From Trichodelitschia bisporula (Eukaryota): 64,000 bases of DNA. Under the pieces are notes generated by a model. The model saw only the letters and a list, made by a program, of their open reading frames with translations. It made no database searches and was not told the origin of the DNA. This document shows, piece after piece, positions 1-64,000 of the stretch (its first letter is position 1; each line of letters opens with the position of its first letter). The DNA is taken from positions 2,364 to 66,363 of the forward strand of contig ML996696.1 in NCBI GenBank assembly GCA_010356995.1. Direction: 5' to 3'. The position numbers and the translations under genes are program-made.

Positions 1-575
1 TGGCAAAAGGGAACAGGCTGGAAGATTCCAAAGGACAATCACTTGGATATACAATCACAGTCTCTCTCGTAGATAGAAAATCAATCAAGTCAATCCTTTC
101 TCATACAAGTCTCTTGGATACCTTCCGCCAACAACAATATCAGAAGGCTGTAACAAATGGGAATCCGTCTAACACACACCCCCAGCCTGAAAGTATTGAG
201 CTTCAATGTCAACAAGGCCAATTCGCTGGACAAATGTCTCATGGCGTTGACGGGGAAGAACTTTGGTCAATCCGTCTGCCTCCATCTCCTTGGTGGGTGT
301 CCATTTCAGTCGGATCCTTCCGGCTTGAACTTCCTGGCGCAACCAGTGGTTGTGGATGCTGACATGCTTGAGCTTGGTGTTGAGCAAAGGTGCCTCCTTT
401 GTCAAGAGCCCAAGCGTCTGTCTGTTGTCGTTTGCAATTTCGATATCATGGCCTAAACTGAGACCGATGTTTGCAAAGAGTCGTTTCCACCAGAGAACTT
501 CCTTCGATGCATGCGTGAGAGCAAGAAGTTCTGCTTCGGTGCTTGAGGTTGTGACGGTTTTCTGCTTGGTAGTGT
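1..575 (-). mobile_element. Ty1/copia LTR-retrotransposon remnant: RNase H C-terminus, polypurine tract and start of 3' LTR
   Basis: Minus strand reads KQKTVTTSSTEAELLAL...DNRQTL...TKLKHVSIHNHWLRQEV...EMEADGLTKVL, the copia RNase H signature. It is followed by a GGGGGTG PPT-like tract (~175-185) and TGTTAG at 174, the likely LTR start; the LTR runs off the window. Confidence 0.88.
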
Positions 576-639
576 TAAAAGGTGATGTGTGATAAATGGA
601 AACATCACAGCATCATAAGTTGGACCGAAGGTCTGTACA

Positions 640-1291
640 TGAACAAGTTGGAGCAATGCGGCCGAGTCAGAACCAGTATGAGGGGTTGACAGAAATATCA
701 TGGACTTGACGGCGGTGCCTATTTGCTTGTAGTTGGGATCCCATTGGGCATCGAGGAATGCTCTCTTCACGACCAATCCTCCCATTGAGTGAGCGACGAA
801 TATGATGGGCACGGTTCCAATTTTGAGGCTATCGCCTGTTTCATCATCGTAGAGATCCATTTCGCACAATAGGTCCGTAGCAAAATTGCCAATGGTCATG
901 ACGCTGGATTGGGTCGACGACCAATTCGCGTTGTATCCACAACGGGAGAACCGTTCGGCGCCGCGACGCGGGTTAAGGTGCGCAAATTCGGTAGCGATGT
1001 GGGGACAACCGTCTCGCGACCTGTGGGACCGGGACTCGATGATGATGGTGGCACGCGCTGCTCGCTAGGCTCGGTGGAGGGTTGGCCGACGGAGGGACGG
1101 AGTGCAGCATGATTATCAGCTGCGCCAGACTCGGTCCCGTCACCGGCTTCATCGCGTTTCTTGCCAGGTTTAGGCCTTAGTATGTTCCGAAATTTTCTCT
1201 TGAGCAGAGTTAGTAAGGACCAGAAGCAATGGTGGAAAGAGCTCTGATAGAATAAATACAACTTCACCACAAATGGGAGTGAAAACGGCAT
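640..1291 (-). pseudogene. Truncated/frameshifted SesB-like (DUF676/PGAP1/SERAC1-type) alpha/beta-hydrolase domain, typical N-terminus of fungal NACHT/NB-ARC proteins
   Basis: Motifs GYNANW, PIIFVAHSMGGLVVKRA (nucleophile elbow) and MIFLSTPHTGS. The frame is broken upstream and the 3' part is replaced by copia sequence. Confidence 0.65.
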
Positions 1292-3050
1292 ACATCGGCC
1301 TTAAGGAGGAAGGGCAGTTGTAGCGAAGGAGAATACGTGCCATGATGGTTCAGAGCTGTCAAGACGCTTCTTTGCTCAGTTTTGAGATGCTGGAGAGGCG
1401 AAAAGCAGACGGGAAGTGAACCAGGGCCGCGAGCGACTCGCCCTCAGCTGTGGGATTACTCAGTGCGGGGGGGCTCGGCACTCCCAGTCCCGTGTACTAC
1501 GTGGAGGCTGTGACAAGTGCGCAAAGGCATTCTCGGACTGTCCTGGCCGTCCAGTATCAGCTGCAGCTGGTCCCGGCACCGGGGGGCGCAGCCTGACCAC
1601 CGACAGCCTATCTCGAGGGTCCCCAAACCCAGAAGGAGGACCAGTGGGAACTCGCCGGACGAGAATCAGAGGGTGGGCGGCAGCATGGCAAGCCAAAATG
1701 AGTGCAAACGTGGAGCATCATATCGCTCTGAAAACTGAGGTTAACAGTTGACGGCTGATGTCAAAACTGAGTAGGATGGGATCGGCATGCAGGGATCTGA
1801 CGGGTCGCGCTTGCGCTTACACTTGCTCGAGCCCCACTTTCATCTGCACCGCCACTCCAGACTGAACACCACCGTGACCACGAGCGATCAGCATTGTTAG
1901 ACGACGCTGAGTAGATCTAAACACCTACGAACCCACCCAGTGCTTTCCTTCTTTGAGGCTGGCTGTACATAGTTTGAATGTCTCGGCATTGGGAGGATGG
2001 TGCCCGATCCGCTGGAGTTCAGGACCTGATGCTGGAATCTGCACCTGTAGATGGCGGCCTGAGTGGGCGAAAGCATGATAGATGGTAGGTGATGTAGGCA
2101 AGGCCTAGTCGCAGGCAAAGTGCAAATAAGCCTTTGAAAAGGTTGGGAAAAGACAAAGAAGACAACAGGGTCGCGCGGCCTTCAGCAGTATATTCAAACA
2201 GCAGTCCCATATCACCTTCCATACTCATGAGTGCCTTGAGAGTACTTGCTGGTGTCTTTATGCCTCACGTCCCGTCTTTACATCAGCCAGTCTACCATGA
2301 ATTAGTCGCGATTCTAAAGCACATTGAGTTCTCATCCTACCTATCCCCTTGTCCAAAGGTAGTCGAGGATTTCCTCCTGCTCCTTCAGCCGTTCAGCGCG
2401 AAGCTCGTCGCTGTCGACTGCTTTTGGGGTCAGGCGCAATTGGGTCAGGCGCGATTGCCTCTCTTTCGAGGACGTGAGATATTTGATGATCGTGTCTAAG
2501 GCCACCATGGACCACTTGGAGGCGGAATCAGCCATGTCCTTTGACATTTTTTCGAGGTGTGATTATTCGAATTGAGGTTAATGGATTGTGATGAATGACT
2601 GTTAACTTTGACTGGGGCGTAGCATTTATATACCTGTGGTCTCAGGGACAGTTTGGTTCAAGAGTCCCAAAGCGGAAAGAGGGCACTCCAGAAGCCACAT
2701 GCGTTGCGTACGTCAGTATGGTGTGTAGTACTCCGGTACCAGGCCGAATATATGTTAGGGGTCCAAAGCCCACCCAGAAAAGTAATGATTCATCTCCTGG
2801 TTCACTGGCCATGCCTCACAAAACGCCGCCAGGGCGGTGTCGTTACTTTTCCGGGTGGGTCCTTAGACACCTAACGTACGTAGTACATTAGTGGCGGCTG
2901 TAAAAACTTATGGAACCTTGGAAGGGATGGTAGTTGGATGCTGCCTACGTATTAACCAGTCGTGCCAGCTTGGCACAGCGCCAAGCCCCACCTAAACCCG
3001 GTGATGGTGTGAGCCCATGGAGCTGCAGAACCAGGTGTCATACCGTGACA

Positions 3051-3150
3051 AGTACCGGGGACTAACTACGAGTACCGGGCAACGGTTTCGAGTGCCGGGT
3101 AACAATAACGGGTGCCGGGTAATCACGACGAGTGCCGGGTAACAATAACG
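3051..3150. repeat. Degenerate 20-bp tandem repeat (~5 copies, agtgccgggtaacaataacg-like)
   Basis: agt(a/g)ccggg-like cores recur at 3051, 3071, 3091, 3111 and 3131. Confidence 0.8.
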
Positions 3151-3227
3151 ATTTACCCGGTATCTAACTATCTGGAGCCGACAGTTCCCATACATCAACG
3201 GCGCTGACAACGTCAACCCTTCTCCGC

Positions 3228-5654
3228 CTATTCACTCCCGCTCCCACTCCCCTCATCCAAAAACCCAATACGGCCAACATTGAATACACCTGCAGCCCAC
3301 TCCGAGAACATGTTCGCCTCCCAAACCTGATCTTCACGGCCCTTCCCCTTGGCCCCGCGCCGACCACCAGCCGCCTCACACGCATCCTCGTACGCCTGGG
3401 TCACCTGGTCTAGCACGGCAGCGACGAGCGTCTCGCGTGTCCGCGCATCTTCAAGGTACTCGTCCAGCTTGCGGCGCAGGAAAAGGACGTCGCGCTCGAC
3501 GGCATCGCGCACAGCTTGCGCGGCCTTGGCGTCGAGGGTCTTTGCTAGCGGCGCAGTCATGCGCTTTGCGAAGCTGCTCACGAAATCGTTGATAACTGTC
3601 CGCAGGCGCCCATCAAGCTCGGATTTAGCGTCGAGCATGTTGGTTACCACCTTGGGGACGAGCCCGCCGCCGAGCAGGCGCACCAGATTCGCTGGGTTGA
3701 ACAGGCCGCCCCGAGCGCGCAGTTCGTAGAACGTCGAGGTCATGCCAAAGTCGAAGCTCACGTCCGGTGTCACGAACTCAATGTCGAAGGCGACAATTTG
3801 CTGCTTCAGGACGAGTAGGTGTTTGATCAGAAACAGCTGCGAGTCCGTCGGCGACACCTTAGTTGCGATCTGGGCAGCGGCCGAGTGCAGCGAGAGCGTC
3901 GTTTGGTGCACAATCTGATGTGCGAGATCATCGAAGATAGCGGACTACCAGTGTCAGTATAGCCAAAACATGAGGGAACTACCCACATGCACCAGCCGGT
4001 AGATCCGGCTCAGCAACCAGACTGCCTTCCGCAGCGTCGGATAGCACTCGCCCAGCGCCGGCTCAAAAATTTGTTCGCCGTCTTCCTCGACAATGACTGG
4101 CGTTCGCGGCGTTGGCCCACGCCGACCGGAGAGTGCGGGCTGCGGGGACTTGGCCGGGCGGTGCGGCTCCAGGTCCTCCGGCCGCGGCTTGTAGTTCTCA
4201 ATGTCGTTGCGCAGCGCCGACAAAGCCAGGAAGACGAGGCGCGTCTGGGCGTCCTGCAGGCACGGGTGCACCAACACCGAGAAGTCGAGCCCCTCCTCCG
4301 CCTCGTCGTCGCTCTCTTCGTGCATGTAATGCGTCTGGATCAGCGTGCACAGCTCGCACAGCTTCAGCAGCTGAGTCTCATGAATGGTGCGGGGACGGAT
4401 GTAATCGTAAAACGCCTCGCACAGGCCTTCTAAGAAACCGTACAGCCCCTCGTCGCTCGCAAACCACTGGCCCCAGAGAGTGTACTCGTCGGCGCACACT
4501 CCACGCATGAAGGCGATGCTGCTGCGCGCAAAGGCAACGAGGTCCTTGGCCGTGCTCGGCGCGCCGGCGATATCTGCCATCTTCTTCGCAATGATTGGCC
4601 GTAGCAGCTTGCCGCGCGTCGCCGCGTAGCTATCGTATAGCTCGTTCACCAAGCTCTGGTACTCGCCCTCTCCGCCGTCAGCACGCCGCTGTATCTCGAG
4701 GCCAATTTGCTTCAGCTCCGGTGCCGGAACGCGAAACTTGGCGTACAACAGGGCTGACATGGTGGTGTCGTTCAGCTGGCGGTCGGCAATCCGCTTCGTG
4801 ACGTCCGCAGCCACATCACGCAACGCGGCTGCAAAATGGTTGCGAATCAGTGTGAGAGCGCGCGTCAGCAGCAGACGGTAACGAGATCGGTACGACGCGG
4901 CCTCGCGGTGACCGGCATGCGCCTGCATGTACTCGAGGCAGGCGTCGAGGTTCGCCAACATCTCTGCAAACTCCTTACGGCGTACGAGATTGCCGGCGCC
5001 AGGGGCATTGAGGCGCTTCGTCGTCGGCTCGAGGTAGGCGTAGTACTGGAGGTTCTCCGCAATGTCGTCCGCCAGCTTCGTCGTCCGGTTCTGGTCAGCG
5101 ACGATGCCCTCACACTGCGCCTGAAAGGCCGTTGTCTGCGCCTCGACAGCCTTGAACGAGGCAGAAAGCTCCGCGAGAAGCTTGAGCGCAGCGTCAGCGC
5201 TAGACAGTAGCGACTGCAAATGTGACTCGGCGAGCTGAAGCTGGTCGCGATGGAGCCTAGCCGTCAGTCGCGTCCGTGTCCCCGTCGAGGCGTGATACGT
5301 ACTGATACTGCCCGTGGCTCGCATCCAGCAGCGCGTTCTTCACTCCCCCGTACCACTCCCCAAACTCGGCATCGTTTCCCAGCCGCCGCTTCTTCTTGTT
5401 CTCGCGTCGGACGTGGGCGCGGACGATGTCGTAAAAGTCGCTGTAGGATTTCGCTCGGCGGGCGAGGGTGGCAGGCGGTGGTCCTCTGTGCTCCGGGGCC
5501 GAGGCTTCTAGCGGGGCGACGTCAGTCTGGCGGACTTCCTGCTGCGATCAGAGCGGTCCACAGATGGCGATGCGCTTACGATGGTGTCGCGACGCTCCGG
5601 CTTGTCTGGCTGCTGGCGGCGCACGAACGACGAGTACCAGCCGTCTTCGTACAT
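3228..5654 (-). CDS. COG3: Conserved oligomeric Golgi complex subunit 3 (Sec34), spliced
   Basis: Starts MYEDGWYSSF; contains PPATLARRAKSYSDFY, Sec34-like NLQYYAYLEPTTKRLNAPG, YRSRYRLLLTRALTLIR and C-terminal LFLIKHLLVLKQQIVAFDI. Introns near 5542-5579, ~5240-5300 and ~3945-3985. Confidence 0.93.
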
Positions 5655-6734
5655 TGTGGTATTTTGGCGGCGGAGTTAGGATTCCGTTCAACCCATTTCA
5701 CTCACTCCAGAGCGAAGGAAAGGTGAGTAAGTACAGCAAGTGTCGAACCGTCGAGTGTCAACATCGCCGGAAGCTCCCCGCAAAAAGCGGCGGATCAATG
5801 TTATTCCGGGATATTGGACCGTGTTTGCTAAGGAATTGTCGGCGAAATCCAGTGCTTTTCAACCCGTACCACTCGGCCGTGATAATGTACGGAGGTCGTT
5901 ACTGGCCATCTGCTTTGTAGTTTCACTATGCTTCACAATTTTTTGCTCGGTCCAGGTACTGGGGTTAGGATTACGGCTAGAAGGATAAGGAAAGAGAGTG
6001 ATGGGTCATGAACGGTGATATGTACGGAACCGGAACTCTCAGCAACTCCATATGATATTCACGGCAAGGTGTTTACTTCTCTTTTTCTGTTCATTAATCT
6101 GCAAGTATCGGCCTTAGGAAATGGCATCACATATCTCAGCTTCAACACCGGCACCCACCCTCACCAGATCCCGTGAGTATTCGCAATGACACCGCCATAA
6201 CCCTAACCCTAGACTACCACATGTCAATTGTTAGCTGTATGACATATCAAGATTTGAGGCGCTTGCGTATGATTCTGATAGTGACGCTCCAGACGCGCCT
6301 GAGGGACTCGCTGGAAGACCCCTCGACTTTACCATCATCGAATCCTGAAAAGAAATCCAGCTCAGTCAGGGAGCATAAAGCACTCTAGCGATTCCAGGTT
6401 GCTGTGAAATAACCGCTGCAATTGGATGATCTAAGGTGCAGTAGATTATCACCATCTATTTGTCTCATTAGACAATGAATCGAGCAGACTGACATCAGAC
6501 ACATTTCCGAAGGTCACCCTGACCAGCACACGAGCGTAAACCGAAGTATTTTAGTCCTACCCTTCTGATTCCAATACGATGCCCACGTCACGACTTTTCC
6601 AAAAAAATGCCCCATGGACCTCAACTGGCATGAGCGGGGCACGCGGGGCAACATTCTGGCCGCGGATCTTGGCGGCTCAACAACCCCTCCACTTCACGAC
6701 ACCATCAACATCAACGACACCCCAAATCTCCAGC

Positions 6735-8270
6735 ATGTTCACCCGCCCGCGCCTCCGGCCAGTTCACGGCGCTCGTCGAGCTTCAACCCTCGCCAGGCCT
6801 CACGCCGCCCGGCCACGACATGTCCTCGCCCTCGCCGCCGTCGCTGGCACCGTCGTCTTCCTCTCGACGCGTCCCACCCTCCACGCCGAAGGCACCCCTC
6901 CATCCATCAGTAATACTATCGAGCCAAAACCTCTCCCGACACCAGCGCCCTCCCCACCCGGCCTTTACGCATGGGGCCTGAACGCCGGCCGGGTCGCCGA
7001 CCCGACCTCAGACGAAAAATACATCCGCACGCCGCGACGCATCGCCGCCTTCGACGGTGCCGTGCTCCGCGACGTAAAGCTCGACAAGCGCGTCGGTGCT
7101 GCGGTTGACGACGCAGGCGATCTGCTCCTTTGGGGTACGGGGTTCGATCCCGCGTGTCGCGCCCCGACGAAGACGCTTACAGGGCGCGATTTGTGCGCCG
7201 TGGCGCTGTCGCGCGGCCGCGTGCTTGCGCTAGGACGGGACGGCGCGGTATACTCCCTGCCCGTGTCGCGTGCGGAGCAGGAGGCCGGACCGAAGGTGTC
7301 GGGCTCGTTTTGGAGCTCCGGGCTCCTTGTTTCTTGCACGCTTATCAAGCCGCAGAATCTCAGCTGGGGCGAGAGGGTGACGTCTATCGCTAGTGGCCTC
7401 GATCACGCCCTGCTGCTTACCTCCAAAGGGCGCGTCTTCTCCGCTGCAACGAGCGCCGCTTCGCCGCCGCGTCATGGCCAACTCGGCATCCCAGGCATGG
7501 CTCACGCGATGCAGACGGGCTGCTTCGAGCTCACAACAGTCAAGACGCCAATCGCTCAGATCGCAGCCGGCGACTACCACAGCGTACTGCTATCACGATC
7601 CGGCGCAGTCTTCACGTTTGGGGATAACAGCCTCGGCCAGCTAGGACACGACTTCGCACCCGAGTCCCCAACTCTCGACATCCCGACCCCGCTCCCTTTC
7701 TCAGCGCTCTACCCCCTCACTGTCCGCCCCCAAGTCACCTCCATCGCTGCCGGCGGCTCAACGAGCTACTTCACCGTCGCCGCAACCCCCCTCCCTCCCA
7801 CAGGGTGCTCTCCCCGCGCCGCCCCCACCCCCAGCCTCGAAACCTGGGCCTCAGGACATGGTCTCTGGGGTGCGCTGGGAAACGGGCGGTTCACCCACGC
7901 ACAGACGCCGCCTGTGCGCATCCCCGCTCTTAGCGGCCTAAGCGCATGGGACGAAGGCGCGTCTCACCCCACGCCGATCGGCGCGCAGGTATGCGCGGGC
8001 GCCACACACACGGCTGCCGTGCTCGAGACCGCGCAAGGAGGGGACTTCGGCCGGGATGTGCTGTTCTTCGGTGGGAATGAGTTCTGGCAGCTGGGCACGG
8101 GGCGGCGTGCGAATGCGCCGGTGCCGGTGGCTATACGGCCGTTTGAGGGCGAGGGCGAAAGGCTGCAAATTGCGGGGGCGAGGCGGGTTAGGGTTGGTAA
8201 TGGCATGGCGATGGTGGAGGGGAGAGTAGAGTGCGGGCGCGGGGTGACGGCGGTTTATTCGGGTGTTTAG
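6735..8270 (+). CDS. FMP25: RCC1/BLIP-II repeat protein, mitochondrial FMP25-like
   Basis: Arg-rich presequence MFTRPRLR..., a hydrophobic segment, then PGLYAWGLN and several RCC1 repeats (IASGLDHALLL, QIAAGDYHSVLL..GAVFTFGDNSLGQLG, GGNEFWQLGTG). Confidence 0.82.
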   Translation: MFTRPRLRPVHGARRASTLARPHAARPRHVLALAAVAGTVVFLSTRPTLHAEGTPPSISNTIEPKPLPTPAPSPPGLYAWGLNAGRVADPTSDEKYIRTPRRIAAFDGAVLRDVKLDKRVGAAVDDAGDLLLWGTGFDPACRAPTKTLTGRDLCAVALSRGRVLALGRDGAVYSLPVSRAEQEAGPKVSGSFWSSGLLVSCTLIKPQNLSWGERVTSIASGLDHALLLTSKGRVFSAATSAASPPRHGQLGIPGMAHAMQTGCFELTTVKTPIAQIAAGDYHSVLLSRSGAVFTFGDNSLGQLGHDFAPESPTLDIPTPLPFSALYPLTVRPQVTSIAAGGSTSYFTVAATPLPPTGCSPRAAPTPSLETWASGHGLWGALGNGRFTHAQTPPVRIPALSGLSAWDEGASHPTPIGAQVCAGATHTAAVLETAQGGDFGRDVLFFGGNEFWQLGTGRRANAPVPVAIRPFEGEGERLQIAGARRVRVGNGMAMVEGRVECGRGVTAVYSGV

Positions 8271-9523
8271 GCCTGAAGGGGGAATTCTGGTCGTGATGCG
8301 TACGACGTGGAATGCGGAGGTGGAGCTGCTGTGCGCATTGTGGTTGTCTCGTGCCTCCTGCAGGCCCAATTGCGCGGCCGCGCGGGCGCAAAGTTGGCAG
8401 CGCGCAACGTATTGCGTTGCGAGTGGCTATGGACGAAAGTCAATATCGTGGTGCATGTCATCGACGGGAGGTTGTTCGTCGCACACGGCGCGCCTGGATC
8501 CGCACGGTTCAGCTTCTTGTTTGCGGGGGCGCTGGGCGCGCGGGTTGGGGATGGGTGATTGGTTGGGGCGGGGGTTGTCACCGCCTGTTGGATGCAGATG
8601 GGATGGATACGATGCACGCTCTGGGTTCAGGTTCTGACGCCTGGCTTCCGATCGATGGGGGTTGAGGATTCACTGTTCACGATGACGTTGGCGGAGTCGT
8701 GCTCTGGCGCCAGCATTGCGCATTTCTTGTTTTGTAATGCGCGCGGCGAGGAATACTCGAAGCGGACATGGCACAGTAATCACTCCGCCGGAGCCCAATG
8801 CTTGATTCAACGTCGCGACCCCGGGCCAGCCCCGGAGCAGCCTCTGTTACGGCGGTCCGGAGCGTGGGGGAACGCGTGGGGGAAGCCGATTCGAACGGAG
8901 TTTGCATCTCGGATATCACGTGTGCGGGGCCAGATCGGGTGGGGATAGGCGGGGTTAGCGAGGCTGTTCCGCGCTTAGGCAGCGGGGCGTCGGGGATTGG
9001 AGCGGAGAGGTGGGTTGCTCCGCTCACTGGTAGGTCGCTCCGACGCACTGTAGAGAAGACCGGGGTTTGCTTTGCGCTTTGTCCGATGGAGGTGGGATGG
9101 AGATGAGGTCGGGGTTACGAGAGTGCAGAAACGACGTCTGCGGCTGCTCGGGGTGGGGGAGTATATAATATGTGAGGTGCGGCGGTTGGCTGGAGAATCA
9201 ACGGACAAGTGCAACATTTCCTTTTCGACTCTTCCAGATTCTTGCTTCTTGTGGTCTGAGTTTGACTCCGGAAAGAGACTGGAAAGCCTTGCCAACGGTC
9301 CACCTTACTACATATTATCCGCTTATCCGCCACTCGACTGAGCACGCGAGCATTTAACCTTTGGAGACCCACTGCCTTCAGCCTCGATCTTGCCTTGTCT
9401 AGTTGCATCAGCTTGATCTCCGCCATCAAAAGAACTTCCCTCCGCCTCTCTTCAAAGAAACTTTCCAAGAAACCTTCTTCCAACTTCACCCGCACGCGAC
9501 ACCACCCCCCTCCCACCACCACA

Positions 9524-9784
9524 ATGACATCCACGCAACAACCCCGCGTCTTCATCCCCAACCTAGTCGGGCGACAAATGCTTTCCTTCCCCCTCGACCC
9601 TCCCTCCCCCACCATCACCTCGCTCACCTCGCTCACCAAGCTCACCGAATCCGAAAGCGCAACCTCCTCCCCCGCCATGTCCCGCCGCACCTCAGCCGCC
9701 AGCACCGCCTCCTCCGCCTCCAGCATCAGCACCAGCAGCGACACGCGGCGCAAGTACGATTTCATCCCCGACGATGCGTTCTAG
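9524..9784 (+). CDS. Small Ser/Thr-rich hypothetical protein (86 aa)
   Basis: ATG in good context (ACAATG), C-ending codon bias like neighbouring genes, MSRRTSAAS-type phosphomotif; no family recognised. Confidence 0.45.
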   Translation: MTSTQQPRVFIPNLVGRQMLSFPLDPPSPTITSLTSLTKLTESESATSSPAMSRRTSAASTASSASSISTSSDTRRKYDFIPDDAF

Positions 9785-11601
9785 GCGGTTTCGCGGGCGA
9801 GCCGCAAGGCGAGCCCTGAGGGTTTGATGGAAATCGGGCGCGCGACGAGTTGCCTGAGGCCGATATCGGCTCCGACATATGCTTGCTTCGGCATGCAGTC
9901 GGGTGCGCACTATGCGCGGGCGACGAAAACGCAGCGCGCGAGGCGGAAGTGAGGCGGAGTTGGACTGGGGAGGAACGGGGATTGGTTGTTGAGGGACCTG
10001 CAGGTCAAGGATGATTTTTGCGTTGAGGGCCGAGACCGGGTGAAGATGCAGGAGTGCCGATTGTTTCCTGTTGTGCTGTGTATCAGAACTAGATAGGAGA
10101 TGTCGTTGGTCAATTCAGTGCTATTTGTGTTTACATGGTTGACAAATCGGGAAGGATGAGTGAAAGTGCATATGATTGTGATAGGGACCTAGAGTCACAC
10201 CAAAACTCGTGGCTGTCTTGTCAGCACGTTCTGCGGACGCCGGCGGCCATGAGTTTTTCAAGAAGCCCTTGGATGGCTGTTCGCCGTTGCTGGTGATTGT
10301 TTCGACATGGTTTGGCGCGTCTAATCTTCTAGGTCCGTTCTAGAACTTCGCTATCATCGGCTCATCCAGAATTCCTTCGGTATCAGTTCATGCACCCTAC
10401 GATACCGTGGTATGATCGATGCAGCACATCCCACGAATGGAGCGGCGAAAGGCGAATCTTGAATGCAGAGGGAAGGATAACGCAACGCCGGTCGTACGAT
10501 TGCGAAAATTCTTCAATCTGCGCGCTGCAATCGCCAGGCATTAGCAGACTTTCCGGGAAGAGGAAGGAAGAACACGAAGCGAAAGCCAACGCCCGAGATC
10601 TGAAGCGCGAGCTGAACACTGATGTCGCTGGCTGAAGTCGCGTAGCGGGAATGACCATCACCATCCGCCTCCCAACGCACCCCTTATTCTCTCACCGAAT
10701 ACCGACCGCATCTTAAAGATACTGAAGCTAGCCAGCGCACGTCGCGCAACGGCAAGTCACCCGAAATGAAACGGGGCTCACGCTTCTTTTACAGCCCCGC
10801 AGCGGAGGCTGGGAGCCGCGCCAGGGAACGTCACGGGCCGGGGCCGAAGCGCAGCGCAAATCCAAGGGCAAATCAATCAGCAATCCCTTCATGATTATGC
10901 AACGTGTTCGCCGGGGCAGCTATACCTTGCAGGCGTCAAGCGCTGAGTGCAAACACATCACCGCTTGTCAATCCACGCATCCGGTGCCTCGGAAGGTTGT
11001 AAGGAAAACGAGTTGTCTCGACCTCCAGTTGCGCAAAAATGTCTGCACGCGCCACACGTCGGCAGTTGCGCCACGCGCTACGGTGGCTGGGGCGACGGCG
11101 CGCTAACCCCATACCGCTAGATACCGTGTGTTCCTGCGTCCGCGACCCCGTTGCCAGGGGCCCGAGCTCGGGCCCTCCGGTAAACAATGACGCTGGGGCG
11201 GGCTGGGCCCAGCCACTTGGTTTGTATATTCATGAGAGAGGCTGGCAACCACCAACCTCCAACATTCTCCACAGCCTCTTTACAATCACGCTCGCCGGAA
11301 AGACTGGAGGAACTTACTCTTGGAAAGTGTCACTGCTAAGACTCCCATCTCCCTCACTTTGCACTGCTGCTTGACTGTCAACTACTGAGATCACTGCAAT
11401 CTGACTTCCTCATTCTCGTAGTTCTGAGCAAAAAGGCTTCATTCTTCAACGCATTGCGTCGCTTTTTCACCATAGCGACATTCCGCACCACCTCGCTCCG
11501 CTCGCTGCGACAGCATTCTTGACTGATCTTCCTTCTCCACCTCTTCTCCCGGCCCTTCGGGAGCCGCTGGAGTATCGCATTCCAATCCTTCACACGCCGA
11601 A

Positions 11602-12511
11602 ATGGCAAACACACGATTTGCTGTCGGCCTGCAACGTACGTATCCCACAGCGCCGCGACAGCGACAGCTCAACTGACATTCTCAGGGTTAATACCATGGC
11701 TCGGTTACCACCACGTGCTCATGGTCTTCATCGCCGTCGCAATTATCCTCCTCTGTAAGTTTTCCGGCCTCGCTTCACTCCTGCACAGAAACTAACATTC
11801 CCAGCCCTCCTCCTCGCCGGATGCTCCTCCACCTCCCCCCTCATCCCCGGGATCTTCCTCATCTCAATGTACTACACGCACTACACAGCGACCTACGACC
11901 CATCACAAGTAGACCCAGGCGTCAACTCTGCCATCAGCAACATAGTCGGACACGCGCAACTCGAAGTCCGAGTCGGATACTTCGGCATCTGCGTAACACA
12001 AGATGGGTCCGGCTACCTGTGCAGCAACAACGCGACGGCGCTGGCACAAAACGTCAACATCGACCAAGATCCGCTGAACCTGATCTGGGTGGCGCAGACC
12101 TTCAAGGAAGCAGTCGTGTTCCCGTACCTGCTCATCGTGGCCATCATCCTCGCGTTCGTCTGCTTCATCCTGCTCGCCACGTTTCCGGGCTGGCACTATG
12201 AGCGCGACGACATCACCGGGTCGGACATCGACGTTAAGCCCTTCCCCAGCCGACCAGTCTGTCAAGTTGCCTTAGCACTCATTTTCATCGCCAGCGTCTT
12301 CGTCCTCGTCTCCGTTCTCTGGCAACACACAGCCTCCGTCGCCGCCTCAACAGTCGCGCAAGACTTCGGCAACGGCAGCGTGAAGAGCGGCGTCGGAACC
12401 TCGGCAATGGTGCTTGGCTGGTTCGGATTCGTGCTGCTCATCATCGTGACGATCGGTCTGCTGGTCATGCTGCTCAGCATGAGCGTGCTGGACAAGCTTA
12501 CTGGCGACTAA
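11602..12511 (+). CDS. FIG1: Fig1-family Ca2+ influx/membrane-fusion protein (SUR7/PalI/claudin-like), spliced
   Basis: Exon 1 MANTRFAVGLQ, two GT-AG introns (~11636-11685, ~11755-11804), LLLAGCSS, signature VRVGYFGIC...C, DPLNLIWVA..FK and four TM helices. Confidence 0.9.
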
Positions 12512-13177
12512 GGCGCCACGCCACTCAACGAAACTGAGTTTGCATTTCTTCGGCCTGGGTGTTTAATGCAATGCGTGCGATGGGCTGATAGCGGTGTTCA
12601 TTCCGACTCTGCTGCAAGAGGAGGACGGGCTTGTGTGCTCTTTTTATTGCATGGCGGGCGTATGGGCTGGGTGGACCTGGGACTGACATTAATTTGCTTT
12701 TGCGTGCTGCACGCGTTGCACGCGTTGGGGGACTGAAGAGACTGAAGGCACAGAAGGGACTGTTGTACAAGCAGTGGACGAGAGACGAGATGTGACATTG
12801 TACGCGACTGTTTATATGCACCACGGCTGACGACAAGCTATGTGAATTTGGGGGGCGGGACGGAAAACGTAGATAGATTCGACCAAATGTCATCAAGTGC
12901 TGTCATCAATGAAGCACACCATTCTTACAGCATCGCATTTTCAAGTGAGGGTTGTTGCGAGTTCATGAAATGGGCAAGCTTTCGGACAACAGCAATGAGA
13001 ATTTCACATGGCAACGAGGCAGCAGCATCCAGTCACAGGCACAGCAAGTAAACGTCAGACCACTAATACATTGGCCACAACTCTCTGAACGATCTAGAAG
13101 CACCATGGTCCATTGATGCCCGTAAGTGTGCACCCATAGACACAGCGCGGCGACGCAAGAGGTCGGCACGTTCAACC

Positions 13178-15669
13178 TTAGATTTCGGGCAGGTTGGACA
13201 CACATATGTTGTTCTTAATACAGACCTTTGACTTTGGAGTGCAACCCTTCATGGTGACCGGCTTGCACTCAAACCCCTCAGAGCACCACCCCTCCTCGCC
13301 GCAGGCCACACTGTGCGGAGGTTGGCGCGGTTGGCGCGGCTGAATCGACGCATCCTTCGACGTGGGCGGAGGGTCATTGGGGTCCGCAAGGCAGAAGCCC
13401 TTGGTAAACTTACAAAAAACAGGATTCTTGCAAGCTGGCGGGTGGATCAAGGTGCAGCGGTAGTGCGCGGGGCATTTGTCGACGTCGTCAAACGGGTTGC
13501 AAGACATCGGGGACGGATCGGCACGCTTGGACAACTCATCGGCTTCGCTGTCACGAACATCGCTCATTTCCTCTGCGCCAGATGACAAGACGGTGTCGTC
13601 AAAGCAGAAGCCTTGGGCCCCACAAACTTTCGAGTCCGGATCCGAGCACCCCTCTGGGAGGATGACGGTGCAGTGCTTGCCGTTGGGACATCGATGTTTC
13701 TTGTCGCATTTGGCGGGAAATACAACCGTCCGCTTCATCAAGTTTTCGGCCTCCCACCCTTGCACCTCAGCGACGTTCGGGAAAGCAGGTGGCGGGGGCG
13801 TAGGCGAACCGGGCGGCGGAGGACTGTCGATGTCTATCATACGGTGGCCTTGGCCTCTGCCGCACCGATCAATATCCGGATCCGGATTCAGGCATCCTGA
13901 AGGGAAGAAGAGGTCTAAGACGTAGTAGTCGGGGCATTGAAGGAATTGGTTAAGGGGGCGGCAATCGGAAATCCATCCGTCAGAAGGGTTCAGGTCCCTG
14001 GACGCCAGGGCGCGGTGAAAATCTGCGACATCTGGAGGAGACACGTCAGTATCAATTACCACCAGACATAAGCACTATAAACATTGAATGTAGACTCACT
14101 GTAGCCAACAGGACCCATAGCGGCCTCGTGGACGTCCCCTGTCGGAGGCCAAATTCGACTCGGATTTGTGTGAGTTGGACGCGGCTTAGGGCGATGGTGC
14201 AGAGGACCTTCATCAGAACGCTTTTCTCCCACAACAGGAATATCTTCGCTCTCAGAATGCTGGTTCGGGGGCACCGTCGGCCAGAACTGAGTGACGGTTA
14301 CCGCAGCGACAGTGACAGTCACAACGGCCTGCGGAACATGAGTCGTCGAGCGGAGCGGAGGCTGTAGATTGATGTCGAAGTCGTTTACAGCTCGCCGATT
14401 CGGAGGAGGGAGAACAGCAGGGGTCGTACCATGGATCGGCGAACGAGTCGTGACGCTGAACGGAGGCTGCGGCTTCTGCTTCGTTACCGGCTGGGTGTGA
14501 GGATTCGGCTTGGTGTAGGGATTCTCGTCGAAGTCTTCAACGGCCCGCCGACGGGGGGGATGCGAAGGCGCGGGCTTTCCCTTCGCAGGTGTAAGCGGCG
14601 GCTTCTTGGGGGGGTCCAAAGCGGAAGACTTTCCCTTCGCGGGCGCATGATGCGTTGTGGTATACCGAGGATGGCGCCAAGGCTCCGCGGCCGGTTCAAC
14701 AACGCCAATGTCGACGGAGCGGCGAGTCGGAGGATGATTCGGCTTGGGATGATGCGACCTTGGATGATGAGGGCGACGGTGCGGATGCACATTATCCGCA
14801 TCATCGTCCACGTCGACAGAGCGGCGAATTGGGGGATGCGGTTCCCAGGGCACTCCCTTCGCCGCTGTATGCTGCAGCTTGGGAGGATGCGGCTCAGGAT
14901 GGTGAGGACGGCGGCGCATATCCTCTTCGTCCGCACCATCGTCCACGTCGACAGAACGGCGAGCTAGAGGGTGATGCGGCTTGGGATGGTGCGGCTTGGG
15001 AAGATTGGGGCGGCGGTGCCGGTCCTCCTCGTCCGCACCATCGTCCACGTCGACAGAGCGGCGAATCGGAGGCAAGGTCGAATTCGAGCTACCATAAACA
15101 GTGCGGCCTGTCTCGATGCAGGCACCCTCCTGGCACATACATCCAGCGATGGGAAGATACCCACAGAGCCACGTCTTGTTCACACAATGCGACGGGGTCA
15201 AAGGAGGGAACTCGGCAGCCTTGTTGGCGCAGATGGGAACAGGGCCGCAGCACGTGTGAATGTTGACCTGACCACAATCTGCATCCGAAGCGCACTTGAA
15301 CTTGGCGTCGACGTTCCGGTTGATTGGGCTCGCCTTGTGGGGAGGAGGCTGAGCCTTGGCGGGCTTCCCGATCGGAGGTGGACCGTCGGGAAACTCGGGC
15401 ATGTCAAAGCGAGGAGAGCAGACGCCGAACTCATCTTCGCAATGGCCGAGTGCCCAGTACCCACAGCCACGGTTCTCGGCGTCGCCGGGCCTACACTCGT
15501 ACCCCTCGGGGCACAAGCCAGTCTTCACCAAACAGTACGTGGCATCGAGGGGAAGCTGGGGAGGGTCGACGGAAGTGACGTTTCCAGCAGCAAGAGGCTT
15601 GCCGACTGCCGGCACAGCGCCAGTCGCTGCGAAGAAGGCAGCGAACGCTGTCAGTAAAGACAGCTTCAT
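13178..15669 (-). CDS. Secreted Cys-rich / His-Pro-rich repeat polyprotein with dibasic (Kex2-type) sites, ~807 aa, 2 exons
   Basis: Signal peptide MKLSLLTAFAAFFAATGA. Intron 14032-14099 (GTGAGT...CTGAC...CAG) joins ORFs 14056-15684 and 13178-14062 in frame (GY-N-VADFHR). Repeated 6-Cys modules and RRSVDVDD repeats. Confidence 0.85.
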
Positions 15670-15760
15670 GGTGACTGGTAACACAGTCTCAACAAAGGGA
15701 GTGGAACTAAAGATTGTGTTGGGTGGGGGGAAGATGAGGGGGTTGAGGGAACGGAGGGTG

Positions 15761-15908
15761 GAGGATGTAGAGGGTTGGAGAGAGGAGGATGTAGAGGGTT
15801 GGAGAGAGGAGGATGTAGAGGGTTGGAGAGAGGAGGATGTAGAGGGTTGGAGAGAGGAGGATGTAGAGGGTTGGAGAGAGGAGGATGTAGAGGGTTGGAG
15901 AGAGGAGG
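15761..15908. repeat. 24-bp minisatellite (gaggatgtagagggttggagagag) x~6
   Basis: Perfect tandem copies, visible as (EDVEGWRE)n in the ORF track; lies ~90 bp upstream of the polyprotein ATG. Confidence 0.95.
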
Positions 15909-17221
15909 AGGTGGAGAGAAAGAAGAAGAGGAGTACTGAAGGCGGCCATTAAATACTCGCCACCTCTTACCTGCTGGCCCGCGCCTTCCGTTGCTGGATA
16001 GTTCCTGCTCAGTGCGGTGCCAGTGACGACACCGCAACTGCTGGAGGAAGGCGCGACATGGCATCGAGAGGAAAGCACTGTCCACCCCTTCCCCTTCCAC
16101 CAGCGTTACCACAACTGTGCCCGTTCGTGCTTGCTCATTTGACTGGTGCAAGCAATGGACAGTCGGCCGCGCCTGCCATGGAGCTCAGTAGGGTCCGCGA
16201 CGAGGCAGCGACGAGGCAGCATCAACGTTGCGTCTCGAGGCATCCCTGAGATTGTCAGATGTGATATCATGACTGAAGGACCCATCTGACTAACCTCTGT
16301 TGAGCACTGCCTGTCGCCGCCTTACGATACTTACGTTAACGTCTCCCTAAAGAAGGACATCTTCCACTTCGTAATATTCATGCCAGTGGAGGTGAGAGCT
16401 GTGACAGCTTCGAGATAATGTAAGAGCAGACAAAGTTCACACCAACGCGCCGTCCTGTAGCCCCGCCCCATAGCCCTTCCAGGTATCTTCAGCACTCCGC
16501 TCTGCCTCAAAGATGGCGGTACGAGCGGGCGACATAATGACAGGAACGTGCCGTCAGACGAAAAGTCGGGGAGCAAATGCTTCAACCACAACTTTGCTAA
16601 TCTCCATGACTAGTGACAGACGTTCCGGATGCCCATCTTCATCATCTCACGCCAGTCACCTATCGTCCGTGAAGCCAGAAGTGCGATGGCGATGCGATCA
16701 AATTGATGTTGTTTCGCGAGTGAGCTCAGTTGTCGTCGGACTTCACTCCAGTTTGTGGCGCGGCCCAGCCGGCCGATCGCCGCAGATCTGGCTCCGGAAT
16801 CGCGTCACGCGCGTCTCCAACAACATCTGTGGTAAACTACAAAATGCGGTCAGCACGGCTTCTTTTTAAACACATCTTTCAATCATCACTTACTAGAGTG
16901 CACTTCGGACTTCCAGTATTCTTATGCTCGTCACGCTCGTATCCCTCCCTGAACCTGTTTCCTCGCCCACAGCCTCCCCTTCCAATGACAGCCCGAGACG
17001 GAACCTGCCTGGCCGCCGGACGCTCAAGTGTTCGGGACTTCGAGTGCATTGTGTCCCACATGCCTGGTTGCGAGACTCTCTGGACATGCACAAAGGTTGT
17101 ATCAATCAATCAATCACCACAAAGATCGTTCAGTCGATATCGCACAAGCCCAAATTGATTCAACCAAGCTACGCCCAGTACAATGCTCTCAAACAGCCCA
17201 TCATGCCATTTTATATACAGC

Positions 17222-19149
17222 CTAATCCGTCCACACCGCATTCGCACAACACCCGCGCCCAAACTTAATCGGCTTGCTCGGGTTAAACGTGTCGTCCCGA
17301 TCCCGATTCTTGTCCGCCTCCGTCCGCGGCGCCGCCGGATCTCCCGTCCCGACCACAAACCGCGGCGCCCGCCACTCCGACACGATCGCGGCGCGTACAT
17401 TGAACACCGCCGGCAGCTGCCGCTTCTCCTTCGACCCCTCCACCACCTCAGGCGCGTACTCGAGCGTGCTCACCACCCCAAAGTCGTGCACCACCGGCGC
17501 CGCCGCCTTCTCCGCCCACGTCCCGCGCCACGCCCCTCCGCTCGGCGGTGCTGCCGCCGGTTTCCATGCCGGCTGATCCGGCTCGGGCTGCACCATCGAC
17601 CAGCCCTGTCCGGGAACGGTAATCGTCGTTGTCGGCCTCGGCGCGTTCACCGGCCTTGGCACGTTCACCGGCGGAGGCGCATTCACCGGCGCAGGCGGCG
17701 CAGGCGGCGCAGGCGGTGCCTGCGGTGGCGGCCGCACGACACTCGGCTCTGTGTCCTTGGGCAGGTTGAGCAGGCCCTCAATGCGCCACACCTGCACCAT
17801 GCCCGCTTCGCTGTCCGACAGGGCCATGTACTCGTTCGACCAGTACGCGGGCATCACGGCGTTGGATTTGCCGCCGGAGGTGGATGTGCTGACCTGCATG
17901 ATCTTGGCGAGCGGGTAGCCTGCACCTTTGGGTTGGGCGTTTGCGGACCGACCAGGGACTGTGGGGACTGCGGCGGGGGCGCCGGGGTCGTTGTCCGGGT
18001 TGGAAATGAGGATTGCGGTTAGGAAGCCGGGCGGGAGTTTTACGGGTGCTGCGGCTGAGGCTGGTTTTGGTGCTGCGCCGCCTGTTGGTCGCCATCCGCC
18101 CCACTGGCGTGGGTTTAACTTTGCGAGAAGCTTGTTCACCGGGGGAGAAGCTGCGGGACGTCCGCCGCTGCCCCGAGAGGAGGTCGTCTCCTCCTCGTCA
18201 TCGTCGCCCTCGTCGCCCTCATCTCCCTCCTCTTCGTCTTCGTCGCGATCGCGGTCGGGACGGTAGCGCACCGAGGCCCAGAGGACGTTGCCGTCGGCGC
18301 TGAGGAGGATTTCGTGGCCGCGGTAGGAAGTGACGTTGACGTCTGTTGGGTTAGGTGAGTTCAATGTAGGTGAAGACTCCGAGCAGACTTACTTGGCGGG
18401 ATCAGGGTGTAATTCATGCCCGTGTAGCGCAGGCTTGGGCCCCGCGGTGTCGCCTTCACGCTGTACACGGCGACCATGTTCAGCTTCGACAGCAGGAGGT
18501 ACAAGTAGCGGCTCTTCGGATGCAGCACCACGCGTCTTGGCCTAGCATCTGCGATCGGAAACGGCGTCATGGCGCCCTGATCCAGCAGCCCCGTATTCGC
18601 ATTGATGCGGTGCGTCCACACGCCGTTGCCCTTTTGATCCGCCGTGTACAGGTACGCGTTCTCCGTGTCCATGGTCATGCCGTGCACGCGGCTATTCGTC
18701 GCATACGTGATGTTCTGGATTCCCCGCTCGAGGCTCCCGTCGTTTCGCGTGCTCATCACTAGCCCGCACGGTGACCTCCCGCTGCCATACACGTTGAACG
18801 GCGATTTCTGCTCCGCCACCACGCTCGTCGTCCCGTGTCGCTGCGCCTGCCCGTCGCACCGGCTGTTGATAGTCAGGTTGCTCTGGAACTTGAGCTCCTG
18901 CGGCGAAATGACGGTGTAACTGCTCCATCCGTCGCGCTCGGCGGCATACAGCGTGCCGCGATCGTAGCTGAAGCTGAGCCACGGGTGCCCCGCGTGGGCC
19001 GTGAAGTTCCCCACCTCAGCAATCGCATTGCGCTCCGTGTCATACTCCAGCGCCCAAATATGCGGCGTGCGAAAGCTCCCCACAAACATATGATGCAGAT
19101 CCGCCGCCGCAGGCGCCAGCAGTGCACCGGCAACAAGCCAGCGCATCAT
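17222..19149 (-). CDS. Secreted lactonase-family 7-bladed beta-propeller (carboxy-cis,cis-muconate cyclase-like) with low-complexity insertions, spliced
   Basis: Signal peptide MMRWLVAGALLAPAAA, then DLHHMFVGSF, VHGM, RPRRVVLHP..YLYL, STSGGKSNAV and terminal GCCANAVWTD as in fungal CMLE homologs. Intron ~18343-18393. Confidence 0.8.
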
Positions 19150-21165
19150 GAAAAATCCGTCCCTTCTCACAAAGAAAAACAAAAAAAGAGCGTAAGGAGC
19201 GAAAAAAACGTAACGAGCGGCGCAGCAGCGAAACGACGATGCCTTCGCCCCCGCTCGCCTGGGGCTCACGCGCATAATATCGCAGCCTTAACGCCGCCGG
19301 GCCTTGCCGGAATTACTCCATCGGCAGGCCGGGCTCACCATACAGCTGTGCACCAGAAATAGCGGATTGGTGACGCGCAAGCGCGTGATTGGGCTCGCTG
19401 GGGCAGCGAGTCTGCGTGTCGTGAGGGCCGGGGGCGAATTTGCAGAGCAATTAAGCCGGGCTCGTATATTTGACTTCATTACTCTGGCGGTGGAGGAGAG
19501 GGTGGCGGGAGGGGATAATTTGCCGGCGCGATGCGGGCGCGATGAGGCTGGGCGAGGCTGATCGCCCCGGGTGCGGCGGCGCGACGACGGGCGGGTGTCG
19601 CAACGTCCACGTTGGACGTGGATGTTGCGCCTGGAAAGCCTCCTGCCAAAAAATTCCTACCCTTCGAGCGCGATGATGAAGGCATATCCCCTCCCTCCCG
19701 AATCGTCGGCCACCGCAGCTCTTAACCCGAAACGGGCCCCGGAGGCGCCTGGCCCGGGCAGCCGGCGGCGGGGACCATCCCTCCCGCATAGAGCGGGATA
19801 ATATGCGCGGGCCTACGGTGGTGACCGTTTGCCGGCCATATAAATGGCGTACGTACGCCGTGGCTCCGCTGTCGTGCTGCCTCACTGGGAGGAGGGAGAG
19901 GGCGATATTGCTCGCCCGCCAGCTCAAGGGTGTGTTTGCGGGGATGGCGAGGTTGGGCATGGGAGCCTTTGACCAATTTCTTCTGCTTGCGAGGGTCGTG
20001 TTTCTGGCGGGTGATGATGCGATGATAAATCCCTGGATGACAGTCCAAAAGTCGCCAGCTCATTCCCGTCGGAGTGTACCCGTACTGCGTGGATCCGCGT
20101 GGCTAGGCGCCTCGCCTCCCCTTCCCCGGATGATGCCTCCAGCCCGATCCCGCGATGGAGGCCCACATGGTCTCCATCGTCAGGTACAACCACGAGCCGA
20201 GAACGCACCTTCATCTCAAGCCGTTCGTTCTCCACTACCCAGGAATATCTCTTGTGGCATAAACGTCACTCAGCTTACCGCCCGTGCCCGTCGGAGGTTA
20301 AGCATGCACGTGACCCAGCCTCGCGCCGGCGACCGGAATGGTGCTGACGAGAAAAGGCCGGGCCAAGACGGCCCCCATCGGGATGCAATGCCGAGGCGCG
20401 GGTGAAAAATCGAGATCGGGCTTGGGCTTGATGGGATACGGGATGGTTGCTATCGGGAAAGGCTTTGCGGTGACACATGCGAAGATGGATCGAGATTTAT
20501 GCGTCATCTGCCGATGGGAAGTGTGGGTGCGATAGTGCATGTTGCCTAATTTGGGTACATACGACGGAGGGTAACAAATTTGGCATAAAAGCTTGATTCC
20601 GTGGAGAGGGCGATGAAGCTTGGAAAATCTGATAATTGAAGCATAGGCTTGACACATGCAATGGCTACAACGTGTAAGTGAGGTTCATAAAAGACGAAAG
20701 AAGTACAGAGTCAAGAGTTGCTTGAGACCAAATATACGATGCGGCAAGTCTTCGGATGTTCCTAGCCTCCGTTGTGCACACTCTACATCATGTGCGCCTT
20801 GCGCTGGCATGTCCCTTTCCAAAACTGATATTCCCCTTCCAACATCAGTATGATGGTGGCATGCATGCTTTAATGCCCTGTTCTCTCATGTTTCGCACAT
20901 CAACCGGGTGGTGGCGCGCATTGCGAAGGTGGGATGGTGATATCAAGGCCTGCTCGCTGCTCATTTTACTTTCAGAGCGTTGACTTCACAATCACGTCAC
21001 TCAACCATCGAGACGTCAAGAATGTTGGGAAGAACCCATCGCAAGCGCGTACAGCGAATCCACCGAAGGCAAGACATCCACAGGCAAGATACCCACAGAG
21101 GTGTACCAACCACAACGCCAACACCCTACTCCCACAGCACAGTAACCTAAACACCTAATCAAACA

Positions 21166-24100
21166 CTACTCCTCACCCCTCCCACTACTTTGCAAATCAA
21201 ACTCCAAACTCTGCCTCCTCTCCCTCTCCCTCTCAAGCTGCATCCTCAACTCCTCATTCTCCAACCTCCCCTCCTCAAGCCTCTTCCGCGCCCCACTCCG
21301 ATCCAACAACCTCGCCTCCCTCTCCGCCTTCAGTCTTCTCTCCAGCTCCTTCAGCCGATGAATCCACCGCTGCTCATTCGGCTGCATCACCCCCGTAGAA
21401 ACAGGTATCCCACTAGCAGGCCGACGCGTCGGGCTCTCCAACTCCGGCACCGGCGCCGGCGTACTCGCCGACGACGCGGGCCGCCTCCCGCCTCCCGTCT
21501 CCACCGCGCTCGTGCTATGATGCCGTAGCAGCGTCGCCGCCATGCTAGCGCGGGTCGCATCCCGATTCGTCGACGGACTGCGCTGCAAATCCGGATGCGG
21601 GGCGCGCGAGGAAGCTGTCCCAGGCCGCGTGGGGGACGTGTTGCGCGCGAACTCGAGCTCGGCCTTTAGGAGCTTGTTCTCGTTCTTCAGCTTTGAGAGC
21701 TCGGAGCTTTGGCTCCGGCTGGAGGAGCGGGAGGCAGAGCGGCGGTCGCGCTCGGCGTCTGCATTCGCTGAGGCCGCGGCGCGGGACGCGGCTTGCGTGA
21801 CCATTTTCTCGAGGTGGTCGATGCGCTTGGTGCGCACGTCGATTGCGTGCTCGAGCGTTTGGAAGTCCTTCCAGAGGGACTTTTCGACGTCGCGGATGCG
21901 CGCGCGGAAGCCCCCGACGAGCACCTCTACTGTCTTAACCGCTAGGTTGATGTTGCGGCTGAAGGCGGCGAGGTTGCGCCCGATGACGTCGACGCTGGGC
22001 AACTGGTCGCCGACCAGGCTGTTCTTCTGCATGAAGTCGGCGCCGCAGAGGGTTGATAGCCGGTTCCAGAGCGCGAGGAGCAGATTATTGCGCTCAAGCA
22101 GCTGCTCGCGGAACTGTGCCTCGAGCGCGGAGAACTTGCGCCGGTCGGCGTTGCGCGCTTGCTCCAGCTCCATGGCGCGGGTGTCGTTCTGCTGGATGGT
22201 CCGCGTCAGGCTTTGCTGGCTGCGCTGCATCTGGTCGAAGTGGTTGCGGTCCTGGCGACGCGCTTGCCGCTCCTTTTCGAGGAGCTCTGATAGCTTGCGT
22301 GACTCGAGCCCTGCGGACTCGAGGAGGGCGTCGCGGTTGCGTAGCACGCGCTCTTTTTCGGCGAGTTCGGCTCGTGCGGCGTCGAGGCTTGTGAGCGTGT
22401 GCTCGAGGTCTGACTGCAGCTTGGTGACGTCCTGCAATGTATGGTTAGACAAGGTAGATGATGAAGTAGAACAATACACACCTTCAAGATGCTTGACCGC
22501 GTGCCAGTGAGATCCCCCAGCGCCTCCAGCAAACTGCCCTCGAGCGCCTCCAAGCGCTCCTTCCACGTCGACGCCTCCGTCTCCTTCGCGGCGAGCGCGC
22601 GCTTGAGCTTGCGAACCTCGTCCTTGGACTTGTTGTTCTGCCCATTGAGATCGTCAAGCACCTTCTGAAGAGCCTCCTTCTCCTGACTGTCGAGCACATC
22701 ACGCTGGCGCCGCTCCTCGGTGATCCGCTCCTCAAGCTCGCGCATGCGCTCCTTCTCGTCCTGGATCGTCGACTGCGCGGCCGACAGCGCCGCCTCCAGC
22801 TCGCCGATCTTGATCTTGTCCGCTTCTTGCTCCTCACGCAGGAACGAGATCTCGCCCTGCCCGGACTCGAGCTGCACGTCGAGGCGCTCGTTCTTCGCCA
22901 CCGTGTCGCGCAGCTTCTTGTCCAGCTGTTCGAGCTCGCGCTCGTGTTCCTCGAGCTGTTGCTCCAGGGACTGCTCCTTGCGCCGGCTGGCGTTCAGCTC
23001 GTCCTCAAGGCGCACCACACTCTCACTGACGCGCTTCATCTCCTGCTGTAGCGCCGCGAAGTCTTGCTCACGCTGGTCAAGCTCCTTGTTCAGCTCATCA
23101 ATCTCCTTGAGCGCCTCCTCGCGCAGCTCTTCGATCTCCTCATCGCGCTCCTGCAGCGCCTCAAGCGCCTCATCACGCTCACTCTGCAAAGCCTGCAGGT
23201 CCTCCATAGCGAGTTCGCGTTCCTGCTTTAGCGCGCGGTTCTCAGTTTCGGCGTTCTGCAAGATATCGAGATGGGCGTTGAGCTCGCGCTCGAGGTCTTG
23301 GTTCGTCATCTTGATCTGCGCAAGCTCGTCCCTTAGCGCCGCCTGCTTCTTCTCGAGGTCATCGCGCTCAGCATCGCTCATCTGCGTTGCGCGCGTCCCA
23401 CCACTTGCCCGCGACTCCGCCCGATTATGCGCGCGCGAAACAGACCGCTCGAAGATGCTGTCGCCCGCGACCGAACGCACCTCATGCGCGCCATGAATAT
23501 GCGCCCGCCGCTGGTGCAGTTTGAGGTCCTCGATCTCCTGCTGCAAGCGCTCGCGCTCGCGGTTCCTAGACGTGAGCATCGACGTCTGCGCACTGAGGTC
23601 GCGGCGGAGCTCCGCATTCTCGTGCTTCAGCGCCTCGACGAGCGTGGACGTGCGCGAGTTGACGGTGTCATTGGTGCTGAAGTCTGACTCGGAGCGCGCG
23701 CCGTAGCTCATCGTGCTGCGCTTGCTCATGTAGCCGGAGCGTAATTGGCTGCCGACTGTCGACGCGGCCTCGGCCTTGAGACGACGGATCTCCTCGCGCA
23801 GCTTCTCGGCGTCTTCGTCGGCTTGCTCGCGGCGCGCGGTCTCGGCTTCCAGGAGGTCCTTCCACATCTCCATCGTCTCCTCCAGACTGGTGCTCGGCAC
23901 TGGCTTGGTCTCGCCCATTGTCTTGACGTAGTCGGCGAGGCGGCGCTTATCGACTTCCTTGGCTAGATTGTCGCTCTGCAGCTTCTCGACCTCCATCTCG
24001 TACTGCTGGACACATTCGCGCAGGAAGATAATCTCCTCCTCCATCTCGGCGCGCTCTTCGGAGTGGTCGCTGTCCTCATCGGATGTGCCCTTCGCCCCCT

Positions 24101-25814
24101 CCTGTTCCTTGAGTCGCTGCTCCAGCTCCCTGACCTTGCGCCGCAGACCCTGGTTCTCCTTGCGTTCGTTCGCCAGATCCGTCTGTAGCTGCACGCTCTT
24201 GCCAATCATCTCCTTGACGCCTTCGTCAGAACGGTTCTGGAGTGCCTGGTCAAGGAAGTGAATCTTGAGCTTGAGGTCAAAGTTCTCCTTGCTAAGCTTA
24301 TCGATCTTACTATTCTGCTCCTTCAGCGTGAGATTATTCTTCGAGCGGCTGCTAAATGACAACCCCATCGTACGCCGCGCTTCGGGTGAGTTGGGATGCT
24401 TCTCGCGGTACTCACGCGCCACCGTCTCCGGCACGCGGATGTTCTGGACGTGCTGGGCAATCACCGTGTCAGTCGGAGCTGCAGAAACGCTATCGCCGGG
24501 GCGGGGCGTCGCTGGTGGCGATACTGAACTTGCCCGTTCTTCCTCGAGTTTTCCCAGCGTGCTCTCTGTGCCGATCCCGGTCGTACTGGTCGAGCTGCGC
24601 GTACGGCCTAACTGATGTCCGGACTCGCTGTAGCTCGAGCCCAGCGACGAGGCGATGCTGCCCAGGCTCGGAAGCCGCGAAAGCGAAATGCTCGGCCGGA
24701 TGCTGTTCGATGTCGGCGCGGCGCCGCCCGATTGCAAGGCGTAGTCGGCTCCGAGGGTGATTTCACTGCCCGCGTCGGAACGATTAGTGAACGAAGACGT
24801 AGACGAGCGCTGGCTGGCTTGCCGGTGCTGTAAGAAGCTTGGCCTCTTGAGAAGACGAGAAGATGCGGATGTACGAGAGTTTTGGTCGGGCGCTGGACTG
24901 CGCGTAGGTGTTGGAGCGTCATCGTCCGGGGCCGTCAGTTTGACCGTTGATGCCTGCGAAACTGACCTGGCGTGTCCGTGGTTTGTAGTCTCTGCACTGC
25001 TTGCGCCATCTATGCTGTCCTTACTATCGTCAAGGGCACCCTGGCTAGCAAACGACTGTACGCTGCGCATTCGCGAAAGGTTGCGTCGTGCCGCGGCGGC
25101 GGCAGGTGAAGACGTGCTGATGTCCATATCCGACTCATCCGTGAGTATATGCCCGGTCGCATAGGGTGTCTTGTAAGCGCTCGATGGCGTAGGTGGGCTT
25201 TGCGTAATGTCCGTGGTGTCCAGCACCGGCGTCTCGTCGATTGTGGCTTCACCGGTGTTATCGTGATTTTCACTCTCCATGTGATCCCGCTTCTCTTCAT
25301 TCTGCTCCAAATCAACACCTCCCACATTCTCCTCTTCAATCGGTTCAGGCGCCGTCGTCCCTCCAAAAAGATATGTATCGTCGGCTCCCGTCGGCCCCGG
25401 AAGTGCCAGGGGCGTACTCTCAGGTATGAAACTCGACTCCATATCCATCAAGCGGCGCCGGGTATCGTGCTCCATCAGCGCGCTTTCTTCATCGGGCACA
25501 TCACCCAGCAGCGACAGCGAATCATCGTCCGCTGGTAGCGGCGGGAGGTCCGCATCGGGTGTCTCAAAGGCGCGAACATCGGAAGCCGGAGACGCAGGAA
25601 TCGCCGTACCGGAGTGTGGAGCGAGTGACGGGGGCGGAGAAGCCGGCTTCTGCGCGGGCTCTGGTATGGGATCTGATGCGGACTCTTCGGCGGGGTCTGA
25701 CGCGGGTTCAAACGCGGTGAACTCGGGGGGTGCGGGTCGCTCGTCGGGGGTGGGAGGAGCGCTTTTGAGGGTAAGCGCTGCGGTCGCAGCGGCAAGCGCC
25801 GCAACTTCGTCCAT
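21166..25814 (-). CDS. apsB: Anucleate primary sterigmata protein B / Mto1-centrosomin family MTOC protein
   Basis: CM1 motif LTLKEQNSKIDKLSKENFDLKLKIHFL, long coiled coil, C-terminal WIHRLKELERRLKAEREARLLDRSGARKRL (Mto2-binding type). Intron 22432-22481. Confidence 0.92.
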
Positions 25815-26349
25815 TGGGCGTGAGTTGGTCGCCTGCTGGGAGTCGGTGGTGGATGCGTGTTAGCAGAGGGGCATTCGCGATAGTTGGGTCGGTCGACGAT
25901 GGGAAAGTTGCTTGGTGTTGAGTTCGGGTGTCGCGTCTGATTGGGCCCGTGCGCGTTGACGTGCACTTGGCGCTGACGCAGGGGTTGCTGGGGCGATTCG
26001 CTTATGATGCCTGATTAGGGAAAACGACAACGGTCGTGGGCTTGTTTGGGCGGGAATCTGGTACACGTCGGAACATCGGAGCAGATATATATGATGGTCT
26101 CGCTGCTTCTGTACCACGGTCTGCAGCCACTCGGAACAAGATCTCGTGCCGGAGTGGATACCATTAAGCAAAAGTGCCTGCAAACGCAGGACAAGTCAAG
26201 GGGTATCAGTTGCTACAGCACCACTCGCACATCTGTTGCGTCAACAGGAATACAGAAGTCTATTGACACTGGATGGATCATTATGTACTGGTACCGACAA
26301 CAAACGCCCAACCAAAGCCGTCGAGCCTGCAGGTCCACGTAGCCGGCTC

Positions 26350-28569
26350 TCATTGGAACCGTCTCGCTTTCCACACCTGCATCATCGGAGCCCCCTCTTC
26401 TTCGCGTGCCACCTCCACCCACGGTGCCTCTTCCATGCTTGGGGTGCCATGTCCATGGCTGCGGGCCCACTCATGGTAATGCACATCCTCGGTGTAGGCC
26501 CATCCAGGACACTCCAGGGCGCCGAACCCCAGGACAATGTGGCCCGGCGGTATATCGCGGAGCACGTGCCCTGGAATCGGGGTCACCAGGTGCAGCTGTT
26601 TGGCATGGTTATCAATACCGCGGACTAGAGCCAGACCGATGACGCGAGACATCTTCGGGTCCAGCGGCGTGGCGTAACCCTCTGAATCATCGAGAAAGTA
26701 AGGAATATCGTCGCACACGACGCGGCGACCACTAAGAGCACCATCGCAGGTGACGACTATGATGGAGACGAGGCTGCCGTTGAGCAACTTCTCCATCATC
26801 CTGTGGTGTTTCGGCGGGACTTCGCCGAAGATAAAGACACCGGCAATGTCGTGTTTTGTTAAATTCCACTGGTCACCCCACGAGACGACCAGCGGCCGCT
26901 GTCTGGTCAACGGCACGGCATCCCACTGAAGGACTTCAGCCGGTTTTGCGTGGAAGTATGAAATGAGCTGCATCTCGCGCATCTCAGCGGCGGGTCTAGG
27001 CGGGCGATGCGTCTGGAAGGGCTGTGGCGGAAGGAGCTCGACCCGCTTGTCCTTGGTCGACTTCATGATGTCCATGGCTGCCTTGGTCTGACCTTGTGCG
27101 AGGCAGACCACAACGGAGGGGTTCAGTGCTTTCGTCAGCTCTTCATTGAGCTCAGACGCAAAGCCCTGATACCACGTGGGACATCTTGCCACGAGAGGAA
27201 TGGCCTCAGAGTAGCGGGCGGCCTCCTGGCTAAGGACACTGTGGTGGTTTATGAGATCCTTCACAGCGTCCAGAAAGTGAGTCTGGCTTTCTCTGTAGCC
27301 CCTGAGGCCGATGGCGTGAGCCCGGACCACCTGCAAAGCTTTAGAACTTGTGGATGGATGGGCGAAATGTGGGCAGAGGACAGGCTCGCGTAAAAGCACA
27401 AGTGAAATCTGGCCTGGCGGTGCGAATTCTTGTTTGCTGGGATCGAGATCCAGGATGGCAATCGTCCGAGGTCCAGACTTAGTTCGTGACACTGTCAGAT
27501 AGCTGTTGGAGAGGAGACGGGTAAACGTCGATTTCCCGCAGTTTGCAGGTCCGCAGATCTGTACCACTGACTCGCTCCGCACCATCGACTCAACAAGCGT
27601 GTTGATAGGTAGCTGCCACTTAGCGGGTATCTCTAATGGAAAGAGGTTCCGTTCGAGCGGATCGTCAGCAGAATTTGCAAGCTGCGTCCGTTAGCAATGT
27701 GATGGGAGATAGTGGAGTATCTACCTTTTTGTAGCTGATGAGCGAATCGTCCTCACGAGTGGCCCATAACGGTGCGAACAAGGGTGAGACTCTCCCCAAG
27801 GTGGGTAGACTCTCCTCTATTCTCCCCGGAATTTCGATGTGGATCACCGCTCCACCGGACGATATGCACTTGATGACAGGTATCGGGCAGATTGAAGGAG
27901 CTACGACGCGCTTCCGCCCGGACTTGACGGTGAGAAGCGCTCCTTGCAGAGTGACGATACCCGACTCAACCTCCAACTCATACTGGCCAACGATTGCCAA
28001 AGTCTGGGTGCAATTAAGACGAAGTCGCTCGCATGAAGCCCCTTTCTTGAGAATAGCCCCAGGAGTTTCCTTCCACGAGCTCAAGACCAAGTTCTTCTGG
28101 ACGACAGGCTCGTCCAGTTCGGCCTCGTCAGCTGGATCATCCGTTTCCGAGACCATAGGAGAGTCGGACTGGTACTCCGCACTCGGATCCCAGAAGTCCA
28201 CCGGCTCTTGTGGCACACCGGCAGGCACAGACCCAGATACCACCGACTGCTCCATGGCAGTCCTCGCTCGCTCAAGCACCTCGCGTGCGGAGAGCTGCGG
28301 TGGTGACTGTGGACGCGGAGGAGGTTGTCGTGTCGTTTTGGACTTCTTCGGGCCGTTTTGCATCCCATTGTTCTGGATGGCGGGTGTGCTCTGGTCGGGC
28401 GAGCCTGCACTGCCGATGTTCTCGCCATCATCGCGTCGTCTACTCTTTGCAGCTGCGAACGCGCTCAGCGGTTCTACCTAGCAGCATGATTAGCTCGAGC
28501 AAACAGCAAGACAGAATCCTTACGCTCCGTCCGCGAGGGCACTTCCGCCGCCTTTCTTTTGCGTTTCAT
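26350..28569 (-). CDS. GRC3: Polynucleotide 5'-hydroxyl kinase Grc3/Nol9 (Clp1 family), spliced
   Basis: Starts MKRKRKAA; Walker A ICGPANCGKSTF, LDLDPSKQEFAPPGQISL, GLALVRGID..., end WKARR. Introns ~28479-28523 and 27682-27724. Confidence 0.88.
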
Positions 28570-28783
28570 CTCCACGGCCGACATCTTTAGAATGCTTAAG
28601 TGAGAGGGGTTGTTACATCGCCGGCCTTTGCTCCCCTAGAAAAGCTGCCCGCGCCAAGATTCAGACGGGAGCGTGGAGAGCTCCACTATTTTCTGCCACC
28701 GCCTTCGCAACAATTTCTCGCGCGTAAAGCATTGCGAGCATTTAGCGCCGTCGTTCTCTTCCAATTCACCTAAAGCTCCCACC

Positions 28784-30527
28784 ATGTCGCCCTCAAACCC
28801 CGTCGCCAGAAAGGCCGTCGCGCCAAAGAGGAAGCCTGTCAAGCGTCCGCCACCTCCACCCAAGTCAACGCTCAGCGAAGAGTTCGTCGTGGAGTCGGAC
28901 AGTGATGATTCTCCTAGCGTAGGACAGCCAGAGATAGAAGAGCTTGCGATACGGAGCGAAAAGCCAGTGCAGAAGGCGACCACGAAACCGGACGCGAAGG
29001 CCACTGCGAAGCCGCCTACGAAGCCAGCCGTAACCGCGAAGAAGAGCAAGCCACCCCCACCACCTACGAGCGAGTCCAGCGACAACGAGGAAGATGAGGA
29101 GACAGGTAGCGCAACATCAGATTCTGAGAGTGACGAGCCACCACAAAAGTCCGAGGGGAAGAGAGTAGTGGATAAGCGGAAGCAAAATGGCGCGGAGAAG
29201 CCCAAGAGCCCCGAACAACCCAAACAAAAAGTCATCGACAAAAAGCCGAAGAGTCCAGAGATTACAAAGTCCAAGGCTGCCGCACCTCCACCCACAGTCT
29301 CGTCCAGCGAAACCGAAACCGAGTCCGACTCCGAGTCTGAGGCAGAAGCGGGGGCCGATGTGGACGCCATGGACGTCGACACACCGGCGAAGAACACAAA
29401 GCCAACAAGCGAGGAGGAATCAGACAGCGCCAGCGAGGCGTCCAGCTCAGAGGTCGAAGAGGCGGTACCCCCGAAGAAGGCAACGCCCCCAAAGGCTAAG
29501 CAAAACGGAAAAAAGGCTGCGACTCCGTCGTCCAGCGACGAGGAATCCGACAGTGATGCTTCGAGCTCAGATGAGGATACGACTCCCCAGAAGAACACAG
29601 CCAAGGTCGCGCAAAATGGAGTCAGCAAGAAGCAAGCGAGCGAGTCTGAAGCAGAGTCTGAAGTGGACGAGGAGGAGTCGGGAGACGCGGAGTCTGGAAG
29701 CGAGGAGGCTGAAGACGAAGAACCCGAGGCCGAAGAAGCGCCTCAGCAGTCGACTCGACTTCCCGACGGAACGGTTCATTTCCGACCAGCCCCTCCATTT
29801 CATCCCCCGCGCGGCTTCCAACCCATCGAAGCATCATCGATCCCCACAGCACCCAAGTTCCTGAGCGCCGAACAACTCCAGGGCAAGCAGCTGTGGTACA
29901 TCACAGCCCCGGCAAATGTGCCCATCACAGAACTAAAAGAGGTGGCCCTGGAGAAGATTTCGAACAATGAGCCCGTCTTCGCCCATGACGGCATGGACTT
30001 TGCGTTTGTGCAGGATGAGGAGGCTGCGACTAGCACACGGATTGCAGTGCCTAGGAGCAAGGGGTTTGAAATACGTATGTCGGATCTCGCACCAAAAGTT
30101 CTTCGCTAACTGAACAGTGAGCATGCCAGTGAGCGAGGTGCTCCACATGCAGCAAGTCCCGCACATTCCCTCTGCTACCGATTCAGCACCCGGCCCTCGT
30201 CCGCCTAATCGGCCGCAGCCTAAGGGTCTCAAAATGCGCTTCAGGCCGGCGGCGTTTGGGAAGGAAGATCCGGGCACCATTGGCTCCTCGGACGATGAGC
30301 AGGCGCCGCGGCCGCAGTTTGTCAAGCCGCGAGATGTCCCGGTTGCAAGCGAGTCGCGAAAGCGGAAAGCGGATGACGAGGCCGAGGCGGCTCTCTCCAA
30401 GAAGAAGAAGAAAAAGCACTCTCTCGACCGCGCGGACGTGCCGACCAGTAGCCCGAAGGTTGCTGCTACACCCGATAAGGGGAAGAAAGACAAGGAGAAG
30501 AAGCGGCGTCGGAGTAGCCAGGTGTAA
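28784..30527 (+). CDS. RPA34: RNA polymerase I subunit A34.5-domain protein with long acidic/basic N-terminus
   Basis: GKQLWYITAPANVPI and QPKGLKMRFRP motifs, Lys-rich tail. Intron 30075-30117 restores the frame. Confidence 0.82.
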
Positions 30528-31099
30528 TGAATGACGACGTGTCGACGGCATTCACTGAGGGCGTCTCAGGTTAATTCAAGGAAACGCGGAGCTCCGCCTC
30601 GCGATGGGGATAAAAGCGGCATTGTACTACTATCTGCATCTAGCCTCGCGCTTCGCGATGGCTCCGGTAGTTATTGGCGTCATGGTGCTAGCCATAGTGC
30701 ATACGGCACTTCGGATCTCAAAATGCATTGAATGCGATGATGCAGTCTCCAGGGTCTTCAGCCTTGTCGCTGACATTGTACAGTAGCGTTGTGGCTTCAG
30801 TTGACTTGCACAAATCCAGTCCAGATTCCATTTCCAGACAGTCCCGTTTGTCACGCAGTTAAACGTCTCCTCCTCACCACTATCATGACTTCCACGTGCC
30901 CAATTCACTCCTACCTGCTGATTCAAAGCCCTCTCATCAGGGCTCCGACACGCTTGGCGGTGCCGTGATCGGGGACAAGGGTTTGAAAAGTGGGGGAGGG
31001 GCAAAATCAATTTTCATCCAAAAGTGACTCCACGCCCGAAACTTTTTCCTCCACATCATCACCACCTTCAATCACCCACCTCAACTACCTACGATCATC

Positions 31100-32653
31100 A
31101 TGGCCACCTACGCTCTTCCTCAGTCTCACAAGGATGTAAGTGTGTTGTCTGTATAACCATAAGCACGTACTGACACCGCCAGCTCATGGAGAAGTCTCTC
31201 GTCGAGACTGACCCAGATGTCGCCGAGATCATGGTATGCTCATCGCCTACCACGGTGGTAACATCTCTAACTCCCCCAGAAAAAGGAAATTCAGCGCCAG
31301 CGCGAGTCCATCCTCCTCATCGCGTCGGAGAACGTCACCTCGCGCGCCGTCTTCGACGCTCTCGGCTCCCCTATGAGCAACAAGTACTCTGAGGGCTACC
31401 CCGGCGCTCGCTACTACGGTGGCAACCAGCACATCGACTCCATTGAGCTGCTGTGCCAGTCGCGCGCGCTGCAGACTTTCGGGCTCGACTCTGAGAAGTG
31501 GGGTGTCAACGTCCAATGCCTCAGCGGCTCGCCCGCCAACCTGCAGGTCTACCAGGCGATCATGCGCCCGCATGAGCGCCTGATGGGTCTGGACCTGCCG
31601 CACGGTGGGCATTTGAGCCACGGGTACCAGACGCCGCAGCGGAAGTGAGTGACCTAGTTCTGGCTTTTGGGATTCCGCTAACCATCCAGGATCTCCGCCG
31701 TCTCCACCTACTTCGAGACCTTCCCGTACCGTGTCAACCTCGAGACGGGCATCATCGACTATGACCGCCTGGAGGAAAACGCGTCCATGTACCGCCCCAA
31801 GGTTATCGTGGCGGGCACGTCGGCGTACTGCCGCAACTTCGACTACGCGCGCTTCCGCAAGATCTGTGATCAGATCGGCGCGTACCTCGTCGTCGACATG
31901 GCGCATATCTCCGGCCTGGTCGCAGCGGGCGTGTCGCCGTCGCCGTTCGAATTCGCCGACATCGTCACCACCACAACGCACAAGTCGCTGCGCGGGCCCC
32001 GCGGCGCCATGATCTTCTTCCGCAAGGGCGTGCGCTCCACCGATCCCAAGACTGGTAAGCAGACGCTGTACGACCTCGAGGCCCCGATCAACTTCTCTGT
32101 CTTCCCCGGCCACCAAGGTGGCCCGCACAACCACACCATCACGGCACTGGCGGTGGCGCTCAAGCAGGCCCAGACCGAGGACTTCAAGCTGTACCAGCAG
32201 CAGGTGGTAAAGAACGCCAAGGCGCTCGAGAACGCGTTCAAGGAGCTCGGCTACACGCTCGTCACCGGCGGCACGGACAACCACATGGTGCTGCTGGACC
32301 TTAAGCCGCAGGCGCTGGATGGTGCGCGTGTTGAAGCTGTCCTTGAGCAGGTCAACATTGCGTGCAACAAGAACACGACGCCTGGCGACAAGTCTGCGTT
32401 GACGCCGATGGGTATCCGCATTGGAGCGCCGGCCATGACCAGCCGTGGCCTCGGCGAGCAGGACTTCCACCGCATCGCTCAGTACATCGACACCTGCATC
32501 AAGCTCACCAAGCAGATCCAGGGGTCGCTGCCGAAGGAGGCCAACAAGCTCAAGGACTTCAAGGCTGCGGTTGCGAGCGGGCAGATTTCCGAGATCAACG
32601 AACTGAAGAAGGAGATTTCGTCGTGGGCTGTGACGTTCCCGCTGCCGGTTTAA
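31100..32653 (+). CDS. SHM2: Serine hydroxymethyltransferase, cytosolic, spliced
   Basis: [38 protein letters not shown]-lysine motif [13 protein letters not shown]; no mitochondrial presequence; three short introns. Confidence 0.96.
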
Positions 32654-32881
32654 GCGTTTGCATGGCTTTGGAGTTGGGTGTTGCTTTTCGGCGGGGAGCT
32701 TAAAAGGTGTCTTCAACAATGACGTCTGGGGGCGGGAATATGGCGTTTGGATGATTTGGGCGGGCTTCACCAGCCGCGTCTTGCAGCATGTAGACAGACT
32801 CACAGGCCACAGATCGGAGAGCGATGATAAGCTTTTCGTAAGTTCAAAACAGGGCTCAACGCCTTTCTTTCTAATCTTCCA

Positions 32882-34035
32882 TTACGAGTGCCCCAGAATC
32901 GCCCGCGGCTTGTACGGCTCCTCGAGATACTTGATCTCCTCCTCTGTCAAGCTCTTCCCCGTGACTTCGATCGTTTCGTCCAGCCGCTTGATGCTGCTGA
33001 TGCCCACGATTGGGTTCGCTCCCTTGGCGATTGTCCATGCCAAAGCTACGGTCCCCATGCTCCACCCCCGCTTTTTGGCCACTTCTTCGACGCGCCCGAT
33101 GATTGCCTTGTCCACGTCGCTCAGAGGCGCTGTCGTCTTCCCGCGCTCCGTCTGCTCGGCGTCGAGGGGGCGCGCGAGATGGCCCCGGTACAGCGGCGCC
33201 CAGGGGATCAGCCCGACGCCAGACTCGGCGCAGAAGGGATTCATTTCGCGTTCCTCCTCGCGATACTGCGCTCGATCAGTCGTGATATCACAACGAAGGG
33301 GAAGGTAAGGCCACCCACGCAAAGCGAATACTGATTCTGCATGCTCACAAACTTCGTCCATCCGTTCTTCTCGGCTACGTATTGTAGGCGCTGGAACTGA
33401 TACGCCCACATGCTACTCGCGCCGATATACCGCACCTTCCCCGCCTGGACCAGATCGTGCAAAGCGCGCATGGTTTCCGCTTCGGGGGTGCGCTTGTCGT
33501 ACCGGTGGATCTGCAGGACGTCTATATAATCGGTTTGGAGACGGGAGAGAGAGGCGTCGACGGCGTTGAATATGGCGGCCCGGGACAGGCCGCCTTGGTT
33601 GACGTAATCCCGCGTGTCGCGCATTTGCGGGTAGCGGATGTGGACTACGTCGGGGGTTTCGCCTACCGTGCCGAAGCATTTACTCAGGATAATGACTTTG
33701 TGTCGCGGGATGGAGTATTTTTTTAAGGCTTTGCCGATGATTTCCTCAGACGTGCCGTTGGAGTACACGTTGGCTGTGTCCCAGCTATTCAGGCCGCGGT
33801 CGTAGGCCGCTTTGAGCAGCTCCATGGCCGCGGCTTCGTCGCTTTCAACCCATTTCATCCAGCTGTTCGACCCGAAGGACATGGCCCCTAGGATGGGGAC
33901 GCTGAGGCGCAGGCCGGAGGAGCCGAGGTTGGCGTAGGAGACTTTTGTTGCGTTTATGGACTCCTTTAGGGATTCGGGCATGTCGTCCTTGGTGGAGGGG
34001 GGGGGGAAGGAGACGAGGGGTTCGATGAGGGCCAT
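32882..34035 (-). CDS. Aldo-keto reductase (aryl-alcohol dehydrogenase-like), spliced
   Basis: [64 protein letters not shown]. Intron ~33266-33317. Start codon uncertain. Confidence 0.92.
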
Positions 34036-34872
34036 GATGCTTTCAGCCGAAGATTCTTTGTTGTCAATTGGTGCTTCTGGGAATGTCTGCGGCAGAGCAA
34101 TGGGCCCAAGGGAGCTGCTCTTCATATACCCTATCTCCAGCAGCTACCCCGCACCTCCCATATCCCAGCTCCCCCCTCACTATCCTAGCTCTCGCAACAC
34201 GGAGTTAGCCGCATATAAAGCACACCCTAGCACCGGGCCCACGTTCCGTGCCCAGAACGACTTGATCCGCGAAGTGTGAGAGACTGGGCTGTGGGAACGA
34301 GGGGTGGAGAGCACGGGGAGATGGAGATACCCTTAATTCAGCCTTGTCTGCGCCGATATCCCCGCGATCGTCGCCGTGTTACCCGCCCCGCCCTACTCTA
34401 CCCGCCTCAATTCCTGCCATTCTCGAAGATAAACCAATTACCCATCCGGAATAACTATGCATTCCCAGATATAGATACACAAGCGACGTCACCGTCCAAT
34501 GCTATGAGACTAGGTAAGGCGTTATATCGCGCAAAAGCGCCACCACGCGGGACTCGGCACGGCGCGACGCGGGGCTTAGGCCGAGATCGGGTACCGGGTG
34601 GAGGGGTCGGGCCGGGGGGTAGAAGGAGAGAGAGGGGGGGGGCGCGGGCACTGAAGTAGAACTAGAACTAGTTCATACGATTGTGGAAAGCCCATTCCTC
34701 GCTCTTCCATCCCATGCTTCGTTAAATACAGCCCTATCCAAACCGTCATTACCAAGCCGTCCATGCCATGTCACCTCCCAAACCCGCACGCCAAAAAACC
34801 CAACCCAAAAGAAGTATCTACAGCTTCAGCTTCCCCCTTCCCTTTCCTCCCTCCCATTAAGAAAGATACAGC

Positions 34873-36730
34873 TTATGGTCCAAAATCCGCCGTCTGCCAC
34901 CAATCACACCGTCTATTCCGCGCATCATCCCTAACATCCTGCGTCCCATTCACACTCAAACTCTCAATATTCCCCCCATCATACTGCGGAATACTCCCCA
35001 CCCACGCCTCCCCAACCCCCGCCCACCCCGCACTCGGCTCCCCCCCCCTCGCAAAACTCGTAATCCACTCCTGCAACGCAAGCGCCGCGTCCACGCTCTC
35101 GAGCCCCGCGTCGAGGTTGACGAGGTTGGGAGGTTGCACGCCCTGGTCGTTGTAAAACGTGTATGCTACGTCCTGGCCGTGAAGGCCGGGGAGGATGTCG
35201 AAGCGGTAGCCCCAGGCGTGCGGGGCGGCGGAGTTGATGTACCGCGTGTTGCACACAAAGACTAGGTCCGCGACGGTTTGCGCGGAGCGCTGCGTCTCGT
35301 CTACGTACCCGTAGGACCCGTCGAAGACGGGCGGGTACAGGGTGGTGGCTATGTAGTCCAGCGTGGCGTTGGAAAGGAGCGGCAGGGCGGCTTTGACGCT
35401 AGCCCTGTACGTAGGATCCGAGGTCACGAACCAAGGCGTAAACAGCAAGCCTTCGTTTGCGTTGTGGCTGGCGAGGACTTTGATGCTCTTGTCGAAGTTA
35501 CCCGCTTTGATCAACCGCCCCGGCAAGTCGGGGACGAGGTCGCCGTCCACGGAGGGTCCGGGCCCGAAGGAGCCGTAGGGTTGCAGGGCGACGTAGATTG
35601 TGTTTGCGGTTATGAGGGCCGCGGAGGGGAGTTGGCGCGCCTGCTCGATGGTGGAGACGTTGAGGAGGCTGAGGTAGGTTTGGGTGTATTTTTCTTGCAG
35701 TAGGGGGGAGGGGGTGGGGAGGAAGCCGGGGGATTGCATGATGGCGCGGTGGAAGGGGTTGTCGGTTCCGCCATAGGCCTAAGGGGGTCAGCGGCGTTGC
35801 ATCCAGGAAAAGGAAAGACGTACCGTGATTTGGTGCAAGATACTCGCACCCCCCGCACTCTCCCCGATAACCGTAACCTGATCCGGATCGCCCCCAAAAT
35901 CCGCGATATGATCCTGCACCCACTGCAACGCAAACCTTTGATCATGCAACCCTGCATTCGCCGTCCCCGCCTTCTGTACACTCGGCCCCCCAAGCCACCC
36001 CAACATACCCAAGCGATAATTGATCGCCACAAACACCACACTATCATTCCCGCGATGAATCAACCCGGCCGGATTCCCCCCATTCGTCCCACTCTTATCC
36101 CCCGCCACAAACCCCCCCCCATATATCCACACAATAACCGGCGCGCCATTGCCCTTCTGGTGCTCAAACACACGCCGCGGGACCACAACATCGAGGAACA
36201 GACAATCTTCCGTGGTGCGCGGATCCGGCGCCCCGACCCCGCCGCTCGGCAGCGCCGTGCTCACGTTGATCGGCAGCCCGAGCAGGTACTCGGGGATGAA
36301 CTGCGCGGCCTGGAGTTCCCAGGCCGGGGTCGCCTGGGGACATATGCGGCCCACCTCGCCGGTTTGCACGGAGCGGTCCTTGGCCGGCGGGGCCGGGAGC
36401 GCGAAGCGTAGGTCGCCGACTGGGGGCGCGGCGTAGCGGATGTTGGAGAAGTTGTAGAAGCGGCCCGATTCCTGCTGCGATTAGTCGGGACGGAAGATTG
36501 GGGGAGGCGCATACGTTGTAGAAGGTCGCGCGCTGCAGCGTGTAGCCCAGGTCCACGACGGGCAGCTTTGGCGGACCACCAGGACCACCACCTGGAGGGC
36601 CACCGCCGGGAGGACCACCCGGCCCACCATGTCCCGGCCCACCATGCCCACCATGGCCATGCTCATCGACCTCCCCCGTCGGGCGCGCACACACCAACGC
36701 GGCAAAACCAAGAAGTACAGCAGCCTTCAT
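34873..36730 (-). CDS. Secreted type-B carboxylesterase/lipase, spliced
   Basis: Signal peptide MKAAVLLGFAALVCA; EDCLFLDV, WIYGGGF, NYRLG, FGGDP..VTVIGESAGG (catalytic Ser), NEG and HGQD. Two introns. Confidence 0.92.
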
Positions 36731-38979
36731 TATCGTCGTCTGAAACCCCACAATTGCCTAACCCATTAACCGCGCGGGCACCCACTTCTATTATACCGCC
36801 CCGCCCCCCGCCCACACGCGCTAAAAACAAACCCGCGAGCACAGCATCATGACAGCACGCCTGGCCCCACCGACCCGCCTGCCCTTTCCACACCCCGCCC
36901 CGCGCCGCGCGATCGCCGCCATGGCGCGGGTGGAAGGTGGAATCGGGGAATGGAGGGGGGAGGCCGGCGCCTGCGGGATTGGGCGGTGGGGACGTGACAA
37001 GCGAGGGAGCCAGCCTTGGCAGCCTGGCGGGCGGCGTGAGTGTTCACCGCGGGCATCCGGCAAGGCACGAACGGGCGCGGGTGTTCAACGGCGGGGCGAT
37101 CGGGGGGGAAAGTCATGGCCGCCCCAGGTATGCATCGATACGTATCAGGGAGGTAACGACTTTCCCGGATGGCCCAGGGCCGACCGGGTCACTGGTGCGT
37201 GCCAGGCTGCCAGCCCCGGCGCGCTGGCAGCGGCTTTACGTCCGGCATCCCCTTCCCGCCAATCTGCTTTCGGGAGGTGGCTGGGGGATGTCAAAAAAAT
37301 TCAGCCGTGCCGCGGGCTGTCATGCTCGTGGCCCTGTTTCCTGTAGGGCGGACGTGGGTAGCGTGGCCGAGGGTTAGTGGCGGGGTTGCTGGGGCTGAGG
37401 AATCGCGGTGAGATGGTGGGGGGCGGGGGGGAGGGGGGATTGGGGCTGGATATTGGATATTGGATATTGGATATGGGGACGCTAGATAAGAGCGCGGATG
37501 TGTGCTTCATGTTGCTTTGAGACAGAACGACAGCGTGCGAGAGAGATCGCAAAGCATTCGCGACTCAACGACGAGGTTGTCCCGTCGCGTGGGACGGGAC
37601 AACAATACGCTACGTCAGAGCGGAGACCCCGGCGTTGCTAGGGGCGGGGAAGCCCCCAGCACCGGAATTAATTAACTCCAAAAATATGCGCACACCTCCC
37701 GCCTTAGGACATGCCGACCGTCATGAATCGGGGGCGATCATCGCGATGGGTTTTCCTCAAGCGATGGATGCGAGATGGGCAGATCAGGAAGCTGGTGGTT
37801 TGCGTCGCGGCGATGAGTGAAAGAGTTGTTATTTGCAGAGACAACAATGATGACGGCTGGGATTGCATGCAAGCGAGGCTGGCGTGGCGGCATGAACGAG
37901 GCCCGGCGATTTGGCGAGCAACGGCTGGTGGCTGGTGACAGCGAACGTCGGCTTGCGAGCTTACAGCGCTTGCGCGGTTTAACGCGGCACATATTGCGAG
38001 GAAGCAAGCGTGCAGTGGCACAGCTGTCAAGAGCATCCATGCTCACGAAAAGGCTTGACGATATTGAATTTCCGGTTCGGGAAGCAGAATTGACCCGGAA
38101 TCCTGAATTTTAGTGCGCGGGGAGAAGACGTTACGAATCTCATTGACTGTGCTGGTGCCGTCTTCCGAGAGAGGACAGGTACTTCATCGCGGAACTGGGC
38201 CGGTGAAAGGTGCGATTCAAGCCAGGCGTTCCTATGGATCTTGCAGTCAGATCCTTTGTTGAGCTGAGATCCCTCTGTTGAGCTGAACCTCGTGCAGTGG
38301 ACATGTCGCTGACGTGCCGTCGACGTGCGCAGGATGTGCAGTTCAACGGTTGCTCCGCTAGGAAGCTGGGTGTTTAGCCGCCTTTGAAGACTGATTGAGG
38401 GCGCTTCTCTCCAAGTCAAAGAGATTGGGCCACAAATATGATCCGATGGAGAAAAGCGCTGCTGTCGAAAAACGGGATGCGGGACGCATCGCGTCAAACT
38501 CGAGATTCACCGGTGGCAACTCCGCAGCGCCTACCTTGCTCCATGCAGCTTGACGTGCCTTGCTGATCGCTGTGAGTGAGAATTCCGTCCCAGAGCATGG
38601 CCAGTTGTTGACATATCCGACATCTCCGAGGGAATCCGCCAGAAAACTCGAAGCGACGCATCCGCCGGTAACGTGACACGACGTCCATGGACCACACATT
38701 GCAAAGCGTGCAACAAAAGGCGAGCCTGGACCGATATGCAAAAGGGAAGGTGCAGTCGCTCTAATATCCATTGGTTCTGCAATTTTTGCACGTTGTGGAT
38801 ATCGTTAATATTCGGCGTGATCTCGTTCGACTTGCTGCTGATTGTGCCTGTCAATGCCGTGTTCGGGGCGATCATGCATGGCATTTCTGCGCAGAATGGC
38901 GTTTGCCATCAGATTGCTTATCGGAGAAGGCGGCTGCGACGAGGAACGTCGGCGATATGCGCAGGAGTAGGAGCAAAGG

Positions 38980-39104
38980 AAGAAGATGAAGATGAAGATG
39001 AAGATGAAGATGAAGATGAAGATGAAGATGAAGGTGAAGGTGAAGGTGAAGGTGAAGGTGAAGGTGAAGGTGAAGATGAAGATGAAGATGAAGATGAAGA
39101 TGAA
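38980..39104. repeat. Compound hexanucleotide microsatellite (GAAGAT)n(GAAGGT)n(GAAGAT)n
   Basis: Directly visible; ~310 bp upstream of the PDC start. Confidence 0.95.
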
Positions 39105-39414
39105 GCAGAGATGAAGCTCTGACCAGAATAAAGCTGTGAAGCGTGAAGACGGAGAGATGTCACGGCTTCAACCATCGTCGATAGCTTCCAATCACCATCA
39201 CATAGTAGCTGACTGTTCGCTGACGGCACCGGGTAGCACCTTACCCTCGTCGATAAGAAAGCGCCCCGCTCGCCGTCATAGCCCCATCATGGCAGGCAGG
39301 GCACCAGCATCATTCGATGAGCAACACCAAAAGATATAACTAAACTCCGCCCCATCCGCATATCTTCATCGCCCAAACCTACATCCACCACTCCCCTCCC
39401 CAAATTCTGCTATC

Positions 39415-41315
39415 ATGGACGTTCGTACGGCAGAGCTCAAAGAGCCAATTACTGTCGCAGAGGTACCCCACTGCCTTCCCGCCCACTCCCGCTTGCCCCG
39501 CTCATCACATGCCAGTACCTCTTCCGCCGCCTACACGAGGTCGGCGTGCGCTCCGTCCACGGCCTGCCCGGCGACTACAATCTCGTTGCGCTAGACTACC
39601 TAACAAACTCGGGCCTACGCTGGGTGGGGAACTGCAACGAGCTCAATGCAGGTAACGGCGTCCGCTCCCTCCTGAACTCAACCGCTGAACAAAGCAAGGT
39701 TATGCGGCCGACGGCTATGCGCGCGTCAAGGGCATCGCCGCCATTGTCACGACGTTCGGCGTCGGTGAGCTCTCGACCCTGAATGCTATCGCTGGCGCGT
39801 ACTCTGAGTACGTGCCTGTGGTGCACATCGTCGGCTACCCGTCGACTGTGTCGCAGCGCAATGGCATGCTGCTCCACCACACGCTGGGCAACGGCGACTA
39901 CACCGTCTTCTCCACCATGAGCCGGCCCATTTCGTGCGCCGTCAGCCTGCTCAATGATCCTATGGATGCGGCGAGCCTGATCGATCATGCTATTAGCCAG
40001 TGCTACCTCCACAGCCGGCCTGTGTACATTTCCCTGCCCACGGACATTGTGGAGAAGAAGATTGAGGGCGCGAGGCTGAAGAAGTCGCTGGATCTCGAGT
40101 ACCCTCCCAACGAGGGCGAAAAGGAGGACTACGTTGTTGCGGTGGTGCTCAAGTACCTGCGTGAGGCCACGAACCCAGTGATTCTGGTGGACGCGTGCGC
40201 CATCCGTCACCGAGTGAGCCGCCCCTTCCCTCTGTCCCAATCGTCCCTTCCCTCTGTCACGATCGTCCCTTCCCTACTAATCCGCCACCCCGCGCCAGGC
40301 CCTCAAGGAAACCCACGAGTTGATCAAAACCTCCGGCCTACCAACCTTCGTCACGCCCATGGGCAAAGGCGCCGTCGATGAAACCCTCCCCAACTACGGC
40401 GGCGTGTACGCCGGCAGCGGATCCAACGCCGGCGTGCGCAAGGCCGTCGAGTCCTCGGACTTGGTCCTGACCATCGGGTCCATCAAGAGCGACTTCAACA
40501 CCGCGGGCTTCACGTACCGCATCAGTGATCTCAACAGTGTCGACCTGCACTCCTCTTTTGTGCGTGTACGCTACAGCGAGTACCCCGGTGTGCGCATGAA
40601 CGGCGTGCTCCACAAGGTGGCCTTGCACCTCGGTCAGCTGAAGGTCAAGGCTGGCCCCGTGCCGAACAATACGATCCCGGACGCCGAGAGCAAGTCGAGC
40701 GATCCCACCATCACACAAGCCTGGTTCTGGCCCCGCCTCGGCCAGTGGCTGTGCGAGAACGATGTGGTGATTACCGAGACAGGCACCGCCAACTTTGGCA
40801 TCTGGGAGACGCGCTTTCCGAAAGGCGTCACGGCCATTAGCCAGGTGCTGTGGGGGAGTATTGGGTACGCGACGGGTGCGTGTCAGGGCGCGGCGCTGGC
40901 GGCCAAGGAGGTGGGCATCAATCGCACCATCTTGTTCACCGGCGACGGGAGCTTCCAACTCACGGCGCAAGAGGTCAGCACGATGCTGAAGCTGCGTCTC
41001 AACCCCATCATCTTCATCATCTGCAACAAGGGGTACACGATCGAGCGGTACATCCACGGCTGGGACGCGGGGTACAACGATGTGCAGGAGTGGGACTACA
41101 AGGGCATTCCGGCTGTGTTTGGCGCCGCCAAGGGCCAGGCACAGACCTATGTTGTCAAGTCGAAGGAGGACGTTGAGAAGCTGTTTACGGATAAGGATTT
41201 TAGCGCCCCGATGAGCGATAAGTTGCGCTTTGTGGAGTTGCATATCCCGCGCGACGATGCGCCGGAGGCGTTGAAGAGCACGGCTGAGGCGGCGGCGAAG
41301 CGGAATGCCGAATGA
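39415..41315 (+). CDS. pdcA: Pyruvate decarboxylase (ThDP-dependent), spliced
   Basis: [48 protein letters not shown], ThDP motif [11 protein letters not shown]...NKGYTIER. Three introns. Confidence 0.95.
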
Positions 41316-41732
41316 GCGGACGCGGGCTGTGTTAAGTGAGGCTGCGAGAGCGAGCAGGTAGAGCTGATCGGAACGGGTAGGAATGCACCCAGATAGACAA
41401 ATGAACGAAGCTACGATGTCCTCATGCATGACGTTTTCCAACCTGCCCTTCTAATCGGGAACGCGAACATGACCCGTGTGCGTACCGCTTCTCCGGAATA
41501 TAAAGCTTCGACTTCCGGACTTCTGGAGCTGATGCGAAGCGTATTTCATCATCGTCTTTGGCGCGCCAGGCGGTGGGAAAGAATGGCCTGTTGCTTGTAA
41601 TGTGGACATGAGGAAGGAGCATTGCTAGACTGGAAGGAACAGGCCGGACATGATGTAATGGGCTCATGATAGAGGGAAGGAGAATCGGAAGATATTCGCC
41701 ACATCGTGTATATAATCTCGAGCATGTCTTTC

Positions 41733-41787
41733 CCTCTTCCTCTCTTCCTCTCTTCCTCTCTTCCTCTCTTCCTCTCTTCCTCTCTTC
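41733..41787. repeat. 8-bp tandem repeat (cctctctt)n
   Basis: About 6-7 copies between the convergent PDC and MFS 3' ends. Confidence 0.9.
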
Positions 41788-42036
41788 GTCTTTACTTCAA
41801 TCTTCAGTTTACAGTTGCCTCCGCACGTAACGAGCCTTTACTCCCATCATCTGCCTATTATAGCCTCTGCGATAGCGGAGGTTACATATGGTCTATCGAT
41901 GGTCGGTCGATGCAGATATGCCGGTGAGCTCAAAGATGTTCCGGCTATCCACGTTCCGATTGAGTTCTGCACGAACTGAACGGTTTTGACGCACACCCTC
42001 CTCACCATACACCCACTTCCTCACCATACACCCACT

Positions 42037-43380
42037 TCACACACCATCCCCACTTCCCTCTCTCCTAGTCTTCCTTCCCAACATCCACTTCGCACGCCCC
42101 AACATCCCCGCGCCCAAAAGCATGACCCCTCCGCAAAACCCGCCCATCCCGCCATAACCCCCCTTCCCAATTAACGCCCCACCTACCGGCCCCCCCGCCA
42201 ACCCCGCAAAACTCACCACGGCACACACAACCCCAAGCCTCGCCCCGCCCCCACCAAACGCAGTACTGCTCGCCTGAAATAGCGCCTGGCACGCACCAGC
42301 CAGAAACCCGTATACGGCGGCCCAGGCCCAAAACCCAGGCATCGAACGCACACCCGCCCACGCCGCGAACACGATCCCTGTTGCGGCGACTGTCGGGATC
42401 TGCACGCCTAATGCACTGCCCAGCCGGTCCGCGAGCAAGGCGGGTAGGATGCGGCCCGGTATCCCCGCGGCGTTGACGAGCAGGAGGATGTGGAAGGTGG
42501 ATGCCTGGCTGGCCCCGAGGGTCGAGGCGTAGGCCCTCGCGAACCAGTACCCGCTGTACAGGCCGAGAAAGGCGAGGAACGTCCCCGCACAAAAAAGGGC
42601 GAAGGCTGGGCTGCGCAGGGCGGTGATGTCGAGGAGGGGTTGTTTGGCAGCCGGGCGAGCAAGGGGTGGAGGGCGGGAGAACGGGCCGGTGAGAGCGGCA
42701 ATGAGGAGCATGACGGCGGCCATGGCACGGAGGGTCCAGGGCGCGCCGATTTGCGGGAGAAGCGACGAGGCTAGGGCGGGGAAGAGGATGCCGCCTGTGC
42801 CGCCGCCCGATGCGACTAAGGAGAGGGCGAGGGTGCGGTTCGGGGAGAAGGAGAAGTGCGATGCTACTAGGGCGACGGCGGGGCAGAAGAGGAGGCCGTT
42901 TCCCAGACCCATTAGGAGGCCTTGGGTTAGGAAGAGGGTCGGGAAGTGGGTGGTGGTGAAGGAGGCGGAGAGATGAGATACTGTTTGCAGGGTTAGGCCG
43001 AGGAGGAGGGTGGGCCTGTGATAGCCGGCGTCCAGGAGGCGGCCGGAGAGGGGGGCGAGAGCGAAGATGAGGAAGAGTTGGGTTGTGCCTATCCAGGCGA
43101 TGGTGGAGGGGGGGAGGGAGAGGGTGGACACGTAGTAGGGTTGAAAGATGCCGAAGGAGAGGGTGGTGCCGAAGGTGTTTATGTTTATTAGGTGGGAGAG
43201 GAGGACTTGGAGCCAGGCTGAGCGGGGGGTGGAAGTTACGGACGAGGCTGACATATCGGCAGTGATGAGCACTTCGGCCGCTTTGGGAGCATCTTCAAAG
43301 GCCTCGGAGCTGGACTCGATGTCGTCTTTCCGTGGGCCCGATCCAGTGAAGGGATCTTGGGGCCGCGGAGAGGATGCCAT
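42037..43380 (-). CDS. MFS transporter, monocarboxylate porter (Mch/Mch5-like) family
   Basis: AWLQVL..HL...NTFG...SFGIFQ.YY, IAWIG, SGRLLDAG, QGLLMGLGNG, GRILPALLADRLG; ~12 TM segments. Confidence 0.9.
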   Translation of the reverse strand: MASSPRPQDPFTGSGPRKDDIESSSEAFEDAPKAAEVLITADMSASSVTSTPRSAWLQVLLSHLININTFGTTLSFGIFQPYYVSTLSLPPSTIAWIGTTQLFLIFALAPLSGRLLDAGYHRPTLLLGLTLQTVSHLSASFTTTHFPTLFLTQGLLMGLGNGLLFCPAVALVASHFSFSPNRTLALSLVASGGGTGGILFPALASSLLPQIGAPWTLRAMAAVMLLIAALTGPFSRPPPLARPAAKQPLLDITALRSPAFALFCAGTFLAFLGLYSGYWFARAYASTLGASQASTFHILLLVNAAGIPGRILPALLADRLGSALGVQIPTVAATGIVFAAWAGVRSMPGFWAWAAVYGFLAGACQALFQASSTAFGGGGARLGVVCAVVSFAGLAGGPVGGALIGKGGYGGMGGFCGGVMLLGAGMLGRAKWMLGRKTRREGSGDGV

Positions 43381-44303
43381 TTCCAAGAGCAGAGTGAGAG
43401 GAGTGCACACAACCTACCTCCTCAGTGCCGCCGGCAGCAGTCATCTTGAGTATGCACCGTGTTGTATCATGGTGCTGAATGCAGACACCGCCGTCCTGCA
43501 TTAGTCAGGAAAAAGACCTGCATGTAGTGAGCTGTACGCTGCTAGTCCGGTTAGCGAGATCGGATATGCACGATAGATATTACGGCCGGGTGAGCGGGAT
43601 GCAAGTTGCGGATCATGCCTTCTGTTGTGGTGATGGCGACATGGGTGGAATATCAATTGCCCGGTAGTGATGTTGGTGTTTCGGCTTCAACTTTTAACTT
43701 CAACCTCAGTGTGTTAAATGAGTAAAATTCCAGCACAGGCTGAAAGGCATCAAGAATGTGCCGAAGACTGATGAGGAGCCCAATGAAGCATATGAACCCG
43801 ATTTTTGAGGTCGATCGCTCCCGGGCCGGCTTCTGGCCCGGGCCGATGTCGGTGACCACCCGAAGTGGCATTCTCTCCGACATTAACATCTGATCGCGAA
43901 TTCTTATCTCAATATACCATTTGCCATCTTCAACAGCTCGCTAACACAAAGCCCGTCCCCGTCCTTCTAACAACCCGCAGCAATATACCACGCCCGGCCT
44001 TTCCTTCTCCCTCTATCCAAAACAGGCACGCTCCCCCAAAAGTAGCCGAAGCGCAACCGCCAGCCTCGCCTACCGAACTCGACCCTAATGAAGCACTCTA
44101 TGCCCGGCGGCTAGGCCCGCGCTTCACACCCGGTAGCATCGTCCCGGCGCACGTGCTGCCCCTGCGCCACTCTGTACGCAATCTCGCTTCCTCCCGAGCC
44201 CGCGCCATGTGCGCGGCCGAAGCGGTCGCCGGAGCGGTCTTATGCTGCCTCTCCCCACCGCCGCCGGCCCTGCCGCCCGCCCACCGTCCTTTCCGTCGGA
44301 GCC

Positions 44304-45820
44304 ATGAAGCTCCCCACCCTCGTTTCCCTGGTGCTCCCCGCGCTCGTCGCAGCCGACACCTGCGCCACCCTCGCATCCCAAAACCCAGAAATCACACAGC
44401 TCAAACGCAGCGACAAAGCCTTCACGCCCACCCTCTCCTACTGGTCCGCCGCCTGCGCCGCGCAGCAGCCGAGCTGCATCCTGCTCCCGAAATCCTCTTC
44501 CGAAGTCAGCACCATCATCCGCGCGCTGGGCACGACCACCGAACCCTTCGCCGTGAAATCCGGCGGTCACAATCCGAACTGCGGCTTTGCCAGCGTGGCG
44601 GGGGGGCCGCTGGTTAGTTTGCAGTATCTGAATGAAGTGGCGTATGATGCGGCGGCGCGGACCGTGCGCGTCGGGCCGGGGAATAGGTGGCACAATGTCA
44701 GTGCCGCGCTGCAGGGCACCGGGATGACGGTTGTCGGGGGGAGGATGGGCGAGGTTGGTGTCGGGGGGTACATGCTCGGGGGTATGCGCGCTCTCCTTCT
44801 CTCACGAAACGGACTGACGTGTGCTCAGGGGGCCTGAGTTTCCTAAGCGGACAGTACGGGTGGGCGGCCGACAACGTCGTGGCCTACGAAGTGGTGCTCG
44901 CGGACGGGCGCATCGTCAATGCGACTGCCGGGCAGAACCGGGAATTATTCGCCGCGCTCAAGGGCGGGGGGAATAAATTCGGCGTCGTGACGGCGTTTAC
45001 CCTGCGCGCACACCCACAGGGTGAAGTCTGGGGCGGCGTCATCGCGTTCACAGGCGGAAACACGCCCGCCATGCTGCGCGCCATCCGGGACTACACGGAG
45101 TACAACACCGACGCCAAAGCCGGCATCATCGCCACCGCCGAGCTCACAGGGCTCAATCTCGTGGACATCTGGATCCTGTTCCTGTTCTACGACGCCCCTG
45201 CCCCGCCGCCGGGTGTGTTTGCGAATTTCACGCAGATACCGCATTTGTTGGATACGACGAAACGGAGGAGCTATCATGATCTACTGACGTTTAATAATGG
45301 GTTTGTGCTTAAGAATCAGATTTATACGATTGGGACGGAGACGACGCCACTACCTGCTGCGGAGGCACAGCCGGTGATGCAGGAGTTGTATTCCGCGTGG
45401 CATACTGCGGCTGCGAGTGTCGCGCGGGTGAGCGGCGTGGTCGCGAGTCTGGCGTTCCAACCGCTGCCCAAATCCATCCCCGCTATCTCCACACAGGCCG
45501 GCGGGTTAGTCACTGGGTGGGACACGGCGCAGGACCGGATCGTGCTGGAGCTGGACTACAGCTACTGGTACCCGCGGGATAACGCCGCCATCGATGGGGC
45601 TATGAACGCGACGATCGGCGGGTTGAAGGGGGTTGTGGAGCGGAATGTGGCGGCGAAGGTGTTGCCGGAGGTGAAGCTGCCGCTGTTTATGAATGATGGG
45701 TATTTTAGGCAGGATTATTGGGGGAGGATTGGGGGGGGGAGTAGGGAGAAGTGGGGGAGGATACGGAGGAAGTTTGATGCGCAAGGGCTATGGAGTAGGA
45801 CTGGTGGGTTTGCGCTATAG
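44304..45820 (+). CDS. Secreted FAD-linked oxidoreductase (VAO/BBE-like, FAD_binding_4), spliced
   Basis: Signal peptide; FAVKSGGHN (covalent-FAD His motif), VGVGGYMLGGGLSFLSGQYG, ELFAALKGGGNKFGVVT. Intron ~44782-44829. Confidence 0.92.
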
Positions 45821-46084
45821 GCTTGGTGGGGGGGTGGGGGTGGTTTATAGGGGGCCGGCGATAGGCGCACGCTTCAGGCGCTGGGTTTAGAACGGGCAGT
45901 CCATTCTTTTCCATCGTCTCGGCGTGCTGAAAATCATGATGAAACATATGGGCAGATCCTGCATCTCCAGTCAGCAGTTGGCTTCTCCGCATCAACGGCA
46001 CATACCACGCTCATCCCATCTACAAAACGCACCCCATCCGCGGCTTCCTATCCATCCTTGCCCCCGTAAAATCACCCTTCAAAA

Positions 46085-46510
46085 TTACCCATCAACATCC
46101 ATCCGCCCCCCCCCCTCCTTCCCCATCCTCCTAAGCACCCCCCTCAACCCCTCACACCTCCCCTCAAGTCCCTTCAATTCCCCCTCCTGCTCGGTACAAC
46201 TCCTCCCCACATCCCCCCCCCCCTCCACCGCCTGCCGCGCCTTCTGAATCCTGACCCTAATTCGTCCCACCTGGGCGCCCAACTCATGTATATCCAGTCT
46301 TGCGCCTTCTTCTCCGGGCGCAGCGTCGGCGGTTTGGGGGGCTTCCGGCGTGTTAATTTGGAGGCCGGGGGAGGGTAGGAGCAGGCGGGAGAGCAGCGCG
46401 GAGAGCGGGGGGAGGATGTCGAATGTATGCGGCGCTGGGAGGGGGGGGCATTCGTCTGGCCCGGTGGGGGCGGGGGTCGGGGGGATGGAGGGGGTTGTTG
46501 GTGTTGTCAT
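46085..46510 (-). CDS. MED9: Mediator subunit Med9 (Cse2)
   Basis: PAPHTFDILPPL..LLSRL and RIRVRIQKARQAV....DVGRS..EQE.EL..LE pattern. Confidence 0.78.
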   Translation of the reverse strand: MTTPTTPSIPPTPAPTGPDECPPLPAPHTFDILPPLSALLSRLLLPSPGLQINTPEAPQTADAAPGEEGARLDIHELGAQVGRIRVRIQKARQAVEGGGDVGRSCTEQEGELKGLEGRCEGLRGVLRRMGKEGGGRMDVDG

Positions 46511-47107
46511 CGTGTGTGTTTTGTTGAGTGAGAAGTAAGTGTCGTTTGTAATGAAGAAGGTGGAGTTACCGTACTATCGTGTATGGAGAGGCGGAGGTGG
46601 GGTGGTGGAGTTGTAGTAGTAATGTAGAGAGGCGGAGATGGAGTTGCGCGTCTCGCCTCGCGTCAAGTGGGCCTGGCCCGTGCACACTTGCCAAGTATCT
46701 CGATCCCCGATATGGCAATTCGTCATGGCTTCATGTTTCTGGATTGCAGATACTCAATCTTCGGCTTTAAAGTTTAGAAAAATGTCAGCCGGCGCCTTTA
46801 GCAGCAGTTCAAAAATCCTCCACAAAGCCGACATAACGAAGTTGCAAAAACCCCTAAGGCCCTAACGACAGGAAGGTTAACCTTAAAGGGGTGAGTTCGA
46901 CGCATACGGTTCTCGATGCAGGACGCCTGTATTGATTCTTCTACCATGTGTATCTTCAGCAAGTCTAAGCTTTTCAACAAGCAACGCTCGAGACGAATCG
47001 AACCTCATCTATACAATTTCCACACGCCCGCGTCCACAACAAGCAGCAAAGCGTCCACCCTACACGCCCTCCATCGCCATACGTCCCATCACCACCCCAC
47101 CCTCTCA

Positions 47108-48294
47108 CTAAATCGCCATCCCCCTCCCCTCCCTCCTCCCGTACCCCTCATCCCCCTCCCCCGAACTCCCCGCCGAAAGCGCACTCCTCCGCCCCCCCTC
47201 ATCCCCACCAAGCCCACTCAACAACGTCCCCGCACTCCCCCTCTCCCCAACCCCAAGCCGACTCGGCGCCCCCCTCTCATACTCATTATGCCCCATCCAC
47301 CCCCCCCACTGCCCCAGCAACCCCTCCCTCTGCGCCTGCTGCGCCCCAAGGGGCACATCCACCAGCCCCGTCCTAGTGTACGCGCCATGTATATTAACGT
47401 ACGGATCGCCGGCCAGAGGTGCCACGTGCGGGGGGTGGATCGGGATCGGCGCGCGGGGGGTGCTGGGGCGGCGGCGGCGGGAGCGGCGGAAGCAGCCGCG
47501 GAACCAGAGGATGGCGAGGAGGATGAGGGCGGCGAGGAGGATGAACCCGACGGAGAGGCCGGCTGTGCTGCCTTTTGAGAGCGCGGATTTTTTGTGTGCC
47601 GTCGGTGTGGGCGAGGGTATGGCCGAGGTTTGCCGCGCCGCGGACGTGCTGCTGGAAGATGTGGAGAGCGTGCTCGATGTCCGGGTACTAACGGTCGGCG
47701 TAGCAGTCTGCCATGGCGGATCGAGTCTTAGAACCGTCTGCACCACGCCATCCGCAATATGTAACGTTCCGCGGCCGGAGGCACAATCGCACTCCGGGTC
47801 GCCGGTGCAGCAATAGGAACTCGCGCCGCAGGGCGTGAGGTCGCCGTTCGTGGTGAAATTGCCCTGTTTCCACAGTCAGCCCCCCATCTCAGCCCTCCAT
47901 TCCCTTCCCTCCCCCATGACCCCAGGCCACTCACCAAACAAAAATCCCCACAATTCGCATTCGCCCAAAGCCCATTCGTACACGCCCCTCTTCGCTTCGT
48001 CCCCAACGGCACCCCCCTATCCATCGCCACACCCCGCGGATCCGTCAACGCACACATCGCATTGCTGTAACACACCCAGCCCGCGAGACAACACGCCGTG
48101 ATATACGCGCTCGGATCGCAGGGGAAATACCCCGGCGCCAGCGCGCCGGCGGGGTCATAGCACGGCGCGTTGGGGTCAGCGGTAGCTCGCAACGCAAGCC
48201 CGAGAAATAGCGCAAGCCAGACGAGGCGGAAGCCCGGGCCGAGACCGAGGGAACGGCTGAAGCCGCGCGGGCCGAAAACGTGGGCCGATCGCAT
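47108..48294 (-). CDS. Single-pass membrane protein with Cys-rich ectodomain and Ser/Thr stalk (Mid2-like sensor architecture), spliced
   Basis: Signal peptide; CY.P.G......PC.......CC.....C.SN..C motif; S/T-rich linker; LSKGSTAGLSVG TM followed by RRSRRRR. Intron ~47873-47935. Confidence 0.75.
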
Positions 48295-48923
48295 GTCGCT
48301 CAATCGTGACGCCGCCGCGAAAATTTTGCGGCGAAGATGGGCCTCCGCGCTATTTATCACACCCGCGCAATCGCCGCTCTCCCCTTGGGCCTTCCCAGCG
48401 CGCGAGCGGCACTGGCAATTCGACGAGGCTGCGATGCGGGCGGGGGAACGGTGGCCTATCAGGGTGCGGGGAGGCGCGGGGCTAGCGTGTTTGGGGGTGT
48501 GCACGGTACGGGGCTGTCTGCGAGGCAGAGAGCGAGGCACGGGTGCAGGAGGGGGAGTGAGGCTGTGTTGGGGTTTGGGTTTGGGTTTGGTGGTTGGGTG
48601 GGGATGGGGGGTGGAAATAGAATGTGATGATGGGGTGTTGGCGGAGGCTGTTAGACCGCTGGAGAGGCCGTGCTTTTTGGGTTTGTCGTGGCCTGGCGAG
48701 AGGAGGCCGCGGTATGCAGCTGCGAAAGCCTGGTCTGCTAGCGTAGCCTTACTGCAAGTGAATGATCGGACCTGGGAGTGGGGGGGCAGGGTGGGTTGGG
48801 GGGGGCTTGATATCCCCAGGATCCCCTCGTGAACTCTTTCGCCCCATAGCCTGATTCCCATCTCCTAGACCTCGTATTTCCAACTCCAAGTCCGCTGCTC
48901 ATCATCGAACCCCGTCCTTAATA

Positions 48924-51900
48924 ATGGCATTTCTCCCCCATTCCCCATCGTACCCATCTAACCCCCATCAGCACTCCGTATCCCCCCACCGCGCGGCCGC
49001 CCTCAACCACACCCGCACCCGCGACCGCCCCCCCGTGCCACCACCCTACCACGAAACTCCCTTTCGTGACCCCGAAGTCCGCATACCCGTACACCCCCAG
49101 CTCTCTCAGAACGCGCCGCTCCCAGGTACGACGAGGAGCAACCTCGACCGCTACGCCAGCCCCAGCAGCAACGCCAACCACAACCCAGCGGCCTACACCA
49201 CGAGCTACGCCCCCAGCACCACCACCGACTACACGCCCGGCTTCGTGCCCGGTGGAGCGGCGGACCCGCCTGCCCCGAGCGCGAACAGGGCCGCTCACAG
49301 CGGGTTCAGCCAGGGCATGGCGCCCGCGCTGCCGCATTTCGGCGTGCCACCCGTCCTGAGCGTGCCTACAAGCCCGCCTCATATTCCTAACGGTCCTGGG
49401 GGACCGAATGGGCCTACCGGGTCCGGCGGGCCGGGCGGCCTGGTTGTCCCGGGTAGGGACCGGCGGAGCACATACGCCGCTTCGTCGGCGGAGGGGAGCG
49501 TAGGCACGCCGCTGAGTATCGGAGGTCTGGAGATTGTGGGTCCGCCGGCGGCGGCGAGCGAGGCGGGCAGCGCCGAGAGCGCGGGGGAGCTGAGTCTGGG
49601 GCGGGAGAGCACGAGCACGCGGGAAGGGAGTGACGTAAGCAAAGAGGCATACCACAAAAGCTTGCAGATCATACAGAGCATCAAGGACCGGAGCACGGCG
49701 GTGGAGGACGTGGCGCTGATAATCCGGCGGATGGAGATTACGGCCGATCGCAGCCAGCGGCGCACGTATGTGCGCGGCGCACCAGCGCGCGAGGTGTACG
49801 AGAATGCGCCGGTGATTCGCGTGGGGATTGTGTTTCTGCCGGGGGCGAATCGGCCGACAGTTACGCAGCTGGAGCAGGATATGCTTATGGCGGGGTATCA
49901 GCCGGACCAGCAGAGTGCTATGTGGCGGGTGAACACGGCGGGCCATTTGCTTATGGACTTTGAGGTCACGAAGGATCTTAACGTCATTGCTAGCGATCTC
50001 ACGGCCGACTTCATCAGCCGCGCGCGCGAGCGGCATGAGCGCCCGATGAGTATGCTTCTGCCGCATGGGGCGAGCGGCGATCCTTTCATGCTACGCGAGC
50101 AGAAGCACCCGGCGGTCAACATCGACAGCAGGCATGTGACGATTGTGCACGATCTGCGGTATCATTACAACGAGTTTGACCTCGAGTCGACGCTCATCGA
50201 GGTGGATGCCGCATCGATGATGAAGCTGATTGTTGGGTTTCGCCTCATAGTGCAGTACAAGGCGCCGAGCGACAATCTGGACGAGACGCGGAAACTGCTC
50301 GAGGTTATGATGGAGGATGTACGGCGGTTGTGTCAGCGCAGTGCGATTCTCTTCCGCATGTCGACGCGGGTCAAGATCATGAATTCGAAGAATACGCGCT
50401 ATGGCGTTAATAACGGGTACGTCTGTTGCTCCGTTAGCTCCACGTCTAACCGTCAACCCGCAGGCGCCAATTCACAACGCTCACAACGAGCAAAGGCATC
50501 CGCGAGATCATCAAGCTGTCCGCCTCGTACTTTACGGCGCTGGACACGATGGAAAAGGCGCAGCAGCTGATCCGGCCGCGCTTCCTGCAGATGCTGGTGC
50601 TGCTGCTCTCGTTTCTCAACAACAGCGACCTTGACAAGATCCGCTATTTCGTCGAGCAGACATTTCACTTCAAGGCCGACCGCTCGAACCTCGAACTGCT
50701 CTTCCTCAAGGTCATCCCCTTTTACTCCATCAACCCGCGCGTCTTCCTGACGTCCGTCGTCGCGGCCTTCGAGAGTGACCCGCCCAAGGAGCCTGAGACC
50801 TGCGACTACGCGTGGTACTGGGATACCTTTCTGAAGCGCCTCACCCAGCACGGCTACCTGCTCCCGGGCAGCGTGGACCAGTTGGGGCGACGGCCCCACT
50901 CGTGGCTGGTCAAGTGGCCCAAGAACGGGTTCAAGAACTCGCAAGTCTTTCGCAATTTGCAATACGGGGCCAACGACGGCATGAAGACGTTCAACGAGGT
51001 GCCACCTATCGAGGAGGAGCTCGACCGGCGCGACGAGAGCATGCTGCTGACTGCCGTCATGACCAACGACGAAAAGTATCTCATCCGCGTCGCCGACTAC
51101 GAGGCAATCCTGTGCCTGACGCGGGGCGTGTACGCAGTCCAAGAGGCCGGCCTGACCGGGCGCCGCACCGACCTCGTCATCGAAGAGAGCGTACTCAATG
51201 AAGCCACGTACAACGCTGTCGAGCGCATCAACCCCGTCATCCGTCAGATCAACCAGTGGCTTACAGGATCGCAGCAGTCGCGAGGGAACTTGCGGCTCGC
51301 GCGGCAGAGGACGAACGTAGGACGCCTCTTTGGCGCGCGGAGACCTGAGATCGCCATGTTCGATGAGTGCCGGGTGACGGGCAAGCTGACTCGGCACCGA
51401 GCGGTGCTCGCAAGTCAAGTATCCGCCATCGCTTACAAGCTCGACGGGCGCAAGATCACGCTGAACGACGCCATCGGCAACATGGCGTCGGACAACCAGC
51501 AGGTACAGGGTGTGGTCGAGTACTACCAGTTGCGACTCCCAAGATACGCCGACACGATGGACGAGCTGACCTTCCGGCGCATCAGCAAGGCGCTGGACGA
51601 GGTGTTGAAGCAGGTGAACCATGCGGAGAGCGTGCGGCACCAAGTTAGCAGTGATCCGATGATCTCGGACGAGCCTATTGTGACGCTACTCCAGCAGATT
51701 GGCGGCACGTATATTGGCGTGGAAGCGTGGAGCCCGTACAGCATGCACCTTAAGCAGACAGGCGAGCTGGAGATGGAAGCGAAGAAGTCGTATGTCCGCA
51801 GCGTCTTGTGGCGGAACAGCGGCGAGGGCGAGGTCATACTGCAGGGTGACTCGAGCGTGTATGTGGTGGCGCCGCTGGAATGGGTGGAGGACGAGGACCG

Positions 51901-52039
51901 CGATGACTACGTGAAGGTTGAGGACATTGTACTGCTCGCGGGACAGTATATGGTGGTCGCGGAGCCGGATGAGGACGACCACAGCAACGCACTGCTGGCG
52001 GCAAATTTTCTGAGGGTGAGTGAGTTTGGTAAGGAGTGA
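48924..52039 (+). CDS. Large hypothetical protein (~1022 aa, 2 exons), Pro-rich N-terminus plus globular regions
   Basis: Intron 50417-50463 (GTACGT...CTAAC...CAG) joins ORFs 48924-50570 and 50549-52039 in frame (NG-RQFTTL); strong codon bias; no family recognised. Confidence 0.8.
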
Positions 52040-52676
52040 GTGATGCTGACTTGATTAGATTCTGCGCATTGAACAGGCGGCTAAGAAGACGAAAAGAGGC
52101 CAGCATCGCCAGAAGAATGAGGGGGTGCAGATGGTGAGCGTGCTTGTATGATGGAGGTGAGGCAGAGATGATGGCGAGAAGTAGATACTACAAGGAAATG
52201 GTTTGCGAGATACGCATGGTGTGGAGTACGGTAAATGTCGTCCATAACGGCCATTCTACAATTCCCCCCCATGCCGTGGTTATGGGGTTTATACAGAGAT
52301 GATAGATGATCAGGCAGTCGCACGTGTTGATGCTAGTACTTCCGAGGCTGAGTGTGAAGAGGCAGGAAAAGCGCATTGCGTGAAGGTGAAGTTGGTGATA
52401 CACAATCGCAGCGTCTGTCATTGGCCCGTTTCGGCCCCCGCCGCGATGCCTAGCATCAGCCCCTCCCCCTCCCCCGCCATCTCACCAGCTGAAGTACGAC
52501 AACGACACCATCCATTACCTAGCCTATCTGTCCTTCTCCGCTCACCTCTTCTCCACTCTTATAACCATCCCTCTCCACCACAACACCATCTCCACTCTAA
52601 GCGCGCCGTTTTCGACTGAAGTAACCTTATCTGCCTCCCCACCGCGCTTCCCCTCCCCGCACCCCGTCCGCACACA

Positions 52677-53976
52677 ATGGCCGCCCGACCTCCCGCCCAA
52701 GTGCAGCCCTGCCGCTACAAAACTGGCAAGACGCTGGGCGCCGGCTCATACTCCGTAGTCAAGGAATGCGTGCACATCGACACGGGCCGCTACTATGCCG
52801 CGAAGGTGATCAACAAGCGCCTGATGGCGGGTCGCGAGCACATGGTGCGCAACGAGATCGCCGTGCTAAAGCGCGTGTCCATGGGACACCAGAATATCCT
52901 GACGCTGGTCGACTACTTCGAGACTATGAATAATTGTACGGCGAGATCTGCGTGAGGGGTTAGGCTAATGGTGCAAAGTGTACCTCGTTACCGATCTCGC
53001 GCTCGGCGGCGAGCTGTTCGACCGTATTTGCCGCAAGGGCTCGTATTACGAGTCCGATGCTGCGGATCTGATGCGCGCGACCTTGTCGGCTGTCGCTTAC
53101 CTGCATGATCATGGCATTGTGCATCGTGACCTCAAGCCGGAGAACTTGCTCTTTCGCACACCTGAAGATAATGCCGACCTGCTGATCGCCGACTTCGGGC
53201 TCAGCCGCATCATGGATGAGGAGCAGTTTCACGTGCTGACCACGACGTGCGGCACACCGGGCTACATGGCGCCGGAGATCTTCAAAAAGACCGGGCACGG
53301 CAAGCCAGTGTACGTATCCACCCCCTCTTCCCCACGCCTGGCTGACTCGCGCAGCGACATCTGGGCCATTGGCGTAATAACCTACTTCCTCCTCTGCGGC
53401 TACACCCCCTTCGACCGGGACTCCAACCTCGAAGAAATGCAAGCCATCCTCATCGCCGACTACTCCTTCACCCCCACCGAATACTGGCGCAACGTATCCG
53501 ACACAGCCCGGGACTTCATCAAGCGCTGCCTAACTGTCGACCCGCACGCGCGCCTCACCGCCCACGCCGCTTTGCAACACCCCTGGATCCGGGAAGACGA
53601 AGTCAAGACCAGCAAGGACGGCGTCGATCTCCTCCCGACGGTGCGCAAGAACTTCAATGCCCGCACTAAGCTCCACGCTGCGATTGATACTATCCGCGCG
53701 ATTAACCAGCTGCGTGCCGGACAGGGCGCGGCAATGATGAATGGCGCGTTGAGTCGGCAGCCTGAGCGGGGGGTGCCACCGCCAGCGCCGGAGCCGAGCG
53801 ATGTGGAGATGGAGGGGGTGGAGGGGACGGGGGTGCTGGGGCAGGATGCGGGGAGCGATGGCGATGTGGCCATGATTGATAGTAGGGGGAATGCGAGGGG
53901 GCAGACGGAGGAGCAGATTCGGGAGCAGGAGAGGCGGATTCGCGAGACGCAGGCGGGGCTGTGGAGACAGCGGTGA
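52677..53976 (+). CDS. cmkB: Ca2+/calmodulin-dependent protein kinase (CmkB type), spliced
   Basis: QPCRYKTGKTLGAGSYSVVKEC, HRDLKPEN, DFG, TTCGTPGYMAPE, CaM-binding FNARTKLHAAI. Introns 52936-52978 and ~53311-53354. Confidence 0.93.
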
Positions 53977-54329
53977 GGGGGTTGATTGATACCAGGCTTG
54001 CACGGGTGGTTTGGGTGGGTTTGGGATTTGATGGTGGTTTCCGGGTAGCAATGGTTCTTTCGAGTCGGTTCTGATGGGGATCTAGGGCTGGTAGTGAGTT
54101 CGGCTTAGCATCTTTTAGGGTTAAAGGCTGGGGGTAGTTGAGAATATGTGTCTCGAGCAAGAAGCCGTGACAAGTTGCCGTATCGGGACGAGATGCTTGG
54201 CGTGCTGTTGTTCGAGAAAACGAAGCCTTTTCGAAGACAGCAACCCCGAAACCAAAAAAAAAATGCCCGGTCCGACTCGGCTTCTCTTCCCAATGCCTTC
54301 TCATCCTGAAGCAAAAAGGAAAAAAGAAT

Positions 54330-54410
54330 CGACAGTGACAGGATTCGAACCTGTGAGGCCGAAGCCATATGATTTCTAGTCATACCCATTAACCACTCTG
54401 GCACACTGCC
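54330..54410 (-). tRNA. tRNA-Ser (anticodon AGA), intronless, long variable arm
   Basis: Reverse complement GGCAGTG-TG-CCAGAGTGGTTAATGG-G-TATGA-CT-AGA-AA-TCATA-TGGCTTCGGCCTC-ACAGG-TTCGAAT-CCTGT-CACTGTC-G folds as a cloverleaf; T-runs downstream fit a Pol III terminator. Confidence 0.95.
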
Positions 54411-54509
54411 TGTAGCTTGTGAAAGCGAACGGCAAAATGCAGTTTTGACTAGCCACATACTCTGATCTTTTCTAGAACTATTGCTCAGCCAACCCCATCT
54501 CCAACCTCC

Positions 54510-55729
54510 TCAGCTCTTCCTTGTCGTCGCAAAATTAATAAAGAACACACCCATCTCATCCGCCTCCCCTCCATGCCCCCCGGCAACCTCCCTGGGCGGA
54601 TGCCTCTCATTATCATACAACGCCGTCATCTGTAGCACGTCCCCCTTCTTCACCTCCACCGGCTTCGTGCACTGTTCCATCTCCGTAATAACCTCCCACG
54701 GCCTCCCCCCCGGCGCAACTTGGCCCGTCTGTCGCACATCCAGTCCATATGTCGCCTTCGAATCACACACCACCTTGTCATTCAGTCTGAGCTCCACGTT
54801 GACGCCCCCGTCGTGTAAGTGGCCTTTCGCATTAATGATATACCCGTCTTGCGGAATCGGGACCCGCGCGCTGCTGACGTTGTACTTAGGTTGGTCTTTC
54901 GGCGCGTGGTAATCCGGCATGTCGCACCCAGTCACACTGAACAGGCTGACGCTCGCGTCCCGCGCTGCCGTCGTCCCGGGGAGCCACTCGTACTCCATCG
55001 CGATGTAGATGCGCTGCTCGACGGGGAGGTAATTCACCAGCTCCGCCTGCATCATCAACTGCGCCCTCGCACCCAGCACATACCCGGAATCAAACGCCCC
55101 GTCCGGCGTCGTGTACCAATTTGCCGCCTCGTCGTTGCCGCTCACGATGAACCCGACCGCGGGGAAGGAGCCTAGAAAGCCGCCCTGCCCAGAGCACAGG
55201 TAGAATGGCATCCCCCGTTTCGCAACGTCGACGACGACGATGTGGTGCTGGTATACGCCCTGCAGGACGCCGGCTTTTGTCCCGTTTTCGTAGAAGATGG
55301 CGGCTTTGCCGTAGAGCACGGTGCAGTTGGTGCAGAAGCCGGTGAGGGCTTTGTTAAGCTGTTGGCTGCTTGGGTCCATCTGGAGCGGCATGCGCGGGCT
55401 TGTTGGGGCCGAACCCTTCTCTGTCAGCGCCATCATGTCGGTGTGGATTGTCTTACGTTCTGGCCGGGCAGCGTGTACGGCCCGTACCACAGCCTCGTCC
55501 GGTTCGCTTCCTTCCGCAGGAGAGGTTGCAGCGTCTCGGTCCGCACGGGAGCAGCGCGCATGCTTCGCCCGCCGCCGGGGCCGACGATGCCGCCTAGGTT
55601 GCCGAATTGGCGCGGGACTGTGGGTGTCAGTTTCTGGAGGGCCCGGGGTGCGGGTCACGGACCTAGCCTAGCCTCGGCGGCGGCAGCGAGGCTGAGCAGC
55701 GCGCTCAGAAGGGCGGGGAGGAGGCGCAT
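54510..55729 (-). CDS. Secreted PHM/PNGase-F-fold (copper type II monooxygenase-like / SURNod19-like) protein, paralog A, spliced
   Basis: Signal peptide MRLLPALLSALLSLAAA; two short introns; FCTNCTV, YQHH, GHLHDGG, CDSKATYG, MEQC, VKKGD, HP...EMG. Confidence 0.72.
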
Positions 55730-56272
55730 CGTGAAGTTGAGGTTATGTTGTTAGTAGGGTTCGGCATGTAGCGATTGGCATGTAGGAGACATCTTATCAC
55801 AGCGTGCCTGGTGGTGGACGGGCGATGGAGGGCGCGCAATAAGGCTCTGTGTCGCATATACAGCCTCGTGGCGGCGGGGGGGCCGTGCGCCATCTATGGC
55901 TATCTCGTGCCGGGAACGACGTAGATGTGAATTGGGGCTCGCTAAGAGCCGTCTATAGGACCCGTCTATACGGTAGAAAATCAGATACTTTGGACCGGTG
56001 GCCATATGGGGCGAAAGGGGTAGTGGAAGCGAACGAGCCGGCGGGGAGCCAAGCTTACTCTATATTGATTCCCCCACAACGATCGCAGCTGATAATCGTT
56101 CAGGGCATCGAATGACGGTACAGAATCTTGGCAATATAGTTCAGGGCAGAAGTATCATGTATCATAGAGAGCAACCTCGGGCCTTCGAACATGTAGCGGC
56201 GGGCGTGCAGCTCGCAGCTACATACCATAGCTCCAGCCCGCATCCAACCCATCCACCACCTCCGTAACCAAA

Positions 56273-57504
56273 ATGCGTCCTCAAACCCTCGCCCTCCTCG
56301 CGGCCCTCGCATCCGCGACACCCATCACAAATGAAAAGCGCCAAATCGGCGGCCTCGGAGCCCTCTCCGCCGGCCTCATGGACCCGAAGACAATAGGGCA
56401 GTTGGCGAACCTAGTGCAGCCGACGAAGGTTGAAGCGCTACCGGCGAAGGTGCGCAAGGGCGCGAAGAGGCAAAGGTTGATTTGGGGGCCTTTTGATTTT
56501 GTTGCTGGGAATGTGAGTGTGTGAGTTGGGGATGGGTGGAGAGGAAGTTGACAAAGGCAGGCGACGGTACCAGGCATGCCGGGCATACAAATGGATCCCC
56601 ACGGCCAAGTCACCATGCGCCGCCTAGGCGGTTTCTGCACCGACTGCACGGTCATCCACGGCGCGGCGTACGTAGCCAACGCAGATGGTGGGCGCGTGGA
56701 CGTCAAGGAAGGCGCATACCTGCACCACCTCCTCATCCTCAACCCCACAAAACGTGTTCCCAGCTATTATACCTGCTCCGCAAACGGCGGAGCCCCGGTC
56801 AGCCAAACAGTGCCATCGAGCTACTTCCTCGGGAGCGGGGTAGACGAAAGCGAGTACTTCTTCACAACGCCGGATGGGACGTATAACAGCGGGTATTACG
56901 TGGGATCCCGCGATGGGTTCATGATGCAGAGCGAGATTGTGAATTATAACCCCGAGGCGCGGAGGTGGTATATTGCGGCAGAGTATGAGTATGAGCTGGG
57001 GAAACCGGCGGGGGCGGAGGATGTGAGTGTGACGGACTTCAATGTTAACAATTGCCTGGGGTTTTTGGAGGCGGGATACCAGCCCCCGCAGGGCGAGGCA
57101 CGGTTTAACAAGACGAGTCCTGAGTTTGTGATTGCGAGGGATGGGACGATATTGCATGCTATGGGGCATTTGCATGATGGGGGGACGAACATCGAGTTGT
57201 TGGTTAATGGGCGGTTAGTGTGTGATTCAAGGGCGACGTATGGGGGGAGTCAGGGGACGTTTGTGAACGCCGATGGCAGCAAGTGGGAGACGATTTCGTC
57301 GATGTCGAATTGTCGGGATCCGATTCGCGTCAAGAAGGGGGATGTTATGTCGATGATTTCGAGATATGATACGAAGTTGCATCCGCTGTAAGTGCTTACC
57401 TGGGTCTTTATAAGCTTGCTAACAAGTCGTGTAGACGCGAGACTGTGGACGGACATATGATGGAGGAGATGGGTATCTATACGCTCTTCTTCGCGACGAA
57501 ATGA
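56273..57504 (+). CDS. Secreted PHM/PNGase-F-fold protein, paralog B, spliced
   Basis: Signal/pro-peptide MRPQTLALLAALASATPITNEKR; FCTDCTV, YLHH, GHLHDGG, CDSRATYG, MSNC, VKKGD. Last exon after intron ~57388-57434 gives HPLRETVDGHMMEEMGIYTLFFATK*. Confidence 0.75.
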
Positions 57505-58072
57505 TAGTCCGGCAATACAAGAGATGGTTGAAGCGGGAGCCAAGAGCGAACTGAAGCTCGACGTGATGGGGATGCGTGATATCATATCTTATCTTGTCGC
57601 CTTGTCGCCTTGCCGCCTCGTCGTCTGGCGATGCTCGATAGGGAAAGGACGACGGAGGGACGGCCGTCGCTCCTTCCCCCGGAGTACCCTTTTGCCGGTA
57701 TGAAGCTGGCCACCGCTCCCAGGCAGACATCGACGTCCTGGGTTGCCCCGCGGGGATTCTTCGGTGTTAGCGCGTCGCTGGAGCAAACGAGCTCGCCGTG
57801 GAGTATAAAGGTGTCCATTGTGCTCCTTCCATCTTCTTCTCCGCACCAACAGCAGTCCCCCCTCACCAGCAGCCCGCAGCCCCCCGCTGCAAGGCCATCG
57901 TCATCTTGTTCCGCGCGAGCATCTGCCTGTAATTGCCGCATCGCATCGTCTTCGTTCCGAAACATTCGTGGCCTTTTACCTGCACGTTCAAGTTCGCGTC
58001 AGGTTCGTACCACCCAATATCAGAACATCCCGCGCCAATTCTAACGAACAGAAGGAACAAGCAACCGCCATC

Positions 58073-59470
58073 ATGGCTACGCCTATCGACATCAGCAAGC
58101 CGATTCGGACGACGGGGAAGATTTCGAGCCTTCAAGTCACAGATGTCACTCCAATCACGCTGGAGATGCGCAGCAAGGCCATCGGTGCCAGCTTCGTGAA
58201 GGCGAACCTCGCTCGTCGTGCCGATGACCTCAACCGCGCGATCCCGCTGGTGAAGGCGAATCTGGTCCTCAACAGCTTGGGAAACGAGGACGACATGTTC
58301 CGTCTCGATGGAGTTGACATGTTGTGGGACACCGGCTCCCAGTACACAATGATCGCTCGTGAGGCGCTTCCCCTGGAGTTCCTCGACTACCTGGACGGTG
58401 AAGTCAACGCTCCATACCGCGATGGGACTGCTGTCCAGGTGAAGGCGGAGATGATGATAGAAATGACAAACACTCCCTGTCACTTCTCGGCTCTCATCTG
58501 GGTCGTCCCAAAGTCGGAGATCCCGTGCGGCCGCGTCAATTCAATCTTTGGCCAGCGGGAGTGCATGGATCGCATGCATTACGAGAGCGTTCCGGCGAGC
58601 ATTTTGGCCGCGCAAGGGTTTGACATCGAGACTGACTGCTGGGGCGACCTGAACCTCAAGGCCATTCTCACTAGCGATGGTGAGGTCGTGGCTGTTGGGG
58701 GTAGCACGGTCGAAGGTGTCCACAAGCCCTGGGACTACGCCGGCACCAAGACCTATCCGAATTGGGATGCGCTTCAAGCACCGCCATATGCGCCTCCAGC
58801 TCGTGCGTTGTCCCAGCATGACGCAATGCCAGCCCACCGCGGCGAGCACCGGTCGCGCAACTCGGTCGACGGTTCAGGCTATGGGCACGGTATGATGCAT
58901 CCGAATCCCGGCCAGCAGTACCGCATCCCGCCCGAGCCCGTCCGTGGCCCATTCGGCGGTCCGGCGATCCTTCCTTGGGCTGGTGCCACTCCGGGTCCTC
59001 CTGCGCTCCCCAACATCCCGGCGCCTCCGGGTGGTTGGCGCGTGGGGATGCCGCCGCTGCCGACGGCACCTCCCTTCCTGCAGCAGGATCCTCCGCAGGC
59101 TCCTCCGTCTCGTCCTTCATCTGGTGCTCCGCAGATGCCGACTGGGCCTCCGGGTCCGGGTTCTCGGTCATCAACGCCGCATCAGATCGGCTCCGAGCCG
59201 CGTCACTCGCAACGCGGCAGGTCGGCGGAGACTGGCGAGAACAGGAGCAGCAACGGATTCTCCTTCACCAATGCTCCCAGCCAGACCAAGGCTTCTGTCA
59301 ACCGTGGCTGGGGGGCCCATTCGAATCCGTTTGGACCTTTCCAGCCTCGCCCGGTTGCCCCTAGAGCTGGTGGTCAGACTGAGGGTAACAACAACCACGC
59401 GGCCAGCAACCACACTGGGACGGCGGGCATGAACGGTGACAGCCCTTCTGGCGGTGTTTTCCTCGGTTAA
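58073..59470 (+). CDS. Protein with retropepsin-like aspartic protease motif and Pro/Gly-rich C-terminal tail
   Basis: DMLWDTGSQYTMI (hydrophobic-D-T-G) and downstream SIFGQ; probable 5' intron 58003-58051; 3' end uncertain. Confidence 0.6.
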   Translation: MATPIDISKPIRTTGKISSLQVTDVTPITLEMRSKAIGASFVKANLARRADDLNRAIPLVKANLVLNSLGNEDDMFRLDGVDMLWDTGSQYTMIAREALPLEFLDYLDGEVNAPYRDGTAVQVKAEMMIEMTNTPCHFSALIWVVPKSEIPCGRVNSIFGQRECMDRMHYESVPASILAAQGFDIETDCWGDLNLKAILTSDGEVVAVGGSTVEGVHKPWDYAGTKTYPNWDALQAPPYAPPARALSQHDAMPAHRGEHRSRNSVDGSGYGHGMMHPNPGQQYRIPPEPVRGPFGGPAILPWAGATPGPPALPNIPAPPGGWRVGMPPLPTAPPFLQQDPPQAPPSRPSSGAPQMPTGPPGPGSRSSTPHQIGSEPRHSQRGRSAETGENRSSNGFSFTNAPSQTKASVNRGWGAHSNPFGPFQPRPVAPRAGGQTEGNNNHAASNHTGTAGMNGDSPSGGVFLG

Positions 59471-59911
59471 TGTCAACAACACTGAGCGCTCCACAAGATC
59501 CAAGGTACGACGAATGCCGTCCGGTGGAACCTCCGATCAACCAGAAGGAATTTACGCGACATCTTAAAAGAAGGAGCTGGCTGGGTTGCGTGTTTGATCC
59601 AGCGTCACGGTGTGCACTTCTAGCACGTATTTAGTGAATTGAGGATAGACATAATGCTTAATGGTCAGCTTTACGATGCGAGTTGTATGCCGTGATTGTT
59701 TGCCTGTTATCGCCCAGCACTGATGCCGAGCCGCACCCCTGCTCCGTTCCTTGCTCCCACCCGGTCCGAGCTTCGGGTCCCCATGCTCAGCCCCGCGTCC
59801 TGTGCGACGACAACAGGAGCGGTGATGGGGGTGTTTCGTTTCAGCTTCGCTGGCGGTTGAAGTTCAACCTCCTTCCTTTCCATCTTCATTTCACTCAGTC
59901 TCATCATCATC

Positions 59912-60807
59912 ATGGCAGCCATTCTCGACCCTATTCTCGCCCGGCCTGTCGTAACGGGCTTGAGCGCAGCCGTCGGTCTCGGAGTTCTCTGGTGAGTCTT
60001 CCAGAGCCGTCTCTTCCTTCCTCAGGCCGCCTCGCGGAGACGAGAACGATTCTTCCGCTGAGAACCGAAGCTGACCACCGCAGGACCCTCCGCGACTACC
60101 AGCAATGGAAAGCCTTCGGCACCGGCGGCTTCAAGCCAGACCCGTCGTCCGTGCCCCCATCCCCATCCTCCTCCCCCCTCACCATGCCCTTCCGTCCACC
60201 GCTTAACCTAACACCTCCCAGCGGCTACTGGCGCATGACCAAACTCCGCCTGCACGCCCTCCTCCACCGGCCCGACCCATATGATGTCTCGGCACTCCCC
60301 ACCACGGGGCCCACGTATATCACCGCGCTCCCCGAGCGCACTGGTCCCCGGCCCACGCTCGTGAGCCGCCCCATGCCGCAGCGCCAGGTGCCTGCGCCGC
60401 TGGACGACAAGACGAAGGAGACGCTGCATGGACTCGTGTACGAGTTTGCTGCCAAGTACCCAGACATGCTGGAGGTGAGACCGAGCGGGTCGGAGGGGGG
60501 GACGGCGGAGGGCTTGTACGTGCGGTCGGATTGGAGGGGTGTGAATCCTGTTACGAAGCATCCGATCTTGAAGACGGAGGTTGCGCATGTGCACCCCAGT
60601 GATGATAGTCTGCATGTCTGGCTCAGCGAGCGGGATGCGAAGGAGGTTATTGAGTTGGGGTGGGGGGAGAAGTTCCCGTTGGGTATAGTGCCGGGGGGGT
60701 GGATCATGGTGTATGCGCCGCGGAACTGGATGGAGATGGATGTTGTGCGGTGGATTGTGGAGGCGGGAGTGGGGTGGCTGACGGGGGTGGATTTGAATAG
60801 GAAATAG
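59912..60807 (+). CDS. Fungal luciferase-like (Luciferase/DUF5519 family) protein, spliced
   Basis: N-terminal hydrophobic anchor, intron ~59992-60083, RDYQQWKAFGTGG, YITALPERTGPRP, MPQRQ, EVAHVHPSDDSLHVWLS..DAKEVIELGWGE, MVYAPRN. Confidence 0.85.
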
Positions 60808-61090
60808 GCCGCGGTTTTGGGGGGTTTGTGGGGGTTTGTGGGGGTTTTGACAATGATATTGTGAGACTTGGGAACAGCCTTGCCTGTGCCGCGCGTCTAG
60901 ACATCCGTGAACGAGACCCGCACCCCTAACGCTCCACGTCACGACGCAGCGATATGCCCGGAATCTGTACTCCAAGCCGCTGACTAGAAAGTACCCAAGC
61001 TTTGTACACCAGGGTCCACTCCGAAAGACAACCCCTCCCGCGATAGCGCGGCGCGGCGCGGCTTACGGTACCCCTCACCTCACCCCTCAC

Positions 61091-61135
61091 CCCGCACCCG
61101 CACCCGCACCCGCACCCGCACCCGCACCCGCACCC
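61091..61135. repeat. Hexanucleotide microsatellite (CCCGCA)n
   Basis: About 7 copies in the intergenic region upstream of the FAD monooxygenase. Confidence 0.9.
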
Positions 61136-61260
61136 CTCATCCCAGCTCACATTAGCTTCCGACCCCGACAACTAGTTCCACCCTAGAAGCGACATAAAAC
61201 CAACGACATCCCGAACAATCCAGCTAACACCTCAATCTGTCCCTGCATACCGTCAAAGAC

Positions 61261-62584
61261 ATGGCTGAGAACCAGGACCAGGAACAGGAACAGGAACAGG
61301 AGAAGCGCGTCATCATCGTCGGGGCGGGGTTGGCGGGGCTGGCTATTGCGCATGGGTTGAAGAAGGTATCACTCGTATCCAACTTCAACTAAACGCCAGC
61401 TAACCTAAGGGGGTAGAATAACATCCCCCACCTAATCCTCGACCGCGAGAGTACGCCTAGGGGCCGGAACTGGGGGATTACGCTATCCTGGGCCCTCCCC
61501 CTCTTCACCGACATTCTCCCGGAACGCTTAGCGAGCAATCTGCGGCAATGCCAACCTGATTTATCACTGCCTTCTGCCGTGGCTGGCAAAAAGGGCGTTT
61601 TGATCCGGGATGGGAGTACGGGGAAGACACTTGCTGAAGCGCATTTCCCCGTAATCCGGCGGATGCAGATACAGAAGACCAAGCGCGCGTTGGCGGAGGG
61701 GTTGGATGTGAAGGCGGGGAAGAAGTTGATTGACATCAGAGTACTGGATGGGGGGGGCGTGGAAGCTATATTCGAAGACGGGAGTGTAGAACGTGGTGGG
61801 GTGGTAGTGGGGTGTGACGGCGGGGCCAGCGCGGTGCGCCGCTGGCTCCTGGGCGAGAAGCAGGCGGCGCAGGAAGTCCTCCCGTTCGCATTCATGAACT
61901 TCGCATTCTCTTTGCCCGCCGACAAGGCACGGTGGTTGGACGCGGAGATGAACCCGAGTGTAGATGTGGCTGCGCATCCGAAGGGTATGTACCTAGGCCT
62001 CTTCATCCTGGATAAACCAGACTTGGAAAAGCCGGAGGGGTGGGTGTTTTACATCCTGGCCACGTGGCCGATTCAGGGGGAGGAGGATGAGACAAATGCG
62101 GAGAATAGGCTCGAGAGACTGAGGGCGAAGATGGGCGGGTGGGCGGATCCGTATAAGAGTGTTGTGGAGTGGTTGGATGATGGGGTGCAAATTGGGAGGG
62201 ATGCGTTGCGGATTTGGCATCCGGTTCCGTGGGAGAATTTTGGGGGCAGGGTGAGTTTGGCGGGGGATGCGGCGCATAGGTACGTGCTTCCCTTTTCTTC
62301 CCCCTCTCTTGGTCTTGGAGTAGACACTGATTTGATGCCGCAGTATGACGTTCCACCGCGGCCAAGGCGGGAATCTAGCCATCAAGGACGCACATGAGTT
62401 TGTGGCTACGATGGTGAAGGTGCGCGATGGCATGCCGCTGGCAGATGCGATGCGCGTATATGACGAGGGGGTGAGGGAGAGGGGTGAGGAGGTGGAGATT
62501 AGCAAGCAGCAGGCGATTGCGTTTCATGATTTTGAAAGGTTTTTGGAGAGTCCGGTTGTTCAGATGGGGATTAAGCCGAAGTAG
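61261..62584 (+). CDS. FAD-dependent monooxygenase (class A flavoprotein hydroxylase, FAD_binding_3), spliced
   Basis: VIIVGAGLAGLAIA (GxGxxG), VVGCDGGASAVR (DG motif), VSLAGDAAHSMTFHRGQGGN (GD motif). Introns ~61366-61416 and ~62280-62343. Confidence 0.92.
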
Positions 62585-62924
62585 GTGATGGGGGGGGGGG
62601 GTAGGTTGGGGAGGGGTATTGGGGAAGGAGAGGGAGTAAAGGCATTTTTCGGTTTGTATGTTGTGTTAGAAGCATCGTGTGTTGGGAATTGGGCGAGACG
62701 TAATGGGGCACTTTCGGTGTTTTTAATGCAATGGGCTTTCGTCAACTTCGAGAGTGTGCCGCTTGCACAAGATCCGAGGCCGCCTCGAAGAGGCCAATGC
62801 TATTCCCTTCAAGTCACTCACACACATCACCACACAACACACCCAAGTTCAAAATCAATAAGCCTCAGAATTGCTACCAACCCCTCTCCCCCATTATCCA
62901 CCCCCAACCAGGCTAGACCTAGCC

Positions 62925-63259
62925 CTAGTTGTAGCACCAGTTCGGGCGCCTATCACGCGGAATATCACGGCACTCGCCGCGGCGATCGCCCCGGTCGCGG
63001 TCGTGCTCGCACTCGCGGTAGCGGTGACGCTCGTCATCTGCCCCCTCAGTCAGCTCATTCACTTCCCCCTTCAGCCTACGTACAGGGAATCCGATCGCAC
63101 GCATCAGCCGTGAGTTCCGCAGCCGCGGCGCTGGCTTCGGCGGGCGCGGGGGCAGCGAAGGCGGTTGCGCTGCGCGGGTTAGCAGGTGAAGGGATTGTGG
63201 TGAGGGGGGAAGTACCCGAGGCCCAGGAGGGCGAGAAGGAGGGTCTTGGTGAGCTGCAT
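62925..63259 (-). CDS. Small secreted 4-Cys, Arg/Asp-rich peptide precursor (80 aa, 3 exons)
   Basis: Exons 63259-63216, 63169-63084 and 63037-62925, two 46-nt GT-AG introns with branch sites, give MQLTKTLLLALLGLGATAFAAPAPAEASAAAAELTADACDRIPYDERHRYRECEHDRDRGDRRGECRDIPRDRRPNWCYN. Confidence 0.82.
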
Positions 63260-64000
63260 TTTGTACAGTGGAGTGCAAAGTCAAGGAAGGAATGTGTTTG
63301 CTGTGCTGTTGATGCTGTTAGGGACGAGAGACTGCGGTTTATATACCCGCGCCCGCGAGGCTGCGTCGCCACCAGTGGTGGTAGCCGGAGATCATGATGA
63401 TATTGCGTGTTGCGCGGCCTTGGACCTGGGAGGTGGATGAGGGGCAATATGGGAAGGGGGGATTGACGTAACCCGCTCTCTGGGGGGGGGGGAGTGGAAG
63501 GGACTAATTTTGGGGATAGAGATTTTTAGAGGAAACAGTGATTGCGTGTGAGGGCGCTGGTTTCCAGGGATTCAAACAAGCGTACCCAAGCTTTTGACGA
63601 GAAAGCTTGGGTGAGGTTAATTAAGGCTTCTCTGGGCGTGGAGGTTCTGTGCCGTTAGCGTAGGGCTGATCCGAGGACACTGGGAATGTCGTGGGAAAGA
63701 GGCTGGGTGTATCTCCGTTGCGAAATATCTCCACTTCAATCAGATATTCGGAGGCTGGCAGCTCCGCAGAAGACGGCGGGCCGTTCTTTGTCGCTCTTCG
63801 CTGCTTTGTGCCATTTCATCTCCCCCGGCCCGGTTGCTTGTCGCGAGAATCCGGGGTAGCAGGGGCCTCATAAAGGTTCAATATCACAGCCAAGAATCGG
63901 ACACTTAGAGCAACTTGCGCTGCCGTCGCGCGTGTCCAGAGCACACAAAAGCCCGGAATTTCAGGACCTATTTCCAGCGCCTGGCTCCCGTACCCAGGCC

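Follow-up and report, generated by a model that had tools for sequence, protein, structure and literature searches.

A transcribed gene of Trichodelitschia bisporula encodes a candidate kexin-processed precursor with cysteine-rich modules

Several kinds of precursor release more than one peptide through dibasic cuts, including the honeybee apidaecin precursors, the plant multi-knottin/cyclotide precursors, and the yeast/Ustilago killer preprotoxins. Apidaecin precursors alternate acidic spacers with cationic peptides rich in Pro and His, and killer toxins and plant knottin precursors alternate them with disulfide-rich units. The protein described here resembles them in logic only. In the literature searched, we found no description of a fungal Kex2 polyprotein made of several cysteine-rich modules, the closest being Hum3 of Ustilago maydis. 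As described, Hum3 is a protein of 828 aa with 17 repeats of 31-36 aa, 14 of which are separated by putative Kex2 motifs, followed by a hydrophobin domain, and in the same fungus Kex2 cleaves the 652-aa Rep1 to peptides 35-53 aa long (PMC4617103). Two other groups are relevant: the KEX2-processed repeat proteins (KEPs), for which the pipeline of Le Marquer et al. 2019 is described as requiring a repeat content of at least 15% of the length (PMC6339444), and the effectors with a Kex2-processed pro-domain (K2PP effectors), among them SnTox3 and ToxA, in which, by the published account, a small disulfide domain follows a disordered stretch that ends in a KR with Leu at P4 (PMC8528282).

In the window (the 64-kb stretch of T. 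bisporula DNA that was analysed), the gene runs from 15669 to 13178 on the minus strand. Its two coding exons (exon 1, 14100-15669, aa 1-523 and the first base of codon 524; exon 2, 13178-14031, aa 524-807, with the stop codon in 13178-13180) join into 2424 nt, that is, 807 codons and a stop. The start ATG (15669-15667) is the first in-frame ATG downstream of a stop and lies in a CACCATG context. Two transcript contigs of 2639 and 2597 nt, one from each of two coded runs, cover 13083-14031 plus 14100-15789 and 13125-14031 plus 14100-15789, and both skip exactly the 68-nt intron on the minus strand (14032-14099; GTGAGT...CTGAC...AG). The minimum mRNA thus extends over 13083-15789 of that strand, with a 5' UTR of at least 120 nt and a 3' UTR of at least 95 nt. 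Both runs come from the same sample of the same study, and their type, RNA, is a guess by the search tool; that they behave as cDNA follows from the exact skipping of a 68-nt GT..AG intron and from a neighbouring contig that terminates in an A-run at 12930. The gene is real, spliced, and transcribed, and the model put forward in the initial annotation, with intron 14032-14099 and an ORF of about 807 aa, is confirmed by the joined ORF and by the splicing of that intron in the two runs. Its GC3 is 0.64, with five of the six neighbouring genes higher (0.65-0.78), and the RSCU correlation of the true frame (0.70) is only slightly above that of frame +1 (0.62). The region is GC-rich, and the opposite strand also opens long ORFs.

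The protein begins with a signal-peptide-like sequence (aa 1-18; 15616-15669, minus strand), which reads heuristically as MK, a 13-residue hydrophobic core, and small residues (TGA before VP). With a value of 1.75, this N-terminus has the highest 19-residue hydropathy in the protein, and the best window beyond it reaches 1.48 (aa 448-466). By this hydropathy heuristic, the signal peptide that had been claimed earlier is present as a signal-like N-terminus and, as in KEPs, no transmembrane segment is found. A transmembrane protein was ruled out on the value of just 1.48 for the Val/Thr-rich segment, and a GPI-anchored protein on a C-terminus without a hydrophobic tail. No Ser/Thr-rich mucin tract was seen in the 807-aa sequence, 15.6% of whose residues are Pro, with PPPP-type linkers between modules. 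The signal-like N-terminus and the even-numbered cysteine frameworks described below suggest that the protein is secreted.

All 38 cysteines fall within even-numbered frameworks, namely four 6-Cys modules, one degenerate 4-Cys copy, and one 10-Cys module, all encoded on the minus strand. The 6-Cys modules are M1 (aa 46-84; 15418-15534; spacings 6,5,9,7,6), M3 (aa 632-666; 13604-13708; spacings 5,5,7,7,5), which is followed by an acidic tail, M4 (aa 701-737; 13391-13501; spacings 8,5,7,5,6), and M5 (aa 767-800; 13202-13303; spacings 5,5,7,6,5). In the degenerate M2 (aa 547-580; 13862-13963; spacings 8,13,9), Leu and His occupy the positions of Cys3 and Cys6. The 10-Cys module (aa 126-184; 15118-15294; spacings 5,7,0,5,14,6,7,1,4) has a pattern unrelated to that of the others, so the earlier description of it as a separate module stands. 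The modules share 23-37% identity with M1, with the Cys positions kept. Homology was tested with a leave-one-out HMM against 1000 Cys-fixed shuffles per module: the real scores of M3 (24.8 bits), M4 (16.6), and M2 (10.9) were reached by 0/1000 shuffles each, that of M1 (10.5 bits) by 4/1000, and that of M5 (4.1 bits) by 181/1000. By these scores, the homology among the modules goes beyond a bare Cys framework except in M5, which has only the framework in common. The homologous 6-Cys modules and the degenerate copy proposed in the initial annotation are confirmed. The conservation of the Cys positions at 23-37% identity, together with leave-one-out scores above those of the shuffles, argues for selection on the Cys frameworks, and the joint loss of Cys3 and Cys6 in M2 is what would be expected of a disulfide pair under selection.

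Within the reach of the searches, the gene appears to be lineage-restricted. Next to it, the Fig1 ORF matches the T. bisporula FIG1 protein in NCBI at 100% identity, whereas the 807-aa protein is absent from the annotated T. bisporula protein set in the searched collection, where the queries returned no self-match; the gene is apparently missing from the public protein set of this fungus. In Pfam at E<=10, exon 1 gave no row and exon 2 a single chance row, VIR_N (E 3.6). A phmmer search with exon 2 against 1.84 billion representatives returned 0 matches at E<=0.001, and word-indexed searches returned none at E<=0.001 for exon 1 (8000 candidates scored, lengths 287-916) and none at E<=1 for residues 40-192 (62 candidates scored, lengths 287-916). 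The ESM Atlas gave no usable match, a scan of metagenome contigs yielded 60 pattern matches with 0 confirmed by tblastn, and the module HMM found no further copy among the six-frame ORFs of the window (best non-self E 0.38). Three groups of weak matches were judged to be chance: a 17-residue match of the module alignment to Ecp6 in a PDB profile search (residues 83-99, a stretch that contains Cys; E 0.031), rows for CCCH zinc fingers (E 0.5-1.5), which arise because M4 starts C-x8-C-x5-C-x4-H, and ATP phosphoribosyltransferase rows for the 10-Cys module among PDB sequences (E about 0.5). The initial annotation had recognised no named family, and none emerged from the searches of Pfam, PDB sequences, the ESM Atlas, and folds. 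It had also stated that a match to a known structural or carbohydrate-binding repeat that stays tethered would speak against its reading; none of the CBM1, CBM14, CBM18, LysM, TIL, WAP, EGF, and LDLa profiles matched in Pfam at E<=10.

The modules had further been called knottin-like and proposed as toxins, inhibitors, or effectors, a fold and activities that are putative; structure prediction and Foldseek had been suggested as the check. Two AlphaFold2 single-sequence models were of low confidence, with mean pLDDT of 38.7 and 52.2 (about 55-67 for M3). Foldseek of the pLDDT 52.2 model against the PDB listed 24 rows, all at E>=2.7 and 0 at E<=0.001. For the same low-confidence model, a wide VIA-align comparison with 48,161 chains found three at Z>=2, none of them above 2.3, which is far below significance. 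These three chains are all small toxins of animals: Ms11a-2 (Z 2.3, rmsd 2.5, 35 aligned), Hc3a (Z 2.3, rmsd 3.2, 38 aligned), and purotoxin-2 (Z 2.0, rmsd 5.4, 53 aligned). Knottins follow the loop consensus C-x3-7-C-x3-6-C-x0-5-C-x1-4-C-x4-13-C, from which M1, M3, M4, and M5 depart with a loop 3 of 7-9 and a loop 4 of 5-7 residues. In a knottin, the disulfides pair 1-4, 2-5, and 3-6, and the 3-6 bond threads the ring. The loss of exactly Cys3 and Cys6 in M2 hints indirectly at a 3-6 disulfide but would suit other folds too.

Between the 10-Cys module and M2 lie six diverged tandem units of 34-65 aa (aa 198-484; 14218-15078, minus strand), delimited by alignment and in-silico fragments. Each unit opens with P-x-R-R-[S/A]-V, the sole invariant block of the alignment, and the units are poorly conserved outside this cleavage block; at the DNA level, a repeat of 139 nt occurs in the region in three copies of 60-78% identity. 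Units 1-3 consist of an acidic 16-mer and then a His/Pro-rich 18-29-mer, unit 6 contains a Val/Thr/Ala-rich strand-prone segment (aa 448-463; 14281-14328, minus strand) whose hydropathy of 1.48 is below that of the signal peptide, and the region closes at KR 483-484. In the whole protein, 14 [KR]R dipeptides were observed against 5.3 +/- 2.1 expected (2000 composition shuffles, one of which reached 14), an excess that stems largely from the duplicated units, so that the sites are not independent events. None of the 14 lies inside a Cys framework, and these frameworks span 238 of the 807 residues. The sites named earlier, MKR↓TVV, SKR↓ADP, EKR↓SDE, and RR↓SVD (the arrow marks the predicted cut), were all found in the sequence, in spacers as had been stated. 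At three RR sites Pro comes next, and Pro at P1' is poor for kexin. The residue at P4 is Leu at three sites (two of the three KR and one RR) and Pro at six, both of which Kex2 is reported to accept (PMC8528282). The KR at 623-624 (LMKR↓T; 13730-13735, minus strand) stands seven residues ahead of M3, and that at 692-693 (LSKR↓A; 13523-13528, minus strand) lies in a spacer modelled at pLDDT <50; both have Leu at P4. The presence of P-x-R-R-[S/A]-V at all six unit boundaries and of Leu at P4 fits kexin processing.

In-silico cutting at every KR/RR gives 13 fragments, and two groups among them have a motif in common by alignment: three 16-aa fragments of the SVDVDD type and three His/Pro-rich fragments with PHHP/PNLP. 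At least four fragments with at least three sharing a motif, as in KEPs, are thus found, with similarity judged from the alignment, whereas the repeats amount to 5.9% of the length (3 x 16/807), or 12.6% when three 18-aa fragments are added, below the 15% of the KEP pipeline. No STE13-type X-Ala/X-Pro signature follows any dibasic site, and an STE13-trimmed pheromone-like precursor was ruled out on this ground. No dibasic site separates M1 from the 10-Cys module, or M4 from M5, and a complete cut would leave cysteine-bearing pieces of 186, 140, 69, and 114 aa, with M3 alone freed as a single module. The proposed set of released mini-proteins is therefore right in that dibasic sites separate some of the units, and overstated in number.

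The reading that we prefer, at about an even chance, is that of a lineage-restricted secreted precursor which is cut into linear acidic and His/Pro-rich peptides and several cysteine-rich pieces, most likely, to judge from the sites, by Golgi kexin (a Kex2-type protease). The predicted cut sites for kexin are the six P-x-R-R↓[S/A]-V blocks and three KR dipeptides, in LMKR↓T, LSKR↓A, and GEKR↓S. Processing would yield an N-terminal piece of 186 aa that contains the 10-Cys module as well as M1, between six and nine linear peptides 16-58 aa long, and three C-terminal cysteine-rich pieces, namely an M2-bearing one of 140 aa, one of 69 aa with M3 and its acidic tail, and one of 114 aa with M4 and M5. 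The linear peptides would comprise 16-mers of the acidic SVDVDD type, cationic 18-29-mers rich in His and Pro, and longer peptides rich in Pro, of which one carries the Val/Thr strand-prone core. These products may act extracellularly, on the hyphal surface or against dung competitors. Hum3 and Rep1 offer a precedent for such an architecture. Against the reading speak the low repeat content, the origin of most of the RR excess in duplicated units, the Pro after three RR sites, the lack of an STE13 signature, the GC3 and RSCU values given above, and RNA evidence that stems from a single sample.

The same protein may instead stay uncut, as a secreted modular component of the extracellular space or wall matrix in which the Cys modules would be binding domains on rigid Pro-rich linkers and PxRR[S/A]V a binding or structural motif; we hold this to be possible but clearly the less probable course. 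In a secretory protein, dibasic sites that are exposed in disordered spacers and have Leu or Pro at P4 would be expected to meet Golgi kexin (PMC8528282), no known binding module was found in Pfam, and there is no wall-anchoring feature, be it a hydrophobic C-terminal tail or a Ser/Thr-rich mucin tract. It would, however, account for the high Pro content and the PPPP-type linkers, for the M1/10-Cys and M4/M5 pairs that no dibasic site divides, for a Val/Thr segment of the kind seen in surface proteins, and for a repeat content short of 15%. We consider it unlikely that the gene is a proto-gene, a transcribed ORF either young or in decay whose product would lack a selected function. Such an origin would agree with the lack of a homologue in any search, the absence from the annotated public proteins of this genome, a codon bias weaker than in most neighbours, and a GC-rich setting with long ORFs on the opposite strand too, but not with a 2.4-kb ORF intact across a correctly spliced intron, a good start context followed by a signal-like sequence, 38 Cys kept in even-numbered frameworks despite 23-37% identity, and the apparently paired loss of Cys3 and Cys6 in M2. 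A dikaritin/ustiloxin-type RiPP precursor, whose repeats would be cores tailored by neighbouring enzymes, was rejected as extremely improbable, in spite of the RR that bounds the repeats and of the di-histidine motifs reported in some KEP types whose genes adjoin DUF3328 genes (PMC7329392), because no DUF3328, tyrosinase, methyltransferase, or P450 domain was found in the 62 ORFs of at least 90 aa at about 8.0-21.5 kb of the window (a scan that could miss short exons), the neighbours are housekeeping genes (COG3, RCC1-like, Fig1, lactonase-like, Mto1-like, Clp1-like, and RPA34), and the units are 34-65 aa long and poorly conserved outside the cleavage block.

A bolder form of the preferred, kexin-cut precursor, which we regard as unlikely, is a ‘cocktail’ from which kexin would free a series of His/Pro-rich cationic peptides paired with acidic pro-pieces, after the logic of apidaecin-type precursors of insects, along with several disulfide-rich mini-proteins of two unseen folds, and which would constitute a new fungal family of competition or defence peptides that arose by internal duplication in one lineage. 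If the processing is real, an ascomycete precursor would unite linear peptides of the KEP type and several unrelated cysteine-rich modules, the range of Kex2-processed fungal precursors would widen past pheromones, repellents, and RiPP cores, and the competitive dung niche would offer new small disulfide scaffolds as well as His/Pro-rich peptides. From the point of view of annotation, a transcribed gene for an 807-aa, probably secreted protein can escape the public fungal record, and secretome surveys based on protein catalogues would then miss it.

Compared with the systems described above, the 807-aa protein is similar in size to Hum3 (828 aa) and Rep1 (652 aa) and, as far as their description goes, shares with them a signal peptide and an array of imperfect tandem units, each about 30-55 aa long and delimited by dibasic Kex2 motifs (PMC4617103). 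Hum3 likewise places a cysteine-rich domain and a repeat array in a single precursor, and the amyloid-like fibrils reported for Rep1 peptides may be set beside the Val/Thr strand-prone core of unit 6. However, there is no sequence similarity, no C-terminal hydrophobin domain with an 8-Cys pattern, as in Hum3, was found in Pfam at E<=10 (where the only row was the chance VIR_N match of exon 2), and the array here has only six units, strongly diverged, and in units 1-3 a second RR separates an acidic half from a His/Pro-rich one. Six cysteine-rich modules of two new types flank this array on both sides, and T. bisporula is an ascomycete dung saprobe, whereas U. maydis is a basidiomycete plant pathogen. 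With the KEPs as described (Le Marquer et al. 2019, PMC6339444; Umemura 2020, PMC7329392), the protein has in common a signal peptide, the lack of a membrane span, the number of KR/RR fragments and of those sharing a motif, and HH motifs, which are known in some KEP types (PMC7329392). It differs from them in that most of its length consists of cysteine-rich modules and unique spacers, with repeats of 5.9-12.6% against the 15% of the KEP pipeline, and in having no STE13 signature and no DUF3328 neighbour. As in the K2PP effectors, small disulfide domains follow a disordered stretch that ends in a KR with Leu at P4, namely the LMKR ahead of M3 and the LSKR ahead of M4. T. bisporula is not a known plant pathogen. 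In contrast to SnTox3 and ToxA, which as described consist of one pro-domain and one mature domain (PMC8528282), the protein of T. bisporula would chain several such units in one precursor.

The minus-strand gene at 15669 to 13178 of the window consists of exon 1 (14100-15669) and exon 2 (13178-14031), which together give 2424 nt, or 807 codons and a stop, bearing out the initial annotation of an ORF of about 807 aa once the intron is removed. Translation would start at 15669, where the first in-frame ATG past an upstream stop lies in a CACCATG context. The 68-nt intervening segment (14099 to 14032, minus strand; GTGAGT...CTGAC...AG) has the look of a typical fungal intron. Transcript evidence comes from two public runs of one sample in one study, whose designation as RNA is a guess; of the words sampled from the locus, a fraction of 0.90-0.91 was present in both. 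One contig per run (2639 and 2597 nt) spans 13083/13125-15789 of the window, and both omit exactly 14032-14099, whose CT..AC ends on the plus strand correspond to GT..AG on the minus strand, as had been foreseen for this intron. The genome carries the intron, and in the runs only the joined form is seen; we therefore read the runs as cDNA and the gene as transcribed and spliced in the predicted way, in a single study. The contigs are no reliable guide to its expression level.

The predicted protein opens with a signal-like sequence (aa 1-18), whose hydropathy of 1.75 is the maximum of the protein, and all 38 of its cysteines sit in even-numbered groups. The module M1 (aa 46-84; Cys spacings 6,5,9,7,6) is joined by a Pro-rich linker to a 10-Cys module (aa 126-184) whose own spacings of 5,7,0,5,14,6,7,1,4 confirm that it is of a different type. 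Next come six tandem units, each 34-65 aa long (aa 198-484), and then M2 (aa 547-580), a four-Cys copy with Leu and His at the Cys3 and Cys6 positions, M3 (aa 632-666; 5,5,7,7,5), which is followed by an acidic tail, M4 (aa 701-737; 8,5,7,5,6), and M5 (aa 767-800; 5,5,7,6,5). The pattern common to the modules is C-x5-8-C-P-x-G-[YFK]-x-C...P-x-G-C-x-[DN]-P...C, and since M2 lacks both Cys3 and Cys6, these two residues may well pair as a disulfide. Homology was assessed with leave-one-out HMMs against 1000 shuffles in which the cysteines were kept fixed. No shuffle reached the scores of M3 (24.8 bits), M4 (16.6 bits) or M2 (10.9 bits), and four reached that of M1 (10.5 bits). The 4.1 bits of M5 were matched by 181 shuffles, so that M5 has no more than the Cys framework in common with the others. 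Of the five homologous modules initially proposed, M1 to M4 are related beyond their cysteines. The module HMM found no further copy elsewhere in the window.

The proposed knottin-like character of the modules stays hypothetical. AlphaFold2 models of aa 40-192 (mean pLDDT 38.7) and aa 624-807 (mean pLDDT 52.2; modules about 53-67, spacers below 50) were both poor, having been made without relatives, and Foldseek with the latter model returned nothing at E<=0.001. Of 48,161 chains compared with this low-confidence model by VIA-align, only three reached Z>=2 (Z 2.0-2.3), far below significance; each is a small, disulfide-rich toxin from an animal, and in each case the aligned part is M4. The classical knottin consensus has set loop lengths, which those of the modules do not fit. 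When the module alignment was used as a profile against the PDB, the only rows apart from zinc fingers were a match of 17 residues (E 0.031) to part of Ecp6 that contains Cys, which we regard as chance. The 10-Cys module drew nothing but chance rows. M4 (13391-13501, minus strand) opens with C-x8-C-x5-C-x4-H, near the CCCH zinc-finger spacing, and drew weak rows to CPSF4-type fingers; at E 0.5-1.5, and in a secreted disulfide-type module, a CCCH finger was likewise taken as a chance match.

The [KR]R dipeptides number 14, compared with 5.3 +/- 2.1 in shuffled sequences (14 was reached in one of 2000 shuffles). None of the 14 falls inside the Cys frameworks, which make up 238 of the 807 residues. 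Three are KR sites, GEKR/S at 484, LMKR/T at 624 and LSKR/A at 693. The first three tandem units are visible as a DNA repeat of 139 nt (three copies, 60-78% identity), and the sole invariant block in the six-unit alignment, P..R-R-[S/A]-V, lies at the unit boundary. A second RR divides each of units 1-3 into two parts, an acidic 16-mer of net charge -3 to -4 and an 18-29-mer rich in His and Pro, with 4-5 His and a net charge of +2 to +4. Pro directly follows three RR sites, and in this position it is unfavourable for kexin. The STE13 signature (X-Ala/X-Pro) was not found after any [KR]R site. Three sites have Leu at P4 and six have Pro; PMC8528282 lists both among accepted Kex2 P4 residues.

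If kexin cut the precursor in the Golgi at every [KR]R site, 13 pieces would be expected: a 186-aa piece with M1 and the 10-Cys module, nine linear peptides of 16-58 aa, and C-terminal pieces of 140 aa (M2), 69 aa (M3) and 114 aa (M4 and M5). M3 is the only module predicted to come free singly; the proposed set of released mini-proteins would hold for M3, while M1 and the 10-Cys module, and M4 and M5, would stay joined even on full cutting. The likeliest mechanism, to which we give about an even chance, is Golgi processing by kexin that yields linear acidic and His/Pro-rich peptides together with several cysteine-rich pieces. The main rival, an uncut modular extracellular protein in which Pro-rich segments serve as linkers, is possible but rather doubtful. 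As for roles of the products, it is speculation that they coat the surface, bind metal or act against competitors in dung.

No Pfam family was found in the protein at E<=10 except one chance row, in keeping with the earlier view of an architecture outside named families. An exhaustive phmmer search found no relatives of exon 2, two word-indexed searches among proteins of 287-916 aa found none of exon 1, and neither the ESM Atlas nor a metagenome contig scan gave a match. The module types are new. The adjacent ORF at 11867-12508 (plus strand) is 100% identical to NCBI 'membrane fusion mating protein FIG1 [Trichodelitschia bisporula]', followed by Verruconis gallopava (87%) and Aulographum hederae and others (about 82%), which identifies T. 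bisporula as the source of the window. Since the collection searched includes the annotated T. bisporula proteins and neither exon matched any protein in it, itself included, the gene appears to be absent from the public protein set of this species. The nearest sequenced relatives are distant, and a fast-evolving secreted protein could therefore easily pass for an orphan. A young ORF without function is an unlikely explanation. GC3 is 0.64 vs 0.65-0.78 in six neighbouring genes, and the RSCU correlation with those genes peaks in the true frame (0.70; other five 0.62, -0.02 and 0.23-0.39), as a real gene of weak codon bias could show. We consider it highly probable that the gene is real and encodes a secretory protein.

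The neighbours are housekeeping genes (COG3, RCC1-like, Fig1, lactonase-like, Mto1/centrosomin-like, Clp1/Grc3-like and RPA34). ORFs of at least 90 aa at about 8.0-21.5 kb of the window contain no tailoring-enzyme domain, DUF3328 included, so that a RiPP cluster is unlikely and a RiPP precursor very improbable. The Fig1 (mating/membrane-fusion) homologue (11759-12930, plus strand) faces the 3' end of our gene with its own; its contig ends at 12930, followed by an A-run, about 150 bp from the target 3' end at or before 13083. On its other side, the gene is immediately preceded by a 24-bp tandem repeat (15753-15916; 6.8 copies, 97% matches), within which its contigs from both runs end, at 15789. 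Further contigs start at about 15880 in the opposite direction, and the short repeat-filled interval may be common to both transcription units. Transcript contigs of 3089 and 3033 nt match 15880-16247 and, beyond 16172 and 16247, no longer follow the window (loose ends), which points to splicing in a transcript whose gene has no Pfam-recognisable ORF in the interval. At 17222-19287 (minus strand), a lactonase-like (7-bladed propeller) ORF and the next ORF, which holds a long Pro/Ala-rich stretch with acid runs and no Pfam match, possibly form a single gene whose low-complexity extension would be unusual. ORFs of 200-240 aa without Pfam match at 9115-9780 (minus strand) and 19451-20405, amid the housekeeping genes, could represent additional genes that are lineage-specific or unannotated.

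In the literature searched, we found no description of a fungal precursor linking several different cysteine-rich modules with repeats of the KEP (KEX2-processed repeat protein) type. The protein agrees with four of the five in-silico KEP rules of PMC6339444 and departs from the one on repeat content, its repeats covering 5.9-12.6% of its length vs the at least 15% required. The closest parallel found is Hum3 of Ustilago maydis, with Rep1 as a second. According to PMC4617103, the 828 aa of Hum3 comprise 17 repeats, each of 31-36 aa and 14 set apart by putative Kex2 motifs, and then a hydrophobin domain, and Rep1 is cut into peptides of 35-53 aa. The architecture described here is a variant of such repeat-containing, Kex2-type secreted precursors, with cysteine-rich domains.
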